From an uncultured Candidatus Binatia bacterium (GTDB taxonomy: Bacteria; Desulfobacterota; Binatia; UBA9968; CAXXLF01): a stretch of 64,000 nt of DNA. The position numbers and the translations under genes were made by a program. The DNA lies in the NCBI GenBank assembly GCA_965218425.1, contig OZ244621.1, forward strand, positions 4,224,001 to 4,288,000. The letters run 5' to 3'. The notes below the pieces were generated by a model, which saw only the letters and a program-made list of their open reading frames with translations, ran no database searches and was not told the origin of the DNA. Positions 1-64,000 of the stretch are shown here, piece by piece (within the stretch, counting starts at the first letter, position 1; each line of letters starts with the position of its first letter).

Positions 1-538
1 TGTAGACTTTCACGTGGGTGATGGGCCGGACGGCCTTCAATGCAAGCATCTTGTAAAAGGCCTGACCACCGGCGCCATAAAGCCCCACGGTTTTCGCATC
101 CTGTCTCGCCATGTGACGAAAACCAACCCCGCTGGTTGCCCCCGTGCGCAATGCCATGACACTCGGGAATCCCGAGCGCTCATCAAATAGCTCCCCAATG
201 ATAATGGCGAGAAGTTCACTCGTCTGCGAATCCCAAAGATTATAGACGGGATGTTCGCGGTACGGATAGGTCTGGTTACCGGTATCATGAGTCACCGATT
301 CTCCACGGCTCAACGACCCGATGACGCCGAGACCGGGAATGCCTCCAGGGAAATTACTGACCCGAACGCCTTCGGGTGAGTGAACCCGTCTCCGCGGTGC
401 ATTAACAAGTGGATAATCCTGTGCCTCGCGGTAGCCCTGCTCGATCAAGTCAATGGCGTCTTCTACGGTAATCAGCCCTCTGATGTCCTGTGGCCTTAAC
501 AGTAGAATCGTTTTATCAGCTCGAACCGCCGTATTCAT
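1..538 (-). CDS. Ornithine cyclodeaminase/mu-crystallin family protein (3' end outside window)
   Basis: Manual translation, not in the ORF track: MNTAVRADKTILLLRPQDI...ALRTGATSGVG...VGLYGAGGQA. RTGA motif plus GxGxQ Rossmann motif; frame stays open to the window edge. Confidence 0.85.
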   Translation of the reverse strand, partial: MNTAVRADKTILLLRPQDIRGLITVEDAIDLIEQGYREAQDYPLVNAPRRRVHSPEGVRVSNFPGGIPGLGVIGSLSRGESVTHDTGNQTYPYREHPVYNLWDSQTSELLAIIIGELFDERSGFPSVMALRTGATSGVGFRHMARQDAKTVGLYGAGGQAFYKMLALKAVRPITHVKVY

Positions 539-558
539 GCGCCAGGCCTTTCTTTATT

Positions 559-1497
559 TTAGGAGAGCTTCTTCAACTCATCAACATAGTCTTTAAAACC
601 GGCCTCAATGTCAAACTCCGGTGTCCAACCCAATACATCCTTGGCTTTCGCGATAACCATAGGCTGTCTGGCTGACCGGGGCGTTTGACCGGGAATCATC
701 TCAACTTCAAGCTTGGGCAACAGCTTCTGGGCGATGGCCACCAGTTCGTCGAATTTCACTACGACACCTGTGCCGATGTTTAACGTCACGGGAGAGGAAA
801 GATTAACAGTAGCCGCCTTATCTAAAGCACGACCGAGATCCTTGTAGTAAACATATTCGAAATCCCTGGCCTGTTCCTGTCGCACTTTGACAACGCCGCC
901 ATTGATACCTGTGAGAAGAATATTTTGCAGCATCTCGCCCCCCCCTGAGCCACCCGCAAAATGCCCAACTCCATACACATTGGCAAGACGGAGGATGATG
1001 AGCTCGAAGCCGTACAGCCGCTGATAAGCCTCCACCATGAGTTCCTTGGCAACTTTCGAGTTACCGTATGGCTCTCCCGGACCGCGGGTAAAAGACTCGT
1101 CGATGGGAGCCGGTTCGCCCTTTCGGCGGTCATAGACGCCAAAGGTGCTGATATGCACCAGGCGCTTGACCCCTGTAAGACGCACCGCTTCCGCGACGTT
1201 GATGGTTCCCATAACGTTGATTTGCATGCCCGTGTAGATGGGCTGAGCGACCTTGCCGCCGATGAGCCCGGCGGTGTGAATGACCTTGTCAACTCTGTTT
1301 GCCTGAATCGTCTCGATCAAAGCGGGCAGGTCTCTGACGTCCCGCTGCACCACCGTGACGTTCGCCGATCCCAGTTTCTTTGCAAGAAAATCTTTCCGTG
1401 GCGCCACGTCATAGAAAACGATCTTCTCCCCCCGTTTGAGCGCCAGTTGCGCATAGGATGTCCCCACTAAACCCAACCCGGTGATGAGCGTTGCCAT
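559..1497 (-). CDS. NAD-dependent epimerase/dehydratase (extended SDR)
   Basis: TGLGLVG nucleotide-binding motif and YGNSK (YxxxK). ATG 1497 follows an AGGAG RBS. Confidence 0.85.
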   Translation of the reverse strand: MATLITGLGLVGTSYAQLALKRGEKIVFYDVAPRKDFLAKKLGSANVTVVQRDVRDLPALIETIQANRVDKVIHTAGLIGGKVAQPIYTGMQINVMGTINVAEAVRLTGVKRLVHISTFGVYDRRKGEPAPIDESFTRGPGEPYGNSKVAKELMVEAYQRLYGFELIILRLANVYGVGHFAGGSGGGEMLQNILLTGINGGVVKVRQEQARDFEYVYYKDLGRALDKAATVNLSSPVTLNIGTGVVVKFDELVAIAQKLLPKLEVEMIPGQTPRSARQPMVIAKAKDVLGWTPEFDIEAGFKDYVDELKKLS

Positions 1498-1803
1498 TTT
1501 CACTCCTTTCTATTAGTCCCTTGGAAATCATTAAGAACCCGCTATTGAGGAGCGGCCATCAGGAATCGATTCAATCCTGGCACAGCCACCAGCCGCGAAC
1601 CTTTGGATGTCTTCACCTTATTTCTGAGGGGAACAATATCCGATCAGGGCCTATAAATTCAATTCTTTTCCCTTGCTGCAAGCTACGCTTGACACCCCAT
1701 TTACATGTGATATGGCTGCTTTCCAACGACGCTTTTCATCGTTGGTTTCATGGTGAGCCTGCCCAGGCTTGTTCATTGATGATCGTAAAGGAGGTTAGTC
1801 ACC

Positions 1804-3019
1804 ATGCTCGAAAGAAAAGGATTAGATAAGGCAACGCAACTTAGAGGGCGGCTGACACCCTTGGACCTGTTGACCTTTTTGTTAGCAGGCTTGTCGTTAC
1901 TGGCATTACCAGGTTTGTCTGGAGGCGCATCATGGGACGAGACCGTCGCAGCGGCCAAGAAGGATAACAAGCTAATCGTCGTGTTGGGTGGCGGCGCATC
2001 GCGGAAATACCGGCCAGTCTTCCAGCACTTTGAAGACAAGTTTGGAATACAAACCGTGGTCTCCACAGGAAGTGGGCGCAAACAAGCGGACCGGCTTCTG
2101 GCAGAGCGCGGAGCCCGGAGATACAAGGTGGACCTCATCATGACCGGGGGCACCACTGGGAACACGAGGCTCTTACCCAACGGCGTCATCGACCCCATCA
2201 CTCCCGAGTTGTTCCTCCCGGAGGTCGTGGATAAATCCCTATGGTACAAAGGCAGGCACTACTACAGCGACCCCAAGGAGAATTACATCTTCGCCTTCTC
2301 GGCCACCGCCGACTTGACACCTATCGCTATGCGCTTCAACACGGACAGATTGCCCATCAAAAAGGCCAAGCGGATCGACTCCGTATGGACGTTTCTGGAC
2401 AGGAAGCGTTTTGGCGGGCGGATCGTCGCCCTGCCGCCGACCATCGCAGGTGCCGGTGGGACTTACCTTCACCGCTCAGGTCCATCCGGACCTTGGGGTG
2501 GAGTTTTTACGGCGTTTCTTTGACCCAGAGCTAAAAGTCGATTTTATCCAAAGTTACCGCCAGGTGGCCGACGGCGTTGCCAGAGGTAAATATACCATGG
2601 GCTTTTTTATCGGTTCTGGCGGTCAAGACATTGACAGACTGGGCGATCTAGGGCTGCCGGTGGCCAACTTCGGGGAGATTATAGAAGGGCCACTGAAGGA
2701 GCGACCCACTCTCCAGGGCACCGCGTCGTCCAACAACATCATGGTGGTCAATAGGCGGCCACATCCGAACGCGGCGAGGCTCTTCGTCAACTGGTTCCTC
2801 TCGAGAGAGGGACAGACCATCATGCATACCAAGAGCGGACGGTCGCCTGCCCCCACCTTTCGCGTGGACGTAAAGGAGCAGGGGAAAGTGCGCACGGCAG
2901 ACATGCGCAAGCCGGGAATTGATTATCTAACAATGGCCCATGACCCTGAAATCCAGACGAAGCGGCTTTCAATGCTGAAGCGGGCGGAAAAAATTTACCG
3001 GAAGATACGGGGTAAGTAA
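1804..3019 (+). pseudogene. ABC transporter solute-binding protein (Fe3+/thiamine-like family), +1 frameshift near 2467
   Basis: ORFs 1804-2523 and 2411-3019 join if one C is removed from TAC-C-TTC, giving GTYFTAQVHPDLG. Signal peptide present, plus HPNAARLFVNWFLSREGQ motif shared with 8 paralogues. May be a sequencing indel. Confidence 0.75.
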
Positions 3020-3096
3020 CGGCGCAGTCTTCTTCGCCGCGCACACTATGAATCCAACGTAGATTGAAGACTTGCTCCCCTTCCAAACGCGCTGCG

Positions 3097-4056
3097 TCAC
3101 GCGAACCCAGGTACGACCTCGGTGGCGAAGCGCTCCATCATACCACGGTCGAAGGGTCGTGGTGTCATCAGGATGAAGTGGTTGATGCCCGCATCCGTCC
3201 ATCGGTCCAGCTGATCTTGCACCTCCGCGACGCTTCCCAGGAGCATGCTGTCGCGGGTCTGGGTCTGCGGGTCGTGGTAGCGCTTAGAGGGCCGGCGAGC
3301 AAGCAATGCCCCTCGGGCCACCGTCCGGTCCACCTCTTCCTCGCTGTCGCTGAGTTTGATCTGTAGTTGCACCGAACGGCGCATCCGGCCGAAGTCGCGG
3401 CCCATCTCTTCGCAGACGGCCTCCATCTTGGCCAGGTTCGCCTTCACTTCCTCCAGAGGTGCGATCTGGTTGTAGTCAGTGGCGTGCTTGGCCGCCACTC
3501 GCATGGTGCGCTCGCCAGTGCCGCCGACGATGATGGGGGGATGAGGCTGCTGGAGCGGTTTGGGCATCATCGGTGCGTCGTGAAGTGAGTAGTACTTGCC
3601 ACGGAAGTTGGCCGGCTCCTCGGTCCACAGTGCCCGGATGACGGAAAGCCCCTCGTCCAGCCTCTCCACTCGCTCCTGAAACGGTCGCCACTCGATACCG
3701 TGAACTTCGAACTCCTGCGGCATGTTGCCAGAACCGATCCCCAACTCCGCTCGGCCGCCCGAGGCATGGTCAATGGTATTGATCATTTTTGCGGTGATGA
3801 CCGGGTGACGAAAATTATTGTTCATCACCAGCATTCCCAGTCGCAGGCTTTTCGTATGACCTGACATGGCGGCAATCACCGTGAGTCCTTCGAGCCGTTC
3901 CGGCGACGGCCCCCTACCCCGGCGGATCTGCATGAGATGGTCCGAGGGGTAAAAACCGTGATAGCCCATCTCGTCGCAGGCCCTGCAGACCACAAGGAAG
4001 TCCTGCCAACCGAGACCAGAGCTCCCACCTATGCTGAACAACGCTCTTCCTGCCAT
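3097..4056 (-). CDS. LLM-class flavin (possibly F420)-dependent oxidoreductase
   Basis: SDH, GRAELGIGSG and PKPLQQPHPPIIVGG motifs typical of luciferase-like monooxygenases. Confidence 0.85.
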   Translation of the reverse strand: MAGRALFSIGGSSGLGWQDFLVVCRACDEMGYHGFYPSDHLMQIRRGRGPSPERLEGLTVIAAMSGHTKSLRLGMLVMNNNFRHPVITAKMINTIDHASGGRAELGIGSGNMPQEFEVHGIEWRPFQERVERLDEGLSVIRALWTEEPANFRGKYYSLHDAPMMPKPLQQPHPPIIVGGTGERTMRVAAKHATDYNQIAPLEEVKANLAKMEAVCEEMGRDFGRMRRSVQLQIKLSDSEEEVDRTVARGALLARRPSKRYHDPQTQTRDSMLLGSVAEVQDQLDRWTDAGINHFILMTPRPFDRGMMERFATEVVPGFA

Positions 4057-4187
4057 GGCACCATCCGGGATGGAGAAGAGTTTTTGCGACCGTCAGACAA
4101 AGCGAACTGGCTCCGTACACCCGATTTTAAGTAGAGAGAAAGTCCTTGACAGTCTGTATGCTAGCCCACAATTAATGTCAACGACTA

Positions 4188-4216
4188 TTGACAGGTCAAA
4201 CGTCAAAGGATATAAG
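4188..4216 (+). promoter_or_regulatory. Putative sigma70 promoter for tctC-like gene
   Basis: TTGACA-N17-TATAAG ending about 38 nt before ATG 4255. Confidence 0.55.
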
Positions 4217-4254
4217 GCTGGCTGAGAAAAAATTTCACCCACGGGAGGTTCATA

Positions 4255-5259
4255 ATGCGAAACTACCCACGAAGCCTTTTAATGTCATCTTTCGCGTTCT
4301 TCTTCACGATGGCGTTTATGTCCACTGGTAAAGCGGTGCAAGGAAGTGATGTTGCCGATTTTTACAAAAACAATCGACTCAAGATCGTAGTCCAGTATGG
4401 ACCCGGAGGCGGTACGGACCTCCACGCCCGCTGGCTTGCGCGGAACTTACCCCGGCTTACCGGAGGCAAGGCAATCGTTCAGAACCAACCCGGCGCCGGC
4501 GGAATTATCGCTTACAACAAGCTCTACAAGTCAAAACCGGACGGCCTGACCATCATAACATCCCATACGAAGCTTGTGGCCTTCGATATCTTCAAGCGAA
4601 AAGGCGTTCGCTACAAGTTCCAGGAATTTCCTATCATTGGCCGGACCCAGACACCCGAAATCGTTTTTTTTGTTCGTAAAGACCTGCCCTCGGATCTGAA
4701 GGAGTTGCGGAAAATGAAACGGCTCCGGATTGGAGAGAGTTCACCTTTCTTCGGCGGGTTGTTGGCGGAGGCCCTGGGCCTTCCCAATGTCACCCTCGTG
4801 CCCGGTTATCAGGGAATCGCAGCGAGGATGGCGGCCATGCAACGAGGAGAGCTGGACGGCGCACCAGGTGGAGTAACAAGCGTCTTCAAGCATCGCAATG
4901 TAGCGAAACCCATCGCATCGGCCTTTCACGACAAGCGGATACCTCAGGTGCCTGACGTGGGAAAACTGGGTCGTGACCCGGGGAAAAGCTACACCACTGC
5001 ATTCGCGGGGCTCATGTGGACCATTATTACTACGCCTGGCGTCCCGAAGGAAAGGACTGAGTTTCTCGAGAACACCCTGCAGAAACTAACCCAAGACAAG
5101 CAAGCTCTGGCAGAAGCAAAAAAAATCAACCTCTCCATTAAGTGGGCAGGCTCCACCGAGCTGAGGAAGATGAGAAAAGTCTTCACGGATCTGAGTCCCA
5201 AAGAACGCGAAGAACTCAGACATATCACTGAGAAAAAGTACGTCGGTGCAATCAACTAG
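4255..5259 (+). CDS. Tripartite tricarboxylate transporter substrate-binding protein (TctC/Bug family)
   Basis: Signal peptide; YGPGGGTD and NQPGAGG motifs; KPDGLTI. Confidence 0.85.
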   Translation: MRNYPRSLLMSSFAFFFTMAFMSTGKAVQGSDVADFYKNNRLKIVVQYGPGGGTDLHARWLARNLPRLTGGKAIVQNQPGAGGIIAYNKLYKSKPDGLTIITSHTKLVAFDIFKRKGVRYKFQEFPIIGRTQTPEIVFFVRKDLPSDLKELRKMKRLRIGESSPFFGGLLAEALGLPNVTLVPGYQGIAARMAAMQRGELDGAPGGVTSVFKHRNVAKPIASAFHDKRIPQVPDVGKLGRDPGKSYTTAFAGLMWTIITTPGVPKERTEFLENTLQKLTQDKQALAEAKKINLSIKWAGSTELRKMRKVFTDLSPKEREELRHITEKKYVGAIN

Positions 5260-5367
5260 GACATTGTGCAACGGGAGGCCCGCGTGCTGCATCCCCGGGT
5301 CCCCCCTGCATTTGACCATTATCAGAAGAGAAAACTTCCCCGATTACCAATGTAAGATTGCCAGCAT

Positions 5368-5877
5368 CTAGTCTGAAAACGGTAGGTAACCTTCCAGTAA
5401 ACCTCTGTGCCAGGGGACATTCATCAGGTGGTCGAATACTCCCAATATCAGCGCCAGCACCAGGCTCACGGCGAGCAAGGTAACGTACCAACTCGCCCGG
5501 CTGTAAAACTGCAAATAAACCGCCAAAAAAACGGGAATCGCCACCCTGAATCCAACCAGCAGGATCAGAGCAAATAGGCCCAGAGCGCTACCAAAAAAGC
5601 CACCCGCACGCCGGGCAACGTCCGCCGCAGCAACCGAGGTATCCACGGAAATGTCGAGGATTTCCTCGCGCGGAGAAGACGCAGCTGCAGGCTGCCACAG
5701 CAGTTTGAATGTATCTTTACCCAACTGCACCATTGCGACTATCAAAACGGGAACGCCGATAGTCATGGGAAACAACTTGGTTTCAAAGGGCCACCCAACG
5801 GCGGTAAAAACGCCCCATGCCAGGGTTGCTACCAGCAAAAAATCGAACAGAACATGGGAGGCTCGGGCTAGTGTCAT
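5368..5877 (-). CDS. tctB: Tripartite tricarboxylate transporter small membrane subunit TctB
   Basis: Hydrophobic 169-aa protein starting MTLARASH. Its ATG overlaps the tctA TGA (ATGA). Confidence 0.75.
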   Translation of the reverse strand: MTLARASHVLFDFLLVATLAWGVFTAVGWPFETKLFPMTIGVPVLIVAMVQLGKDTFKLLWQPAAASSPREEILDISVDTSVAAADVARRAGGFFGSALGLFALILLVGFRVAIPVFLAVYLQFYSRASWYVTLLAVSLVLALILGVFDHLMNVPWHRGLLEGYLPFSD

Positions 5878-7367
5878 GGATCGTCCTTCTGGCCCCCTGT
5901 GGTCTGGCTCATGTACTGCTTGATAGACGGATACACCAGAGTCAGAACGATGAGGATAAAGAGAACAATCACCGCAGGCCGCATCAGCCAGCTCCATCCA
6001 TAGGTAAGTATAGAAATGTAGAGGTACTTTTCCACTGTACCGCCCAGGACAAATCCGATGATCATCGGCGGGCGAGGCCAGCCAAAGCGCTTCATGGACC
6101 ATCCGAACAGCCCAAAGCAAAGCAAGACAACCATGTCGCCCACGTGACGCCGTGCCAGGAAGGCGCCCAGGAACATGATCACCAGGAGAATCGGTGCCAG
6201 CACCTGCCCACGGATCGTTGCGATACGGGCAAGCTGATTGGCCAAAAGAAAACAGAGTCCGGTTCCAACAATATTGGCTATGGCCAGGCTCCATCCAATG
6301 GTAAAGGTCACATCCAGATGCTTCGTGAGCATGTCTGGCCCGGGCTCGAGCCCCTGAATGGTCATGGCGCCGAGGAAAAGAGCCATGGTGGTGCTGCCAG
6401 GGATTCCAAAGGCGAGGGTTGGAATCAATCCACCGCCCTCCTTCGCATTGTTCGCGCTTTCGGGTGCGATCACTCCACGGACATCACCCTTGCCAAAATT
6501 TTCCGTATTCCTCTCCGTGTGCACAGCATGGCCGTAGGCAAACCAATCAACCACAAGACTCCCCAGTCCCGGTATGGTTCCAATCCACACCCCGAGAGCG
6601 CTGGAGCGCAAGACTAGCCACCAGTTGCGAAAAGCGTCCTGGAAACCTTCAAAGCGTCCTTTTAGTTTTTCAGTCGTGCCGCGGGCGATGCTGGTACCGC
6701 TAACCACCAGATCGGCCATCTCCGCCATGCCGAACAATCCTAACGCCACAGGCACCACATGCAATCCATCCCACAGATAGATCAGGTCGAAAGTCCACCG
6801 ATCCACGCCCGCCAGCGGATCCAAGCCCACCATGGCCAAAAGAAAACCCAAACCTCCCGCAACTATTCCCTTGAGGGGAGCAGAGCCGCTGAGACTAACC
6901 ACCAACGACACGCCCAACAGTGCCATCATGAAAAACTCGGGGGAACCGAATAGAAGAACCAGAGGGCCCAGGACAGGGATGGAAAGAGTCAACACTATCG
7001 CGCCAAATAAACCGCCTATGGCGGAGACCGTAAATGCCGCTCCCAGCGCTCGTCCGGCTTCTCCTTTCTTGGCCATGGCGTGGCCGTCGATAATCGTCGC
7101 CTGGGATCCCACTGTACCGGGAAGCGCGAATAGCACCGAAGGGATGGTATCCGAAGTGGTGGTGACCGCCAGCATTCCGATCATAAAGGCAAACGCCGAA
7201 AAGGCACTCATATCAAAGGTAAAAGGAAGCATAAGCGCCAGTCCCACCACGCCACCGATACCGGGGATTACCCCCAGGGAAAGGCCAAGCACAACTCCGG
7301 CCGTAAGCATAAAGAGATGCCAGGGGGAAAGGATGTTGATCAACGCCTGCACTAATGCTTCAAACAT
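5874..7367 (-). CDS. tctA: Tripartite tricarboxylate transporter large permease TctA
   Basis: GVIPGIGG, GVIAPESANNAKEGG and LAFGIPGS signatures. Confidence 0.92.
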   Translation of the reverse strand: MFEALVQALINILSPWHLFMLTAGVVLGLSLGVIPGIGGVVGLALMLPFTFDMSAFSAFAFMIGMLAVTTTSDTIPSVLFALPGTVGSQATIIDGHAMAKKGEAGRALGAAFTVSAIGGLFGAIVLTLSIPVLGPLVLLFGSPEFFMMALLGVSLVVSLSGSAPLKGIVAGGLGFLLAMVGLDPLAGVDRWTFDLIYLWDGLHVVPVALGLFGMAEMADLVVSGTSIARGTTEKLKGRFEGFQDAFRNWWLVLRSSALGVWIGTIPGLGSLVVDWFAYGHAVHTERNTENFGKGDVRGVIAPESANNAKEGGGLIPTLAFGIPGSTTMALFLGAMTIQGLEPGPDMLTKHLDVTFTIGWSLAIANIVGTGLCFLLANQLARIATIRGQVLAPILLVIMFLGAFLARRHVGDMVVLLCFGLFGWSMKRFGWPRPPMIIGFVLGGTVEKYLYISILTYGWSWLMRPAVIVLFILIVLTLVYPSIKQYMSQTTGGQKDDP

Positions 7368-7643
7368 AGTATTCCATCAGAGGTCATATTGCCTTGCATA
7401 CGCATCGTCATCGGATTACATCGACATCTGGATTTGAAACTACGTTGTGGTCCGTGACAATCCGGTACCCGTACACTATTGCATTTTAACTTGTCAAGAC
7501 AGGGAAACAGGCCGGTGTGAAATTTGAGTCGCAACAAGGGCGTTGCATCGTGTGGCACGAACAGATATTTTCTTTTGGGTCGCTGGAAGTGGCAATCCGA
7601 TCACGAATTTTCCTTCTCTTTTTTCAGTAAGGAGGCAACAACC

Positions 7644-8159
7644 ATGTGGATTCCGTCAATTTTGAACAGGTGGAAGTCGATTGAGGATCGATCTGTAACG
7701 GCTAGAATACCTGAGACCCTCGAACTTTATAATGAGATTATTGAACGAAAGAAAAAATCACGCATTATGATTCACAGCAATGAATTAAACTGGAAAGTTG
7801 TCGAGGGCGGTGTTAAGCACGCGAACCTGCTGGACTTCCGGCTAGGGTTCCAGAACACATTGGCCAACCTTGCGATTTCCGAGGTAGCGCCGGGGAACCG
7901 GGCAAGCGACGGCCACAAGCACGGGGAGGCCTATATCTATTGGCTTGAAGGAAAGGGATACAGCATTGTGGGCGAGGAAAAACACAACTGGGGTCCTGGG
8001 GACGCCATGTACGTTCCTCCCGATACGTTCCACCAGCATTTTGTGACTTCCGACACGCCTGCGAAGTACTTGCGCATCATCCCCTCTCCCCTATTAATGA
8101 ACCTCTTGGCGGTAATGGCCTCTCTGGGACCCTATCTTAAGCCGGAGGCACAGAAATGA
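7644..8159 (+). CDS. Cupin domain protein
   Basis: HKHGEA and PPDTFHQH cupin motifs. ATG 7644 follows AAGGAGG. Confidence 0.8.
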   Translation: MWIPSILNRWKSIEDRSVTARIPETLELYNEIIERKKKSRIMIHSNELNWKVVEGGVKHANLLDFRLGFQNTLANLAISEVAPGNRASDGHKHGEAYIYWLEGKGYSIVGEEKHNWGPGDAMYVPPDTFHQHFVTSDTPAKYLRIIPSPLLMNLLAVMASLGPYLKPEAQK

Positions 8160-8262
8160 CAGGTCTCCGCGGGATTTAGCAGAGACAGATAGGAACGCTA
8201 CGGCTGACCTCAAAACTCATGGGGGGTCAGGTTGAAGCGACCCGGGTTTCACGGACAGTTAA

Positions 8263-9081
8263 TTAAGCCACACGTTTGATCGAGTCATATGCCATTGGGG
8301 TGTGGTATCCCAACGACTCATGCTTTCTTCTTCGGTTATAAAACAGTTCAATGTAGTCGAAGATATCCGACCTAGCGTCCTGCCTCGTCTTATAATCCTG
8401 ATGGTGTACAAGTTCATTCTTTAGTGAGCTGAACAAACTCTCGACCACTGCATTGTCGTAGCAATTCCCTTTGCGGCTCATGCTGCGCACCACCCCATGG
8501 CGTTTGAGCAACTCAACGTAGTGATTGCTAGCGTATTGGATTCCTTGGTCGCTATGGTGAATCAGCCCCGCCATAGGCTGGCGCTGTTCGATAGCCATCA
8601 GTAAAGCTTCACTGACCAACTCCTGTGTGGGACGTTGCTTCATTGACCATCCCACCACCAGCCGAGAGTAAAGGTCCACCACTACCGCCAGGTATAACCA
8701 CCCAGATCGGGTACCAATGAAGGTAATATCGGCCATCCATACCTGGTCGGGGCCTGACGCTTCGAAGCGTTGACGCAACAAGTTCGGTGCCGGTGGCGCA
8801 CTGTGACGAGCCTTGTAGGCCAATCGAAACCTTTGCACCCGACGCGTCTCTATCCCCACTAAACTCCTCAGCCTCGCCACCCCATGCTTCCCACATGTCA
8901 CCCCCGCCTCCTTCAGCGTCAGCCATGTCTTGACTGCCCCGTACGCTTCCTTGTAGCTCTCGTGCACCTTGCGGATCTCTTTGATCACAACCTTATCCTG
9001 TGCTCTACGCCGAGACTCCCCTCGACCGCTCCAGTCGTAGTACCCACTACGACTGACCTCTAATACCTCGCACATCCTCAC
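8263..9081 (-). CDS. IS3 transposase OrfB (DDE integrase core)
   Basis: WMADITFI, HSDQGIQY and GNCYDNAVVES motifs. Confidence 0.92.
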   Translation of the reverse strand: MRMCEVLEVSRSGYYDWSGRGESRRRAQDKVVIKEIRKVHESYKEAYGAVKTWLTLKEAGVTCGKHGVARLRSLVGIETRRVQRFRLAYKARHSAPPAPNLLRQRFEASGPDQVWMADITFIGTRSGWLYLAVVVDLYSRLVVGWSMKQRPTQELVSEALLMAIEQRQPMAGLIHHSDQGIQYASNHYVELLKRHGVVRSMSRKGNCYDNAVVESLFSSLKNELVHHQDYKTRQDARSDIFDYIELFYNRRRKHESLGYHTPMAYDSIKRVA

Positions 9082-9122
9082 TACCCTAAACTCTGTCCTG
9101 TGAGCTCGTATAAACGCGTACT

Positions 9123-9413
9123 TTACTTGAGCTCCTTGGCAAAGTACGCTGCGGCCTTTTTTAATATATCTCGTTGTTCCGTTACCCGCTCCAGCTCTCG
9201 CCTTAACCGTGCTACCTCATCGTTGTCTCTACCTCGACCTGTGCCGGGAAACGCAGCCGCCCCTTTCCTCGTCACTTGCTCCTGCCACTTGTACAGTCGA
9301 TTGCGAGGTACTCCCAGTTCCCGTGCAATCTCCGCTGCTGGCCGAGCGCCCGCCTCCAGCAGTCGAACAGCTTCCAACTTAAACTCTTGGGTGAAACGCC
9401 TTCGCTTGCCCAT
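9123..9413 (-). CDS. IS3 transposase OrfA (HTH)
   Basis: RFTQEFKLEAV...ILKKAAAYFAKE. Confidence 0.9.
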   Translation of the reverse strand: MGKRRRFTQEFKLEAVRLLEAGARPAAEIARELGVPRNRLYKWQEQVTRKGAAAFPGTGRGRDNDEVARLRRELERVTEQRDILKKAAAYFAKELK

Positions 9414-9479
9414 CGAACACCTCCTGCGGGGATCTTGTCCCCTTTTTAGGTGTCCGTCAAACCTGGGCTACCTCAGGTA

Positions 9480-10967
9480 TCATTCCAACCCGAACTCCTT
9501 CCAGCGTGAAAGGAGGCGGGATTTCAGTTCGTTGGTGACTTTGTTCACAGGCTTGAATCTCACGATTTCTCCACCCGGTCCCCGCTTGGCCCGGAAGGTA
9601 GCATCGATGACCACGCTTGAAGTCTTCCCTCCATAAAGATCTGTAAGCGGATCGTGCGGGGACGGCCGGTCCCTTGGACCAACCCGCATATGCACATCCG
9701 GCATGACACCCTGCATGACCCTCCACAGGACGTCGTCCCAGTCTCGGACGTCGCAGTCCTCATCCACCAGAATGGTCCACCGGGGCATGCGGTTATCGTA
9801 GGCTTCCGGGGCGCCACGCAGGTTCTGGATCACGTAGTCCACCTCTTGCGGAGAGTTCACACGGACTCCGATTACGGCCATCAAAGCGTGGCTTGCCCCC
9901 ACGTGGTCCGGGATATAAATGTCGGTGATTTGCTCGATGTGGCTGTTGCTCTCGCGAAACGCGTCAGTAAAGAGCCACTTTGGGTAGTCCTCATGTTGGC
10001 GACAGATGAGACCGTAGCTGAGGGGCTTCTTTCGATGGGTAATACACGTGACCTTTATGAGGAACGCTAGATCACTGTGCGAATAAAATCCTGGAGACTC
10101 GCCGTGGGGTCCCTCCGAAGTGCGAATTTGGGGCACCACCTCCCCTTCAATGATTATCTCGGCGGAGGCTGGTACCAGGAGGGAAGGATCTGTTACGCAG
10201 CGGACCAGAGGGACGGCCTCTCCCCCCAACGCACCGGCCAAGGCGTATTCAGCGTGGGGATACTCTTTCGAGGGTACGGATTGAGCGCCGCTATAGGTCA
10301 GGCGCGGATCCATGCCGAGCGCTAGGGCAATGGGAGTTGGCTTACCCTTCGTTTCATTCTGATGAACATGGAACGCGGTGCCGTATCCCCTTGGTGACTG
10401 GCCGAAAGGAAGTCCGCGAGCATTGAGGGTTAAGCTCCTTTTGTCTTTAATCATCGCCCGATAGAGACCGTAGTTGGTATACCCCGTTTCTAGGTCGGCG
10501 GTGACCACAGCCGCCGTGGTGCCAATGTACTGACCACCGTCTCCTTCGTGCCACCAGGGAGTTGGGAACTGATAGAGGTTCACGTCATCGCCCCTGTGTA
10601 CTTCCTCCTGGCAAAGGCCGGTCTCCACCACCACCGGTGGAATCAGGTTATCTTTCGCTTCTCTGACCTTTCGAATGATCGCCCCGCCGTCCGGAGGTGT
10701 ACCAAAGCCCAGACCCAACTTCTCGGCACTGTCCATAAGGTTGGTGACCAGCGAATGACCTGGATAGCCCTTGATATTCTCGAACAGCAACGCCGGTCCA
10801 TTGCGGTCCAAAGTGATGGCGGAAATGGCACCCAACTCGTGCTTGAGGTCCACTTCTGCCGTAATATGTTTAAGCAGGCCAGCCTCCTCCAGAGTCGACA
10901 CGTAGCCTCGCAAGTCCTCGTTTCCAACCTTTGTGCTTGTTGTCGCCTGTAGTTTATTTTTTGCCAT
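9480..10967 (-). CDS. UbiD-family (prFMN) decarboxylase
   Basis: GPALLFENIKGY, DGGQYI, EGPHGE and ILVDEDCD motifs. Start set at MAKNK after a GAGAGGGA RBS. Confidence 0.88.
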   Translation of the reverse strand: MAKNKLQATTSTKVGNEDLRGYVSTLEEAGLLKHITAEVDLKHELGAISAITLDRNGPALLFENIKGYPGHSLVTNLMDSAEKLGLGFGTPPDGGAIIRKVREAKDNLIPPVVVETGLCQEEVHRGDDVNLYQFPTPWWHEGDGGQYIGTTAAVVTADLETGYTNYGLYRAMIKDKRSLTLNARGLPFGQSPRGYGTAFHVHQNETKGKPTPIALALGMDPRLTYSGAQSVPSKEYPHAEYALAGALGGEAVPLVRCVTDPSLLVPASAEIIIEGEVVPQIRTSEGPHGESPGFYSHSDLAFLIKVTCITHRKKPLSYGLICRQHEDYPKWLFTDAFRESNSHIEQITDIYIPDHVGASHALMAVIGVRVNSPQEVDYVIQNLRGAPEAYDNRMPRWTILVDEDCDVRDWDDVLWRVMQGVMPDVHMRVGPRDRPSPHDPLTDLYGGKTSSVVIDATFRAKRGPGGEIVRFKPVNKVTNELKSRLLSRWKEFGLE

Positions 10968-11022
10968 TGCCTGATCCCTCTCGAATCGCCCCTGTTCGAC
11001 GACTGACCTTGATTCAGGGGAT

Positions 11023-11052
11023 ATCTTATGCGGGATAGTACTCACTTGTCAA
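11023..11052 (-). promoter_or_regulatory. Putative sigma70 promoter for ubiD-like gene
   Basis: TTGACA-N18-TAAGAT, closely similar to the promoter at 40288-40317. Confidence 0.5.
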
Positions 11053-11226
11053 TTTCTGATGTTCCGGTACCGCAACCTACCCAATGCCCACTGTCTTTCT
11101 CTACCTTTTTCCCTCTTCTCCCAACACTCAACACTGAACACTGAATTCTTGATAGTTCACTGCATACTGCCCACTGCCCCCTATCCCCCACCCCCTACAC
11201 CCAACTCCCTGCACCTATACATGGGC

Positions 11227-11254
11227 TTGACATTAGGGGCCACCTAAATATACT
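11227..11254 (+). promoter_or_regulatory. Putative sigma70 promoter for Rieske/SBP/permease operon
   Basis: TTGACA-N16-TATACT, with a TTAGG-N5-CCTAA palindrome in the spacer. Confidence 0.55.
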
Positions 11255-11362
11255 GCTCGGGTTCATTAGCTTTACCGGCGACTCGGCTTATCGCCTGCAT
11301 AGGTGGAAGTCAACTATTTGGTACCGCCTCGAGTTGGAGGCCCAAGGGAGGGTGAATACCTG

Positions 11363-12565
11363 ATGCTCACTAGGGAAGATAACGAGTCATTGACCCGTGT
11401 GGGGCCCGGCACACCCATGGGCGAACTGCTCCGGCGCTACTGGCACCCGGTGGCTGTTGCAAATGAACTGACCGACGAAAACCCCACAAAGTTTGTTCGT
11501 ATCCTAGGGGAAAACCTGGTGCTGTTTCGCGATAAGACAGGCCGGGTGGGTCTCCTGGAGGACCGTTGTGCCCATCGTGGCGCTTCATTAGTTTACGGAC
11601 GGGTTGAGGAGCGGGGAATCGCCTGCGCCTATCACGGTTGGCTCTATGACACGCAGGGGAATTGTTTAGAAACTCCACCCGAACCTGCCGAGAGCAAATT
11701 CAGACTTACCATCAAGCAAAAGGCCTACCCGGTGCAGAAGCTCACTGGCCTGTACTGGGCGTACCTTGGGCCCATACCCGGCACAGCGCTCCCGAAGTAC
11801 GATGTTCTTGCGCGCACGGACGGCAAGCGGCGCATTAACGTCCACTCCATGCTGGATTGCAACTGGCTACAGACCGTGGAGAACTCCGTGGATCCGACTC
11901 ACGCGCCCATTCTGCACCAGGACACCGCGGGCCGCATCGCACGCCCGGTTAACACTACCCGCGGCTTCATCGACGACCAGCCCAGCTTCGAATTCTGGTT
12001 GGTGCCTTATGGGATCATGAAACGGCGTAACTTCCGCAATGGCGAGAGTGATGAGCACCCTCTCATCTTCCCCAACATACTGCGCACTGGTGGAACTGCC
12101 CAAATCCGAGTACCCGTGGACGACACCCACACATGGCGGGTGGACGTCAACTTCCAGCCGACCCCGGACGGGAGCGAAGATCCCTCCGCTGAGGAGCCCG
12201 TGGTAGTCTACCGGGAGCCCTACAAAGATCCGCCCGATCGCCGGCATCCATTCGCCCGCTGGAAGATGGACACCGTCGCGCAGCAGGACCACATGGCATG
12301 GGAGACTCAGGGGCCCATAGCCGACCGGACCGTTGAGCGCCTCAGCCATTCGGACCGGGCCGTCGTGTTCCTGCGCCAGCTCATGCTGGAGAACATCGAG
12401 AAGGTAAGGCGGGGCATGGACCCCTTCGCTGTGATCCGCGATCCAGATCATCCCATTATCGATACGAGCACGTCACAGGATCTTCATTTCAGCGGCGGAA
12501 AAACGGGGGCGGGTCGTCCCTATGGCCTCACCACCGGAACCGTGGCCCCCCGCGCCCGGCAGTAA
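11363..12565 (+). CDS. Rieske non-heme iron oxygenase alpha subunit (phthalate 4,5-dioxygenase-like)
   Basis: CAHR...CAYHGW Rieske motif, ENSVDPTHAPILH mononuclear Fe motif, and QD...WETQG. Confidence 0.9.
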   Translation: MLTREDNESLTRVGPGTPMGELLRRYWHPVAVANELTDENPTKFVRILGENLVLFRDKTGRVGLLEDRCAHRGASLVYGRVEERGIACAYHGWLYDTQGNCLETPPEPAESKFRLTIKQKAYPVQKLTGLYWAYLGPIPGTALPKYDVLARTDGKRRINVHSMLDCNWLQTVENSVDPTHAPILHQDTAGRIARPVNTTRGFIDDQPSFEFWLVPYGIMKRRNFRNGESDEHPLIFPNILRTGGTAQIRVPVDDTHTWRVDVNFQPTPDGSEDPSAEEPVVVYREPYKDPPDRRHPFARWKMDTVAQQDHMAWETQGPIADRTVERLSHSDRAVVFLRQLMLENIEKVRRGMDPFAVIRDPDHPIIDTSTSQDLHFSGGKTGAGRPYGLTTGTVAPRARQ

Positions 12566-12645
12566 GGACAGTGCGGCCAGTGCAGCTAGCGCCCCCACTG
12601 GCAACGAGAGGAGTTTTTGACGAAGTTCGAGGAGGTTTCGCTGTT

Positions 12646-13965
12646 ATGAGAATGAAACGAGGACTTATAACCAAGGTTGGATATTTAGTGATAACGTTTG
12701 CCCTATTGCCGATCTGGCCGACACGGGCGACCGTGAGGGAGACCCGAGCCGCCGAGCCGGATGCCAAATTCCAGGCCAAGTGGAAAGCGTTGATCAAGGC
12801 GGCTAAAGGCGAAGGCAAGATGGTTTCCGTTACCACGGGCCGCGGCGGCCTGGAGATGGCACCGATTTTAAGAACATTTTCAAAAAAGTTTGGTGTCAGG
12901 GTGGTGATATCGCGTGGCTCGGGCCGGGAACAGGCCAATCGGGTTTTGGCGGAGCAACGCGCGGGCCGGTTCACCGTGGATACGATCCAGACAGGCAAGT
13001 CCACAATGAACTTGCGCTATGTCCCCAACAAGGCCCTCCAGCCCATCGAGCCTCTTCTCTTCCACCCTGAAGTGGTGGACAAGTCCAATTGGTACGGGAA
13101 CCAGTTTTGGTACGTGGACGCGCCCCAGCGGTACATCTTTGTCTACGCTGCCGACCTGGACTGCGAGGGAGGCGTCAGCACTAGCGTTTGGTGGAACACC
13201 AAATTGGTGAGCGTGAAAGAGGCAGCGTCATGGAAGAGCGATTGGGATATCCTGAGCGAGAAGTACGCGGGGAGGTTGGTGGTGAGAAGCCCCTTGGATG
13301 CTGGCGCCATGGGAAACATCGCCGGTACCTATGTTGAAAGGGGCCCCAATTACCTGCAGCGCCTGTACGGAGACCCCACGCTCAAGATCTTTTACACCAA
13401 CGACGTCAACGTCATGACCGACGGCATCGCGAAGGGGCGTTTTCACGTGGGGATCAGCATGGGCCGCCACGGGCTAAACAGGCTCCGTGACTTCGGTGCG
13501 CCGGTGCAAGACTACAGGACTGCAGCGAACGAAAACGGCTGGAAGGCGGGCGAAGATTTGTGCGACCTCACGGATCACGGCATAGACGGAACCATCACCG
13601 TTGCCCGGAACAATCCCCATCGAAACGCAACGAAGCTCTTTTTGAACTGGCTTTTGAGTCGTGAAGGGCAAACCCTCATTCAGGCCACAAAGAAAGTCGA
13701 AAGCCTGCGACCGGACGGGTTGCACACACGCCAGACGCTGCGTACAGACGGGATTCCGCCCGGCCTGGTGGACCCAGTTACCGCGTTCAGCTACGACAAG
13801 GAGTTCATTGGGCTTGACTTTGATCCCAACGCCGAGAAGCTGCGGGAGGCCGTGACCAAGTGGGTGCGAGCCATTCACCGGGAGGCGTACTTCGGGGGCC
13901 CTTCAGCACCTCCACCGCCCGGGTTGCCGGAAAAGTTCGGAGAGTTCAAAAAGTACTGGCGCTAG
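12646..13965 (+). CDS. ABC transporter solute-binding protein
   Basis: Signal-like N-terminus, WKALIKAAKGEG, and PHRNATKLFLNWLLSREGQ. Confidence 0.82.
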   Translation: MRMKRGLITKVGYLVITFALLPIWPTRATVRETRAAEPDAKFQAKWKALIKAAKGEGKMVSVTTGRGGLEMAPILRTFSKKFGVRVVISRGSGREQANRVLAEQRAGRFTVDTIQTGKSTMNLRYVPNKALQPIEPLLFHPEVVDKSNWYGNQFWYVDAPQRYIFVYAADLDCEGGVSTSVWWNTKLVSVKEAASWKSDWDILSEKYAGRLVVRSPLDAGAMGNIAGTYVERGPNYLQRLYGDPTLKIFYTNDVNVMTDGIAKGRFHVGISMGRHGLNRLRDFGAPVQDYRTAANENGWKAGEDLCDLTDHGIDGTITVARNNPHRNATKLFLNWLLSREGQTLIQATKKVESLRPDGLHTRQTLRTDGIPPGLVDPVTAFSYDKEFIGLDFDPNAEKLREAVTKWVRAIHREAYFGGPSAPPPPGLPEKFGEFKKYWR

Positions 13966-14019
13966 TTCCCGGTGCGGCTCCGGTTGGTCAACCCCATGGA
14001 GTGAGCTAGGAGAAGACTC

Positions 14020-15801
14020 TTGAACACCGCCACCAGAGCGCGTTTCCCGGCCCTCCAATGGTTCAAGCCCGAGAAGGGCACCTACATCGTTGTTTGCCTG
14101 ATCCTGGTCCTGGGTTTTTTTCTCATCTACCCCGTCTTCCTGATCCTGGGCCTTAGTTTCAATACAGCCGCACATTTCTTCGTGGGAGAGCCTAAATGGG
14201 GCCTGGACAATTGGCGGATTGCCTTCACCCAACCCGGTCTGTTGCAGGCCCTTTTCAATACCGTCTGGCTCTGGGTCCTGTCAGCCGCCGTGTCGTTTCC
14301 CGTGGCCATCGCTACCGCGTGGCTGCTGGCGCGGACCCGGCTCCCCTTCAGCCACGGCCTCGAGTTCCTGTTCTGGGTGGCCTATGTCACGCCGGGAGGG
14401 TTGATCGCCTGGATCATGCTCCTCGACCCAAGCATTGGGCTCTTGAACGTGGGGCTCGAGATGCTTCCCTTCATCGACAAAGGACCCTTCAACATCTTCA
14501 GCATTCCAGGCATCATTTTTGTGAACGTTGTGGGCTCGGGGATTTCGGTGAAGGTGATGCTGCTAACGCCGGCGTTTCGGAATATGGATGCAGCACTTGA
14601 AGAGGCGGCCCGGGTTGGTGGGGCCACCAGCTTCCGGACCATGCTCAAGATCACGGTTCCCCTGATGATCTCCCCCATCGCCCTGGTCTTTGCTCTCCAA
14701 CTGGTAAAGATATTCAACAGCTTCGAGACCGAGCTGGTGCTCGGTTTGCCCATTGGCTTCTTTGTTTACTCCACAAAACTTTACGATCTCGTGCGCATGC
14801 ACGAGCCCCCGCTCTATGGGCAGGCCACCGCGCTGGCAAGCCTCACCCTGGTCCTCATCACGTTTATCATTCCGTTACAGCGCTGGATCCTTCAACGGCG
14901 CCGGTACACCACCATCACAGGAAACTTCAAGCCTGGACTGATCGACCTTGGGCCGTGGAAATGGCCGGCCTTTGGGGGGATTCTCTTCTATCACCTTTTC
15001 ACCACTTTTCTGCCCCTGGCCGTCATGCTTGTGGGAAGCTTCATGACCAGGGTGGGGTACTTCAATCTGAATCAAGTGTTTACTCTTAACCACTGGCGAT
15101 TCGTATTGAACGATCCGCTGTTCTTCACCGGTCTCAAAACAACTTTGATCATAGCTTCCACCACGGCCATCATCAGCCCGGTGCTCTTCTCCATAATCGC
15201 ATATATCATCGTGCGGACCCGGTGGCGCTTCCGCCTGGGCATCGACGGCGTGATATGGGTTTCCGCCGCCATCCCCGGCATGCTTTCCAGCCTCGGACTG
15301 CTCTTGATCTTTTTATGGACACCGGGTCTGAGTTTTTTCTATGGCACCATCTGGGCCCTGCTCGTTGTGGTCATTCTTCAGGGCAACACCACCGGGGTGA
15401 ATATTTCCAAAGGCTCCATCGTCCAGGTGGGATTCGAGATGGAAGAGGCCGCACGGGTCTCAGGCATGGGGTGGTTCGACACGTTTTTCAAGATATGGGT
15501 CCCGCTCTTGATGCCAACCCTGGCCCTGCTTGCCCTCTTGAATTTCAACATCGCGGCCGGCACCACCGCCAGCATCATCTTGCTGGCGTCGCGCGAGACC
15601 ATCACGGTTTCCATCCTGATCCTGGAGTGGCTGCTGCCCGGGGGAGGGCTGCGTGAGGCTGCGGCGGTGGCGCAGATCATCCTCGGGTTGATCACCTTGC
15701 TGACCGCATGTGCTCTTCGACGCTATAGCATCGCCAGGAGCGTGAGCAATGCATACAAGGACAAGGCCCGCACCGGACCGGAACAGGGATTTTTTGGCTA
15801 G
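14020..15801 (+). CDS. ABC transporter permease (FbpB-like, two fused membrane domains)
   Basis: Two EAA loops (LEEAARVGG, MEEAARVSG) and many TM helices. Confidence 0.9.
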   Translation: MNTATRARFPALQWFKPEKGTYIVVCLILVLGFFLIYPVFLILGLSFNTAAHFFVGEPKWGLDNWRIAFTQPGLLQALFNTVWLWVLSAAVSFPVAIATAWLLARTRLPFSHGLEFLFWVAYVTPGGLIAWIMLLDPSIGLLNVGLEMLPFIDKGPFNIFSIPGIIFVNVVGSGISVKVMLLTPAFRNMDAALEEAARVGGATSFRTMLKITVPLMISPIALVFALQLVKIFNSFETELVLGLPIGFFVYSTKLYDLVRMHEPPLYGQATALASLTLVLITFIIPLQRWILQRRRYTTITGNFKPGLIDLGPWKWPAFGGILFYHLFTTFLPLAVMLVGSFMTRVGYFNLNQVFTLNHWRFVLNDPLFFTGLKTTLIIASTTAIISPVLFSIIAYIIVRTRWRFRLGIDGVIWVSAAIPGMLSSLGLLLIFLWTPGLSFFYGTIWALLVVVILQGNTTGVNISKGSIVQVGFEMEEAARVSGMGWFDTFFKIWVPLLMPTLALLALLNFNIAAGTTASIILLASRETITVSILILEWLLPGGGLREAAAVAQIILGLITLLTACALRRYSIARSVSNAYKDKARTGPEQGFFG

Positions 15802-15949
15802 TCCGCGCAGAGGCGGGCTCCGGGATATGTCGAAATTCAAGACTCAAGACTCGACCGCATTGACAAACCACCAGAATAAAGGCGAATGAGAATTAAATTT
15901 CTAAGAACTGACGCCCATCAACACCCTCTTAACTTTCAGGAAAAACGCG

Positions 15950-16201
15950 TTGACTACGCCGACCCTGGCTCTGTTAGCGCTCCTGAGCTTCTTCATCGCC
16001 GCCAATACCACCGCCAGCATCATCTTGCTGGCCTCCCGGGAGACCATCACCGCCTCGATCCTCATTCTGGAATGGCTCTTCCCCGGAACAGGTCTCCGCG
16101 AGGCGACGGCGGTGGCACAGATCATTCTCGGTTCCATCACGCTTATTATCGCGCTGGTGGCGCGGCACTACGGCATCATCTTGGGCGTGCGACACAATTA
16201 G
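15950..16201 (+). pseudogene. Orphan C-terminal fragment of a paralogous ABC permease
   Basis: PTLALLALL...TTASIILLASRETIT...ILILEWL...LREA.AVAQIILG matches the C-terminus of 14020-15801. No N-terminal part is present. Confidence 0.75.
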
Positions 16202-16275
16202 GAAGGTTCGAGAAATTAAAACCCATAGACCCCATTGGTTCACCCGAAGCCAATCCACGTAAAGGAGACCAGACC

Positions 16276-17349
16276 ATGAAAAGTATACTTGATTTCATCA
16301 TAGTTCTGTTCTGTGGCATAGCCCTCACTTTAGCATGCCCGCTTCGGGCCTCCGCATCCACGTTCTATCAGGGCAAGACCATCGTTATAGCCCAGGGCGG
16401 AGGTAATCCCGGAGGTACTGCTGATGCCCGAACCCGTTCAGTGGTTCCGTACCTGCGCAAGCACATCCCGGGTAGTCCTAACATCGTTCTCCAGTACATG
16501 ACGGCCGCGGGCGGCATCATGCACGCAAATTACATGTCCAAGAGAGTCAAACGGGACGGACTAACCATCGGCGTGTTTCCATCCAGTGTCTTTGGCCATA
16601 GTGTCCTCGGCACACCCGGAGTCCAATATGACCTAAATGACTTTATATTCCTTGGTTCCCCTATTGGAGGTGGGGGCCCCTACACTTTAGTAATCCGACC
16701 GGAGTTAGGACTGGACACTGTGGAGAAGCTCAAGAGTCATAAAGGACTCCGTTTTGCCGCACGGTCCGTGGGACATACCATGTATATCCTTGGCCGGGTC
16801 ATGGCATTTGTGCTTGAGCTTCGGGAACCAAGATGGATCGTCGGGTACCAGAGTGCCGAGCTCGTGCCGGCACTAGAACGCGGCGAAGCTGACGCCAGAC
16901 CCAACAGCATTCCCTCCGTTCTCCGTCAAACACCGCACTGGTTGAAGGAAGGGTTTGGCTTCCCCATTGTTATGAAGGACGCGAAAGGGCGAGGTGCAGC
17001 GCAGGTGCCTGAATTTCCGCAGGGCCTGCCTGTGTTGGATCAATATGCCGATACGGAATTAAAGCGCGCCATCATCAATTTACGAAATGACATCAGGCCT
17101 GCGGGCAATGTTTTCATGGTTCCGAAAGGCACTCCGCCCGAGGCTTTGAATACCTTGCACGAAGCCTTTCGCAGGATTTGGGCGGACCCTCAGTTTGCCA
17201 AAGACTTTAAGAAATTGACCAAAGAGCCGGCAAATCCCACCACAGGAAAGACTATTGAGCAGGCGGTCCGAAGGATGCCCAAGGATCCGAAGCTCATATC
17301 GATTTACAAACAGATTGCAGGACCCGGGCCACTGCCTCCTAGCAGGTAG
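16276..17349 (+). CDS. TctC/Bug-family solute-binding protein
   Basis: Signal peptide, PGGTAD, MTAAGG and RDGLTIG. ATG follows AAGGAG. Confidence 0.8.
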   Translation: MKSILDFIIVLFCGIALTLACPLRASASTFYQGKTIVIAQGGGNPGGTADARTRSVVPYLRKHIPGSPNIVLQYMTAAGGIMHANYMSKRVKRDGLTIGVFPSSVFGHSVLGTPGVQYDLNDFIFLGSPIGGGGPYTLVIRPELGLDTVEKLKSHKGLRFAARSVGHTMYILGRVMAFVLELREPRWIVGYQSAELVPALERGEADARPNSIPSVLRQTPHWLKEGFGFPIVMKDAKGRGAAQVPEFPQGLPVLDQYADTELKRAIINLRNDIRPAGNVFMVPKGTPPEALNTLHEAFRRIWADPQFAKDFKKLTKEPANPTTGKTIEQAVRRMPKDPKLISIYKQIAGPGPLPPSR

Positions 17350-17402
17350 TGATCGAACTACGTCTGACTTATATGAGAGCGATCAACGCCAGGAGATAAG
17401 TA

Positions 17403-18443
17403 ATGTTAAAAATCGATACCGACACTCATTTTACCCCACTTGACGCATTTGACGAGGTGGATCCCGCCTATGCGGACGTAGGGCCCCATTTTGTCAAGCT
17501 TCCTGATGGCAAATTCAGGATCATCAATAAGTCACGTGACCAAATCAGACCAGACCACTTAAAACCCGTAAGGCACGTGGGCCACAACCCGAGCGACTTC
17601 GATATAGAGGTGAGACTTAACGCCATGGATGAATGTGGCTTCGACATGCAAGTCCTCATTCCCAACAACTCACCCTTTTACTATGACATCGACCCTATGT
17701 TGGGAGCGAGCGTATGTCGCTCCTTCAACAAAGCAATTGCCAAGATTCTCAAAAATCATCCTAAACGCTTCATCGGAACTGCACCCGTTCCCCTCCAGGA
17801 TACACGCTTGGCCATTCAGGAAATGGATTATGCAATCAAAGAGCTTGAACTCAGTGGCGTGATCATTTACCAGAATTTAAACGGCAAAGACTTGGATGCC
17901 GAATCGATATGGCCCGTTTACGAGAGGGCTGAGAAGTTAGGAATACCCCTTCTTGTGCACGGTTGTGACAGCGGCCCTCTCCTTGGGGTTGAGAGGTACG
18001 CTCGGTACAATCTCGACGTTCCTCTCGGGTTTGCTTTTGAGGTCTTCATGGCAATCTCCACCTTAATCTGCGGGGGAGTGGTCGAGAGATTTCCGAATCT
18101 TAAATTCGGTTTCTTCGAAGTGGGGGCGGGTTTCGTTCCATGGCTGGTGGATCGCCTGGAGACAGCTTATGAAGCGAGACCTGCAGTAAGAGCGAAAAAC
18201 TCGTTGAAGCCGAGAGAATGTTTTGAAAACTTTTTCTTCTCCCTAGGAGCCGATGATACCACATTGCCCCACGTGGTGGACCGAATGGGCAGTGGTCATC
18301 TCATGGTCGGGAGCGACTATCCGCACTCGGATGGAACCCATCCCGACACGATCAAAATGATAGAAGCGAACCGGGCGCTCAACAAAATAGACAAGGAAAA
18401 ACTCATAGGTGGGGCAGCGTCGGCGTTCTTCGGTTTAGATTGA
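17403..18443 (+). CDS. Amidohydrolase_2 family protein (ACMSD/LigW-like decarboxylase/hydrolase)
   Basis: IDTDTH, LLVHG and GSDYPH motifs. Confidence 0.85.
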   Translation: MLKIDTDTHFTPLDAFDEVDPAYADVGPHFVKLPDGKFRIINKSRDQIRPDHLKPVRHVGHNPSDFDIEVRLNAMDECGFDMQVLIPNNSPFYYDIDPMLGASVCRSFNKAIAKILKNHPKRFIGTAPVPLQDTRLAIQEMDYAIKELELSGVIIYQNLNGKDLDAESIWPVYERAEKLGIPLLVHGCDSGPLLGVERYARYNLDVPLGFAFEVFMAISTLICGGVVERFPNLKFGFFEVGAGFVPWLVDRLETAYEARPAVRAKNSLKPRECFENFFFSLGADDTTLPHVVDRMGSGHLMVGSDYPHSDGTHPDTIKMIEANRALNKIDKEKLIGGAASAFFGLD

Positions 18444-18670
18444 CGGCGGCGATTCACGGGGTTCACTTAACCCCTCCCAGAAAGTGAAGGGTGGAGTGAT
18501 TGGTAAGACCATAAGGCCTGAACCTGGCGGCCCGTGCGGACAACACTCAATTATTTCGATTTTTTCGCACTCCATTCTTTCATGGCAGCCATAGCACTCT
18601 TAACGACCCCCTCCTCATGGGGCCTTATCTTGCAGCTTTTATCGTAGGCATTGTACCGTGATGCGGCTCC

Positions 18671-20449
18671 TCAATGTCCGGTGATGCGTTGTTTATGTTG
18701 CACGGACACGCGCAAGCCAAAGACGCGGGCGATTACCGCCAGCCCCACCGTGAAGGTCATAATGAGCAGGCTGATAATGCTCGCCTCTTCGTACTGGCTG
18801 ATGGCCGGCGAGGCAAATTCCAGGGCGAGCAATGAGAGTGTCATGGTGTCACGGGAGGCCAACAAGATGATACTGCTCGTGGTCCCCGCAGCAATGACAA
18901 AGTTCAAGGTCGCCAGCAGGATCAACGACGGCATGAGCAGCGGTATCCATATCCTGAAGAAGGTCCTGACCCAGCCGGCGCCGCTCACCCGTGCGGCCTC
19001 TTCCATATCAGTGCCGATCTGGATGAAGACGCCCTTGAGGATATTGACTCCGGTGGTGTTGCCCTGGATCACAACCACCAGAATCAACGCCCAAATGGTG
19101 CCGAAAAGAAACTTGAGGGGTCTGATATCGGTACCGGGAATGTTCCCGATGAACATCCACAACAGCCCCAACCCCAAAAGGATGCCGGGAATAGCCGCCG
19201 AGCCCCAGATGATGGAGTCGAGGGCGACACGGCCCTTCCAGCGCGTGCGCACGAGAATATACGCGATGACGGAGAACAAAAGCGGGCTCAAAATAGCAGC
19301 GGTCAACGAGAGTTTTAACGTCGTGAACAACGCCTTCTGAAAAAGGGCGTCGGTAAACACGTTCACCCAGTGATCCACTGTCCAAACCGTGTTCAGAAAG
19401 AAGTATCCTGCCCGGGTCATGAAGCTCCCCATGACGAGCACAAGAGATGGAGCAATCGTCAGTAAAACTATGAGAACTGCAATTCCACTGAACACCACGA
19501 ACTTCCATCCGCCCAGGTCGATGAGACCTGGCTTGAAGTTCCCTGTGATTGTCGTGTAGCGGTGTCGCTGGATGATCCAACGTTGCGTGGGGAGGATGAA
19601 GGCGATCACCAACAGCGTGAGGCTCGCCAGCACCGTCGCATGGCCATAGTCAGGGACAGGTTGCCGGACCAGGTCGAAGATCTTCGTCGAATACACGTAG
19701 AATCCGAAGGGTTGGCCGAGCAGATACTCGGTTTCAAAGGACTGAAAGATTCTGAGCAACTGCAAGGCGAACACCAACGCCATGGGCGAGACCATGAGGG
19801 GCAAGGTCACGCGCACCATAGTCCGGAAGTTTGTTGCCCCGCCAACCCTCGCTGCTTCTTCCATGGCCGAGTCCATGTTCCGGAATGCGGGAGTGAGGAG
19901 CATGACCTTGATGGAGATGCCGTTAGCCATCAGGTGTGTCCAGACAATCCCCGGTACGCTAAAGACGTTAAAGGGCCCGTCCTCCACGAATGGAAGCTTC
20001 TCCACCAAGGTATTCAGAAAGCCGATGTCCGGGTCAAGCACCGTGATCCACGCGATGGTCGTGGAGATACTCGGCATCATAAACGAGACCCAGAAAAGGA
20101 ACTCGAAATGGTGGCTCCATGGGATGTTGGTCCGCGCAAGGGTCCAGGAGATCAGTACCGCCACGGGAAAGCTGATGCCAACCAAAAAAAACCAGATCAG
20201 AAAACTGTTGAACAGTGAAACCAGCAGACCCGGAGCCTGCCACGCGGTTTGCCAGTTGGCCACACCCCAGGTGTAGGGATCCACAAACCAGTCACGGGCG
20301 GTGTTAAAGCTGTTCACCAGTAGCAGGAGAGTCGGTACGGTCAGATACATGCCCACCGTCAGGAAGATCGCCGCCATGACGAAAAACGAGGCGCCTGGCG
20401 TTTTCAGCTCGGTGGGCAGTATCGATGCAAGCGGTCGGGCCAACTGCAT
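18671..20449 (-). CDS. ABC transporter permease (FbpB-like)
   Basis: Two EAA loops; paralogue of 14020-15801. Confidence 0.9.
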   Translation of the reverse strand: MQLARPLASILPTELKTPGASFFVMAAIFLTVGMYLTVPTLLLLVNSFNTARDWFVDPYTWGVANWQTAWQAPGLLVSLFNSFLIWFFLVGISFPVAVLISWTLARTNIPWSHHFEFLFWVSFMMPSISTTIAWITVLDPDIGFLNTLVEKLPFVEDGPFNVFSVPGIVWTHLMANGISIKVMLLTPAFRNMDSAMEEAARVGGATNFRTMVRVTLPLMVSPMALVFALQLLRIFQSFETEYLLGQPFGFYVYSTKIFDLVRQPVPDYGHATVLASLTLLVIAFILPTQRWIIQRHRYTTITGNFKPGLIDLGGWKFVVFSGIAVLIVLLTIAPSLVLVMGSFMTRAGYFFLNTVWTVDHWVNVFTDALFQKALFTTLKLSLTAAILSPLLFSVIAYILVRTRWKGRVALDSIIWGSAAIPGILLGLGLLWMFIGNIPGTDIRPLKFLFGTIWALILVVVIQGNTTGVNILKGVFIQIGTDMEEAARVSGAGWVRTFFRIWIPLLMPSLILLATLNFVIAAGTTSSIILLASRDTMTLSLLALEFASPAISQYEEASIISLLIMTFTVGLAVIARVFGLRVSVQHKQRITGH

Positions 20450-20582
20450 GGGCGTTCCTTCGCGTTGTTCCTACCGTCTTCTCTCTAGCTCATTGACCGT
20501 ACAGGTTGGCTCCCTCGCCGCAGTGGACAACCGGGTTCCCGCACAGGCGAGATTAACCCCACCCACCGAAACTCAGACCGGG

Positions 20583-21785
20583 CTAACGTTTCTGCGGCTT
20601 GCGGAAGATCTTACGTGCTTTTATGATGGCGTCGTCCCGGCGCGACGCGAACTGCGGGTCGGCGTTCAGATAGAGATACTTAACACCAGGCTCACGGCAT
20701 TCGCGTGGGTCGACCTTCCCGGTGCATGGGACGTCCTCGCGCAGAGTCGGGTCCGGGGAGCCTTCGGAGATTTGGTGCTTAAGGGTTTGGCCCTCCTTGC
20801 TCAGGAACCAATTGATGAAGAGTTTTGCGGCATTTGGGTGCGGCGCATTCTTGGCAAATTCGATATTGTCTCCGGCGGCCGCTCCACTCAAGGTGGGGGC
20901 TTCTTTGAAGGGTTTGTTCATTCGCTTGGCGCGCACGCCTTGCCTGATCAGCCTATCCAAATCACGCCGGCAAGAGCCTATGGAAACCCCGAAGGCGAAT
21001 TTGCCCTTTGCTATGCCGTCCACGATGAGCTTGCAGTTGTCCGTGAACGTCACCCCATGAGCCGGGTCAAACCACCGCTGGACCCACTCTTCGCCCACAT
21101 CGGGGTGCACCATGTAAGTGTAATAGCCCGCCACCTGATCGCTGAGCGCGCCAATGGCTACCAGTTTTCCCTTCCACTTCGGGTCGAGGTAGTCAAACAC
21201 AGAGTTCATAGAATCGATGTCGGCCTGGCTCACCCTGTCGATATTGTAGCGCATGCCGAGATTGAATGGCGACGCGTAGGCCCCGTGGTTCAGAACGAAT
21301 GTCTTGGTATCGGTATCGGCAAAAAACAACCGGCCCCTGAACCATTTTTTTCCATCGAGTACACTAGGGTGAATCAAGAGGGGTCGCAGCGGGGCAAGGC
21401 CACCTCCAGCGTGCAATCGCAAAGCCCCCGCGTCGCCGATCTGGATCACGTCTGCGGTATAGACCCCGGCCCGGTTTTCCGCCAGGAGCCGGTTGACTTG
21501 ATCGGTGCCAGAACCGGTGGACACAATCGACTTGACGCCAAACTTTTTGTCAAAGGCCTTGATAACGGGACGATACTGCCTGCTCGCTGAACCGCCCAAC
21601 ACGTGAACTATCGTTCCTTCTGCCTGCGCGGCCTTGATGAGCTTCGCCCACTCGTCATTGAACGATTTCGATTGCGCTGTTTGGGCGAGTGCCAGACGCG
21701 GAACCGGGTTTACCGAGAGGCCGAAGAACACGACCAGAATCGCGACTGCAGCACTCAGGAAGTTCACCGTTGTTAGCCTTTTCAT
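20583..21785 (-). CDS. ABC transporter solute-binding protein
   Basis: Signal peptide and APHPNAAKLFINWFLSKEGQ. ATG follows GGAGGAG. Confidence 0.85.
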   Translation of the reverse strand: MKRLTTVNFLSAAVAILVVFFGLSVNPVPRLALAQTAQSKSFNDEWAKLIKAAQAEGTIVHVLGGSASRQYRPVIKAFDKKFGVKSIVSTGSGTDQVNRLLAENRAGVYTADVIQIGDAGALRLHAGGGLAPLRPLLIHPSVLDGKKWFRGRLFFADTDTKTFVLNHGAYASPFNLGMRYNIDRVSQADIDSMNSVFDYLDPKWKGKLVAIGALSDQVAGYYTYMVHPDVGEEWVQRWFDPAHGVTFTDNCKLIVDGIAKGKFAFGVSIGSCRRDLDRLIRQGVRAKRMNKPFKEAPTLSGAAAGDNIEFAKNAPHPNAAKLFINWFLSKEGQTLKHQISEGSPDPTLREDVPCTGKVDPRECREPGVKYLYLNADPQFASRRDDAIIKARKIFRKPQKR

Positions 21786-21875
21786 CGCTCCTCCTATTCT
21801 GCCCCTTAATTGGGCCATGTGTCTTTCCGCTATTGCCACATTCTTGTCTAGTAACCAGATTTGAAATAGCTAGGT

Positions 21876-22926
21876 CTATTCGATGCCGTAGAGAGCCCGG
21901 GCATTGTTGTCCACGATCTTCTGAGCGATTGCTGGGACCACAGTGGAATCTTCCTTGAACCTCTTTATGGCTGTCAGCTCGCTTGTGGTATCGGCGTGAC
22001 CGTAATCGGTGCCCATGACCAGGTTGTCCTCACCCCCCACGTACTGCAACACATAGGGAATGTCGTCATTGGTTTGGCAGGCAACGTAGAACCGGTTTTC
22101 TTTCAGCAGATCGCCCTTGGGCCGGTCGTCATCGAATCGGGCCTCGCGCCAGGCGAGGCGGCGAGCGATATCACCGATCACGTAGGGCAGCCACTGACTG
22201 CTAACCTCGATGAACCCCCAGCGAAGTTCGGGGAATTGGCTCGGGACGCGACCCACAATCAGTGAATGAAAGGCACCCAGAACAGGCCACTTGAACCGGA
22301 GGAAGTTGCCCTGCCCCGGCGCCTGAGTCAAAAATTGGTCGATGTCCGCATTGCCAATACCCGCATGGAAGCAGACCGGGAGGTTCAAATTACTCGCCTC
22401 TTGGTACAAGGGGAAGAAGTGCGGGTCCGTTGAATGGTACTCTCCTTCAAATCCCCGCATGGTGACCCCGCAGGCGCCGTTCTCCCTGACAAAACCCATT
22501 TCGTCGATGGCATGGTCGATGCTCATAGCGGGCAGCACCGCAATCCAGCGCAGTCGGTCCCGCCCCTGGCGCCAGACATCAGCCATCCAACGGTTGTAGC
22601 TTTTGCAGATGGCCCGTTCCATTTGGGGATTGCTGAAGGTAATGCTCGTCCAGAGTGACGGGTGCAGCACTTGAATATCCGTACCGTATTTATCCATGTC
22701 GCGACGTCGACCGGGGATATCCAACATCTCCTGCGACTCGCGAGAGGTGTCCTTGCCGGTGTTCCCACGCCGGGCGCGGATTTTCCCGTCTATGACCTAG
22801 TATTTGTTTGGTCGGATCGGAGGGTTCCGTTACAGTGAAGGGCTTGTATCTCAGATCAGCTTCGTCGAAATAGTCCCAGGTACGGTCGGTCTCAATGACG
22901 TGAGCGTCGGCATCAATGATCGCCAT
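21876..22926 (-). pseudogene. Amidohydrolase_2 family protein, +1 frameshift near 22797-22805
   Basis: N-terminus MAIIDADAHVIE lies in a different frame from VIDGKIRARRG...MLDIPGR...CFHAG...GTDYGH. Removing one base joins them. Confidence 0.75.
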
Positions 22927-23478
22927 CGTGACCCCCCCCCTTGAAAGGCCGGCGTACGCTAACATTTAGCCCTATGGCTGTTAACAGTCCAAAAGCTCTC
23001 TACATTTCGCTCCACGCTGTGAGATTTGCCCTGTTCATTCAACGCTTAACACTGGACACTCAACACTATTCTTTTCTGCGTCCGCATAGTGCCCGTTGCT
23101 AAGTGTCTTTTCGCTTTTCTCGCTCTGTCCCTACCTCTGTCTCTGTCTGTTCGTAGTCCTGTCGTCAGTAGTCCGTGAATTGCTGCCTACTGCTTACTGC
23201 CCCCTGGCTCCTACACCCTATCCCCTATTCCCTTATCTTAGCCTTTTGCGCCATGCTCTAATCACTTAACACTCTTTCTTCGACATCCTGTCCATTGCTT
23301 ACTGTCTTTATCTCTCCTCCCACTCAGTACTCGTTACTCGGCACAAATTACGCACCGCGCATCGCACAAAATGGAGTCTTGACATAGATGCTTCTAGCCG
23401 ATAAAGGGGAGTTCCAATCATTTTTACATGTCCGTGAGACGGAAAAATCATTTCGATCTTCACAGGGAGGAAAAAAAT

Positions 23479-24384
23479 ATGTCCGTTGAAAATAAAGTCG
23501 TCTTAGTGACCGGGGGAGCCCGGGGTATGGGTCGCGAGATGGTCCGCGCATTCCTCAAAGAAGGAGCGAAGGTTGTCGCCACGGACATCTCGTGGGTTCC
23601 CACGGGGGTGTCCAACGATGATTTCGATTTCCGCGAGGAGCTCACGGGCAACCCCAACGTCCTCATTGGGGTCATGGACATCACGCTCCAATCCCACGTG
23701 AACGAGATTTACGATGAGGCCATGGAGAAATTCGGCACCATAGACGTGGTCATCAACAATGGGGGAACACGCCAGCGAGACCTCTACCTCAAGACACACG
23801 GGAGCGTCAGCATCCTGGACACGGACGTGAGCGAGTGGGAGCACATGTTCGCCACCCACGTCTTCGGCAACCTGCGAGTCATCAAGAAATTCGCGCAGCC
23901 CATGCTGGAGAAGAAGCGCGGGAGCATCGTCAACACCTCCTCTAGCCAGCTCCTGAATGCCCACGGCGCGGGGCAAGGTAACGCCACCGGCTACGGGTTG
24001 AGCCGGGAGGGCTCCTACCAGCCCGCCAAGGCGGCCATGGGGTCCATGACCATCTACCTGGCGCAGGAACTCAAGCAGCACAACATCGCCGTGAACCTGA
24101 TGATGCCCGGGCACACCAGAACCACCGGCTCGGACGAGCAGGAAACCGTCCGAAACGAGATCCGACAGCGCTTGGGCAGGGGCACATCAGACTTCGTTCC
24201 GCGACGGGTACGCGCCGACAATGTGGTGCCCCTCGCCTTGCACCTGGCCCAACAGGATGCCAACGGCATTACCGGGCAGTGGATCAGCTGCATGCAGTGG
24301 AACGAAAAGAACGGACTCGGAGGCTTCGAAGCCTGGGGCTACGAGCCTGATGTTGCGGCCGCGCGGGAGCGGGGCCGGTTGTAA
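23479..24384 (+). CDS. Short-chain dehydrogenase/reductase
   Basis: TGGARGMG, NNGG and YQPAK (YxxxK). GGAGG RBS. Confidence 0.88.
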   Translation: MSVENKVVLVTGGARGMGREMVRAFLKEGAKVVATDISWVPTGVSNDDFDFREELTGNPNVLIGVMDITLQSHVNEIYDEAMEKFGTIDVVINNGGTRQRDLYLKTHGSVSILDTDVSEWEHMFATHVFGNLRVIKKFAQPMLEKKRGSIVNTSSSQLLNAHGAGQGNATGYGLSREGSYQPAKAAMGSMTIYLAQELKQHNIAVNLMMPGHTRTTGSDEQETVRNEIRQRLGRGTSDFVPRRVRADNVVPLALHLAQQDANGITGQWISCMQWNEKNGLGGFEAWGYEPDVAAARERGRL

Positions 24385-24642
24385 GGCCTGAAACAGACAC
24401 CGCCCACAGGTGTGGAGGTCCTCATGGCCTGCCCCCGCGCTCAGGTGCTGCGGCGGAGCGCTCTGCGGCTTCCCTCTTCCCATAACACTATTTCCTCTGC
24501 ACACTTCCCACTGCTCCCTGTCTTTCTCTCCATCTCTGTTTGTCCGCGATCAATTGGCTTAGTCCTGCCCAACAGGTATAGACTATTTGTTAACCAAAGA
24601 TTTGGTTGCATTACAGAGTTGAAACTAAGAAGCTGGGGCCCA

Positions 24643-25821
24643 ATGAAGGAGATTGAATCGTTGCGCACACCAGAGTCGATGGATTACGTTTACGTCCAAG
24701 AACCCGCAGCGCTGGAACCGCTGATCCGGCGCATCAAGGGGGACAAACGGGTAGCGCTGGATACCGAGGCCGATAGTCTGCACAACTATTTCGAAAAGGT
24801 TTGCTTGGTCCAGCTCTCCATCGGAGGCGAGCACTTCCTCGTGGACCCGCTTTCCGAATTAGACTTCAGCGGTTTCCTCGAAGCCCTGGCCGAGAAGCCG
24901 CTGATCGTGCACGGCGGCGACTACGATCTGCGCATGATGCGCACCTTCATGGGCTTCAGACCGCGCCGTGAAGTCTTCGACACCATGATCGCGGCGCAAT
25001 TGCTCGGCATCGAACAGATCGGTCTGGCCGCCCTCATCGAGAAATTCTTTGATATCACCATAGGAAAAGAGGGGCAGAAGTCTGACTGGTCACGCCGGCC
25101 CCTTAGCGAAAAACAGTTGCGTTACGCAGTCAACGACACTCGTTTTCTAGAGCGGCTCGCTGAACGCCTGCACGGTGAGCTGCTCCAGCGGGGACGGGTC
25201 CATTGGCATAGGGAAAGTTGCCGTGCCATGGTGGATTCCACCGAGCGTGATAATTCACGCAACCCGGATGAAGCCTGGCGCATCAAAGGCGCCGGGCGGC
25301 TGACCCGTCGTCAACTGGCCTATCTGCGGGAGCTCTGGCACTGGCGCGACAACCATGCCCGGCGCGCCAACGTGCCACCCTTCAAGGTCTTTGGCAATCA
25401 GCAGATGCTGGACTTGCTCCAGTGGGCCGAGTCTCATCCCAACACGCCCTCGGACCAGGGACCAAAATTGCCTCGCAACATCGTCGGCTCGCGGCTGAGG
25501 ACCCTCCAGGAGGCCATCGCCCGGGCCGCCGGCATGACGCCGGCACAGTGGCCGGAACGTCGCAGACACGTGCAGAGTTACACCCCACGCATGGACTGTA
25601 AGGAGCAGATCGACGCGCTACGCGGCGAGTGCGAGCGGATCGCAAAGGAATTGGAAATCGCCCCATCGACTCTAGCGCCCCGAGCCGCCATCGAGACCAT
25701 TGCCCGAAGCCGGCCCCGGACCATCCATGAGATTATGGCAAGTGGGGGCCTGCTGCGCTGGCAGGCGGAACTCCTACAAGCCGCGGTGGAAAATACTTTG
25801 CACTCGATGCGGGAAAAGTAG
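24643..25821 (+). CDS. rnd: Ribonuclease D-like 3'-5' exonuclease with HRDC domain
   Basis: ALDTE, CLVQL, DTMIAA, SDWSRRPL and YAVND DEDDy motifs; C-terminal HRDC (WRDNHARRANVPPFKV). Start uncertain. Confidence 0.85.
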   Translation: MKEIESLRTPESMDYVYVQEPAALEPLIRRIKGDKRVALDTEADSLHNYFEKVCLVQLSIGGEHFLVDPLSELDFSGFLEALAEKPLIVHGGDYDLRMMRTFMGFRPRREVFDTMIAAQLLGIEQIGLAALIEKFFDITIGKEGQKSDWSRRPLSEKQLRYAVNDTRFLERLAERLHGELLQRGRVHWHRESCRAMVDSTERDNSRNPDEAWRIKGAGRLTRRQLAYLRELWHWRDNHARRANVPPFKVFGNQQMLDLLQWAESHPNTPSDQGPKLPRNIVGSRLRTLQEAIARAAGMTPAQWPERRRHVQSYTPRMDCKEQIDALRGECERIAKELEIAPSTLAPRAAIETIARSRPRTIHEIMASGGLLRWQAELLQAAVENTLHSMREK

Positions 25822-25969
25822 CCATCACGAAGATAGTGCTCTGTGCATTGTCTTTTTGATATCAGAATTGCCCATCTCTAGACCCCATATTTCGCCATTC
25901 CCATATTATTTAGTTTTCCATCGGCTGGTTGGCATGATTCGATCCAATATACTTCGTGTGAGTTGAACG

Positions 25970-26830
25970 TCAGTCCAGCGAATATTTCTTTTCTGCCTCG
26001 TAGTAGGCGGGGAACCCGACGACATCGCGCAGATGGGCGAACCCGGCGATGTCATTGGGATGCTTGCCGTGCTTGATGGCGGCGAGGGCATGTTCCATTG
26101 CGTTGATCGCCGCGAGTATCAGTGTGAGCGGATAAACAACGATCTTGTACCCGATCTCTTCGAGTCGCCCGGCTGAAAGAACCGGCGTGCTCCCCTGCTC
26201 CACCATATTCGCCAACTTCGGTCCAGGCACGCTTTCGCAGTAAGCGCGCATCTCCTCCTCGTTCCGGGGTGCCTCAACAAAGCTAATGTCCGCGCCGATC
26301 TCCATGAACGTCCTGGCGCGCGGAATGGCCTCCTCAAAACCCTCCGTTCCATTGGCGTCCGTACGCGCCATAATAAGGATGTTGGCGCTCTCGGTGCGTG
26401 CATCCAACGCGGCTTGCACTCGGGCGAACGCCTCCTTGCGGCTGACCGTTTGCTTGCCGCTTGTATGGCCGCAACGCTTCGGCGTCACTTGGTCCTCGAT
26501 CATGATACAGGCGAAGCCGGCGTCCGCATAACCGCGCACCGTGCGCTTTACATTGAGGGCATTGCCGTAACCAGTATCGCCGTCACCGAACACCGGCACC
26601 GTTACGGAACTGCAGATGTTTCGTCCCTGATCCACCATCTCCGCGTAAGAGATAAGCCCCGTGTCCGGCATGCCAATCCGTGTAGCAGAAACGGCGAAGC
26701 CGCTCATAAAAGCCGCACTGAAACCGGCGCGTTCAATAAGCTTCGCGGTCATGGCGTCGAAACACCCTGGCATCACAATGACGCCTGGGTCGGCAAGCAG
26801 CTGGCGCAATCGTGCGGTGGCGGTCTCCAT
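25970..26830 (-). CDS. Isocitrate lyase/PEP mutase family enzyme (methylisocitrate lyase-like)
   Basis: DGDTGYG, IEDQ..PKRCGH and ARTDA motifs. Confidence 0.88.
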   Translation of the reverse strand: METATARLRQLLADPGVIVMPGCFDAMTAKLIERAGFSAAFMSGFAVSATRIGMPDTGLISYAEMVDQGRNICSSVTVPVFGDGDTGYGNALNVKRTVRGYADAGFACIMIEDQVTPKRCGHTSGKQTVSRKEAFARVQAALDARTESANILIMARTDANGTEGFEEAIPRARTFMEIGADISFVEAPRNEEEMRAYCESVPGPKLANMVEQGSTPVLSAGRLEEIGYKIVVYPLTLILAAINAMEHALAAIKHGKHPNDIAGFAHLRDVVGFPAYYEAEKKYSLD

Positions 26831-27038
26831 CGTTTACTCCTTACTTCTTTGATTTCTTTTAGAACCGGGCTGGCAACAGAATAGTAGTCTAAAAGCCCGC
26901 CCCAGCTCTTCTTAAACTGGCCAGAGAGTCAGGCAACATGAAAAGAGGGGCGAGCTCCCGTACGACGGTGGTTGATGCCACCAGCGATCAGTCGAGGTTG
27001 GGGTCGCGTCGTTAGATCAAGTTAATCTGGAGCCCGTT

Positions 27039-28046
27039 TCAAAACCACTCGGCAAAGCCCATTGCACAGCCGTTGCCGGCTTCGGTTCGATAGCATGGCA
27101 CGTAGTCGACAATCTTTGGCTCGAGGTCCGTCCCAGACATGGCCCCAGCCAGGGCAACCCAGTTCTTGATTTCAGAAGTCCCGGCCCGGAACCGAACATC
27201 CGGGTAGTCCGTGAGCTTCCCAAAGTCGTCGTTTTGCAAGCCCTCAAGGATACGTGTGTCTAGCTCTTCCTCGATAACCGTGTGGCTGAGGCCGCCGGAG
27301 GCGAAGATCGCCACCCGTTTTTTGTTATCCCAGGCCTCGATGGCTTGACGCACCGTCCGGCCCAACTTGTAGCAACGCCGGGCGGTGGGCACATTGGGCG
27401 GATAGTAAGTGTTCACCAGCACCGGAACGTGCGGGATCGTGTTGTTGTTCATCAACCTGCGATAGATGTAGTAAAAGGCATGCCCGATGGCGCCATCGAG
27501 GCGCCCCCCCTGGAACACGTTGGTGCGTGTCACGTCGAACTCGTCGGCGGTGAGCGCCTCGATGAGGTACTGGCCCAGCTCCGCCTCAGCCGGATAACTC
27601 CGGCGGTCTGGCGGAGCGTTGTCGATCCTGGGGTCACGGACAGCAGGCCGCCCGCCATATCTTCCCCGGTCTTGACGCGGAGCGTCATCAACGGTTTTGC
27701 CGTGGTAAACGGCGATGGGCGGCATGTTATTGTCGCCGAAGACCTCGTGCTGGTCGTCACCGAAAATGATGCATACGTCGGGGGTAATGCGGCGCAGGGT
27801 TTCACTGAGACGCGCGATTGATTTCTGGCAAGATTCGAAACGTGCCCGGAATTTCTCGTCGGTGCACTCCCTTTCGAAGTGTTCCCCGGCGCGGGCCTCC
27901 ACCAGTTCCGGGAAAGAGTACGTTTTCCCTCGGAACCAGTGTTCCGGCTGAGACCGCGAACGATCACCGTATACTCGCCAATTTTCGGGAGGCATGGCGA
28001 GCTGCGGCGCATGGGACGAGCCAATACCCAATATAATTTTGGCCAT
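27039..28046 (-). CDS. Extradiol ring-cleavage dioxygenase, LigB/class III family
   Basis: GSSHAP, GDDQHE, GHAF, ASGGLSH and GTSEIKNW motifs. Confidence 0.88.
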   Translation of the reverse strand: MAKIILGIGSSHAPQLAMPPENWRVYGDRSRSQPEHWFRGKTYSFPELVEARAGEHFERECTDEKFRARFESCQKSIARLSETLRRITPDVCIIFGDDQHEVFGDNNMPPIAVYHGKTVDDAPRQDRGRYGGRPAVRDPRIDNAPPDRRSYPAEAELGQYLIEALTADEFDVTRTNVFQGGRLDGAIGHAFYYIYRRLMNNNTIPHVPVLVNTYYPPNVPTARRCYKLGRTVRQAIEAWDNKKRVAIFASGGLSHTVIEEELDTRILEGLQNDDFGKLTDYPDVRFRAGTSEIKNWVALAGAMSGTDLEPKIVDYVPCYRTEAGNGCAMGFAEWF

Positions 28047-28124
28047 GTGGTTTAACCTCCATCGGGCGTACGACCGCCCGGTTTGGGGACCCTGTTACCC
28101 TAACTAATCTTTTGATCGGCAGGC

Positions 28125-28153
28125 ATCATATGCCCGGTGAGGTGGCTTGTCAA
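28125..28153 (-). promoter_or_regulatory. Putative sigma70 promoter for LigB-like gene
   Basis: TTGACA-N17-TATGAT. Confidence 0.55.
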
Positions 28154-28790
28154 TTGCGGGTAGGGTACGTAGCGGGGGCAGCCGCCCTCCCTTGTTCCGA
28201 GAAATTCGCTGAAAACTGATAGCTGACGGCTTATAACTAACTACGCCTTACTCTCTAACCTATGCACGATTGCTGTCTGAACCCAGGCAGAAGTTGTTTT
28301 TTTTACTATGACTCCGCTCTCATGCTAACACGGCCACCGAGAGCGCGGGCAATAAGAGCCGCCGTCACTACAAAGACAACGATCAGTGCACCGACAACCG
28401 TTGCCTTTTCAAACTGGCCTTCTGTAGCGAATTCCAGCATCAGCAAGGAAAGCGTCCTAGTCTGGCCGGTTGCCAGAAGCACGATGGTACTGATATCTCG
28501 AGCTGCAGAAATAAACACTAGCAATCCAACAGTAATCAGAGCTGGGAAAAGCAACGGCAACAAGATGCGAAAGTAAGTAGAAAACCATGAAGCGCCCGAC
28601 ACTACCGATGCTTCCTCTAATTCGCGGCTTAGCTGTAGCATGATGCTTTTAATGACCTGTGTTCCTATGGGCATACTTTTAATAACCATGGCGATGATCA
28701 GAATATAAATCGTTCCATAGATGGGGATAAAAATTTTTGTGCCAAGAAAGGTCCAGAGGAGTGACCTGCCCCCAGGAGTGGTACCACCCT

Positions 28791-29870
28791 TTAAGTTAGA
28801 GCCGGAATTATCTGGAGTCCAGCCCATGGGGATGAATTCCCAGCCTGCGCTCTGGGCAGAAAGGCCTCCGGTGCCGGAGAACGATAGCCCAGGGCGCTGT
28901 GAGGCCGCCGCTGGTTATACTCTCTTCTCCATCTTTCGATCAGCACCTGAGCTTCCCTCAGGGTTTCAAACACCTCCCGGTTGAGCAGCTCATCCCTGAG
29001 TTTTCCGTTAAAACTCTCCACGTAGCCATTCTCCCAAGGACTGCCAGGCTCGATGTAGAGTGTCCTGACACCAATGGCCTTGAGCCAGTCCCGGATAGCC
29101 TGAGCCGTAAACTCGGGGCCATTGTCGGACCGAAGGGACTGCGGCACGCCCCGTTCCACGAATAGCTCCGCTAACCGTTCCAGCACATCCCGGTGATTCA
29201 TCCGTCTGGCCACATCAATCGCCAAGCACTCCCGGGTGTATTCATCCAGGATGCTCAACAGCCGAAAGGCCCGACCGTCTTCGGTTCGCTCGTGCACGAA
29301 GTCATAACTCCACACATGGTTTCGATGCGCCGGTCTCAGGCGAATGCAGGAGCCATCAGTCAACCGGAGCCTCCCTCGCTTAGGCTGACGGCTGAGGACT
29401 TTCAGCCCTTCCTGCCTCCAGAGCCTCTCCACTCGCTTGTGGTTGACCTTCCACCCCTCCCCACGCAGCATGGCCGTAATCCTCCGGTAGCCGTATCGCC
29501 CGTATTCGCTGGCCAGCTCCATCATCCGAGCCACTAGTCTTGCTTCCTCTTCCGGGATCTCTCGGACTCTTCGTTGCGTCGATCGCGGCTGTCCCAACAC
29601 TTGGCAAGCCCGGCGTTCGGAGACTCGATCAGGTCCCAATCTTTCTCTGGCCCATATCACCGCTCGTCTCCTCTTCGCCGGGCCTAGAAGTTTCCCGAGG
29701 ACACTTCCTTCAGGATCTGGTTGTCCAGCGATAGATCCGCCACCAGCTTCTTCAACCGCGCATTCTCCTTGTCCAAGGCCTTGAGCCTCTTGGCCTGATC
29801 CATCTTCAGGCCTCCATATTCCTTCCTCCACCGGTAGTAGGTCTGCACGGTTACCCCCACCTGCTTGCAC
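28791..29870 (-). CDS. IS407-group transposase OrfB (functional start via frameshift near 29690)
   Basis: [14 protein letters not shown] and [15 protein letters not shown] motifs. Confidence 0.88.
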
Positions 29871-29962
29871 ACCTGGCCCACCGCCTTCCCTTGGGCCAAG
29901 CTCACCTCCGCCTCACGCAGCTTGAGGATAATCTGCTCGGCCGTAAATCGCTTTCTTGCCAT
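29684..29962 (-). CDS. IS407-group transposase OrfA
   Basis: RFTAEQII...[11 protein letters not shown]...[11 protein letters not shown]. Confidence 0.9.
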
Positions 29963-31013
29963 CCTTGCCTCCTTCCTAAAATCAAAATCCCTAACATTTC
30001 ACCTGGACTCGTTTTAGGGGGCAAGGTCAGTTGGGACAGCCGTTATCATCAATGCCAGTAACAGTACTAAAACAAATACAAGGCCCTTCCATCGGCCCAG
30101 TGGAGTAAGGCGATTGTTGAAGCCGCGACCAGATACAGTCGTGTATTCCTTGCGCTTAAGAACAAATCGTTGAAAGGTCACCAGAAGCAGCAGAACCACT
30201 AGAAAAGTAGAACTCAAGGCCATGGCCGGAGGATATTCCGCCGGTTCCGAAATGACCAGGTCGTGAATCTTTGTAGAAAAAACATGGAGATCAATCGGTA
30301 CCCCCAGGAGCAGCTCGATTTCAAATGCCTCTAGGGAACGGATAAGTCCCAAAATCGTAGCGACCAGAATCGCCGGCATCATGATTGGGGTAATGATACG
30401 AATGAGTGTGCCTACCGCACTCGCACCAGAGACCCGGGAAGATTCCTCCAAGGCCGCATCCATATTTCTAAAGGCAGGCGCCAGGAGCAATACCTTGACT
30501 CCGATGGTCGAAACGGCAAGATGCACCCAGACAATTCCCCAAAACGAATAAATATTAAACGGCGGCTCGCTGATAAAGGGAAGCTTAAGCAGCCACGCAT
30601 TCACCAAGCCGAACTTTGGGTCGAGCAAGAGTATCCATCCCATAGTCACCGGTAGGGCGGGGAGAAAAAAGGAAAGCCAGAACATGAATTCAAGGGGGCC
30701 CCTAAGAGGTATATCCGTCCGTGCAAGCAACCAGGAGAGCACGATACCTAGGATTAGGGCAATGAACTGGCGGGTCAGTGCCAAGGAAAAAGTATTATAG
30801 ATAGCAGATAGTATGCCTGGTGAGCCGAACGCCTCTTCCCATCCTTGAAAACCATAAACCATGGACTCGCCTGGTTTTGAGATCTGAAAACTGTTTAGGA
30901 TCATCAAAAAGAGGGGAACTAGAACTACAAATGCGACTAGTCCCAGTGACCTTGCCCCCTAAAACGAGTCCAGGTGAAATGTTAGGGATTTTGATTTTAG
31001 GAAGGAGGCAAGG

Positions 31014-31292
31014 ATGGCAAGAAAGCGATTTACGGCCGAGCAGATTATCCTCAAGCTGCGTGAGGCGGAGGTGAGCTTGGCCCAAGGGAAGGCGGTGGGC
31101 CAGGTGTGCAAGCAGGTGGGGGTAACCGTGCAGACCTACTACCGGTGGAGGAAGGAATATGGAGGCCTGAAGATGGATCAGGCCAAGAGGCTCAAGGCCT
31201 TGGACAAGGAGAATGCGCGGTTGAAGAAGCTGGTGGCGGATCTATCGCTGGACAACCAGATCCTGAAGGAAGTGTCCTCGGGAAACTTCTAG
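31014..31292 (+). CDS. IS407-group transposase OrfA
   Basis: Same protein as 29684-29962. Confidence 0.9.
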
Positions 31293-32185
31293 GCCCGGCG
31301 AAGAGGAGACGAGCGGTGATATGGGCCAGAGAAAGATTGGGACCTGATCGAGTCTCCGAACGCCGGGCTTGCCAAGTGTTGGGACAGCCGCGATCGACGC
31401 AACGAAGAGTCCGAGAGATCCCGGAAGAGGAAGCAAGACTAGTGGCTCGGATGATGGAGCTGGCCAGCGAATACGGGCGATACGGCTACCGGAGGATTAC
31501 GGCCATGCTGCGTGGGGAGGGGTGGAAGGTCAACCACAAGCGAGTGGAGAGGCTCTGGAGGCAGGAAGGGCTGAAAGTCCTCAGCCGTCAGCCTAAGCGA
31601 GGGAGGCTCCGGTTGACTGATGGCTCCTGCATTCGCCTGAGACCGGCGCATCGAAACCATGTGTGGAGTTATGACTTCGTGCACGAGCGAACCGAAGACG
31701 GTCGGGCCTTTCGGCTGTTGAGCATCCTGGATGAATACACCCGGGAGTGCTTGGCGATTGATGTGGCCAGACGGATGAATCACCGGGATGTGCTGGAACG
31801 GTTAGCGGAGCTATTCGTGGAACGGGGCGTGCCGCAGTCCCTTCGGTCCGACAATGGCCCCGAGTTTACGGCTCAGGCTATCCGGGACTGGCTCAAGGCC
31901 ATTGGTGTCAGGACACTCTACATCGAGCCTGGCAGTCCTTGGGAGAATGGCTACGTGGAGAGTTTTAACGGAAAACTCAGGGATGAGCTGCTCAACCGGG
32001 AGGTGTTTGAAACCCTGAGGGAAGCTCAGGTGCTGATCGAAAGATGGAGAAGAGAGTATAACCAGCGGCGGCCTCACAGCGCCCTGGGCTATCGTTCTCC
32101 GGCACCGGAGGCCTTTCTGCCCAGAGCGCAGGCTGGGAATTCATCCCCATGGGCTGGACTCCAGATAATTCCGGCTCTAACTTAA
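31106..32185 (+). CDS. IS407-group transposase OrfB (functional start via frameshift near 31286)
   Basis: Same protein as 28791-29870; DDE core. Confidence 0.88.
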
Positions 32186-33300
32186 AGGGTGGTACCACTC
32201 CTGGGGGCAGGTCACCAGGAGCAGGCTCATTAAGAGTACGGGTCCGTTAATCTTTTGTCGATAATTTACGTGTTCTTGGGTCGCAGTTCTGTCCATGCCA
32301 TGGAACCCTGATTTTCAAGAAGGTTGCCGCGATCTTCTGCTGAGGAAACTGTCACAGCCCTATTGCAATTTAATCGCCCCCCGTATGCTACATGATTTTG
32401 TTCCTCCCCTAATATTCCCTTTATTTATTGGCTCTTTTTTTTAAGAGCCTACGGGCGCTTTTCCGTGCCGTTTTCGCTTTCGCCTGCTTCTCTTCCGAAA
32501 TCTCCTCGATCTTGTGCCACTTTTCTAGAGATATAGTATCCTTTGCCCCTAAATACCCGAACTCGGATGTCCATTGGGTCTCCACATCCAACCGACGGGT
32601 GGGCTGGCTCAGGGTCTTTGTCCAGATTTCCTGTCCCTCCTTGCTCAGCAACCAATTGACAAAAACCTTGGTGGCGTTGGGGTGGGGGTGATTCTTAATA
32701 ATCGCCAGATTCCCTGACCCGGCTGTGCCATAAGTCCCTTCTTTAAAGAGAGGAAGGGCCTTTACGGGCAGACCCGCATCAATAAAAGACTGGAATGCAT
32801 AGTATGTAACACCGATGGTTAAGGCTAGTTTCCCCTTGGCAAGCGACTCCGCCATGACCCGCCGGTTACGGGTGATTTGGACGTCTTGTTTGACAAACGC
32901 CTGCAAGAATTTTTCTCCTTTGTGCTTCCACATGTATTCCCAAACCCCTCTCCCTGCGCCTGGTCGCCGCGGATCGTAAAAGGCCATCTTCCCCTTCAAT
33001 TTTGGATTAAGGAGGTCGTCATAAGAACGCAGCTCATCAGGGTTGACCGAATCAGTATTGTACCAGAAGTTAGCAGTCAAAAAGGCGGAATAGGTATAGG
33101 TGTACCGCTTCTCCTTATCAATAGACATATGTCCGCCCCACCAGTTTTTGGGGTCTTTAACCTCGGGAAGAAGCAGGTACGGCTCGAAAGGATCCACGAT
33201 CTTTCCTCCAACGAAACCGCTGATCATGGACCCCGAACCCCCGAGATGGACGTCAAAATAGTGCACGCCGTGAAGCGACCCGGGTTTCACGGACAGTTAA

Positions 33301-34119
33301 TTAAGCCACACGTTTGATCGAGTCATATGCCATTGGGGTGTGGTATCCCAACGACTCATGCTTTCTTCTTCGGTTATAAAACAGTTCAATGTAGTCGAAG
33401 ATATCCGACCTAGCGTCCTGCCTCGTCTTATAATCCTGATGGTGTACAAGTTCATTCTTTAGTGAGCTGAACAAACTCTCGACCACTGCATTGTCGTAGC
33501 AATTCCCTTTGCGGCTCATGCTGCGCACCACCCCATGGCGTTTGAGCAACTCAACGTAGTGATTGCTAGCGTATTGGATTCCTTGGTCGCTATGGTGAAT
33601 CAGCCCCGCCATAGGCTGGCGCTGTTCGATAGCCATCAGTAAAGCTTCACTGACCAACTCCTGTGTGGGACGTTGCTTCATTGACCATCCCACCACCAGC
33701 CGAGAGTAAAGGTCCACCACTACCGCCAGGTATAACCACCCAGATCGGGTACCAATGAAGGTAATATCGGCCATCCATACCTGCTCGGGGCCTGACGCTT
33801 CGAAGCGTTGACGCAACAAGTTCGGTGCCGGTGGCGCACTGTGACGAGCCCTGTAGGCCAATCGAAACCTTTGCACCCGACGCGTCTCTATCCCCACTAA
33901 ACTCCTCAGCCTCGCCACCCCATGCTTCCCACATGTCACCCCCGCCTCCTTCAGCGTCAGCCATGTCTTGACTGCCCCGTACGCTTCCTTGTAGCTCTCG
34001 TGCACCTTGCGGATCTCTTTGATCACAACCTTATCCTGTGCTCTACGCCGAGACTCCCCTCGACCGCTCCAGTCGTAGTACCCACTACGACTGACCTCTA
34101 ATACCTCGCACATCCTCAC
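33301..34119 (-). CDS. IS3 transposase OrfB
   Basis: DDE core, near-identical to 8263-9081. Confidence 0.92.
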   Translation of the reverse strand: MRMCEVLEVSRSGYYDWSGRGESRRRAQDKVVIKEIRKVHESYKEAYGAVKTWLTLKEAGVTCGKHGVARLRSLVGIETRRVQRFRLAYRARHSAPPAPNLLRQRFEASGPEQVWMADITFIGTRSGWLYLAVVVDLYSRLVVGWSMKQRPTQELVSEALLMAIEQRQPMAGLIHHSDQGIQYASNHYVELLKRHGVVRSMSRKGNCYDNAVVESLFSSLKNELVHHQDYKTRQDARSDIFDYIELFYNRRRKHESLGYHTPMAYDSIKRVA

Positions 34120-34160
34120 TACCCTAAACTCTGTCCTGTGAGCTCGTATAAACGCGTACT

Positions 34161-34451
34161 TTACTTGAGCTCCTTGGCAAAGTACGCTGCGGCCTTTTTT
34201 AATATATCTCGTTGTTCCGTTACCCGCTCCAGCTCTCGCCTTAACCGTGCTACCTCATCGTTGTCTCTACCTCGACCTGTGCCGGGAAACGCAGCCGCCC
34301 CTTTCCTCGTCACTTGCTCCTGCCACTTGTACAGTCGATTGCGAGGTACTCCCAGTTCCCGTGCAATCTCCGCTGCTGGCCGAGCGCCCGCCTCCAGCAG
34401 TCGAACAGCTTCCAACTTAAACTCTTGGGTGAAACGCCTTCGCTTGCCCAT
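34161..34451 (-). CDS. IS3 transposase OrfA
   Basis: Same protein as 9123-9413. Confidence 0.9.
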   Translation of the reverse strand: MGKRRRFTQEFKLEAVRLLEAGARPAAEIARELGVPRNRLYKWQEQVTRKGAAAFPGTGRGRDNDEVARLRRELERVTEQRDILKKAAAYFAKELK

Positions 34452-34997
34452 CGAACACCTCCTGCGGGGATCTTGTCCCCTTTTTAGGTGTCCGTCAAAC
34501 CTGGGCTACCTCACCGGCCTTTAACTCGTCACGAATCCTTCTCAGTTGTCTCGAAGCCCTGCTCGGGAAGAGTTCCAGATCGATCCCCGCAAACCGCTTT
34601 TCGAAGGCTGCCTCCATTTTCGTTCTCAATTCAGCACTAGCGGGAATAGAAACCACAACCTTGCCTTCTTTTTTGGCGGCGTTTATGACCTTCTCCCACT
34701 CGCCCTGCCAAGAGCCCCAACCGTTTTGGGAGAAACCTAAGAATAGGATCCCTGCAACAGCGAATAATACGAACCTCTTAATTTGTTTGTGTAAATGGGC
34801 CATAGAAAAGTCCTTTCTTGCTTTAAAATTGATTGTCATTAATTCGTAAAGCGGCCTACGGTACGGAATAGGCCTAAGACATACATTTCTTCGCAGCAAT
34901 TATAAAGGCACCGCCAGTCTGTTGTCTTGTCCCGGTGTCTGATCTCTGCCGGGTCGCCTATTTACCGTTGAATACCCCTATCCCTTTATCGGCGGGT

Positions 34998-35026
34998 ATC
35001 TTATGTTCGATGGGTGACGTTGTCAA
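34998..35026 (-). promoter_or_regulatory. Putative sigma70 promoter of the disrupted SBP/permease operon
   Basis: TTGACA-N17-TAAGAT, followed by a 34-nt leader motif shared with 40223-40256. Confidence 0.55.
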
Positions 35027-36074
35027 TTGGGTGTATTGGGCCACCACATATTGCACTCTTGGGGTCTTTGCTCCATTAAAAACTGCACCGGCCACTTAAG
35101 GTTGAGTCCCCAGTGAGGCCGCTCGCCGTTATACCACAACAGCCACGGGATCAACTCGCGGTTAAAGGCTGCCGGCTCCACGAGCAGATCCTCATGATAA
35201 TCGAGAAACTCTTCTTGAAGGGTACGGTTAAACCTCTCCACATGGACATTCATTTTTGGGCTCTTGGGATTAAGTATGCCAGTGAATCTTGTCCAGCCTC
35301 CTCAGTTCCCCATCGAAGTGCTTCATGAACTCAGAGCCATTGTCTGTAAGCACATATTGAAGCGGATAGGGAAACACCTCGCTGACTACCCTGTAGACTT
35401 CCCTGGCCGCCTCACAACCATGGCTGTGGCTCGCCCAGGCAAAACAGAACCGGGAGTAGACATCAGTGAAGGTGATCCCATACTTCATTAGCCCATCAAG
35501 GAACAACTCCACCCTATCGAAGGCCCCGCACTCACCAGGACAGTTAGCCCTAAAACCCTTGGGGTCTCTTGCCCGCTTCGGCTTGTTTGCTACCCTGTGG
35601 CCATTTGGCCGTATCCTCATGGGAACCGTTCTCATCTTGTCCACAGTCCCAGCTATGATCCGACCAATGCTCCTGGGCTTTGGACACCTCAGATCCTGCC
35701 TCTCACACCACGGCTTGAGCGATAAATAGATCTTCTCTTTGCTTAGATTGGGGTGCTCCGTCCTTATGCGGCCAATCTGTCCAAGCACCAACTGAGGCCA
35801 ACTACGACTCCTACGCCTATGGGGAGCCTTGCTCTCCTCGTTTAATGCCTCCAGCTTCCCGCCCCCTTTCATCAGCTGCCCTCTCCAGTAATACAGGGTC
35901 CGCCTTTTCACTCCAAAGGCCTCTTCAGTTGCTTCCAACCCCATGCTTGGCCCACAAACTGAGCACCCGAGCCTTGTGCTTTGCCTTATTACTAACCCTA
36001 GTCTCCCAGCGTATGGCATAGTCAGCGAGTGTGGAAAAGCCCCAGATGCGGTAAGAGAAATCCCGGATCTGCAT
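35023..36074 (-). pseudogene. IS481-like transposase with two +1 frameshifts (near 35940 and 35271)
   Basis: MQIRDFSY...WAKHG / LEATEEAFGVKRRTLYYW...LTDNGSEF...HT / YPKSPKMNVHVERFNRTLQEEF read in three successive frames. Confidence 0.8.
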
Positions 36075-36121
36075 CCCAGCTCAACCACCCAGAGTGTGCA
36101 AGATGTTTCTGGCCTTATGCA
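35032..36121 (-). mobile_element. Degenerate IS481-like insertion sequence
   Basis: Imperfect IRs TGTATTGGGCCACCACATATTGCAC / TGCATAAGGCCAGAAACATCTTGCAC, flanking TTGGG duplication, and an integrase-core transposase. Confidence 0.75.
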
Positions 36122-36280
36122 TTGGGATGGGGAGGCGAGGGCGGGCGGTGAAATTCCAGAGCAAAGTATGGTGTCCGCGATTCTAATGGGCCGATAGCTA
36201 CTTACCCTTTGATGATTTAATAGGTCGAAAACATGAAACCATGGACCTGGCCCCATTCACATATCGTTTCCGAGCCCTAA

Positions 36281-36324
36281 TAAAGAAAGAGAGGTTCGCC
36301 TTTCGGCAAACCTCTCTTTCTTTA
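36281..36324. terminator. Intrinsic terminator-like hairpin downstream of 36354-37595
   Basis: Perfect 16-bp inverted repeat TAAAGAAAGAGAGGTT...AACCTCTCTTTCTTTA around a GCC-TTTC-GGC core. Confidence 0.7.
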
Positions 36325-36353
36325 TCACTTACACTCGCTATCAGGTACAGGAA

Positions 36354-37595
36354 CTATATGGCCGCGTTACGATCCGGTACCCAGTCCTCTCGCAGAATTT
36401 CGTCCGGATCTCCATGCCGCTCGGCGATGCCGCGCACCTTGGGGTCGTCGAGCGCCATCAGATGGCCGTTTTCGATCACTACACGGCCATCGGCGACGAC
36501 TGTGGGGAACATCATGTCGAAGTGGCGGATGACCTTGTGGTTTGGAGCGGATAGTCCTGCTCCTATGCTGGCGTGCAGGAATCCGGAGCGCCGGTGCCCC
36601 AAGCACCACGAGTGGACTCGAGCAGAACCTCGGGTGCTCTCGTATGACGGCGAGCGCCGGAACTTTGGGTTGGTGCACATGGCGAACGTGCTGATCCAAT
36701 TGGATCCCGGGCCGGGCAGACCCGGATAGGTCTTGTCCTTAAACTCCTCGAAGGAACGCCGGAGCGTATCGGCGAATGTGCCTCCTCCTTCGATCTTGGT
36801 CACCCTGCGCCCCTCGACCGTGAGGCGAGTCAAAGGCAAGGGGCCTCCAAAAGTAAGGCTCCGCAGCGCGATCTCGCCCTCGAGTTTCAATCCCATCGGG
36901 AATGGAACAAACAGATGGCCGGGGGTGTAAGGCCGTCCGCCGCTCTTTTCCTTGTCTTCCATCTCCAGCTTGGCCCAGTCCTCGGCAGTCAGGTCAAAGG
37001 TGAGGTTGGTGCCGTCCTCTTCGGTAATCTCGATCCGGCGCGCACCCCGAATCAGGTCAAACGTCTTGTCATCGATGGCATCCCAGACGTCGAGCGGGTA
37101 GGTGAGCGAGAAGTTGAGCAGCATGTCCGGAGGAAGCTCCCATTGCACGCCCCGCGCCTTGATGGCCGTACCCGCCTCCTTCGCCTCGCGCCCGAAGGGA
37201 AGCGCGGGAGTGTGCGGGAACTTGAAGAAGGCCAGGCAAAGTATAATGTCTGATTGTTTCGCACCCTCCCAGACCCAATCGGGGTACCAGTTCGTGGTGT
37301 TTGGCCCATCGACCAGCTCTAGGGGATCGTCCATGACCGGATAGCCTTCGAGGTTGACCGTGTCGCAGTGGCCGCCGCAATCTCGGATGGCTTGTTCGAA
37401 TGCCTCCGGCAAAATCGGATTGATGGTGCTGTCCGAGATCATAAATACCCTTTGGCCCGGCTTGAGACCGAGCCCCTCATAAAGGCCCCGCTGGGACTTT
37501 CGCGTGACGACCGACTTCAGCGCCGGCAATAACTCTTTCGCCGATGTCGGCTCGTGAACTTCGGGCATACGTGGGATCATATATTTGGACGCCAT
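36354..37595 (-). CDS. Uncharacterised protein, possibly M29 aminopeptidase/NicX-like fold
   Basis: 413-aa ORF with AGGAGG RBS. GTNLTF, LTVEGRRVTKIEGG and LHASIG...HFD patterns resemble the thermophilic metalloprotease-like superfamily; function inferred. Confidence 0.5.
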   Translation of the reverse strand: MASKYMIPRMPEVHEPTSAKELLPALKSVVTRKSQRGLYEGLGLKPGQRVFMISDSTINPILPEAFEQAIRDCGGHCDTVNLEGYPVMDDPLELVDGPNTTNWYPDWVWEGAKQSDIILCLAFFKFPHTPALPFGREAKEAGTAIKARGVQWELPPDMLLNFSLTYPLDVWDAIDDKTFDLIRGARRIEITEEDGTNLTFDLTAEDWAKLEMEDKEKSGGRPYTPGHLFVPFPMGLKLEGEIALRSLTFGGPLPLTRLTVEGRRVTKIEGGGTFADTLRRSFEEFKDKTYPGLPGPGSNWISTFAMCTNPKFRRSPSYESTRGSARVHSWCLGHRRSGFLHASIGAGLSAPNHKVIRHFDMMFPTVVADGRVVIENGHLMALDDPKVRGIAERHGDPDEILREDWVPDRNAAI

Positions 37596-37671
37596 AGTTT
37601 CCTCCTTTGGTGTACTTGTAGTCGGCTGTATTACGCGGCTTGTTCAAGGGCGCGGTCTTCCGACCCGGTTG

Positions 37672-37700
37672 ATAATATTTCACCGACATTGCAGTGTCAA
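37672..37700 (-). promoter_or_regulatory. Putative sigma70 promoter
   Basis: TTGACA-N17-TATTAT upstream of ATG 37595. Confidence 0.55.
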
Positions 37701-37825
37701 TGGAATAAGGGCTAATTATTCGTAGTCCCCTAGTCATTCGTCCAGCATTCATTACTCAGTACAGATGACACTTCGCTCCTCGTGGAACGGCCTGCCCCCA
37801 CGTTCGATCAGGATAGCCTCCCCAC

Positions 37826-38932
37826 CTAGGAATAGGACCACTCGTAGTTTCTGTCCTTGTAGGCCTCCTCGGGCATCACGGACTTGAAGCCCCGCTTGGC
37901 CAGCTCCTGCTCGAACCTTTCCCGGATCACGGGGTCTTCGTCGGTGTATTCGATCTGGTCCCTTTCCAGGTCTTCCACTTTTTCACTGTAGGTGTTGATT
38001 CCCTCCGGAGAATGAAAGGCCAGGTAGCGGGCCGGCGTGCCGCCGACATTGAAGTGCTGGTGGAACCAGTGATCGGGAGGCACCATGACACTGGCTTCAT
38101 GCCAGGGGATCACGATCTTTTCCTCGTCCTCCCGCCACATGATGGAATAACCTTCGCCCGCGGGAATCACGATGACCACCCCCGGGCCGTGGCGGTGGGC
38201 CTTCTTGTAGGTCCGGGAGGGGAATACCGACATGTGGCCCTTCATGGCAGAGTTGGGACACTTCAACATCACCACGTTGCCTCCGGCGCCGCGGTGCCCG
38301 AAGGTGTCCAGCTTGTCCCAGCTCCTCATGTCGGGGAAAAAGTTGCCGGTCCAGATGCTGCGTGAGCGCCTACCCGCCGGCATCTCGCTGGTGTCGCGTA
38401 CCGCCTTGGCTTCGGAGTAGAAGTCCCCCTGCGGGCGGTACATCAGATCCATGTCCACGTGGGTATTGTTGAAAAAAAACTTGGGATCCGGCGTGATGGC
38501 CATGGCCAGAGGGAGAAAGTTGTAGTGGAGCAGCCGAGCGGCATGTGTTCCCTGCATGTTACCGTGCCGGTAGGCGTAATTGCGCGGGATCAGAAACATG
38601 CTGTGTTTCTGCCACTCGAAGGATTTCTTTGGCCCCTCTCCTCCCCAGACCGTGGTGAGGCCGCGACCCTCGGCCACGTAGACGATCTCGTCCAGCAGAA
38701 ACCTCTGGGGCGGGAGGGTTTTTCCAACGGGGATCTCTGTCACCCGGGCCTCGCTAATGCCCTCCTGACCCGCAAGCTTGAGGAATGCTCCGTTGCATTG
38801 GCGCTCCTCCCACCAGCCCAGTTCGAGGGTCCGCAAATCCTCGATGTGGTAACCTTCGTGCACCGGCACGCCCTGGGATCCGACCCACTGTTCGTAGGCG
38901 GTTTTATTGGCGTTTATGTCCCGGTCATTCAT
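37826..38932 (-). CDS. Bicupin protein
   Basis: KAHRHGPG and WFHQHFN in the C-terminal cupin, plus a degenerate N-terminal cupin (EIVYVAEGRG). Confidence 0.8.
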   Translation of the reverse strand: MNDRDINANKTAYEQWVGSQGVPVHEGYHIEDLRTLELGWWEERQCNGAFLKLAGQEGISEARVTEIPVGKTLPPQRFLLDEIVYVAEGRGLTTVWGGEGPKKSFEWQKHSMFLIPRNYAYRHGNMQGTHAARLLHYNFLPLAMAITPDPKFFFNNTHVDMDLMYRPQGDFYSEAKAVRDTSEMPAGRRSRSIWTGNFFPDMRSWDKLDTFGHRGAGGNVVMLKCPNSAMKGHMSVFPSRTYKKAHRHGPGVVIVIPAGEGYSIMWREDEEKIVIPWHEASVMVPPDHWFHQHFNVGGTPARYLAFHSPEGINTYSEKVEDLERDQIEYTDEDPVIRERFEQELAKRGFKSVMPEEAYKDRNYEWSYS

Positions 38933-38964
38933 CGGGCATGGCTTCTTTCCATTAAAAGAGTACT

Positions 38965-40104
38965 CTACTTACTCTTCCACACACTGTTAATAAACTTTAA
39001 AGTAGGCCGATCATCTCTATTTTTGGGTAAGTCCATGTCAAAAAATCTGTCCTTCCCCGAACGGCGAAACTCCGGAGGAATCATGTCTTTGGAAATATCT
39101 ATTCTACGCGAGTCAACGCCCTCCGGTTGTTTGGAGGATATCTTTTGTACCGCCAGCTGCCCTTCCCGGGACAGGAACCAGTTAACAAAGAGCTTCACTG
39201 CATTGGGATGTGGGGCCCGGTTAAGCACGGCAATGTGAGACGAACCGCCACTGATGGGCACAGCCTCTTTAAAATGCCCGGGAACAAACCAATCCACCGG
39301 CAGTCCCTGGGCCTTTGCCGTATCCAAAGTCGTCGTTTGTGGATTGGTGCGAAGCGCTATGGCGTATTTGCCCCTTGCCAGCCAGTCGGCGATCTGCCGA
39401 TGGTCACGGCTCCCAGCAATGTCCATCTCGGTAAATAGCCGTGTGAGGTATCGCAGTCCCATCTCGGGGTTGTTATGAAAGTAGGTCAAGAGGCGTGAGC
39501 CCCGGGCGCCCGGATCATAAGTGATGATCTTGCCTTTCCATTTCTGATCGAGGATATCCCAGTAAGACTTCATCTTTTTCGGATTCACAAGGTTTGTGTT
39601 GTAAGACACGTCAACACCGGGGTATGAGGCATACTTGAAAAGGTACTTTTTTTCCTCGTCAGCGTAGTAATGTTTCCCTTCAAACCATTTTGATTTATCA
39701 AGAACCTCGGGGAGAACCATATAAGGTCCAAGAGGATCAAATGCCCCTGCTTTGGCCAACCTGCCGCCCGACCCAGCCCCTAGATGCACGATGTCCGCCA
39801 CATAAACCCTCGCTCTCCTTTCGGCCATGACACGTGCGAGTGCGGCGCTTCCTCTGCGGGTCAACATTCGAACGACCTTGATCTCTGGAAACTTTTTCCC
39901 GAATTCGTTGAAATAAGGTTCAGCGGAATCCCCAGCGTGGTAAACAAGCCTCCCCTCCTTATTGGCCGCCTGGATCGTCATCTTCCATTCTTTTTCCCAA
40001 TCCCCGTTTTGCCCCTGGGCTTGGACAGGCGAGGTGACAGCCAGGAATAAACTTAATAATGCTGTGAATAACATCGAGCCAAATCGGTCAAAGAACATCT
40101 TCAT
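38965..40104 (-). CDS. ABC transporter solute-binding protein
   Basis: Signal peptide and RAPHPNAVKLFVNWFLSREGQ. Close paralogue of 43217-44362. Confidence 0.87.
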   Translation of the reverse strand: MKMFFDRFGSMLFTALLSLFLAVTSPVQAQGQNGDWEKEWKMTIQAANKEGRLVYHAGDSAEPYFNEFGKKFPEIKVVRMLTRRGSAALARVMAERRARVYVADIVHLGAGSGGRLAKAGAFDPLGPYMVLPEVLDKSKWFEGKHYYADEEKKYLFKYASYPGVDVSYNTNLVNPKKMKSYWDILDQKWKGKIITYDPGARGSRLLTYFHNNPEMGLRYLTRLFTEMDIAGSRDHRQIADWLARGKYAIALRTNPQTTTLDTAKAQGLPVDWFVPGHFKEAVPISGGSSHIAVLNRAPHPNAVKLFVNWFLSREGQLAVQKISSKQPEGVDSRRIDISKDMIPPEFRRSGKDRFFDMDLPKNRDDRPTLKFINSVWKSK

Positions 40105-40287
40105 TAATAGTCCCTCCTCTTACTGACACGTAGTCCGCTATGCTTTACACGCGTATCCAACTCCATCGACAGAACAGGTGAGTGAAGCGCGTTCACGCCA
40201 GAAGGTTCGGGCCGCGTGATGCCTTGTCCCGGTGCCTGATCCCTGCTGGGTCACCTCTGTCCCATGACTGGCCCAAGTATGGGCTTT

Positions 40288-40317
40288 ATCTTATGCGGGT
40301 TAGTTCTGGCTTGTCAA
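40288..40317 (-). promoter_or_regulatory. Putative sigma70 promoter
   Basis: TTGACA-N18-TAAGAT. Confidence 0.5.
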
Positions 40318-40467
40318 TTCCCAGTGTCCCGATCCCTCACTCCGCCTCTGTTCCTTAGGATCATCGCTATTTGCTTGATCCCTGCTCCCAGCTATCCTCC
40401 ATCCTCGATCCTCCCGCTCAGTATTCAGTCCTAACTAGCTGCAAACTGATGGCCGACGGCTGATTTC

Positions 40468-40580
40468 CCTCTCAATGGGCAATTGGTTTGTGTTGAATCT
40501 CATGGCCACAGGCGTGAAGTCGGTGCTGCCCGAGAAGGAAAAGATATACTTCTCCCCAGGGTCACGGTAATAATGCTGAC
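40468..40580 (-). pseudogene. Orphan internal fragment of an SBP gene
   Basis: Reads QHYYRDPGEKYIFSFSGSTDFTPVAMRFNTNQLPIER, versus RHYYSDPKENYIFAFSATADLTPIAMRFNTDRLPIKK in 1804-3019. Confidence 0.75.
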
Positions 40581-40806
40581 AAGTCCATGGGCATTACCCG
40601 CCTCTCCGGTCGTGCTACCTTTCCTGCACGATTTCTTTCAAGCATCCTGTATGCCCTCCTTTATCAACTGGATTGGCTCACTGGAGTTGAAAATTATCTC
40701 CGATTAACGACAAAAAGCCAGCATATCCTGGCGATAAAATCGAAAAGAGCGACTGGCTTTATCACTCATCATGCTGCAATGATCTGAGCCCGATCCGTCG
40801 GTAAAA

Positions 40807-41955
40807 TTACACATCCCTCGCGCGTCTTATCTCTTGGCCCGTGTCTCGATCAGTTTCTCCTACTTTGAATTCAATGATGTGGTTTTTTTCAGGATCTCTA
40901 ACGACCCCCATAGGGTCCTGGCCTTTCTTGATGGCCTCAATCTGAAGGCGAAGCATCTGACGATACATCACCAAGCCTTTATCGCTAGAAACCAAATGCT
41001 CCTTGGTCCTGTCAGCCATCCGACCTTGAGTCTCCCAGGCCATACCATCCTGATCCGGAATGGTCTTCATGTGATATTTTTGCCTAAATAACCCGTTGTC
41101 ATTGTAGATCTCCTTGATAGGCGGCAAGTATTTGTAAGGAATCTCTTCTTGTTCGGCAGTCTGACCGTCCTGAGCCCGTCGATATTTCACGGACATGATC
41201 CCAGTGTGAGTGTCATCCATGGGAATATAGAAATGAATTGCATTTTGTGGACCCCTGCGTATATGGGGAAACACTAGCGGATGAACCTCTATGGTCTTCG
41301 GACGATGATGATACTTATAAAGGCCATACTCGAATACCTCGACTTCAAATCGCTCATCTTCCAAATTCTCCCGCTCGTTGGCCAGTTGACCGCCCGTGTA
41401 CGCATGAAGCCAGTAAAAGTGCGCTGGATCAACGCTATTTTCCATGGGCTGGAGCCAGTTACATTCGTGTACCGGACGAACCTCTATTTGCCGGACACAA
41501 CCCTCTTTTACCAGCGCATCGTACCTGGGCAGTAAAGGCGCAGGCAATGGACCGAAATAGCCAAACAAGAGTCCCCCCAGGCCCTGTACAGGATAGGCGC
41601 GGTGTCGAATTGAGTCTTTGGAGGTATCCCCAGGAGACTCAGCAGGTTGATCCAAACAATTCCCCTTGACGTCATATTTCCAACCATGATACGGACACCG
41701 AATACCATCCTGTTCAATCTTTCCGTAGCAAAGCGACGCCCCACGATGGGAACACTCCTCGGCCAGCAAACCGTATTTGCCTTGGCCGTCTTTGAAAACC
41801 AACAAATCCTCCCCCAGGAGCCTCACGGGCTTTTTCCCCATTTCATCAATTTCGGCCTTAGGGCCGATGGGCATCCAGTACCGACGAAGCAATTCCCCCA
41901 TCGGTGTCCCTGGGCCGACCCGGCATAAAAGATCGTTGCTGTCTCTATCTAACAT
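40807..41955 (-). CDS. Rieske non-heme iron oxygenase alpha subunit
   Basis: CSHR...CPYHGW, ENSVDPAHFYWLH and QDGMAWETQG motifs. Confidence 0.9.
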   Translation of the reverse strand: MLDRDSNDLLCRVGPGTPMGELLRRYWMPIGPKAEIDEMGKKPVRLLGEDLLVFKDGQGKYGLLAEECSHRGASLCYGKIEQDGIRCPYHGWKYDVKGNCLDQPAESPGDTSKDSIRHRAYPVQGLGGLLFGYFGPLPAPLLPRYDALVKEGCVRQIEVRPVHECNWLQPMENSVDPAHFYWLHAYTGGQLANERENLEDERFEVEVFEYGLYKYHHRPKTIEVHPLVFPHIRRGPQNAIHFYIPMDDTHTGIMSVKYRRAQDGQTAEQEEIPYKYLPPIKEIYNDNGLFRQKYHMKTIPDQDGMAWETQGRMADRTKEHLVSSDKGLVMYRQMLRLQIEAIKKGQDPMGVVRDPEKNHIIEFKVGETDRDTGQEIRRARDV

Positions 41956-42044
41956 GGCACATCCGCCTTTTTCCGGAGATTACGTCACGCTTTATCTTTG
42001 ACTTTCCTCTTTATCTTCAGCAACTTTTCTTTTGGAACTAACCT

Positions 42045-43121
42045 CTACCCTTGGTACTCCGGGGCCGGTTCCAGCATCTCCAACCCCGAACCCAGGTCCA
42101 CTCCCCAAACGTGGACCAAGTTGGGTTCGGACACCAGCAACCTCGCGGGTTTACTTGGGTCTGAATTGAAATGCTGATGGACAACGCCATGGGAACTAAG
42201 AGGGAGCAGAACAATCTCATTCTCCTCCCAATCATGGCGGACCCCGTCTATCACGGTGCTGCCTTTCCCCTCCAGGACGTAGTGAAACCTGCCACCTTGA
42301 TGAAGCTGTTTGCCGGAACGACTTCCACCCGGTATCTCCTGCACGTACATCATCTGGGCCCGACAGGCTACATCTTTTATATGAGGATGAACATACCAGC
42401 GGAACAAACCCATGGGATTGGACTCCAATGGTAACGACTTCCCCTGAACGACCATTCGAGCGTGCTTCATTTGCTCCCGTTGCTCATCGCGGATTCTAAA
42501 CAGGGCGTCGAAAAGGGTGTTCCCCCGTGGAGAGTCGTCTCTATCCGTCGTACGCGCATGGTTTACCATCGGAGCCACCCTTCGATCCTGTAATCCTTTC
42601 TTATCCGCCCACTCCGGGTTAACTTCGATCTGCTCGATCCAATTGGCGATAGCGAAGTTCTTGTGCGGTGTATAACCCACCCTCATCCACAGGGCAGGAA
42701 CGCCGGGATCGAGATTGAAGTGTTGATGGGCAACGCCTCCCGGTACCATGGGCAAGATAGTCAGATCGCCAGCCCCCCAATCATGGCGCACACCGTTCAC
42801 CATGCTATACCCCCTGCCGCCCAAGACAAAGATAAAAGTTCCGCCTTGGTGCCGGTGCATTCCCGAGTGCTTATGAATCTCCTGTTGGAAGACAAGCCAG
42901 CCGGGGGCCGCCATACCTTCCGATCGCTCAGTTAGAAAGTACTTGAGCCGGCCCTGGCGGTTAAGCTCCCACGGCAGCTCCTTACCCTTGACAATGACTT
43001 TCCCTTCGGCCAACCGCCTGTTTCGTACTTCTTTGGCACGAACCATTTGGTCGTAATCTGTTTCCTTGGGTTCGGGCTCTCGGGTTTTAGTGCGAGTTGT
43101 TTCGCGCTCGCTCATACTCAT
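42045..43121 (-). CDS. Bicupin protein (internal duplication)
   Basis: SGMHRHQGG...AHQHFN and SGKQLHQGG...VHQHFN repeats. Confidence 0.8.
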   Translation of the reverse strand: MSMSERETTRTKTREPEPKETDYDQMVRAKEVRNRRLAEGKVIVKGKELPWELNRQGRLKYFLTERSEGMAAPGWLVFQQEIHKHSGMHRHQGGTFIFVLGGRGYSMVNGVRHDWGAGDLTILPMVPGGVAHQHFNLDPGVPALWMRVGYTPHKNFAIANWIEQIEVNPEWADKKGLQDRRVAPMVNHARTTDRDDSPRGNTLFDALFRIRDEQREQMKHARMVVQGKSLPLESNPMGLFRWYVHPHIKDVACRAQMMYVQEIPGGSRSGKQLHQGGRFHYVLEGKGSTVIDGVRHDWEENEIVLLPLSSHGVVHQHFNSDPSKPARLLVSEPNLVHVWGVDLGSGLEMLEPAPEYQG

Positions 43122-43216
43122 GCCCCCTTGCTGTTTTTACTCTCACCCAGGTTGGACAGGAGGGAAGTAAATGACACCGGAGTCCAATGGTATTGTTTCC
43201 TTAAAAGGTCAGCCTA

Positions 43217-44362
43217 TCACCTCTTCCACACTTTATTGATAAGCTTTAAAACCGGACGATCATTTCTGTGTTCGGGTGCATCCATGTCGAAAAACTTAGC
43301 ATTCTTCGATCGGCGAAAATCCGAAGGAACCATGTCTTTGGGAATATCTATTCTACGCGAGTCAGCACCTTCCGCTTGTTTAGAAGAAATGTTTTGTACT
43401 GCTAGCTGGCCCTCCCGCGACAGGAACCAGTTAACAAAGAGCTTCACCGCATTGGAATGAGGAGCCCTGTTAACCACTGCAATATGAGCCGGCCCGCCAC
43501 TGATGGCCACAGCCTCTTTAAAGTGCCCGGGACGAAACCAATTCACCGGCAGTCCTTGGGCCTTTGCCACATTCAATGTCGACGAATGCACGGCAGTCCG
43601 AAGCGCAATGGCGTATTTTCCCCTAGCCAACCAATCGGTGATCTGGCGACGGTCGCGGCTTGCGGCAATCTCCATTTCAGTGAAGAGCCGTTTCAAGTAA
43701 CGAGGTCCCAGCTCCGGATTATAATAAAAGTAGCTCAACAGGCGTGAGCCGCGGGCGCGGGGAGAGTAAGTGACAATCTTTCCCTTCCACTTTGGATCGA
43801 GGATATCCCAATAAGACTTTATCTGATCCGGGTTCACCAGTTTCGTATTGTATGATACGTCCACGCCGGGGTTTGAGGCATACTTGAAAAGATATTTCCC
43901 CTGCTTGTCGGCAAAGTAGTGTCTCCCTTCAAACCATTTCGACTTATCCAAAACTTCAGGGAGCACCATATAGGGTTCTAGAGGGTCAAGGGCGCCTGCT
44001 CTGGCCAACCTGCCACCCGACCCCGCTCCTAGATGCACCAGGTCCGCGATGTAAACCCTAGCCCTTCGTTCGGCCATTAATCGTTGATGGGCTGCGCTAC
44101 CCCCGCGGGTCAACATTCGAACGGCCTTTATTTCCGGAAATTTCTTCCGAAACTCACCAAAATAAGCTTCAGCGGAATTGCCGGAGTGGTAAACAAGCTT
44201 CCCTTCTTTCTTGGCTGCCTGGATGGTCATCTCCCAATCTTTTTGCCAATTCCCGCTTTGCCCCAGAGTTTGGGCCGGCGAACCGATGACCAGAAACAAA
44301 CCTAATAATATTGCCGTGAAAAACATCCAGCTACTGTGGTTAATGAACTCCTTCATAAACAC
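43217..44362 (-). CDS. ABC transporter solute-binding protein
   Basis: Signal peptide and RAPHSNAVKLFVNWFLSREGQ. Confidence 0.87.
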   Translation of the reverse strand: MFMKEFINHSSWMFFTAILLGLFLVIGSPAQTLGQSGNWQKDWEMTIQAAKKEGKLVYHSGNSAEAYFGEFRKKFPEIKAVRMLTRGGSAAHQRLMAERRARVYIADLVHLGAGSGGRLARAGALDPLEPYMVLPEVLDKSKWFEGRHYFADKQGKYLFKYASNPGVDVSYNTKLVNPDQIKSYWDILDPKWKGKIVTYSPRARGSRLLSYFYYNPELGPRYLKRLFTEMEIAASRDRRQITDWLARGKYAIALRTAVHSSTLNVAKAQGLPVNWFRPGHFKEAVAISGGPAHIAVVNRAPHSNAVKLFVNWFLSREGQLAVQNISSKQAEGADSRRIDIPKDMVPSDFRRSKNAKFFDMDAPEHRNDRPVLKLINKVWKR

Positions 44363-44630
44363 TCCTTTCTTTCACTTTCACTGTGATCTGATTCGATATG
44401 TTTTTAACAGGCTGGCTGCCTCCATCGCCAGGTAAGTGGGATAACCGCACTTGGGTCAGAAGCTTCGGACCGCAGGATTCAATGATATCAGGCGTGTGCC
44501 GTGGTGTGTGTTTACTCGATTTCCCCCGGGCAGTCAAATCACATTTTTTAATACGCTACTTGACGGGCCTGAGGGGTAGTGTTATGGGATTGGCATTATT
44601 GACTGAGTTGCCGTTCATTAGCTGAGGAGG

Positions 44631-45605
44631 GTGCCACTTTTGACTGCCCAGTTATCATCCAATGTCGTCTTCCAGGGCGTCAAGATCGGAGTCGGATGGG
44701 CTGGTTCGTACAGGATGACGCAGGTTTTTGCACGCGCCGTCCAAGGTGCCGCTCCCGTTGCCATCATCGCTCCCGCCCTCAACCGCCTGGATTGGGTGTG
44801 CGGCGGAGAACTGGACCTGGGGTGGGTGTTCCCGGCGGTTCGGGCAAAGTGGGCGCACGAAGGAATGCGATCCTGGGAAGGAAAACCGTTGACTAATCTC
44901 CGTTCCGTTGCGCGGTTTCCCAGAATCGATCGGCAGTTGTTTGCTCTGGCTCCCTGGTGCCCCGTCAAGGACCTTGCACAGATCGGCCGGGAGAAGCGCG
45001 CGGTCAGATTGTGCCTCCGCACGGATGAGTTCTACGAGCATGAGAATGCGATCTTGCAGCAGTACGGCTGCTCGCTGGCGGACATCGAAACCTGGGGAGG
45101 CCGATGGTGGCGCGTGGGTGTAGGCTCGACGGCACTCGATGAAGAGATCAAGAACCGGGACGTGGATCTGGTCATCGGCCATGCCTCCACAGAAGGGGTC
45201 TGGCAAACCGTGGCTGCCAAAGGGTTTCGATTCGTAGGGCTGGACGAGCACGTGACGGCAGGCTTAGCGAAAGAGGGTTATTCGCGCAACACCATTCCCG
45301 CAGGGTTCCTGCCGGGTATCCAGGAGCCGTTACTGACCATCGATCTATCGGATAACCTCCTGATCACCCGCGCAGAAGTAGACGACGGCATTATCTATAC
45401 CATTGCCAAGAGCATCGACCGAAACAGAAAGCGCATTGAGGAAGCCTCCATCAGCGTGAGCTATACCTATAACCGACAACTGCCCTTACCTTTTATTACC
45501 TACTCGTCGACACTGACTGAGCCGATCACGGATCAATGGGAGACGAAGATTCCACTCCATCCTGGTGCCCAGCGCTATTATAAAGAGGCGGGCCACCTGA
45601 CTTGA
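44631..45605 (+). CDS. TAXI-family TRAP solute-receptor-like protein, no evident signal peptide
   Basis: LRSVARFP, TIPAGFLPG and C-terminal IPLHPGAQRYYKEAG TAXI-type signature. Confidence 0.7.
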   Translation: MPLLTAQLSSNVVFQGVKIGVGWAGSYRMTQVFARAVQGAAPVAIIAPALNRLDWVCGGELDLGWVFPAVRAKWAHEGMRSWEGKPLTNLRSVARFPRIDRQLFALAPWCPVKDLAQIGREKRAVRLCLRTDEFYEHENAILQQYGCSLADIETWGGRWWRVGVGSTALDEEIKNRDVDLVIGHASTEGVWQTVAAKGFRFVGLDEHVTAGLAKEGYSRNTIPAGFLPGIQEPLLTIDLSDNLLITRAEVDDGIIYTIAKSIDRNRKRIEEASISVSYTYNRQLPLPFITYSSTLTEPITDQWETKIPLHPGAQRYYKEAGHLT

Positions 45606-45673
45606 ATAGGGCATGAAGTATTGTACTAGGCCGACGGCTCGAACCATATGAAAGCGAACCGAAGGATAAGACC

Positions 45674-47047
45674 ATGGCGCACCTGATCAAAGAGCCCTTC
45701 AGCGGCTATTACCATAGAGAGATCCCTGAGCATGACCGGGAGCTGACCGAAGTGGGGCCCGGAACACCCTGCGGAGAGTATCTGCGCCGCTTCTGGCACC
45801 CGGTGGGGCTGACCTCGGGACTAAAAGACCTGCCCAAGCGCATTCGGGTGATGGGTGAGGACCTCGTACTGTTCCGCGACGGTCGCGGTAAAATCGGACT
45901 TCTTGAACTCCACTGCCCCCACCGCGGCACGTCACTGGAGTATGGGATGGTGGCGGGGTGCGGAATTCGTTGCTGCTATCATGGTTGGCTTATGGACGTG
46001 GATGGCCGGGTGTTGGAGACGCCGGGGGAACCTCCCGAGAGCACATTCAAGGACCGTTTTTTCCATGGGGCCTATCCCACAATCGAGTACAAGGGGCTGA
46101 TCTTCGCCTACATGGGACCGCCGGAGCATCGTCCCGAATTTCCCATCTACGATTCATTCCAACTACCGGGCTACCGGATGGTGCCCGGCGGAGAAACCGA
46201 AGAGAAATACATCTATGACTGCAACTGGCTTCAGTTGGCCGAGAATAACGCTGACCAGGTGCACTTCGTTTTTCTCCACGACCCGGAGGAGGCCCGCGTA
46301 AAGCTAGATCGTCACCGTCCGAGCATTACCGGCGGGCCTTTAGAGGATTACTTCCAAGTCGGGCTCAAAAACTTTGAGGCTGATCTCACGGCCATTCGGG
46401 AGGACTTTCAGTCAAGGGTGATAGAGTGGCAGGAAAGCCCCCTCGGGGTGATTAGTATCCACACCCGGCGGGTGGGTGATTTAGTTTGGGTACGCCTGGG
46501 GGACTACATCATGCCCAACGTCGACCAGTTTGCCCCCAGCCGCTTTCGGCCCACAGGAGAGCTGGAATTCGGGCCGCTGTACATGACGGCCTGGACGGTT
46601 CCCGTTGATGACACCCACACCGTCGGGTACCAGTTCCGATATGCTTTGGAAAACACAGAGCAGCGGTCTGTGTCGCACCCGCTGAGAAGCTCGCAGTCCA
46701 TTAATCGAACCTATGAAGAACGCCAGCGCCAGCCGGGGGACTTCGAGGCGCAAGAGAGCCAGCGCCCCATCGCCGTCCACGCACTGGAACACCTGGGTGC
46801 CACGGACCGGGGTGTTACCCTCGTCCGGAAATTGCTCAGAGAAGGAATCCGCGCGTTGCAGAGAGGCGAAGACCCCAAGCGAGCGGCCTCACATAATGGA
46901 AAGGCGATCTCGACCTATTGCAGAAACACCGTGCTTCGGATGCCGCCGGCGGATACCCCCGAGGCCGACAGAGAGTTGCTCCGCCACACGGGCCGTAAAG
47001 TCGCAGCCGCTCTGCTCTCGGGGCGACCTGTTTCTACCGCGGACTAA
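45674..47047 (+). CDS. Rieske non-heme iron oxygenase alpha subunit
   Basis: CPHR...CCYHGW, ENNADQVHFVFLH and GDFEAQESQ motifs. Confidence 0.9.
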   Translation: MAHLIKEPFSGYYHREIPEHDRELTEVGPGTPCGEYLRRFWHPVGLTSGLKDLPKRIRVMGEDLVLFRDGRGKIGLLELHCPHRGTSLEYGMVAGCGIRCCYHGWLMDVDGRVLETPGEPPESTFKDRFFHGAYPTIEYKGLIFAYMGPPEHRPEFPIYDSFQLPGYRMVPGGETEEKYIYDCNWLQLAENNADQVHFVFLHDPEEARVKLDRHRPSITGGPLEDYFQVGLKNFEADLTAIREDFQSRVIEWQESPLGVISIHTRRVGDLVWVRLGDYIMPNVDQFAPSRFRPTGELEFGPLYMTAWTVPVDDTHTVGYQFRYALENTEQRSVSHPLRSSQSINRTYEERQRQPGDFEAQESQRPIAVHALEHLGATDRGVTLVRKLLREGIRALQRGEDPKRAASHNGKAISTYCRNTVLRMPPADTPEADRELLRHTGRKVAAALLSGRPVSTAD

Positions 47048-47078
47048 TTTCCGGACGCTATCCTGTCCTTGTTTTTTA

Positions 47079-48263
47079 TTATTCCGTTTTCATTCCGTCG
47101 CTTGGATCGCTTATCCGCGCATTTTTCTCGAAATATTTACGTAGACCAACGATGGAGCTGTCAGGCCTAAATAGCTGCTCCGGCGCCGAATAGTCCAAGT
47201 GTTCCACAATCCACTTGTCTTGTCCCTCGTTGAACCATTTGTGGAACACCCAGCGATGCCAAAGCCAATATTGGAGCCGAAACGCCAGCCCTTTTAGCCC
47301 ATGAAACCGTCCGGCCAACATCTGAAAGTTGCGAGTGTGTTTTGCATCGATGGGGACGGACCACCGGATATGGGTATAGTAGGTATAGTGGTTCACGATA
47401 ACGCATGGAAGGCGGAAGGCTTGAATCATAGGTTTGCCCTTAGGGTCGAATTTTTTACGAGCTCTAGCCAGGGCTTTTCGCAACCAGCTGTGACGCGGCC
47501 AGAGGCCGAAGCCCGGATAATTTGCCTCAAACCCTATAGGACCCCGTCGCCGCTGAATCAGATATTTACCTTGTACCTCACTATCTACCTTCCCTGCCCA
47601 GGCCGGCGGCAGGTTAAACTGAGATTGCCACCGAAAACTATACCTGTGGACGTACGTGGCGTGGGACGCGTCGTACCCGTTTTCAACCGCAGCTCGCCAA
47701 TCACTCTTCCAGACGGAGGTGACGGACTCAAAAACGTATTCCGGTTTCAACACTTCTTCCGGAATGTCTTCCTCGAGTGCCGGCGGGTTGCCGTCTCCCA
47801 TGTACACGTAGATGACTCGATTTCGCTCCTCCACCGGGTAGCTGCGAACCCCCTTTCCTTTCTTGCCCACAACTGTCGACTCAGGCCCGTCCGTTAGAGC
47901 CGCAATCAGCTCCCCGTCGCGCAAGTTGTACGTCCACCCATGATAGGGACAGGTTAACGTGCCTTCTGACCAGCACTTGCCTTCGGATAATGGCATGCCC
48001 CGGTGCGCACATCGATCAAAGAGCGCATAGGGCCGTTTGTTGACTCGCACAAATACCAGTTTCTCGCCAAGCAGCATTTGAGATTTAGGTTTCTTCCCTA
48101 GCTGCCTGGATAGGAGAGCAGGATACCAGTAGTGGCGAAACCCCAATTCTGCCGCTTCATAGCGAGGGCCCTTCGTGCTTCTCAGCTGGTGGTCATGCTC
48201 GGTTACATCATATTCTGATTCCGTGGCGACCTTTTCAGGCATTCGACGCATTGTTTTAGCCAT
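47079..48263 (-). CDS. Rieske oxygenase alpha subunit, carbazole 1,9a-dioxygenase/2-oxoquinoline monooxygenase-like
   Basis: LGFRHYWYPALLS, CAHRG...TCPYHGWTY, ENGYDASHATYVH and EQLFRPD. Start MAKT follows GGAGG. Confidence 0.82.
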   Translation of the reverse strand: MAKTMRRMPEKVATESEYDVTEHDHQLRSTKGPRYEAAELGFRHYWYPALLSRQLGKKPKSQMLLGEKLVFVRVNKRPYALFDRCAHRGMPLSEGKCWSEGTLTCPYHGWTYNLRDGELIAALTDGPESTVVGKKGKGVRSYPVEERNRVIYVYMGDGNPPALEEDIPEEVLKPEYVFESVTSVWKSDWRAAVENGYDASHATYVHRYSFRWQSQFNLPPAWAGKVDSEVQGKYLIQRRRGPIGFEANYPGFGLWPRHSWLRKALARARKKFDPKGKPMIQAFRLPCVIVNHYTYYTHIRWSVPIDAKHTRNFQMLAGRFHGLKGLAFRLQYWLWHRWVFHKWFNEGQDKWIVEHLDYSAPEQLFRPDSSIVGLRKYFEKNARISDPSDGMKTE

Positions 48264-48364
48264 CTTACCAACCCTCCATGGGGGAATTACCTCAATTTCG
48301 ACCCTGATGACAACTGCTCGATCACTATGACATGGCCAATTCGCACCTCTGACCCGGGTGACAC

Positions 48365-49327
48365 TCAGGCCAGATAGCCGCGGTCGCGCCAAAAGCGTTC
48401 GGCGGCAGGATGAAGCGGAATAACCAACGGCGTATCGGGCGTGTTGCGGCACATGCGTTCAAGGGGAAGCGGGCCTTCGCCTTGCCAGGGGATCCGATCC
48501 CTGCGGGCCACCAGTGCCCGGCAGAAAGCCCTGATGAGATCGTCGGGCGAGTCCGCATGGGTGAAAACGGCCCATCCGCTGAAGTCCAGGCTCACGACGT
48601 CGGCCGGCAATTTCGGGTAGTCGGCCTTGGGGATGACCCCGCGCCGAAAGCCTACCTTTTCCAACTTGGCCAGGAGCGGCCCACCAAGCGACAACGGCCG
48701 TATTCCATGATCAAGCGCCTTGTAGGCCCAGCGGTTGATCGCCTCGTCAAAGACGGCGTCGACTTCCCCTCGCTCTATGGCGCCGAGGCGCTCAGAGGCC
48801 TGGGGAATGGAGGCGTCGTAGCGGATCTCGCCACCCCAAGATTTAATATTCTCCAGCGAGAAACCCGCGGCATTCAACGTGTGCTTGATAAAGAAGTGGG
48901 TGGAATGGCCTTGCTGTTTTCTAAGCGACACGCGAAGCGGCACCCGCCTCTCGCGGATCTCTTCAAGGGACGTGACACCCGTGCGCTCGGAGACCGCGAA
49001 ACCGATCTGATCCTCCGAGGGGATCACCGTGACGATTCTGAGGGGTAACGGCTTGTTAAACGGTCCCGTGCCACGATAGGCCATTGTCAGGGGATCCACC
49101 GGGTTCATGATTGCGATCTGGACCTTTCCCGACACGACTTCGTCTATCACCGTCGGGTCATCGCTGGCGAAGAGAGTCAACGGCCAGCCGGCGGTTCCCT
49201 GGGACCGCAGGCTCACCGTGGCCTGCCGCTGCACCCAATCCTTCTCACCCACCAATTCCGAGGCCACCTCCAGCATCAGGCGCGACCGCGTCGTCGCAGG
49301 CACGGCAAATTGTCCATGATCGATCAT
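48365..49327 (-). CDS. TAXI-family TRAP solute-receptor-like protein, no evident signal peptide
   Basis: PLRIVTVIPS, IPKADYPKL and IPLHPAAERFWRDRG motifs. Confidence 0.7.
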   Translation of the reverse strand: MIDHGQFAVPATTRSRLMLEVASELVGEKDWVQRQATVSLRSQGTAGWPLTLFASDDPTVIDEVVSGKVQIAIMNPVDPLTMAYRGTGPFNKPLPLRIVTVIPSEDQIGFAVSERTGVTSLEEIRERRVPLRVSLRKQQGHSTHFFIKHTLNAAGFSLENIKSWGGEIRYDASIPQASERLGAIERGEVDAVFDEAINRWAYKALDHGIRPLSLGGPLLAKLEKVGFRRGVIPKADYPKLPADVVSLDFSGWAVFTHADSPDDLIRAFCRALVARRDRIPWQGEGPLPLERMCRNTPDTPLVIPLHPAAERFWRDRGYLA

Positions 49328-49447
49328 CCCATGACCCCTTCAACTCCACCTCTTGTGGTCCGAGTGCCTTTAGATGCGGTATTCACAGCCGGGATTTAAT
49401 CTAAATCAAAGACCTCCGACCCCTTTCCCCCTGCTCCTTTTATTTGG

Positions 49448-50698
49448 TCATCGAGGACCGGGTCTTGCGGAACCGACGGGCACTTCAAATTCTTCATGCC
49501 GGTGGTCAATTACCTCATCCAGTGACCGCCGCGGGCCCTCATACGCGTTGGCCGTGGCGCCGGTCCGGGTCTCTCGAGGCGGCGTCCATGCTTCCAGGTC
49601 GATGGAGACGTTGTCCTTGGCATCCCAAACCAGAGCCATGGGGTCGCCGCCCTTTTCTACGATCCGAATTTGATCTCGAAGCATCTCGCGAAACATGAGA
49701 ATCCCCCGGTCCGACGCGCCAAGGTGTTCTCCGGACCGATCGTAAAGACGTCCCTGGGTTTCCCAAGCCATCCCGTCCTGGGAGGAAAAGTTGCGCAGGT
49801 GATAGTCGCCTTTCTCGTCCATCCAGGACTTCTCGTAATCCACCGACGGCTCGTCCGGCTGTTCCACCCGGCTCCCGTCGGGAGACGCTTTAAATCCCAC
49901 GTGAAAGATCGTCGTGCTGTAATCGTCGATGGGAACCCGCCAATGGAGCGTGCTCAGGGTGTCCGTTTGGCGCAGCATGTTGGGGAAAAGGGCAAAGTTA
50001 CCCCATCCCCGGCCGGCCTTTTCTCCTTCGAACTCCCAGGTTTTGATAATTCCCCCGGGACAGGGTTGGAAACCGTAGCGCGAAAACGGACGCGTGTAAA
50101 AACTCACGTCCTCCGACACCCCCTGCCGCTTGATCATGTGACCGTGCAGGAAAACGGTATGGACAAAATCTGCGGTATTTTCCTCCGCCTGAAGCCAATT
50201 GCAGTTGAGCAGGGGGCGGATCTGCAGTTTTCGCACGCCATGGCCCCACACGAGAATGTCCCAACGAGGGAGCAGGGGTTTTTTATCCGGGGGCCCCAGG
50301 TACGCGAACAATAAGCCGGCCAGTTTTTCCACGGGATACGCCGTGTGACGGATGCTCTGTTTGAAGCGGGGATTCGGCTCGAAGGGCTGCTCGATACACC
50401 TCCCCTCCTTGTCGTACATCCACCCGTGGTACGCGCACCGGATACAGCCATCCTCCACGAAGCCGTAATACAAGGACGTCCCCCTGTGCGAGCAGTGTTC
50501 CGCTACCAATCCAAAGCCCCCCTTGCCGTCTCTGTACAGGATCAGTTCCTCTCCCAAGATCTTCACCCGCTTCTTGGGTCTATCCTCCGTCAGCTCGCTG
50601 GCCGCCGCCACCGGATGCCAATAGCGCCGGAACAGATTTCCGCACGCCGTCCCGGGACCCACATGGGTCAGTAACTCGTTTTCTTCCCTGGTAAGCAT
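49448..50698 (-). CDS. Rieske non-heme iron oxygenase alpha subunit
   Basis: CSHR...CAYHGW, ENTADFVHTVFLH and QDGMAWETQG motifs. Confidence 0.9.
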   Translation of the reverse strand: MLTREENELLTHVGPGTACGNLFRRYWHPVAAASELTEDRPKKRVKILGEELILYRDGKGGFGLVAEHCSHRGTSLYYGFVEDGCIRCAYHGWMYDKEGRCIEQPFEPNPRFKQSIRHTAYPVEKLAGLLFAYLGPPDKKPLLPRWDILVWGHGVRKLQIRPLLNCNWLQAEENTADFVHTVFLHGHMIKRQGVSEDVSFYTRPFSRYGFQPCPGGIIKTWEFEGEKAGRGWGNFALFPNMLRQTDTLSTLHWRVPIDDYSTTIFHVGFKASPDGSRVEQPDEPSVDYEKSWMDEKGDYHLRNFSSQDGMAWETQGRLYDRSGEHLGASDRGILMFREMLRDQIRIVEKGGDPMALVWDAKDNVSIDLEAWTPPRETRTGATANAYEGPRRSLDEVIDHRHEEFEVPVGSARPGPR

Positions 50699-50808
50699 AA
50701 GCTGCTCTCCGTGTTAAAGCTCATTAACCCCGAGACACTATACTATTGAGGTGGAACCCAATGTCAAGATCATGATTTGATCCGGCTCACGAGGCCCCAT
50801 TGGTCGAA

Positions 50809-50925
50809 TGGCTTTAAGGAAGTTTTTTTGCGCATGAAAAATATGAAGGAAGGCTAATTAAAAAATGCGGGAACCGGCCGAATCAAATCGTACCATCGGT
50901 TTCCATTGATGAACGTCAACCGACG
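50809..50925. repeat. Intergenic element of about 115 bp, copy 1 (second copy at 54080-54195)
   Basis: Shared blocks TTTAAGGA, TGAAAAATATGAAGG, GAACCGGC.GAATCAAATCG, ATCGGTT and TGATG.ACGTC.ACC at equal spacing. Confidence 0.75.
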
Positions 50926-50985
50926 ATCACAGGCCCCTTTGTGACTCCTCTGCCTTCGTGCTCCCAAGGCCTCATCAAGGGAATC

Positions 50986-52725
50986 TCAGTATCTCCTTTC
51001 ACGGATGCCCAACCGCAGTCCGAAGGCCCTCGCCGTCACCGCCATACCAACGGCCATGAACAGGGTAATCAAGCTCACGATTCCCGCCGCTTCACGCATG
51101 CCGACTCCAGGTGCCGCAAACTCCAACGCCAGGATGGACAGCGTCCTTGTGCCGCGTGGCGCCAGCAGGATGATGCTGCTCGTCGTCGTCGCGGCATACA
51201 TGAAGTTCATCACCGCCAGTAGTACCAGGGTGGGCATCATCAGACGGAGCCAGATCTTAAAATACGTAGTCCACCATCCCGCCCCGGATACTCTGGCTTG
51301 TTCTTCCAGGTCCGCCCCCATCTGGAGATAGAAGGCCTTTGAGATCTGCACACCGGTGGTGTTGCCCTGGATGATCACGACGATGATCAGGGGGATCAGC
51401 GTCCCGTAGAGAGGGCGGAGGAAAGGCGTCCCCACGAACATCCACAGCAGACCGAGTCCTGCAAGCATGCCGGGGATGACCGCCGAGATCCAAATCAGGC
51501 CGTCAAGCGCTCCACGGGCAATCCACTTCGTCCGCACGATGATGTAGGCCAGCATGGAAAACAACAACGGGCTGACTATCGCGGCTGTTGTGGCTAGCCA
51601 CAGGGTATTCTTGAGTGAATTTAAGAAAACCGGGTCAGTCAGCACGAGCCGCCAGTGGTCCAATGTGTAGGTCGGCGTCAGGATGAAAATCCCTGCTCGA
51701 CGCATGAAGCTGCCAAGGAGCAGGCTAAGGACCGGCGCGACAATTAGCAGCGCCAGCACCAACAAGATCGCGCCGAAGATCACCCCTGTCCAGGGACCCA
51801 GGTTGACTCGGCCGGGCTTGAAGCTCCCGGTCACCGTGGTGTATTGCCTCCTGGTAAGGAGCCATCGCTGCAACGGGATGATGAACGCCACCAGCGCCAG
51901 CGTAATGCTGCCGAGGGCGGTCGCCGCCCCGTATTGAGGCGGTGAGTCGCGAGCCAGCTCGAAGAGCTTTGTTGAATAGACAAAGAACCCAAATGGAACG
52001 CCCAGTAGCTGCTCCGTCTCAAAGGACTCGAACATTCGTACCACACGCAACGCGAAGACCACCACCATCGGCGGTATCATGACCGGCAGCGTTACTCGCA
52101 GCATCGTCCGAAAGTTCGATGAGCCCGAGACGCGGCTCGCTTCTTCCAAACTCACGTCCATGTTCCGAAAGGCGGGGGTGAGCAGGATCACGCCTGATGG
52201 AACCGTGCTTCCCACAATGTGAACCCAAATGATGCCTGGGACGCTGAAGATGTTGAAAGGGCCGCTGTCAACGAAAGGAAGCCAGGTGATGGCCCGGTTG
52301 AGGAACCCAAGGACAGGATCCATGAGGAGCATCCAACCGATGGTGATGGAGATGGAAGGAACGAGGTATGCCACCCAGAAGAGGAACTCGAGGCCGTAAG
52401 TGAAGGGCATGCGCACTCGCGCGAGGGACCATGCGATGGCGATGGCTATGGGAAAACCGATAACCAATTGCAGGCCGAAGATGAGAAAGGTGTTGCCCAC
52501 CGCTGTGAATAGCTCGGGCTGGCTAAATGCATTGCGCCAATTGTCCAAGCCATAGACGGGATTTGCCAGAAGGCTATTGGTGATGTTGAAGCTGTTCAAC
52601 CCGATCAAGAAGATGGGATACAAAAAATAGAAGCCCAAGGTCAGCAGTATCACCACCATGACAAACGTGCCGGGTGACGGCACGCGGACCACGGCAGGGA
52701 GTTGTTCCCAAGTTCGGGATTGCAT
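50986..52725 (-). CDS. ABC transporter permease (FbpB-like)
   Basis: Two EAA loops (LEEASRVSG, LEEQARVSG). Confidence 0.9.
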   Translation of the reverse strand: MQSRTWEQLPAVVRVPSPGTFVMVVILLTLGFYFLYPIFLIGLNSFNITNSLLANPVYGLDNWRNAFSQPELFTAVGNTFLIFGLQLVIGFPIAIAIAWSLARVRMPFTYGLEFLFWVAYLVPSISITIGWMLLMDPVLGFLNRAITWLPFVDSGPFNIFSVPGIIWVHIVGSTVPSGVILLTPAFRNMDVSLEEASRVSGSSNFRTMLRVTLPVMIPPMVVVFALRVVRMFESFETEQLLGVPFGFFVYSTKLFELARDSPPQYGAATALGSITLALVAFIIPLQRWLLTRRQYTTVTGSFKPGRVNLGPWTGVIFGAILLVLALLIVAPVLSLLLGSFMRRAGIFILTPTYTLDHWRLVLTDPVFLNSLKNTLWLATTAAIVSPLLFSMLAYIIVRTKWIARGALDGLIWISAVIPGMLAGLGLLWMFVGTPFLRPLYGTLIPLIIVVIIQGNTTGVQISKAFYLQMGADLEEQARVSGAGWWTTYFKIWLRLMMPTLVLLAVMNFMYAATTTSSIILLAPRGTRTLSILALEFAAPGVGMREAAGIVSLITLFMAVGMAVTARAFGLRLGIRERRY

Positions 52726-52795
52726 GGGCGATGGCCTCCGCTAGGAACCCCTTACGGCACGGTTAATAACCTTGACCCGATCGTTCCTTACGTCG

Positions 52796-54025
52796 CTATG
52801 GCTTGCGTTGCAACGCTTGCCATTTTTTGGTCAGCTCTCTCGTGAAAACCAGCGCCTCCGCCCTGGCCGCCATGAATTTCGGGTCACTCTGCGGGTAGAT
52901 GTACTCTACCCCTTCCTGGAACCGGGCCTCCGGTCGCAGCATGTCGTTCGGAATGTCGACCCGGAAAGACTGGCGCTGCCTGTACCCATGGTGTATCGCG
53001 AGCTGGCCCTCACGGGACAGCCACCAGTTGATGAACACCTTTCGGGCATTTGGGTTCGGCGGGTTGGCGACGAGCATAACCATGCTCGCGCTGCCCCCGC
53101 CGGCCAGAACGTTCCCCTCCTTCATGGGGAACCTGTAGTCCATGATCTCGATTGGCGCCCCTGCTTCTTTGATCTCGTACATGTCGTCGGTGGCGCCGAC
53201 GAATATGGCGATGGCCTTCTTCCCGGTAATGACCCAGTCCTTAGCGGTTCTTGTGTCATCGATTATGGCAATCCCGGTTTCCAGGAAAAGCCTCTCGATC
53301 CACTTGGGTCCAAGCTTTGGATTCCCGTAGTACTCGGCGACGCTCCCTGCCTGGCCCTCTCTACCGAGATAGCCGCTGACGATCTTTCCGCGGTACTTGG
53401 GGTCCAGAAGGTCCCACAGGGAGGTGATCTCCTTTGGGTTCACCAGCTTCGTGTTCACCAGCAGCCCTGCGCCGCGAGGGCTTGCCGAGTGGAGGAAAAC
53501 GTACTTGCGCGCTTGGTCACCGTAGTGGTGCCTGCCGTTCCACCACAGGGATTGATCCTTGACCTCGGGCAAGATGAAATTCTCCGCCACCGGGTCCAGC
53601 GCTCCCTCCCTTATAAGAACCTCCCCGTTCGTTACCCCGCCCATGAAAACATCGACACTGTGCACGCCGGCGCGCTTCTCGGCGAGAATGCGGTTGGCCT
53701 CCTGCCCGCCCCGTGTGGCGCTGAGAGTGGGCTTGATGCCGTACTTCTTCCCGAATACGGGAAAAAGCGGGCGGAAAGAGCGCCTGATTTCTCCGCCGCC
53801 GGCTATAGAGATTTTGCCCTCGGCTTTCGCTGCTTTGAGAGTCTCCTCCCACTGAACCTTCCAATCCGCCTTCCCCGACGCCGGCAGCATCAAGAGGGCA
53901 ACGATGCCCCCGGCCAGCCAGATGCGCCGTCCTCCTCCCACGGGCCTTGTACCGATGGTCGCCGCGATCTTTCTGTGAGTTCCCATTTTTGTACCCTCCA
54001 TTTCCATATCGACAATGGCCGACAA
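52796..54025 (-). CDS. ABC transporter solute-binding protein (start possibly about 36 nt downstream, at MGTHRK)
   Basis: Signal peptide, WEETLKAAKAEG and PNPNARKVFINWWLSREGQ. Confidence 0.85.
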   Translation of the reverse strand: MSAIVDMEMEGTKMGTHRKIAATIGTRPVGGGRRIWLAGGIVALLMLPASGKADWKVQWEETLKAAKAEGKISIAGGGEIRRSFRPLFPVFGKKYGIKPTLSATRGGQEANRILAEKRAGVHSVDVFMGGVTNGEVLIREGALDPVAENFILPEVKDQSLWWNGRHHYGDQARKYVFLHSASPRGAGLLVNTKLVNPKEITSLWDLLDPKYRGKIVSGYLGREGQAGSVAEYYGNPKLGPKWIERLFLETGIAIIDDTRTAKDWVITGKKAIAIFVGATDDMYEIKEAGAPIEIMDYRFPMKEGNVLAGGGSASMVMLVANPPNPNARKVFINWWLSREGQLAIHHGYRQRQSFRVDIPNDMLRPEARFQEGVEYIYPQSDPKFMAARAEALVFTRELTKKWQALQRKP

Positions 54026-54079
54026 ATATCAAATCCCGCCATAGGCGTCAATTTAAGTTATAAGGGTTAAAAGACCGAC

Positions 54080-54195
54080 TGGTTTTAAGGACACATTACG
54101 GGTGTGAAAAATATGAAGGGACGTTGATTCATGAATGAGAGAACCGGCGGAATCAAATCGCAAGATCGGTTCCGCCTGATGGACGTCTACCAACA
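54080..54195. repeat. Intergenic element of about 115 bp, copy 2
   Basis: Collinear homologue of 50809-50925. Confidence 0.75.
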
Positions 54196-54226
54196 AACTT
54201 AGACTTTACCCCTGCCTCTATTTCTG

Positions 54227-55355
54227 TTATTTACTCTTTCCCCTTGTCTTCCCAACTATGGTGCGGGTCAACTTAAATATAGGAGTCATATCCTGCCACG
54301 CTGGCTGGTGAGTTTCCACATAGACTGCCCCCGGAATGAGTCTTCTGTGGGGAGAAACATGATCTTTCGGAATATCCAGTCTACGGGAATTCGGATGATC
54401 TCCACGCCTCCCTATTCTCTGAAGGGTCATTTGACCCTTGCGGGATAGGTACCAATTGACGAAGACCTTAGCAGCGTTTGGATGGGGAGCCCGGTCCAAA
54501 TAACTTAGTCCGCCGGCTCCAGGATTCGTACTCCCACCTTCCTTCCAATTCTCTCTGATAAAGAGGTCCACGGGAAGCCCCTGGGATTTTGCTGTGTAAC
54601 TCCTGCATGTGGAGCAAATCGCAAACTTGCCTGCAGCTAACCAGTCAGTCATTTGGCGTCGATCACTACTGTAGGAGATCTCCATGGTTCCGTAAAATTG
54701 TTTGATGAAATCAGGTCCCAATTGAGGATGGTAGTATAGGAACTTTAGCCAGCCCCCAAGGCTGACGCTTGTGGGCGGTAAGGAAACGATCTTTCCTATC
54801 CACTTGGGATTGAGCAGATCCCAATGTGATCTAAATTCTTTCGGATTGACGAAATCAACATGATATGATTCCCAGCGATCAGCATTTGCGATATAAGGAA
54901 ATATATATTTCCCTTCAGGATCCGCAAAATGAGTCTTCCCAAACCATTTTGATCGGTCCACAACTTCTGCAAGTAAGAACAAGTCACTGATTGGGGCAAG
55001 AGATTGGCTCTTGTAAAGGAAAGAGTACTGGCTACTAACACCGCCATTGTACAAGTCCACAATATATTTCCCTGCTCTTCGCTCCGCCATGATACGGCTA
55101 GCCACTCCACTGCTACGTCCGCGGACGACCAAAACCTTGATATCAGGATAAGTTTTTTGAAATTCCACAAATACTCTCTCATATCCGCTAATATATTATG
55201 GTAACCTGCCCTTCTTTCCTCGCGGCTTCGACAGTTCGTTCCCATTCTGCCTTCCAATCCGCTTGACTAGGCCAGCTAAAAGAAAGATCCAGACTCAAGA
55301 ACAATGCTAGAAACGAGCAAATTAACCGAATCAGATGCGCGTGAGTGAAATGCAT
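54227..55355 (-). pseudogene. ABC solute-binding protein, +1 frameshift near 55197
   Basis: MHFTHAH...WERTVEAARKEGQVTI joins YISGYERVFVEFQK if one A is removed. RAPHPNAAKVFVNWYLSRKGQ present. Confidence 0.75.
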
Positions 55356-55426
55356 ATTTCACCTCTATTATTCAGTGCGTCTCTCTAATCTTTACCCAAA
55401 ATCCAAAAAAAAGCACCGGGCCCCTA

Positions 55427-56516
55427 TTGATCCTCGTATAATATAATGACATCAGAAAAGGCTGGACTGTTTCCAGAAGGCGGTAACGAGACGAGGCCTG
55501 CGGCGCATTCGGCAAAGGGCGCGACGAGCATGGTGGCTGAGTTGAGCGAAGTCCTTGGCACAGAAGTTGGGCAGTTCATGATGCTTCCAGTATCCCCAGA
55601 GGTATTCGACGGGATTCAGTTCCGGTGCATAGGCCGGCAACCGTTCCAGCACCAACGCGCCTTCGGTAGCGGCAACAAAGTCCCGAACCAACCGGCTCTG
55701 GTGGCTGGGCAGTCCGTCCCACACTACCAGCAGCGGCCCGGAAACATGACGCATCAAGTGCTTCAGGAATTCGATGATCTGGGGGCTCTTGATGGCTCCC
55801 GGATACACTCGAAAGTACAAGCGCCACCAGGTGACTCCGGCGATGGCCGACAGACTCTTCCAGTTGAAGTGATATTGCAGCACTGGCGTCTGTCCTCGGG
55901 GCGACCACGTACGATACCGATTCGGCCGCTCGCTCAGCCCGCTTTCGTCCACGAACACTATGGTTCGCCCCTCGTTTCGGGCTTTTTTTTAATCTCCGGC
56001 CAGCGCTTCTTCTTCCACTGCCGGATCGCCTCTTCATCTCGTTCCAAGGCACGTCCCGTCGGCCGCTGGCAACTCCACCCCAACTGCCGCAATATCCGCC
56101 AAACATAGCCCGGATGGTATGTGACTCCGCAGGCTTCCCCAATCAAGTGGGCCACTCGCCTTGCGGTCCACAGGCTCGTGTCGTACCCCAGCGCTTCGGG
56201 TCCCCGTTTCAAACCGCCCTCGATCTTCTTCAGATCCGCCGGGCTCAGTCGCGGCTTGCGTCCGGCACGCCCCGCCTGCTTGAGCCCGGCTCTGCCGCTC
56301 TCGGCCAACTGCCGCGCCCATCGATTCACCGACTGGCGGTGCACTCCCACCCAACGCGCCACCTCCGCCTCCGACAGCCCTCGCTTCAACAGCCTCCCCG
56401 CCTCCATCCGCCGCCGCTCCAATGCTTCAAAGTCCCGTCGCACTCCAAGTGGGTTTCCCATACCACCACTATACATTAAGTTCTTATCCAATGTCATTAT
56501 ATTATGCGGCTCTCAA
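55427..56516 (-). mobile_element. IS630-family insertion sequence (1090 bp)
   Basis: IRs TTGATCCTCGTATAATATAATGACAT / TTGAGAGCCGCATAATATAATGACAT, flanked by TA on both sides. Confidence 0.93.
55452..56461 (-). CDS. IS630 transposase, two ORFs joined by a -1 frameshift at A8G (55982-55990)
   Basis: HTH ORF ends WPEIKKK; the -1 frame continues ARNEGRTIVFVDESG...VWDGLPSH...YAPELNPVE. Confidence 0.88.
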
Positions 56517-56569
56517 TAGATGTCAACATCATCGAGAAGAAAAACAAGGGCTCTGATGCATAGAGCTAC

Positions 56570-58192
56570 TTACTTCGATTTTGTGCCGGTATTTTCACGC
56601 TCCTGAGCAAACTTTTTCCCTGTTTCATAATACCGGCTTTCGACTGCTATACGGGCCTCTTGTTCCCGCTCTTTTGGCCAAAAACCCAGGTTCTCACCGT
56701 ACCAGGGTGTCTTGAGATGCAACGGAGGCAGACCTAGTTCATCCCAAATTTTCAATGCATGCTCCATGTACTCACGTTTCGGTAAAGAGGTTGGAGCATA
56801 GGGCCATTTTCGAGTTGCATCTATCATCATGCATGATGCCCGGGGATCCTCCCTTCTCATCTTTTCGCTCCTTCGCTTTTCCTCTGGGGCTGCAATTGAC
56901 GGATCTAGAGACATCTCATACATTGGCATCATACGAACATCACGCTTGGGTTGAAATCGAAAGGCAAGGGCCCAATTAACCGAGTCAGCATCCCGCGCAT
57001 CAATATCGTCGTCAACCACAACGATCATCTTCGAATACAATCTCGGAGGAAATACATCAAATATGCGCCCAACCTGGCCGGGCTTAGGGTCTTTAACCTG
57101 AACCACATCTAAGCCCCAGCTTCCGGTTGATTCATGCAGCGCAATTTGAAGGACATTGTCCATACCATGGTCTTCACGAAGAACTTTTATGATCATATTT
57201 TCCCGGGCAACTCCCCGCAGTATACTGCTCTCGCTGGGAGGGAACTGGCTGACGAAAGCTTGAAAGACTGGATTGTTGCGGTGGGTAATTGCAGTGACAT
57301 CCATAAATAGTGTGCTGTTCGTAGTTGTCATATAACCGGGAAACTCGCCAAAGGGCCCCTCCAATTCAAGCTCGTCGGTTGGAATGATTCCTTCCACGAC
57401 AATCTCGGCATGTGCTGGGACTTCCAGGTCCACAGTCTTGCATCTGACCAACTCCACAGGCTGTCCGGCAATCCCACCTGCCACATGGTACTCGTCCACA
57501 TCCCGTGGTAACTTTGCCGTGGCACAGTAAGAAAGATTCGGCGTCAATCCAATGATCAAGGCCGCCGGCATCGGCTCACCTCCATCTCGATATTTCTCCC
57601 ACTGGTACCACATGTCTTGAACCTTTCCCGCATTGCAACCCATCCGAAGAGGTGCCTTGATCTGACCCCGATAGTTGCCCAAATTGTAGCGCCCCGTTTC
57701 TGGATCGCGTGATAGCCAATAAGACGCGCTGGTATAGGGTGCGTTATCGAAACCAGGTGTGGAGATCGGCACAGGCAAGATGCCAACCCCTCCTAACCGT
57801 TCTAAATCCTTCCCAGTATAGACGTTCTCATGAACAAGACCATGGGCTACGAGCACCGGAGGTATGGGATTTTTTTGGGACGCGATCCATCGGTCGGTAA
57901 TTTGGCTCACATTATCGACCTGCATTCCTAAAGCGTAAATCTCCCGGGAAGCTGCGGTACACCCCACCACCACGGGCATATCAAAGGAACGGCCGGTCGA
58001 ATCCACCACATTTTCGAACAGAAATGCACGTCGCTCGGACTCAGGAAGACCACGGAACTGAAGACGTACGAGCGGGCCTATTTCGGTATCCTTATTGACC
58101 TGCCGCTTAACTCGGATGAGCTTTCCTCGCTGTTCCAGGATCGAAAGATAACTTTGCATGTCGGAATAATATTTAGCGGTTTTTTCACTCAT
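56570..58192 (-). CDS. UbiD-family (prFMN) decarboxylase
   Basis: AFLFENV, NLGNYR, EGPFGE and VVVDDDIDARD motifs. Confidence 0.9.
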   Translation of the reverse strand: MSEKTAKYYSDMQSYLSILEQRGKLIRVKRQVNKDTEIGPLVRLQFRGLPESERRAFLFENVVDSTGRSFDMPVVVGCTAASREIYALGMQVDNVSQITDRWIASQKNPIPPVLVAHGLVHENVYTGKDLERLGGVGILPVPISTPGFDNAPYTSASYWLSRDPETGRYNLGNYRGQIKAPLRMGCNAGKVQDMWYQWEKYRDGGEPMPAALIIGLTPNLSYCATAKLPRDVDEYHVAGGIAGQPVELVRCKTVDLEVPAHAEIVVEGIIPTDELELEGPFGEFPGYMTTTNSTLFMDVTAITHRNNPVFQAFVSQFPPSESSILRGVARENMIIKVLREDHGMDNVLQIALHESTGSWGLDVVQVKDPKPGQVGRIFDVFPPRLYSKMIVVVDDDIDARDADSVNWALAFRFQPKRDVRMMPMYEMSLDPSIAAPEEKRRSEKMRREDPRASCMMIDATRKWPYAPTSLPKREYMEHALKIWDELGLPPLHLKTPWYGENLGFWPKEREQEARIAVESRYYETGKKFAQERENTGTKSK

Positions 58193-58587
58193 GCTTTTTT
58201 CCTCTTACCTATCAGGGGTTATCCGTAGATGCTTGAGTTGGTTTTATATACTGCTGGTTCAATCGCTATTCACACTCTATTTTACTCAAGGATTCTTGTT
58301 CCGATAGAGGCGTGTTCCTCTACCTGAAAGCCATATCGGGCCTATAGCAAACCTTCGTAATACGTGTCAATAAGGTTTCCAAAGGGTTTATGCCTGATTT
58401 AGCGTTATCCATTCCCCTGGAGGTATTCATGTCAAACCATCGGTTCAAAACCGCACATTTTGTTGAAGGGCTGCAATGGCTTGACTTTGTGAGTCCGCAG
58501 AAATAATTAGGTTATGAATTCTCGCTTGCTCGGTCCGGCCCATTGGATCTTTGAAGTACGAGGATGCACTTTGCATAAGGAGGCAAC

Positions 58588-59748
58588 GTGAAAAAACTCA
58601 ATCTCGCAATCAAAACGACATCGCTTATTTTCATCCTTTCCTGTCTGGGCCTGGCACAGGAAAGGCTCTCTGTTTCTGCTCAAGAAAAACCCTCCTGGCA
58701 GATTAAATGGCGTAAAACGGTTGAGGCCGCAAAAAAAGAAGGGCAGGTGACGATTTACGCATTTGGGGGTGCCACAATGCTCCCCATTGAGGCGGGTGTA
58801 TTCCAAAAGAGGTACCCAGAGATAAAAGTCGTCACAGTGAGCGGGAGTCCAGTGCGGCGTCTCCTCACAGAACGCAGAGCCGGCAAGTTCCTTGGGGACG
58901 TCGTTGTGGGTGGTTCCTCGACACCTTGGCGATTATATCGGGCCAAAGCACTGGATTCTATTAAAGCCGCAATGATATTGCCCGAGGTCCGTGATGAATC
59001 GAAATGGTGGCAAGGCAAGCATCGCTATACAGACCCAGAGAGAGAGTATGGTTTCGTGGTTATAGGGAATCCTCAGACGGGCGGCATCTACTATAACACA
59101 AACCTTATAAACCCAAATGAGTTCGGATCATTCTGGGACTTTCTTGATCCCAAGTGGAAAGGGAAAATCGCGGCCCGGGATGTAAGGTCGCCTGGTACTG
59201 GGACTTCAAATATGAGGGTTTTCTATTACAACCCCAAATTAGGTCCTCCTTTTATTCGGCGGCTTTTTAGTGAAATGGATATCACTCTTTTCCGTAATAG
59301 GAGGCAGGCGGTGGATTGGCTTGCGAATGGCAAGTATCCTATTTGCTTTTTCTGTTCCCGATCGACCATAGGTAGAGCTCAGCTGCAGGGGCTCCCAGTA
59401 GGTGCTTTTGGAGAAATGAAAGAAGGAGTTGGCCTCACGTCAAGTAGCGGCAATATTGGTTTAATGAATAAAGCACCTCATCCGAATGCAGCTAAGGTAT
59501 ATATTAACTGGTTCCTATCCCGCGAGGGACAACTCACATTGCAAAGAGAATATTCGAAAGCTCTAGTGAGCTCTTCAAATTCTCTGCGTATTGATATTCC
59601 AAAGGACATGATTCCACCGGCGCAGCGGCTTAGGGATGACGTTACGTATATTGAGGCGGACACCCCCGAACGGATGTTCATGAAACCCATTCTCAAAGTT
59701 TTTGTCGAGGCGCTGGCCGAGGCGAAATCACGGAAGAAGCATCGCTAA
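58588..59748 (+). CDS. ABC transporter solute-binding protein
   Basis: Signal peptide and KAPHPNAAKVYINWFLSREGQ. GTG start follows AAGGAGG. Confidence 0.87.
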   Translation: MKKLNLAIKTTSLIFILSCLGLAQERLSVSAQEKPSWQIKWRKTVEAAKKEGQVTIYAFGGATMLPIEAGVFQKRYPEIKVVTVSGSPVRRLLTERRAGKFLGDVVVGGSSTPWRLYRAKALDSIKAAMILPEVRDESKWWQGKHRYTDPEREYGFVVIGNPQTGGIYYNTNLINPNEFGSFWDFLDPKWKGKIAARDVRSPGTGTSNMRVFYYNPKLGPPFIRRLFSEMDITLFRNRRQAVDWLANGKYPICFFCSRSTIGRAQLQGLPVGAFGEMKEGVGLTSSSGNIGLMNKAPHPNAAKVYINWFLSREGQLTLQREYSKALVSSSNSLRIDIPKDMIPPAQRLRDDVTYIEADTPERMFMKPILKVFVEALAEAKSRKKHR

Positions 59749-59791
59749 ATATCCTGGATCCAAAATGCGAGTTCGACCGGGATCGCAGCTC

Positions 59792-60808
59792 TCAATTGGC
59801 CTCCTCTTCACGATAGACACCTAAGGCTTCCATCACGGGTCTATCGTTCATGACAAAGAGGACCGCAGATTCACGTGAACGGCTGCCATGATGATGCCAT
59901 CGCCATAGTGGGACTACAAAAGTGTCTCCGGTCTCCCAATCATAACGAGTATCGCCAATGACCGTAAACCCCTTGCCCTCAAAGACATGATAGATCGCTG
60001 TACTCGTGTGGCGATGTGACCTAGTCTGTTCGCGCGGTCGTAACATTTGCATCTCGCACGAAAGCGTCGGAAGAGTGGGTCCACCGGTCAACGGATTTAC
60101 AAATCGTAGTAATATGCCTTCGAATGGGTCACCAGGTCTTTCACCCAAAACCCGCAAGGCGCTTTCAGTCTCTTTCCAAGGGTAACGATACGGGGGGGGC
60201 TGTATCGACTTCGAAGAGACCCAGTTTGCACGTACGGGACCTAATTCATAAGCAGAATGGTCCACGGGTTTTGTTAGGGTTTGTTGTTTTTCTTTGTATG
60301 GCTCACTGAATCCGACTTGCAGCAACCAGATCAAGGGACCATCGGCTCCATCCATCCACATAATGGGCTCCGAAGATCCGTTAAAGTGGTCGTGCCAGGT
60401 CAGGCCGGGCGTGGTAATGAAGTCGCCTCTCTCCATAGGAAACGGTTCCCCCTCAACTGTCGTCCGTGCGCCACCCCCTTTGAGCACAAATCGAATCGCA
60501 CCCATGGTGTGTCTGTGGGCCCGGGCAACTTCACCCGGGTTCACAATTTGAGCGCTGATCAGAAGGGTATGTGCGGCACCGTGCTTTAAAGTAGGGTTGC
60601 AAAAACTGATGGTTCTTCGCAAAGCATTTCCCTTGTCTACGACTTCTGCGGCCTCCACCAAGGCTTCATGTACATCCGTCCACCTCCACAAATAAGGTTC
60701 AAACGAGGAGCGGGGCTCTCTGGGAACATCCCTGGGAGTAGTATCGGTCCAGAATCCAACAAGGTTCTTCTTGGCTATTTTACGGTTAAAATCCTCTAAC
60801 CTGCTCAT
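59792..60808 (-). CDS. Gentisate 1,2-dioxygenase-like bicupin
   Basis: PGEVARAHRHT, TWHDH, WMDGAD, NPLTGGPTLPT and SHRHT motifs. Confidence 0.87.
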   Translation of the reverse strand: MSRLEDFNRKIAKKNLVGFWTDTTPRDVPREPRSSFEPYLWRWTDVHEALVEAAEVVDKGNALRRTISFCNPTLKHGAAHTLLISAQIVNPGEVARAHRHTMGAIRFVLKGGGARTTVEGEPFPMERGDFITTPGLTWHDHFNGSSEPIMWMDGADGPLIWLLQVGFSEPYKEKQQTLTKPVDHSAYELGPVRANWVSSKSIQPPPYRYPWKETESALRVLGERPGDPFEGILLRFVNPLTGGPTLPTLSCEMQMLRPREQTRSHRHTSTAIYHVFEGKGFTVIGDTRYDWETGDTFVVPLWRWHHHGSRSRESAVLFVMNDRPVMEALGVYREEEAN

Positions 60809-61097
60809 GATATCCTCCTATGAGCAAGGCCGCGTGAAACGCATACAATTTCGGCCTAATCGTTACTTTTAAGTTAGATTCTTAATTGGCTTGCGGAGCG
60901 GTGTCAACCATTCGCATCCGAAACGGACAAGCCACTACTGTCGAGGTTCAGCGACAATGTGTTCCTGATGATAATTGATTCAATGCCAACTCTATTTCCA
61001 GCGGTTTGACAAGGGGCGGACAGGGTGATATTGGCCAGCTTGAGCCACCTAAACTAATTCCGTTTCGTTTTGAAGAACAAAAGTGACAGTAATAAAA

Positions 61098-61292
61098 AAG
61101 TGCTATCGCTTCTGGTTTGAGAGTTTGACCAAGCAATATGGATTGATGGAGGTGGAGGCTCATTATTTCCGGCTGCATGTCAGGAGGTCGGGGACATGAC
61201 AACCCGGTCAAGCCTACTTCAACTTTCTGAATGCTATTAATTACAGCCACCATCCTTCAAAGAGACTAAGCGACGTGGAGCAAAGTCGACGT
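61098..61292 (+). pseudogene. Decayed remnant of a paralogue of 61381-62199
   Basis: WFESLTKQYGLMEVEAHYFRLH and YFNFLNAINYSHHPSKRLSDVEQSRR match WFKSLVKHYGLTEDEAFYFHLH and YLSFLDMVYYTYHPTKRLSDVEQFRR. Confidence 0.75.
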
Positions 61293-61380
61293 CAGCTCAA
61301 TGCATTTGCTTTGACACAGCATTGGTTATCAGGTTGTTAAGTTTCATGCCTTAGCAGGAAATGCGAAAGGAGTATCAAAG

Positions 61381-62199
61381 ATGGTTTCGGACAAGGTGAA
61401 GCACAAGAAGGTAGACCGTAGGGAGTGCTGGAAAGTGGTGAACGAAGCGTTCGACGAAGCGCTTCAGATGGCTCGTGATCGTCTTTTCAGTCATCCATTT
61501 ACCCGGGAGTTACAGACCGGGACTCTGCCCATCGAGTGCATTCGCGGTTGGCTACTCAACAGCTACACTTGGGCGTTGGAGATTAACAGTTCGGCTGCCT
61601 ACAAATTCTATCTCTTCAGTGACCTGCTTAATCAAAAGGTGGATCTTTTGGCGATGCTGGCAGACAAGCGCGGGGATGAGTATGCAACTCCGGGACGCGG
61701 TGGTCACCAGCGGACCATGGATACCTTGGGCAGGGCCCTGGGCCTCGACCCCAAGGAAATGCAAGAGTATAAACAGCTTCCAGCCATGCGCGGAATGCTG
61801 GATTCCAACGTGTGGGGCAACGAAGTCAATCAGCGGCTGGGCATGAGCATCGCCGAAGAGTTGCTGGGACATTGGTGCGCCCTATGGTTTAAAAGCCTCG
61901 TAAAGCACTACGGACTAACTGAAGATGAGGCCTTCTATTTTCACCTCCACGCGGAGGCGGACAGCCTCGATGATCATGGTGCCGGGGATTCGGTTGGGCA
62001 CGAGGTGATGGGGCACGCGCAGAGCCACCGGTATTTGGCGGTGAGGATGTTGGAGGATAGAATAGTGGAAACTGCAGAGATGCGTCAATCGATACTCCGG
62101 CAGGGCAATCTGGAAGGTTATCTGAGCTTTCTCGATATGGTTTATTATACTTATCATCCAACCAAGAGGTTGAGCGATGTCGAACAGTTTAGACGTTAG
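61381..62199 (+). CDS. Heme-oxygenase-like (TenA/PqqC/CADD family) protein with candidate diiron ligands
   Basis: HPF..EL..GTL N-terminus, then DE...H, AEE and YFHLHAEAD...H in CADD-like order. Confidence 0.7.
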   Translation: MVSDKVKHKKVDRRECWKVVNEAFDEALQMARDRLFSHPFTRELQTGTLPIECIRGWLLNSYTWALEINSSAAYKFYLFSDLLNQKVDLLAMLADKRGDEYATPGRGGHQRTMDTLGRALGLDPKEMQEYKQLPAMRGMLDSNVWGNEVNQRLGMSIAEELLGHWCALWFKSLVKHYGLTEDEAFYFHLHAEADSLDDHGAGDSVGHEVMGHAQSHRYLAVRMLEDRIVETAEMRQSILRQGNLEGYLSFLDMVYYTYHPTKRLSDVEQFRR

Positions 62200-62959
62200 T
62201 CAACCACAGCGGCAAAGGCTTCCCACTGCGGAGGCCGAAGCAAAAGCTCAAGTGCTTCTGAAGCTCACTGACGATCTCGTAGGTGAGTACATCATGGACC
62301 ACCCCTTCACACACCGGCTAGCGGCAGGAGACCTCCCTTTGGAGGTGATTCAAGCGGCATGTCTGGATTGGTACACATTCCATCGGAAGCTGGCGGCCAG
62401 CTTCGCCCGGCTTTACCATCGATTTATTGTGATCTGCAGGACTTACACGGATATTGAAGAGGAGTTCCTGGAACGGATCTCCCATGAATTGACGCGGCCC
62501 ATAGCAGGGGGACGCACTTTGCTGTTGCGAGATTCTGTGAAAGCTCTGGGCATCCCTGAGGCTAGGCTGAACAACCCGCCCCAAGGGGCCGACCTTCGGG
62601 GACTCGTGGCCCTTTTTGGCCGCTTGCACTCAGAAGGGACCTTTGCTGAGGTTGTGGCTGGCCAGTTTGGCAGCGCATTTACACCCTATGCACGTCTTTG
62701 GCATAACCTTCTGAAGAATCGCCACGGGATCCCCGACCACGCCAATCAGTATTGGGAGATGAACTCGCACTTGGACCAGGACAAAACTGGCGGGGGCGTT
62801 TTGGGAACAAGGTTTGAGAATGCCTATCTATTGCGGCGCCTATTCGAGGAGGGTCTCACCGAGACTCGATATAACTGGAGTGTGGAGTATGCGGCGGAGA
62901 TGGCTATTAAAGTCTGGGCACTGTTATTGCGAGGTTATATCCGTCGCTTTAAGCTCTAG
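62177..62959 (+). CDS. Heme-oxygenase-like (TenA/PqqC family) protein lacking most metal ligands
   Basis: HPFTHRLAAGDLP...ALGI scaffold homologous to the upstream gene; overlaps it by 23 nt. Confidence 0.65.
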   Translation: MSNSLDVSQPQRQRLPTAEAEAKAQVLLKLTDDLVGEYIMDHPFTHRLAAGDLPLEVIQAACLDWYTFHRKLAASFARLYHRFIVICRTYTDIEEEFLERISHELTRPIAGGRTLLLRDSVKALGIPEARLNNPPQGADLRGLVALFGRLHSEGTFAEVVAGQFGSAFTPYARLWHNLLKNRHGIPDHANQYWEMNSHLDQDKTGGGVLGTRFENAYLLRRLFEEGLTETRYNWSVEYAAEMAIKVWALLLRGYIRRFKL

Positions 62960-63075
62960 CGGATAAAACCTTGCGCATTCTACTTTGATAGTTCTGCCCG
63001 AAATTACGCAATCGAAACCAAGGACAACTCAAGATTGCAAACAAAAAAGTTCATAACAGATAAAGGGTGACCTCG

Positions 63076-64000
63076 ATGGAACTATCCGACTTCAATCAGT
63101 GGTTAGCGGAAAAAAACCTGCAGGGTTTCTGGGCTAGGGAGCCGAGGGTTGGGGGCATGAAGCCCTATCTTTGGAAATGGGCTGATCTTAACCAGGCCCT
63201 GGAACTGGCCTCGGACCTTGTTCCTATGGATAAAACGGGAAGAAGAAACATTGGCTTGAGAAATCCTACTGTGACAGGTGGAGTAACGAACACAATCACG
63301 CTTGGGCTCCAAATCATCAAACCAGGCGAGTTTGCCCAGTGCCACCGCCACGTGGCCAGTGCAATCCGCTTTGTGGTTAAGGGCTCACCCAAAGCCTTCA
63401 CCGTTGTGGAGGGAGAACGGTTATACATGGAAGAGGGTGACTTGATCACCACGCCCAACTGGACCTGGCATGATCATTACAATGGCTCCGATGGATCAGT
63501 GATCTGGTTGGACGGGTTAGATGTCCGCCTTTTGGCCTACCTCAACGCACAGTTTAGCGAGTTGTTCTCTCAGGAACAGCAAGTCATTGAAAAGCCCGAT
63601 GGCTATTCCGCTAGGATGTTCGGATCTGCTCGGCCCAGTTGGCTAAAAAATCAACACCTGATTCCGCCATATCGCTACCCCTGGAAGGAGACTTATGCAA
63701 CTCTTTTAGCTCTGAAACAGAGCGACGGTGATCCATTTGATGGAGTCCGGCTAGAATATAAAAATCCCTTTGACGGTGGACCCACTACGCTCACCTTTTC
63801 TTGCGAGGTTCAGCTTCTCAGACCAAAGGAAAAAACTCGATCCCATCGGCATACAACTACCACTGTCTATTATGTCTTCAGTGGCAAGGGGGTAACCACC
63901 ATAGAGGGAGAGAATTTATCCTGGGCCAAGGGGGATATCCTGACCATACCCCCTTGGCAATGGCATGCTCACCAAAATCCGTCCAACGATGATGCCATCC
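63076..64000 (+). CDS. Gentisate 1,2-dioxygenase-like bicupin (3' end outside window)
   Basis: Manual translation: MELSDFNQWLAEKNLQGFW...PGEFAQCHRHVASAIRF...TWHDH...WLDGLD...SHRHT. Open to the window edge; paralogue of 59792-60808. Confidence 0.87.
   Translation, partial: MELSDFNQWLAEKNLQGFWAREPRVGGMKPYLWKWADLNQALELASDLVPMDKTGRRNIGLRNPTVTGGVTNTITLGLQIIKPGEFAQCHRHVASAIRFVVKGSPKAFTVVEGERLYMEEGDLITTPNWTWHDHYNGSDGSVIWLDGLDVRLLAYLNAQFSELFSQEQQVIEKPDGYSARMFGSARPSWLKNQHLIPPYRYPWKETYATLLALKQSDGDPFDGVRLEYKNPFDGGPTTLTFSCEVQLLRPKEKTRSHRHTTTTVYYVFSGKGVTTIEGENLSWAKGDILTIPPWQWHAHQNPSNDDAI

Follow-up and report, generated by a model that had tools for sequence, protein, structure and literature searches.

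A tandem pair of heme-oxygenase-fold genes in an uncultured Binatia bacterium, a candidate heterodimeric oxygenase of aromatic-acid catabolism

Can two homologous genes of the heme-oxygenase fold (HO fold), one with and one without a set of metal ligands, encode a single oxygenase, and does it act on aromatic compounds for the gentisate-dioxygenase-like cupins on either side? The question is raised by a locus at the end of the window, the whole 64,000-nucleotide stretch of Candidatus Binatia DNA that was analysed. The original prediction, made from the letters alone, combined an active and a ligand-less subunit in a heterodimer that prepares aromatic substrates for both cupins. About a dozen heme-oxygenase-like dimetal oxidases (HDOs) have been characterized, described as homodimers, whose substrates in biosynthesis are mostly fatty or amino acids (PMC13108848 and PMC11363339, both in part).

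Two homologous genes, one with a complete ligand set

Subunit A (61381..62199, forward strand; 272 amino acids) and subunit B (62177..62959, forward strand; 260 amino acids) share 24% identity across 204 amino acids (E 9e-14), and both match Pfam TENA_THI-4 above its cut-off, so that the two homologous reading frames described at the outset stand as described. The end of A overlaps the start of B by 23 nt (62177..62199, forward strand), a length that is identical in 5/5 tandem loci, and the two genes are probably translationally coupled through this overlap. Just upstream of A are the decayed remains of a further A-type gene (61089..61292, forward strand): its 3′ third, with stops and an internal deletion.

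CADD is the top Foldseek match of both AlphaFold models (A, pLDDT 80.5, E 8e-5; B, pLDDT 75.8, E 5e-6), and B also reaches CADD by profile (E 2e-6). Superposition of A on CADD (VIA) aligned 206 residues (Z 19.1, rmsd 2.5), and HO-fold entries rank first. Both proteins have the seven-helix heme-oxygenase fold of the HDO superfamily.

Ligand columns were read through the family profile aligned to CADD (1rcw), with residue numbers counted by hand; we take the CADD dimetal ligands to be E81/H88/E142/H174/D178/H181. The aligned residues of A, E100/H109/E159/H190/D194/H212, give the 3-His/3-carboxylate (E-H-E-H-D-H) set of the superfamily in CADD order, as the original prediction had it, and all six are kept in 36/36 A-core rows. 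A 17-residue insert separates D194 from H212; because it carries an extra conserved histidine, H199, the sixth ligand may be either H212 or H199. The third core helix of the A model (191–210) is of low confidence (pLDDT 51–68), a parallel to the labile helix of HDOs.

The corresponding residues of B are E104/R113/G165/N196/D200/T211, of which R113, G165, N196 and T211 are replacements. The loss of about four of six ligands first seen by eye is therefore general: 40/40 B-core rows keep two or fewer, E104 being invariant and D200 retained in 27/40, so that the dimetal ligand set of HDOs is lacking. Alignments and models together show that A could, as far as such predictions go, form a dimetal site of the CADD/UndA type and that B could not, which makes A the predicted catalytic subunit and B its predicted metal-free partner. 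B is under purifying selection (dN/dS 0.155 against the closest relative, G004), and values of 0.155 and 0.089 rule out a decaying pseudogene. Many invariant polar residues are retained in B (D64, R70, S75, R78, Q163, N196, E214 and N215).

The case for a heterodimer

We consider it very probable that A and B are two subunits of one heterodimeric enzyme, as originally predicted; fusions, mirrored clades, copy numbers, a divided interface and a predicted complex all support this. Two-domain proteins of 483–519 amino acids make up 5/58 matches in a 50%-representative library. The N-terminal half carries all six ligands and the C-terminal half is B-like in P0060, P0116, P0117 and P0070; P0064, P0068 and P0065 likewise fuse a complete domain to a ligand-poor one. 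P0060 had no plasmid match, and none was found outside this genome in a 401-genome phylum sample (three candidates scored per genome). An earlier tree came from a quick search; the careful tree, of 44 rows chosen out of 183 domains plus the C-terminal half of P0070, places A in one clade with its paralogues and the N-terminal halves of the fusions (support 100/99) and B in another with its own paralogues and the C-terminal halves (96/98), with subgroups that match those of the A clade. Copy numbers of A and B are 3:3 in this genome (G000) and 1:1 in G001, G002 and G004. Searches of the other 119 of the 123 order genomes found neither clade, nor did either turn up elsewhere in a 301-genome class sample. 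The four carrier genomes are kin, from one family.

Interface residues are split reciprocally. The interface helix carries D/E together with R/K in 34/34 stand-alone relatives (non-redundant, ligand-complete), D (43/43) and never R (0/43) in the A group, and R (46/46) and almost never D (1/46) in the B group. A C-terminal R-x-x-W-x-x-x-Y motif occurs in 27/34 stand-alone relatives, 0/43 of the A group and 46/46 of the B group. The predicted complex of A with B scored 0.71, against 0.00 for the best of three controls, a mark reached also by 116/157 solved complexes and 2/215 mismatched pairs; contact agreement across runs was at least 90% and partner pLDDT at least 88. A D141 and B R149 are among the closest contacts, and most residues kept by B alone map to the predicted A interface (R149, 232–235, 238 and 241–242). 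The prediction covered the A–B pairing, and because its interface is pseudo-symmetric and characterized HDOs are homodimers (PMC11363339, in part), the score of 0.71 may echo those known homodimers.

These patterns strongly suggest that an ancestral symmetric homodimer was duplicated and its two halves divided between A and B. A would have retained the metal site and the interface-helix Asp; B would have retained the interface-helix Arg, the EGT motif that follows the helix and the C-terminal motif, which would dock on A. With the interface so divided, B would be a structural partner that A cannot do without, completing the A site and perhaps gating it, much as PaaC serves PaaA in the unrelated ferritin fold.

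A neighbourhood survey of the kind originally proposed found five tandem loci; against the heterodimer, 6/11 B-core loci lack an adjacent A and are located behind a UbiD gene. An unlinked A was seen in three of those six, the three with whole genomes.

Cupins, neighbourhood and possible roles

As first noted, gentisate-1,2-dioxygenase-like (GDO-like) bicupin genes flank the pair, one divergent (G1, 59792..60808, reverse strand; 338 amino acids) and one downstream (G2, 63067..64065, forward strand; 332 amino acids, its last 65 nt past the window end at 64000). Both score below curated cut-offs: for TIGR02272 (gentisate 1,2-dioxygenase), 275 and 229 (G2 on 311/332 amino acids) against 442, a cut-off passed in 0/123 order genomes, and for MabB, 309 and 282 against 650. 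Each has two Cupin_2 stretches and the HxH...H bicupin iron site when its motifs are aligned to 3bu7, 2d40 and 2phd-type chains. The Gly of G2 at the salicylate-dioxygenase position was not taken as a hint to its substrate, being present in 3bu7 and 2d40 as well. Outside the window and convergent, after G2, is a PhdJ/NahE-like hydratase-aldolase (64116-65075; E 1e-43, 6dan), a gene type that adjoins the pair both here and in G004. On the other side are genes for an ABC-type solute-binding protein (58588..59748, forward strand, convergent with G1) and a UbiD-family (de)carboxylase (56570..58192, reverse strand), the two closest paralogues of which, among 65 other matches, sit at a B-paralogue locus. 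Genes of Rieske, LigB, amidohydrolase and UbiD types lie near the pair. A crude Fe–S motif scan, blind to flavin reductases, found no ferredoxin-type gene within 10 kb of it, and a promoter and terminator scan gave chance-level results.

Do the cupins belong to the pair? The association of the HO-fold family with gentisate-type cupins is real, as is the catabolic setting of the pair. This genome has about 36 HO-fold genes (at least 36 divergent paralogues) and 17 GDO-like genes, of which 12 are without an HO-fold neighbour. A strict GDO-like gene lies within 700 bp of 5/36 HO-fold genes and 31/3316 genes (p 1.6e-5); without the pair of the window the count is 3/34 (p 0.003), and a comparison with genes from the same islands gives p 0.075. 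Clusters read as UbiD and as Rieske give 1/72 and 0/80. The final enrichment excludes two candidate HO-fold genes (3464091 and 3289372), whose two ExxH motifs look ferritin-like; with both, the count is 6/38. In other genomes, 17/51 loci of stand-alone relatives have a strict GDO-like gene within 1.5 kb, in 4/10 sequence groups. GDO-like genes occur in 119/123 order genomes, and the reverse test found an HO-fold neighbour at 1 of the 30 best-scoring GDO loci, a sample drawn mostly from one or two orthologous groups.

The part of the original prediction that ties the pair to both cupins fares less well. Cupins directly flank the pair in 1/4 informative tandem loci, and the double flank occurs at this locus alone among those readable; G004, 89–92% identical, is without the downstream cupin, housekeeping genes surround the pair at one tandem locus, and the A″/B″ pair of this genome is 303 kb from the nearest strict GDO-like gene. 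We therefore reject a fixed four-gene module of cupin, A, B and cupin.

The best explanation, which we hold to be somewhat probable, is that A and B constitute a heterodimeric HDO-type oxygenase of aromatic-acid catabolism; once the heterodimer is granted, a role in aromatic catabolism is likely, and action upstream of the cupins is a tentative proposal. Going by context, A+B would activate O2 for one oxidative step on an imported aromatic or heteroaromatic acid, most likely hydroxylation or oxidative side-chain trimming. The hydroxy-aryl carboxylate so formed would pass to a gentisate-type cupin, and the PhdJ-like hydratase-aldolase would split the cupin product. As no ferredoxin-type gene was found nearby, the electrons may be supplied by the substrate itself or by a donor shared with other cellular processes.

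The heterodimer may instead work once the ring has been opened, or in a parallel route, for instance by cleaving a C–C bond oxidatively in an aliphatic acid or an enone acid, with the cupins as neighbours in one catabolic island. We think this unlikely, even if such chemistry would be nearer to that of known HDOs (UndA, BesC and FlcD), whose known substrates are fatty and amino acids (PMC13108848, in part). Stand-alone relatives show the order cupin, HDO, FAA hydrolase, directly or one gene on (479452-476271 of this genome; L067), a DinB/mycothiol-transferase-like gene follows an A paralogue in 3/3 genomes, and the pair has no constant cupin partner. However, the FAA-hydrolase order belongs to another clade, and the PhdJ-like enzyme, itself a handler of cupin products, is already beside the pair here and in G004.

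Improbable to a greater degree is that A and B are separate proteins of one pathway, A a homodimeric HDO and B a metal-free enzyme or binding protein, in the manner of PqqC or TenA, or a UbiD accessory. The UbiD-preceded B loci and the invariant polar residues of B fit this, consecutive pathway enzymes also undergo fusion and co-occur, and PqqC and TenA use the HO fold without a metal (PMC11363339, in part). The reciprocal interface loss, however, leaves A and B half a homodimer interface each, the B-only residues cluster mostly where A is predicted to bind, and copy numbers match even where the two are unlinked. Least probable of all, and very doubtful, is a support protein that clears the peroxide or quinones to which hydroquinone substrates give rise, or that loads or reactivates the iron of Fe(II) cupins: in Acinetobacter the HDO-like protein DtpC keeps hydrogen peroxide in check (PMC13232832, in part) and cupins adjoin HO-fold genes of several unrelated clades, as for a generic helper, but so many divergent paralogues in one genome better fit substrate-specific enzymes, and most GDO-like genes here have no HO-fold neighbour.

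Relation to known systems

Bicupin dioxygenases beside PhdJ/NahE-like hydratase-aldolases are common to this locus, to PhdI/PhdJ and to gentisate/salicylate 1,2-dioxygenase pathways. Known pathways make the hydroxy-aryl acid with flavin or Rieske enzymes and are not known to use an HO-fold enzyme. PaaA and PaaC are a catalytic diiron subunit and a homologous structural subunit (17% identity) that form a heterodimer in aromatic catabolism (PMC4498308, in part). Their fold is ferritin-like, whereas A has the HO fold (ferritin-like entries reach Z 10.4 at most, against 19.1 for HO-fold entries) and an HDO-type ligand pattern; phenylacetyl-CoA epoxidase also needs PaaB, the reductase PaaE and CoA-ester substrates, and none was seen beside A and B. 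The likeness is best described as functional analogy, not membership.

UndA, BesC, SznF, HrmI, AetD, FlcD and RohS share the seven-helix fold of A (Z 12–17), and HDOs share its E-H-E-H-D-H motif (PMC11363339, in part). The same source, in part, describes UndA, BesC, CADD, AetD, SznF and FlcD as homodimers. Passages of PMC13108848 state that HDOs studied so far need no protein effector, and that SznF couples its HDO domain to a cupin; the substrates listed there are fatty and amino acids. No characterized HDO is known to act in ring catabolism. In the parts of the literature consulted, known HDOs are biosynthetic save SktA (tryptophan to skatole), and no metal-free paralogous subunit is described for them. 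We regard as doubtful the boldest reading, that no earlier HDO is an obligate heterodimer and that this one is also the first to oxygenate an aromatic ring for catabolism, an HO-fold counterpart of PaaA/PaaC reached independently. A metal-free pseudoenzyme subunit would then give the dimetal subunit its interface and substrate gate in trans, and the complex, needing no reductase of its own, would hydroxylate an aromatic or heteroaromatic acid and thereby supply gentisate-type cleavage of the ring and a PhdJ-like aldolase.

A pair with the metal given up by one subunit and the interface divided between both would add a new architecture to the HDO family. Half-of-sites coupling has been proposed for SznF (bioRxiv 2020.07.29.227702, in part), and such a pair, with one site permanently empty, would serve as a natural experiment on it; A-type proteins should be active only when co-expressed with their partner or as natural fusions. 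It would also offer a concrete handle on undescribed aromatic-degradation routes of Binatia and an entry to dozens of unstudied HO-fold paralogues per Binatia genome, among which metal-free partners would have arisen more than once.

The best structure and profile match of both A and B is to the self-sacrificing 4-aminobenzoate synthases CADD (CT610) and NePabS (PDB 1rcw, 8va9, 9pj4). CADD has the ligand order of A at 16–18% identity; it is a homodimer, and the A/B locus has no folate context. A CADD-type pABA synthase is ruled out for A by T41 and W169 at the positions of the sacrificed Tyr27 and Lys152 (profile alignment; PMC11965152, in part) and by TIGR04305 (CADD/PabS), where A scores 18.8 against a cut-off of 200 and B has no match.

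Nor does A look like an ordinary TenA or PqqC lacking a metal site, the case that would have counted against the original prediction: it carries the full predicted ligand set. PqqC itself is ruled out by TIGR02111 (24 against a cut-off of 240), and the neighbours scanned included neither pqq nor thiamin genes. TenA profile matches end four positions short of the ligand Glu; by TenA numbering the catalytic Cys135 would presumably fall at A E159 and B G165, beyond the aligned part. Direct PDB sequence searches gave weak TenA/PqqC matches for A and none for B, CADD being reached only by the broader profile. ESM Atlas matches were limited to Binatota HO-fold clusters, and databases label relatives of A and B, which share TENA_THI-4 with PqqC and TenA, as ‘PqqC’ or ‘thiaminase’.

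Predicted subunits A and B and their putative metal ligands

The genes for predicted subunits A (61381–62199, 272 amino acids) and B (62177–62959, 260 amino acids) encode proteins of the heme-oxygenase (HO) fold, both matching the Pfam model TENA_THI-4. As originally predicted, they lie between two cupin genes, G1 (59792–60808, reverse strand) and G2 (63067–64065, forward strand), overlap by 23 nt and are homologous to one another (24% identity across 204 amino acids). For the AlphaFold models of both proteins (pLDDT of 80.5 for A and 75.8 for B) the best structural match is CADD, an HO-like dimetal oxidase (HDO), to which the A model aligns with a Z-score of 19.1 (r.m.s.d. of 2.5, 206 residues aligned). 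The family models of PqqC and CADD score far under the cut-off.

Metal ligands were mapped through a profile of 29 family members aligned to CADD (E = 2e-24), with residues counted along the alignment. The ligands of CADD, which we take to be E81, H88, E142, H174, D178 and H181, map to E100, H109, E159, H190, D194 and H212 of A, and the expectation that A keeps them in the CADD order holds for all six in 36 of 36 rows of A and its close relatives, although these rows are redundant and related. Seventeen residues, including the invariant H199, separate D194 from H212, so the sixth ligand is uncertain and could be H212 or H199. B has E104, R113, G165, N196, D200 and T211 at the same positions, and each of the 40 rows of B and its close relatives retains at most two of the six ligands, in line with the loss of about four that had been read by eye. 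HDOs are characterized by an E-H-X-H-D-H motif (PMC11363339); the same source notes that about 9% of sequence groups, in which a clear motif is lacking, may be metal-free, and it assigns them no partners. The residues sacrificed by CADD, Tyr27 and Lys152 (PMC11965152), correspond to T41 and W169 in A.

Decay of B was rejected as an explanation: against the kindred genome G004 its dN/dS is 0.155, similar to that of A (0.16). A second A-type gene has decayed to a remnant at 61089–61292 (forward strand), immediately upstream of A. At a related locus (L034), one B is preceded by two intact A-type genes (order A2, binding protein, A1, B), and a single B may thus be partner to more than one A-type protein.

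Evidence for a probable A–B heterodimer

What is both solid and new in our finding is the heterodimer, with binding itself predicted; gene fusions, the tree, copy numbers, a divided interface and complex prediction all agree with the pairing first proposed from the sequence. Five of 58 representative-library matches are two-domain proteins of 483–519 amino acids, and two additional relatives of P0060 were found beyond these. A six-ligand A-like domain is fused to a B-like domain in P0060, P0116, P0117 and P0070, and a complete domain is fused to ligand-poor domains from other clades in P0064, P0068 and P0065. In a tree of 44 chosen rows, the A clade (support 100/99) unites A and its two paralogues in the genome with P0061, P0062 and the N-terminal halves of P0060, P0116 and P0070; the B clade (96/98) unites B and its paralogues with P0085, P0095 and the corresponding C-terminal halves, that of P0070 being a long branch. 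Subgroups within the two clades correspond. A and B occur in a ratio of 3:3 in the genome of the window (G000) and 1:1 in each of G001, G002 and G004 (four genomes, one family), the two genes being unlinked in G001 and G002. Neither clade was found in the remaining 119 of 123 genomes of the order, many of them incomplete, and 301 genomes of the class yielded no further occurrence.

The interface residues were counted in 34 non-redundant, ligand-complete stand-alone relatives, 43 A-group and 46 B-group proteins. In all 34 stand-alone relatives one helix bears Asp or Glu and, at a spacing of 3–4 residues, Arg or Lys. Of these, the A group has the Asp (43/43) and never the Arg (0/43), and the B group has the Arg (46/46) and the Asp once (1/46). 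The C-terminal R..W..Y motif is present in 27/34 stand-alone, 0/43 A and 46/46 B proteins, and the EGT motif in 26/34, 0/43 and 40/46, respectively. These motifs of B fall within the predicted A–B interface, in which D141 of A and R149 of B are among the closest pairs. The predicted complex scores 0.71. Of 157 solved complexes, 116 attain this mark, as against 2 of 215 mismatched pairs; the best of three controls scores 0.00. Contacts agree by at least 90% between runs, with a partner pLDDT of 88 or more. The predicted interface shows pseudo-symmetry and the solved HDOs are homodimeric, so the complex prediction may have passed by reproducing known homodimers.

Six HDOs are given as homodimers in PMC11363339. 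The 2026 review PMC13108848 describes about a dozen validated HDOs, mainly acting on fatty acids or amino acids and requiring no protein effector, and the words ‘dimer’ and ‘aromatic’ are absent from its main text. PaaA/PaaC is analogous to A–B but has another fold (PMC4498308). No heterodimeric or ring-catabolic HDO was found in the literature covered, which lay mostly outside subscription journals; supplementary sequence networks and dimer figures from the work on FlcD and SznF could bear on this negative.

The cupins and the proposed pathway

G1 and G2 encode bicupins that resemble gentisate 1,2-dioxygenases (GDOs), as had been proposed, but they score under curated cut-offs, so ‘GDO-like’ is the right label. 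The wider HO-fold family is enriched near GDO-like genes. Among four tandem loci with flanks, cupins directly adjoin A–B in the window alone, and the two-sided flank is local to this locus. At L034 an orthologue of G2 (76%) lies 5.3 kb downstream, and L038 has the pair among housekeeping genes. There the intact pair (L038:5199–6780) is flanked by a PIF1-like helicase/WYL gene on one side and a rhomboid gene on the other, and the 8.6 kb of sequence covered contain no catabolic genes. Unlinked A paralogues are 4.5 kb (G000), 2.0 kb (G001) and 6.2 kb (G002) from a strict GDO-like gene; GDO-like genes were found in 119 of 123 genomes of the order.

In G000, which has about 36 HO-fold genes and 17 strict GDO-like bicupins, HO-fold genes lie within 700 bp of a GDO-like gene in 5/36 cases, compared with 31/3316 genes (p = 1.6e-5), or in 3/34 without the window’s own pair (p = 0.003); against island genes p is 0.0045 with that pair and 0.075 without it. 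Among other expanded clusters, named by our own reading, the counts are 1/72 for UbiD-like, 0/80 for Rieske-like, 4/119 for amidohydrolase-like and 2/10 for DHDPS-like genes; a further cluster comprises 104 binding-protein genes. In other genomes, 51 loci with stand-alone relatives include 17 that have a GDO-like gene within 1.5 kb, spread over 4 of the 10 sequence groups; kin among these loci are not independent. In the reverse test an HO-fold neighbour occurs at 1 of 30 top-scoring GDO loci, so HO-fold genes accompany divergent cupin paralogues. These loci (L080–L109) hold the order's best-scoring GDO orthologue, which resembles G000 1883053, and at 8 of the 30 a neighbour looks glutathione-transferase-like by eye.

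The gene after G2 encodes a PhdJ/NahE-like hydratase-aldolase, and the island beyond contains LigB, NMT1-like, PanB-like and cupin genes and, by our reading, Rieske and dehydrogenase genes; a rough search by motif detected no gene of the ferredoxin type within 10 kb of the pair. We observe the fold, ligand pattern, conservation and gene context, and from these we infer the metal, chemistry, substrate and pathway position. Most likely, A would bind two metals, activate O2 and oxidize a carboxylate substrate; metal-free B would complete the dimer, perhaps also gating the site of A; and the pathway would be the catabolism of aromatic acids, with cupin cleavage and aldol splitting at its end. Action of A–B after ring cleavage is a less probable placing that deserves consideration. 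In G004 the aldolase directly follows B (the upstream side is missing from the sequence). Four PhdJ/NahE-like aldolase paralogues in G000 (G000:C1:4288116, 3040070, 3909035 and 3944792) are more than 50% identical, and from each it is about 9 kb or less to a GDO-like or HO-fold gene.

B without A, and other HO-fold genes

Eleven loci of B and its close relatives have DNA. Five are tandem A–B loci (window, G004, L034, L035 and L038), all with the 23-nt overlap; at the other six (G000 1165504, G001, G002, L036, L037 and L039, of which L036 and L037 look near-identical) B follows a UbiD gene and A is absent alongside. These six loci weigh against the heterodimer. A and B as independent proteins is an improbable reading, and least probable is a protective or metal-handling role. 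The heterodimeric oxidase is the preferred reading. The window’s UbiD has its two best paralogues, by a small margin, at the locus of the B paralogue B′. A 177-amino-acid DinB/mycothiol-S-transferase-like gene follows the unlinked A paralogue in three of three genomes (L077:9957–10487, L078:9256–9786 and L029:13066–13596).

Two further neighbourhoods (G000:C1:3047850–3049436 and 3601519–3604541) have a ligand-poor HO-fold gene next to other HO-fold genes, all from clades other than those of A and B; metal-free partners seem to have arisen several times in G000. By eye, two small proteins, each with two ExxH motifs, look ferritin-like and diiron (G000:C1:3464091–3464738 and 3289372–3290043); the first lies downstream of a GDO-like gene at a distance of 18 bp, which suggests that these cupins are paired with a second kind of dimetal protein as well. 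One HO-fold gene (G000:C1:3609925–3610754) is split into two pieces (140 and 123 amino acids), probably by a frameshift. A second tandem pair in G000, A″/B″ (174685–176402), is 303 kb from the nearest strict GDO-like gene. Two adjoining open reading frames in the window (55452–56497, reverse strand) look as if they encode an IS630-type transposase; a cluster of 20 copies occurs in G000, one straight after A″/B″.
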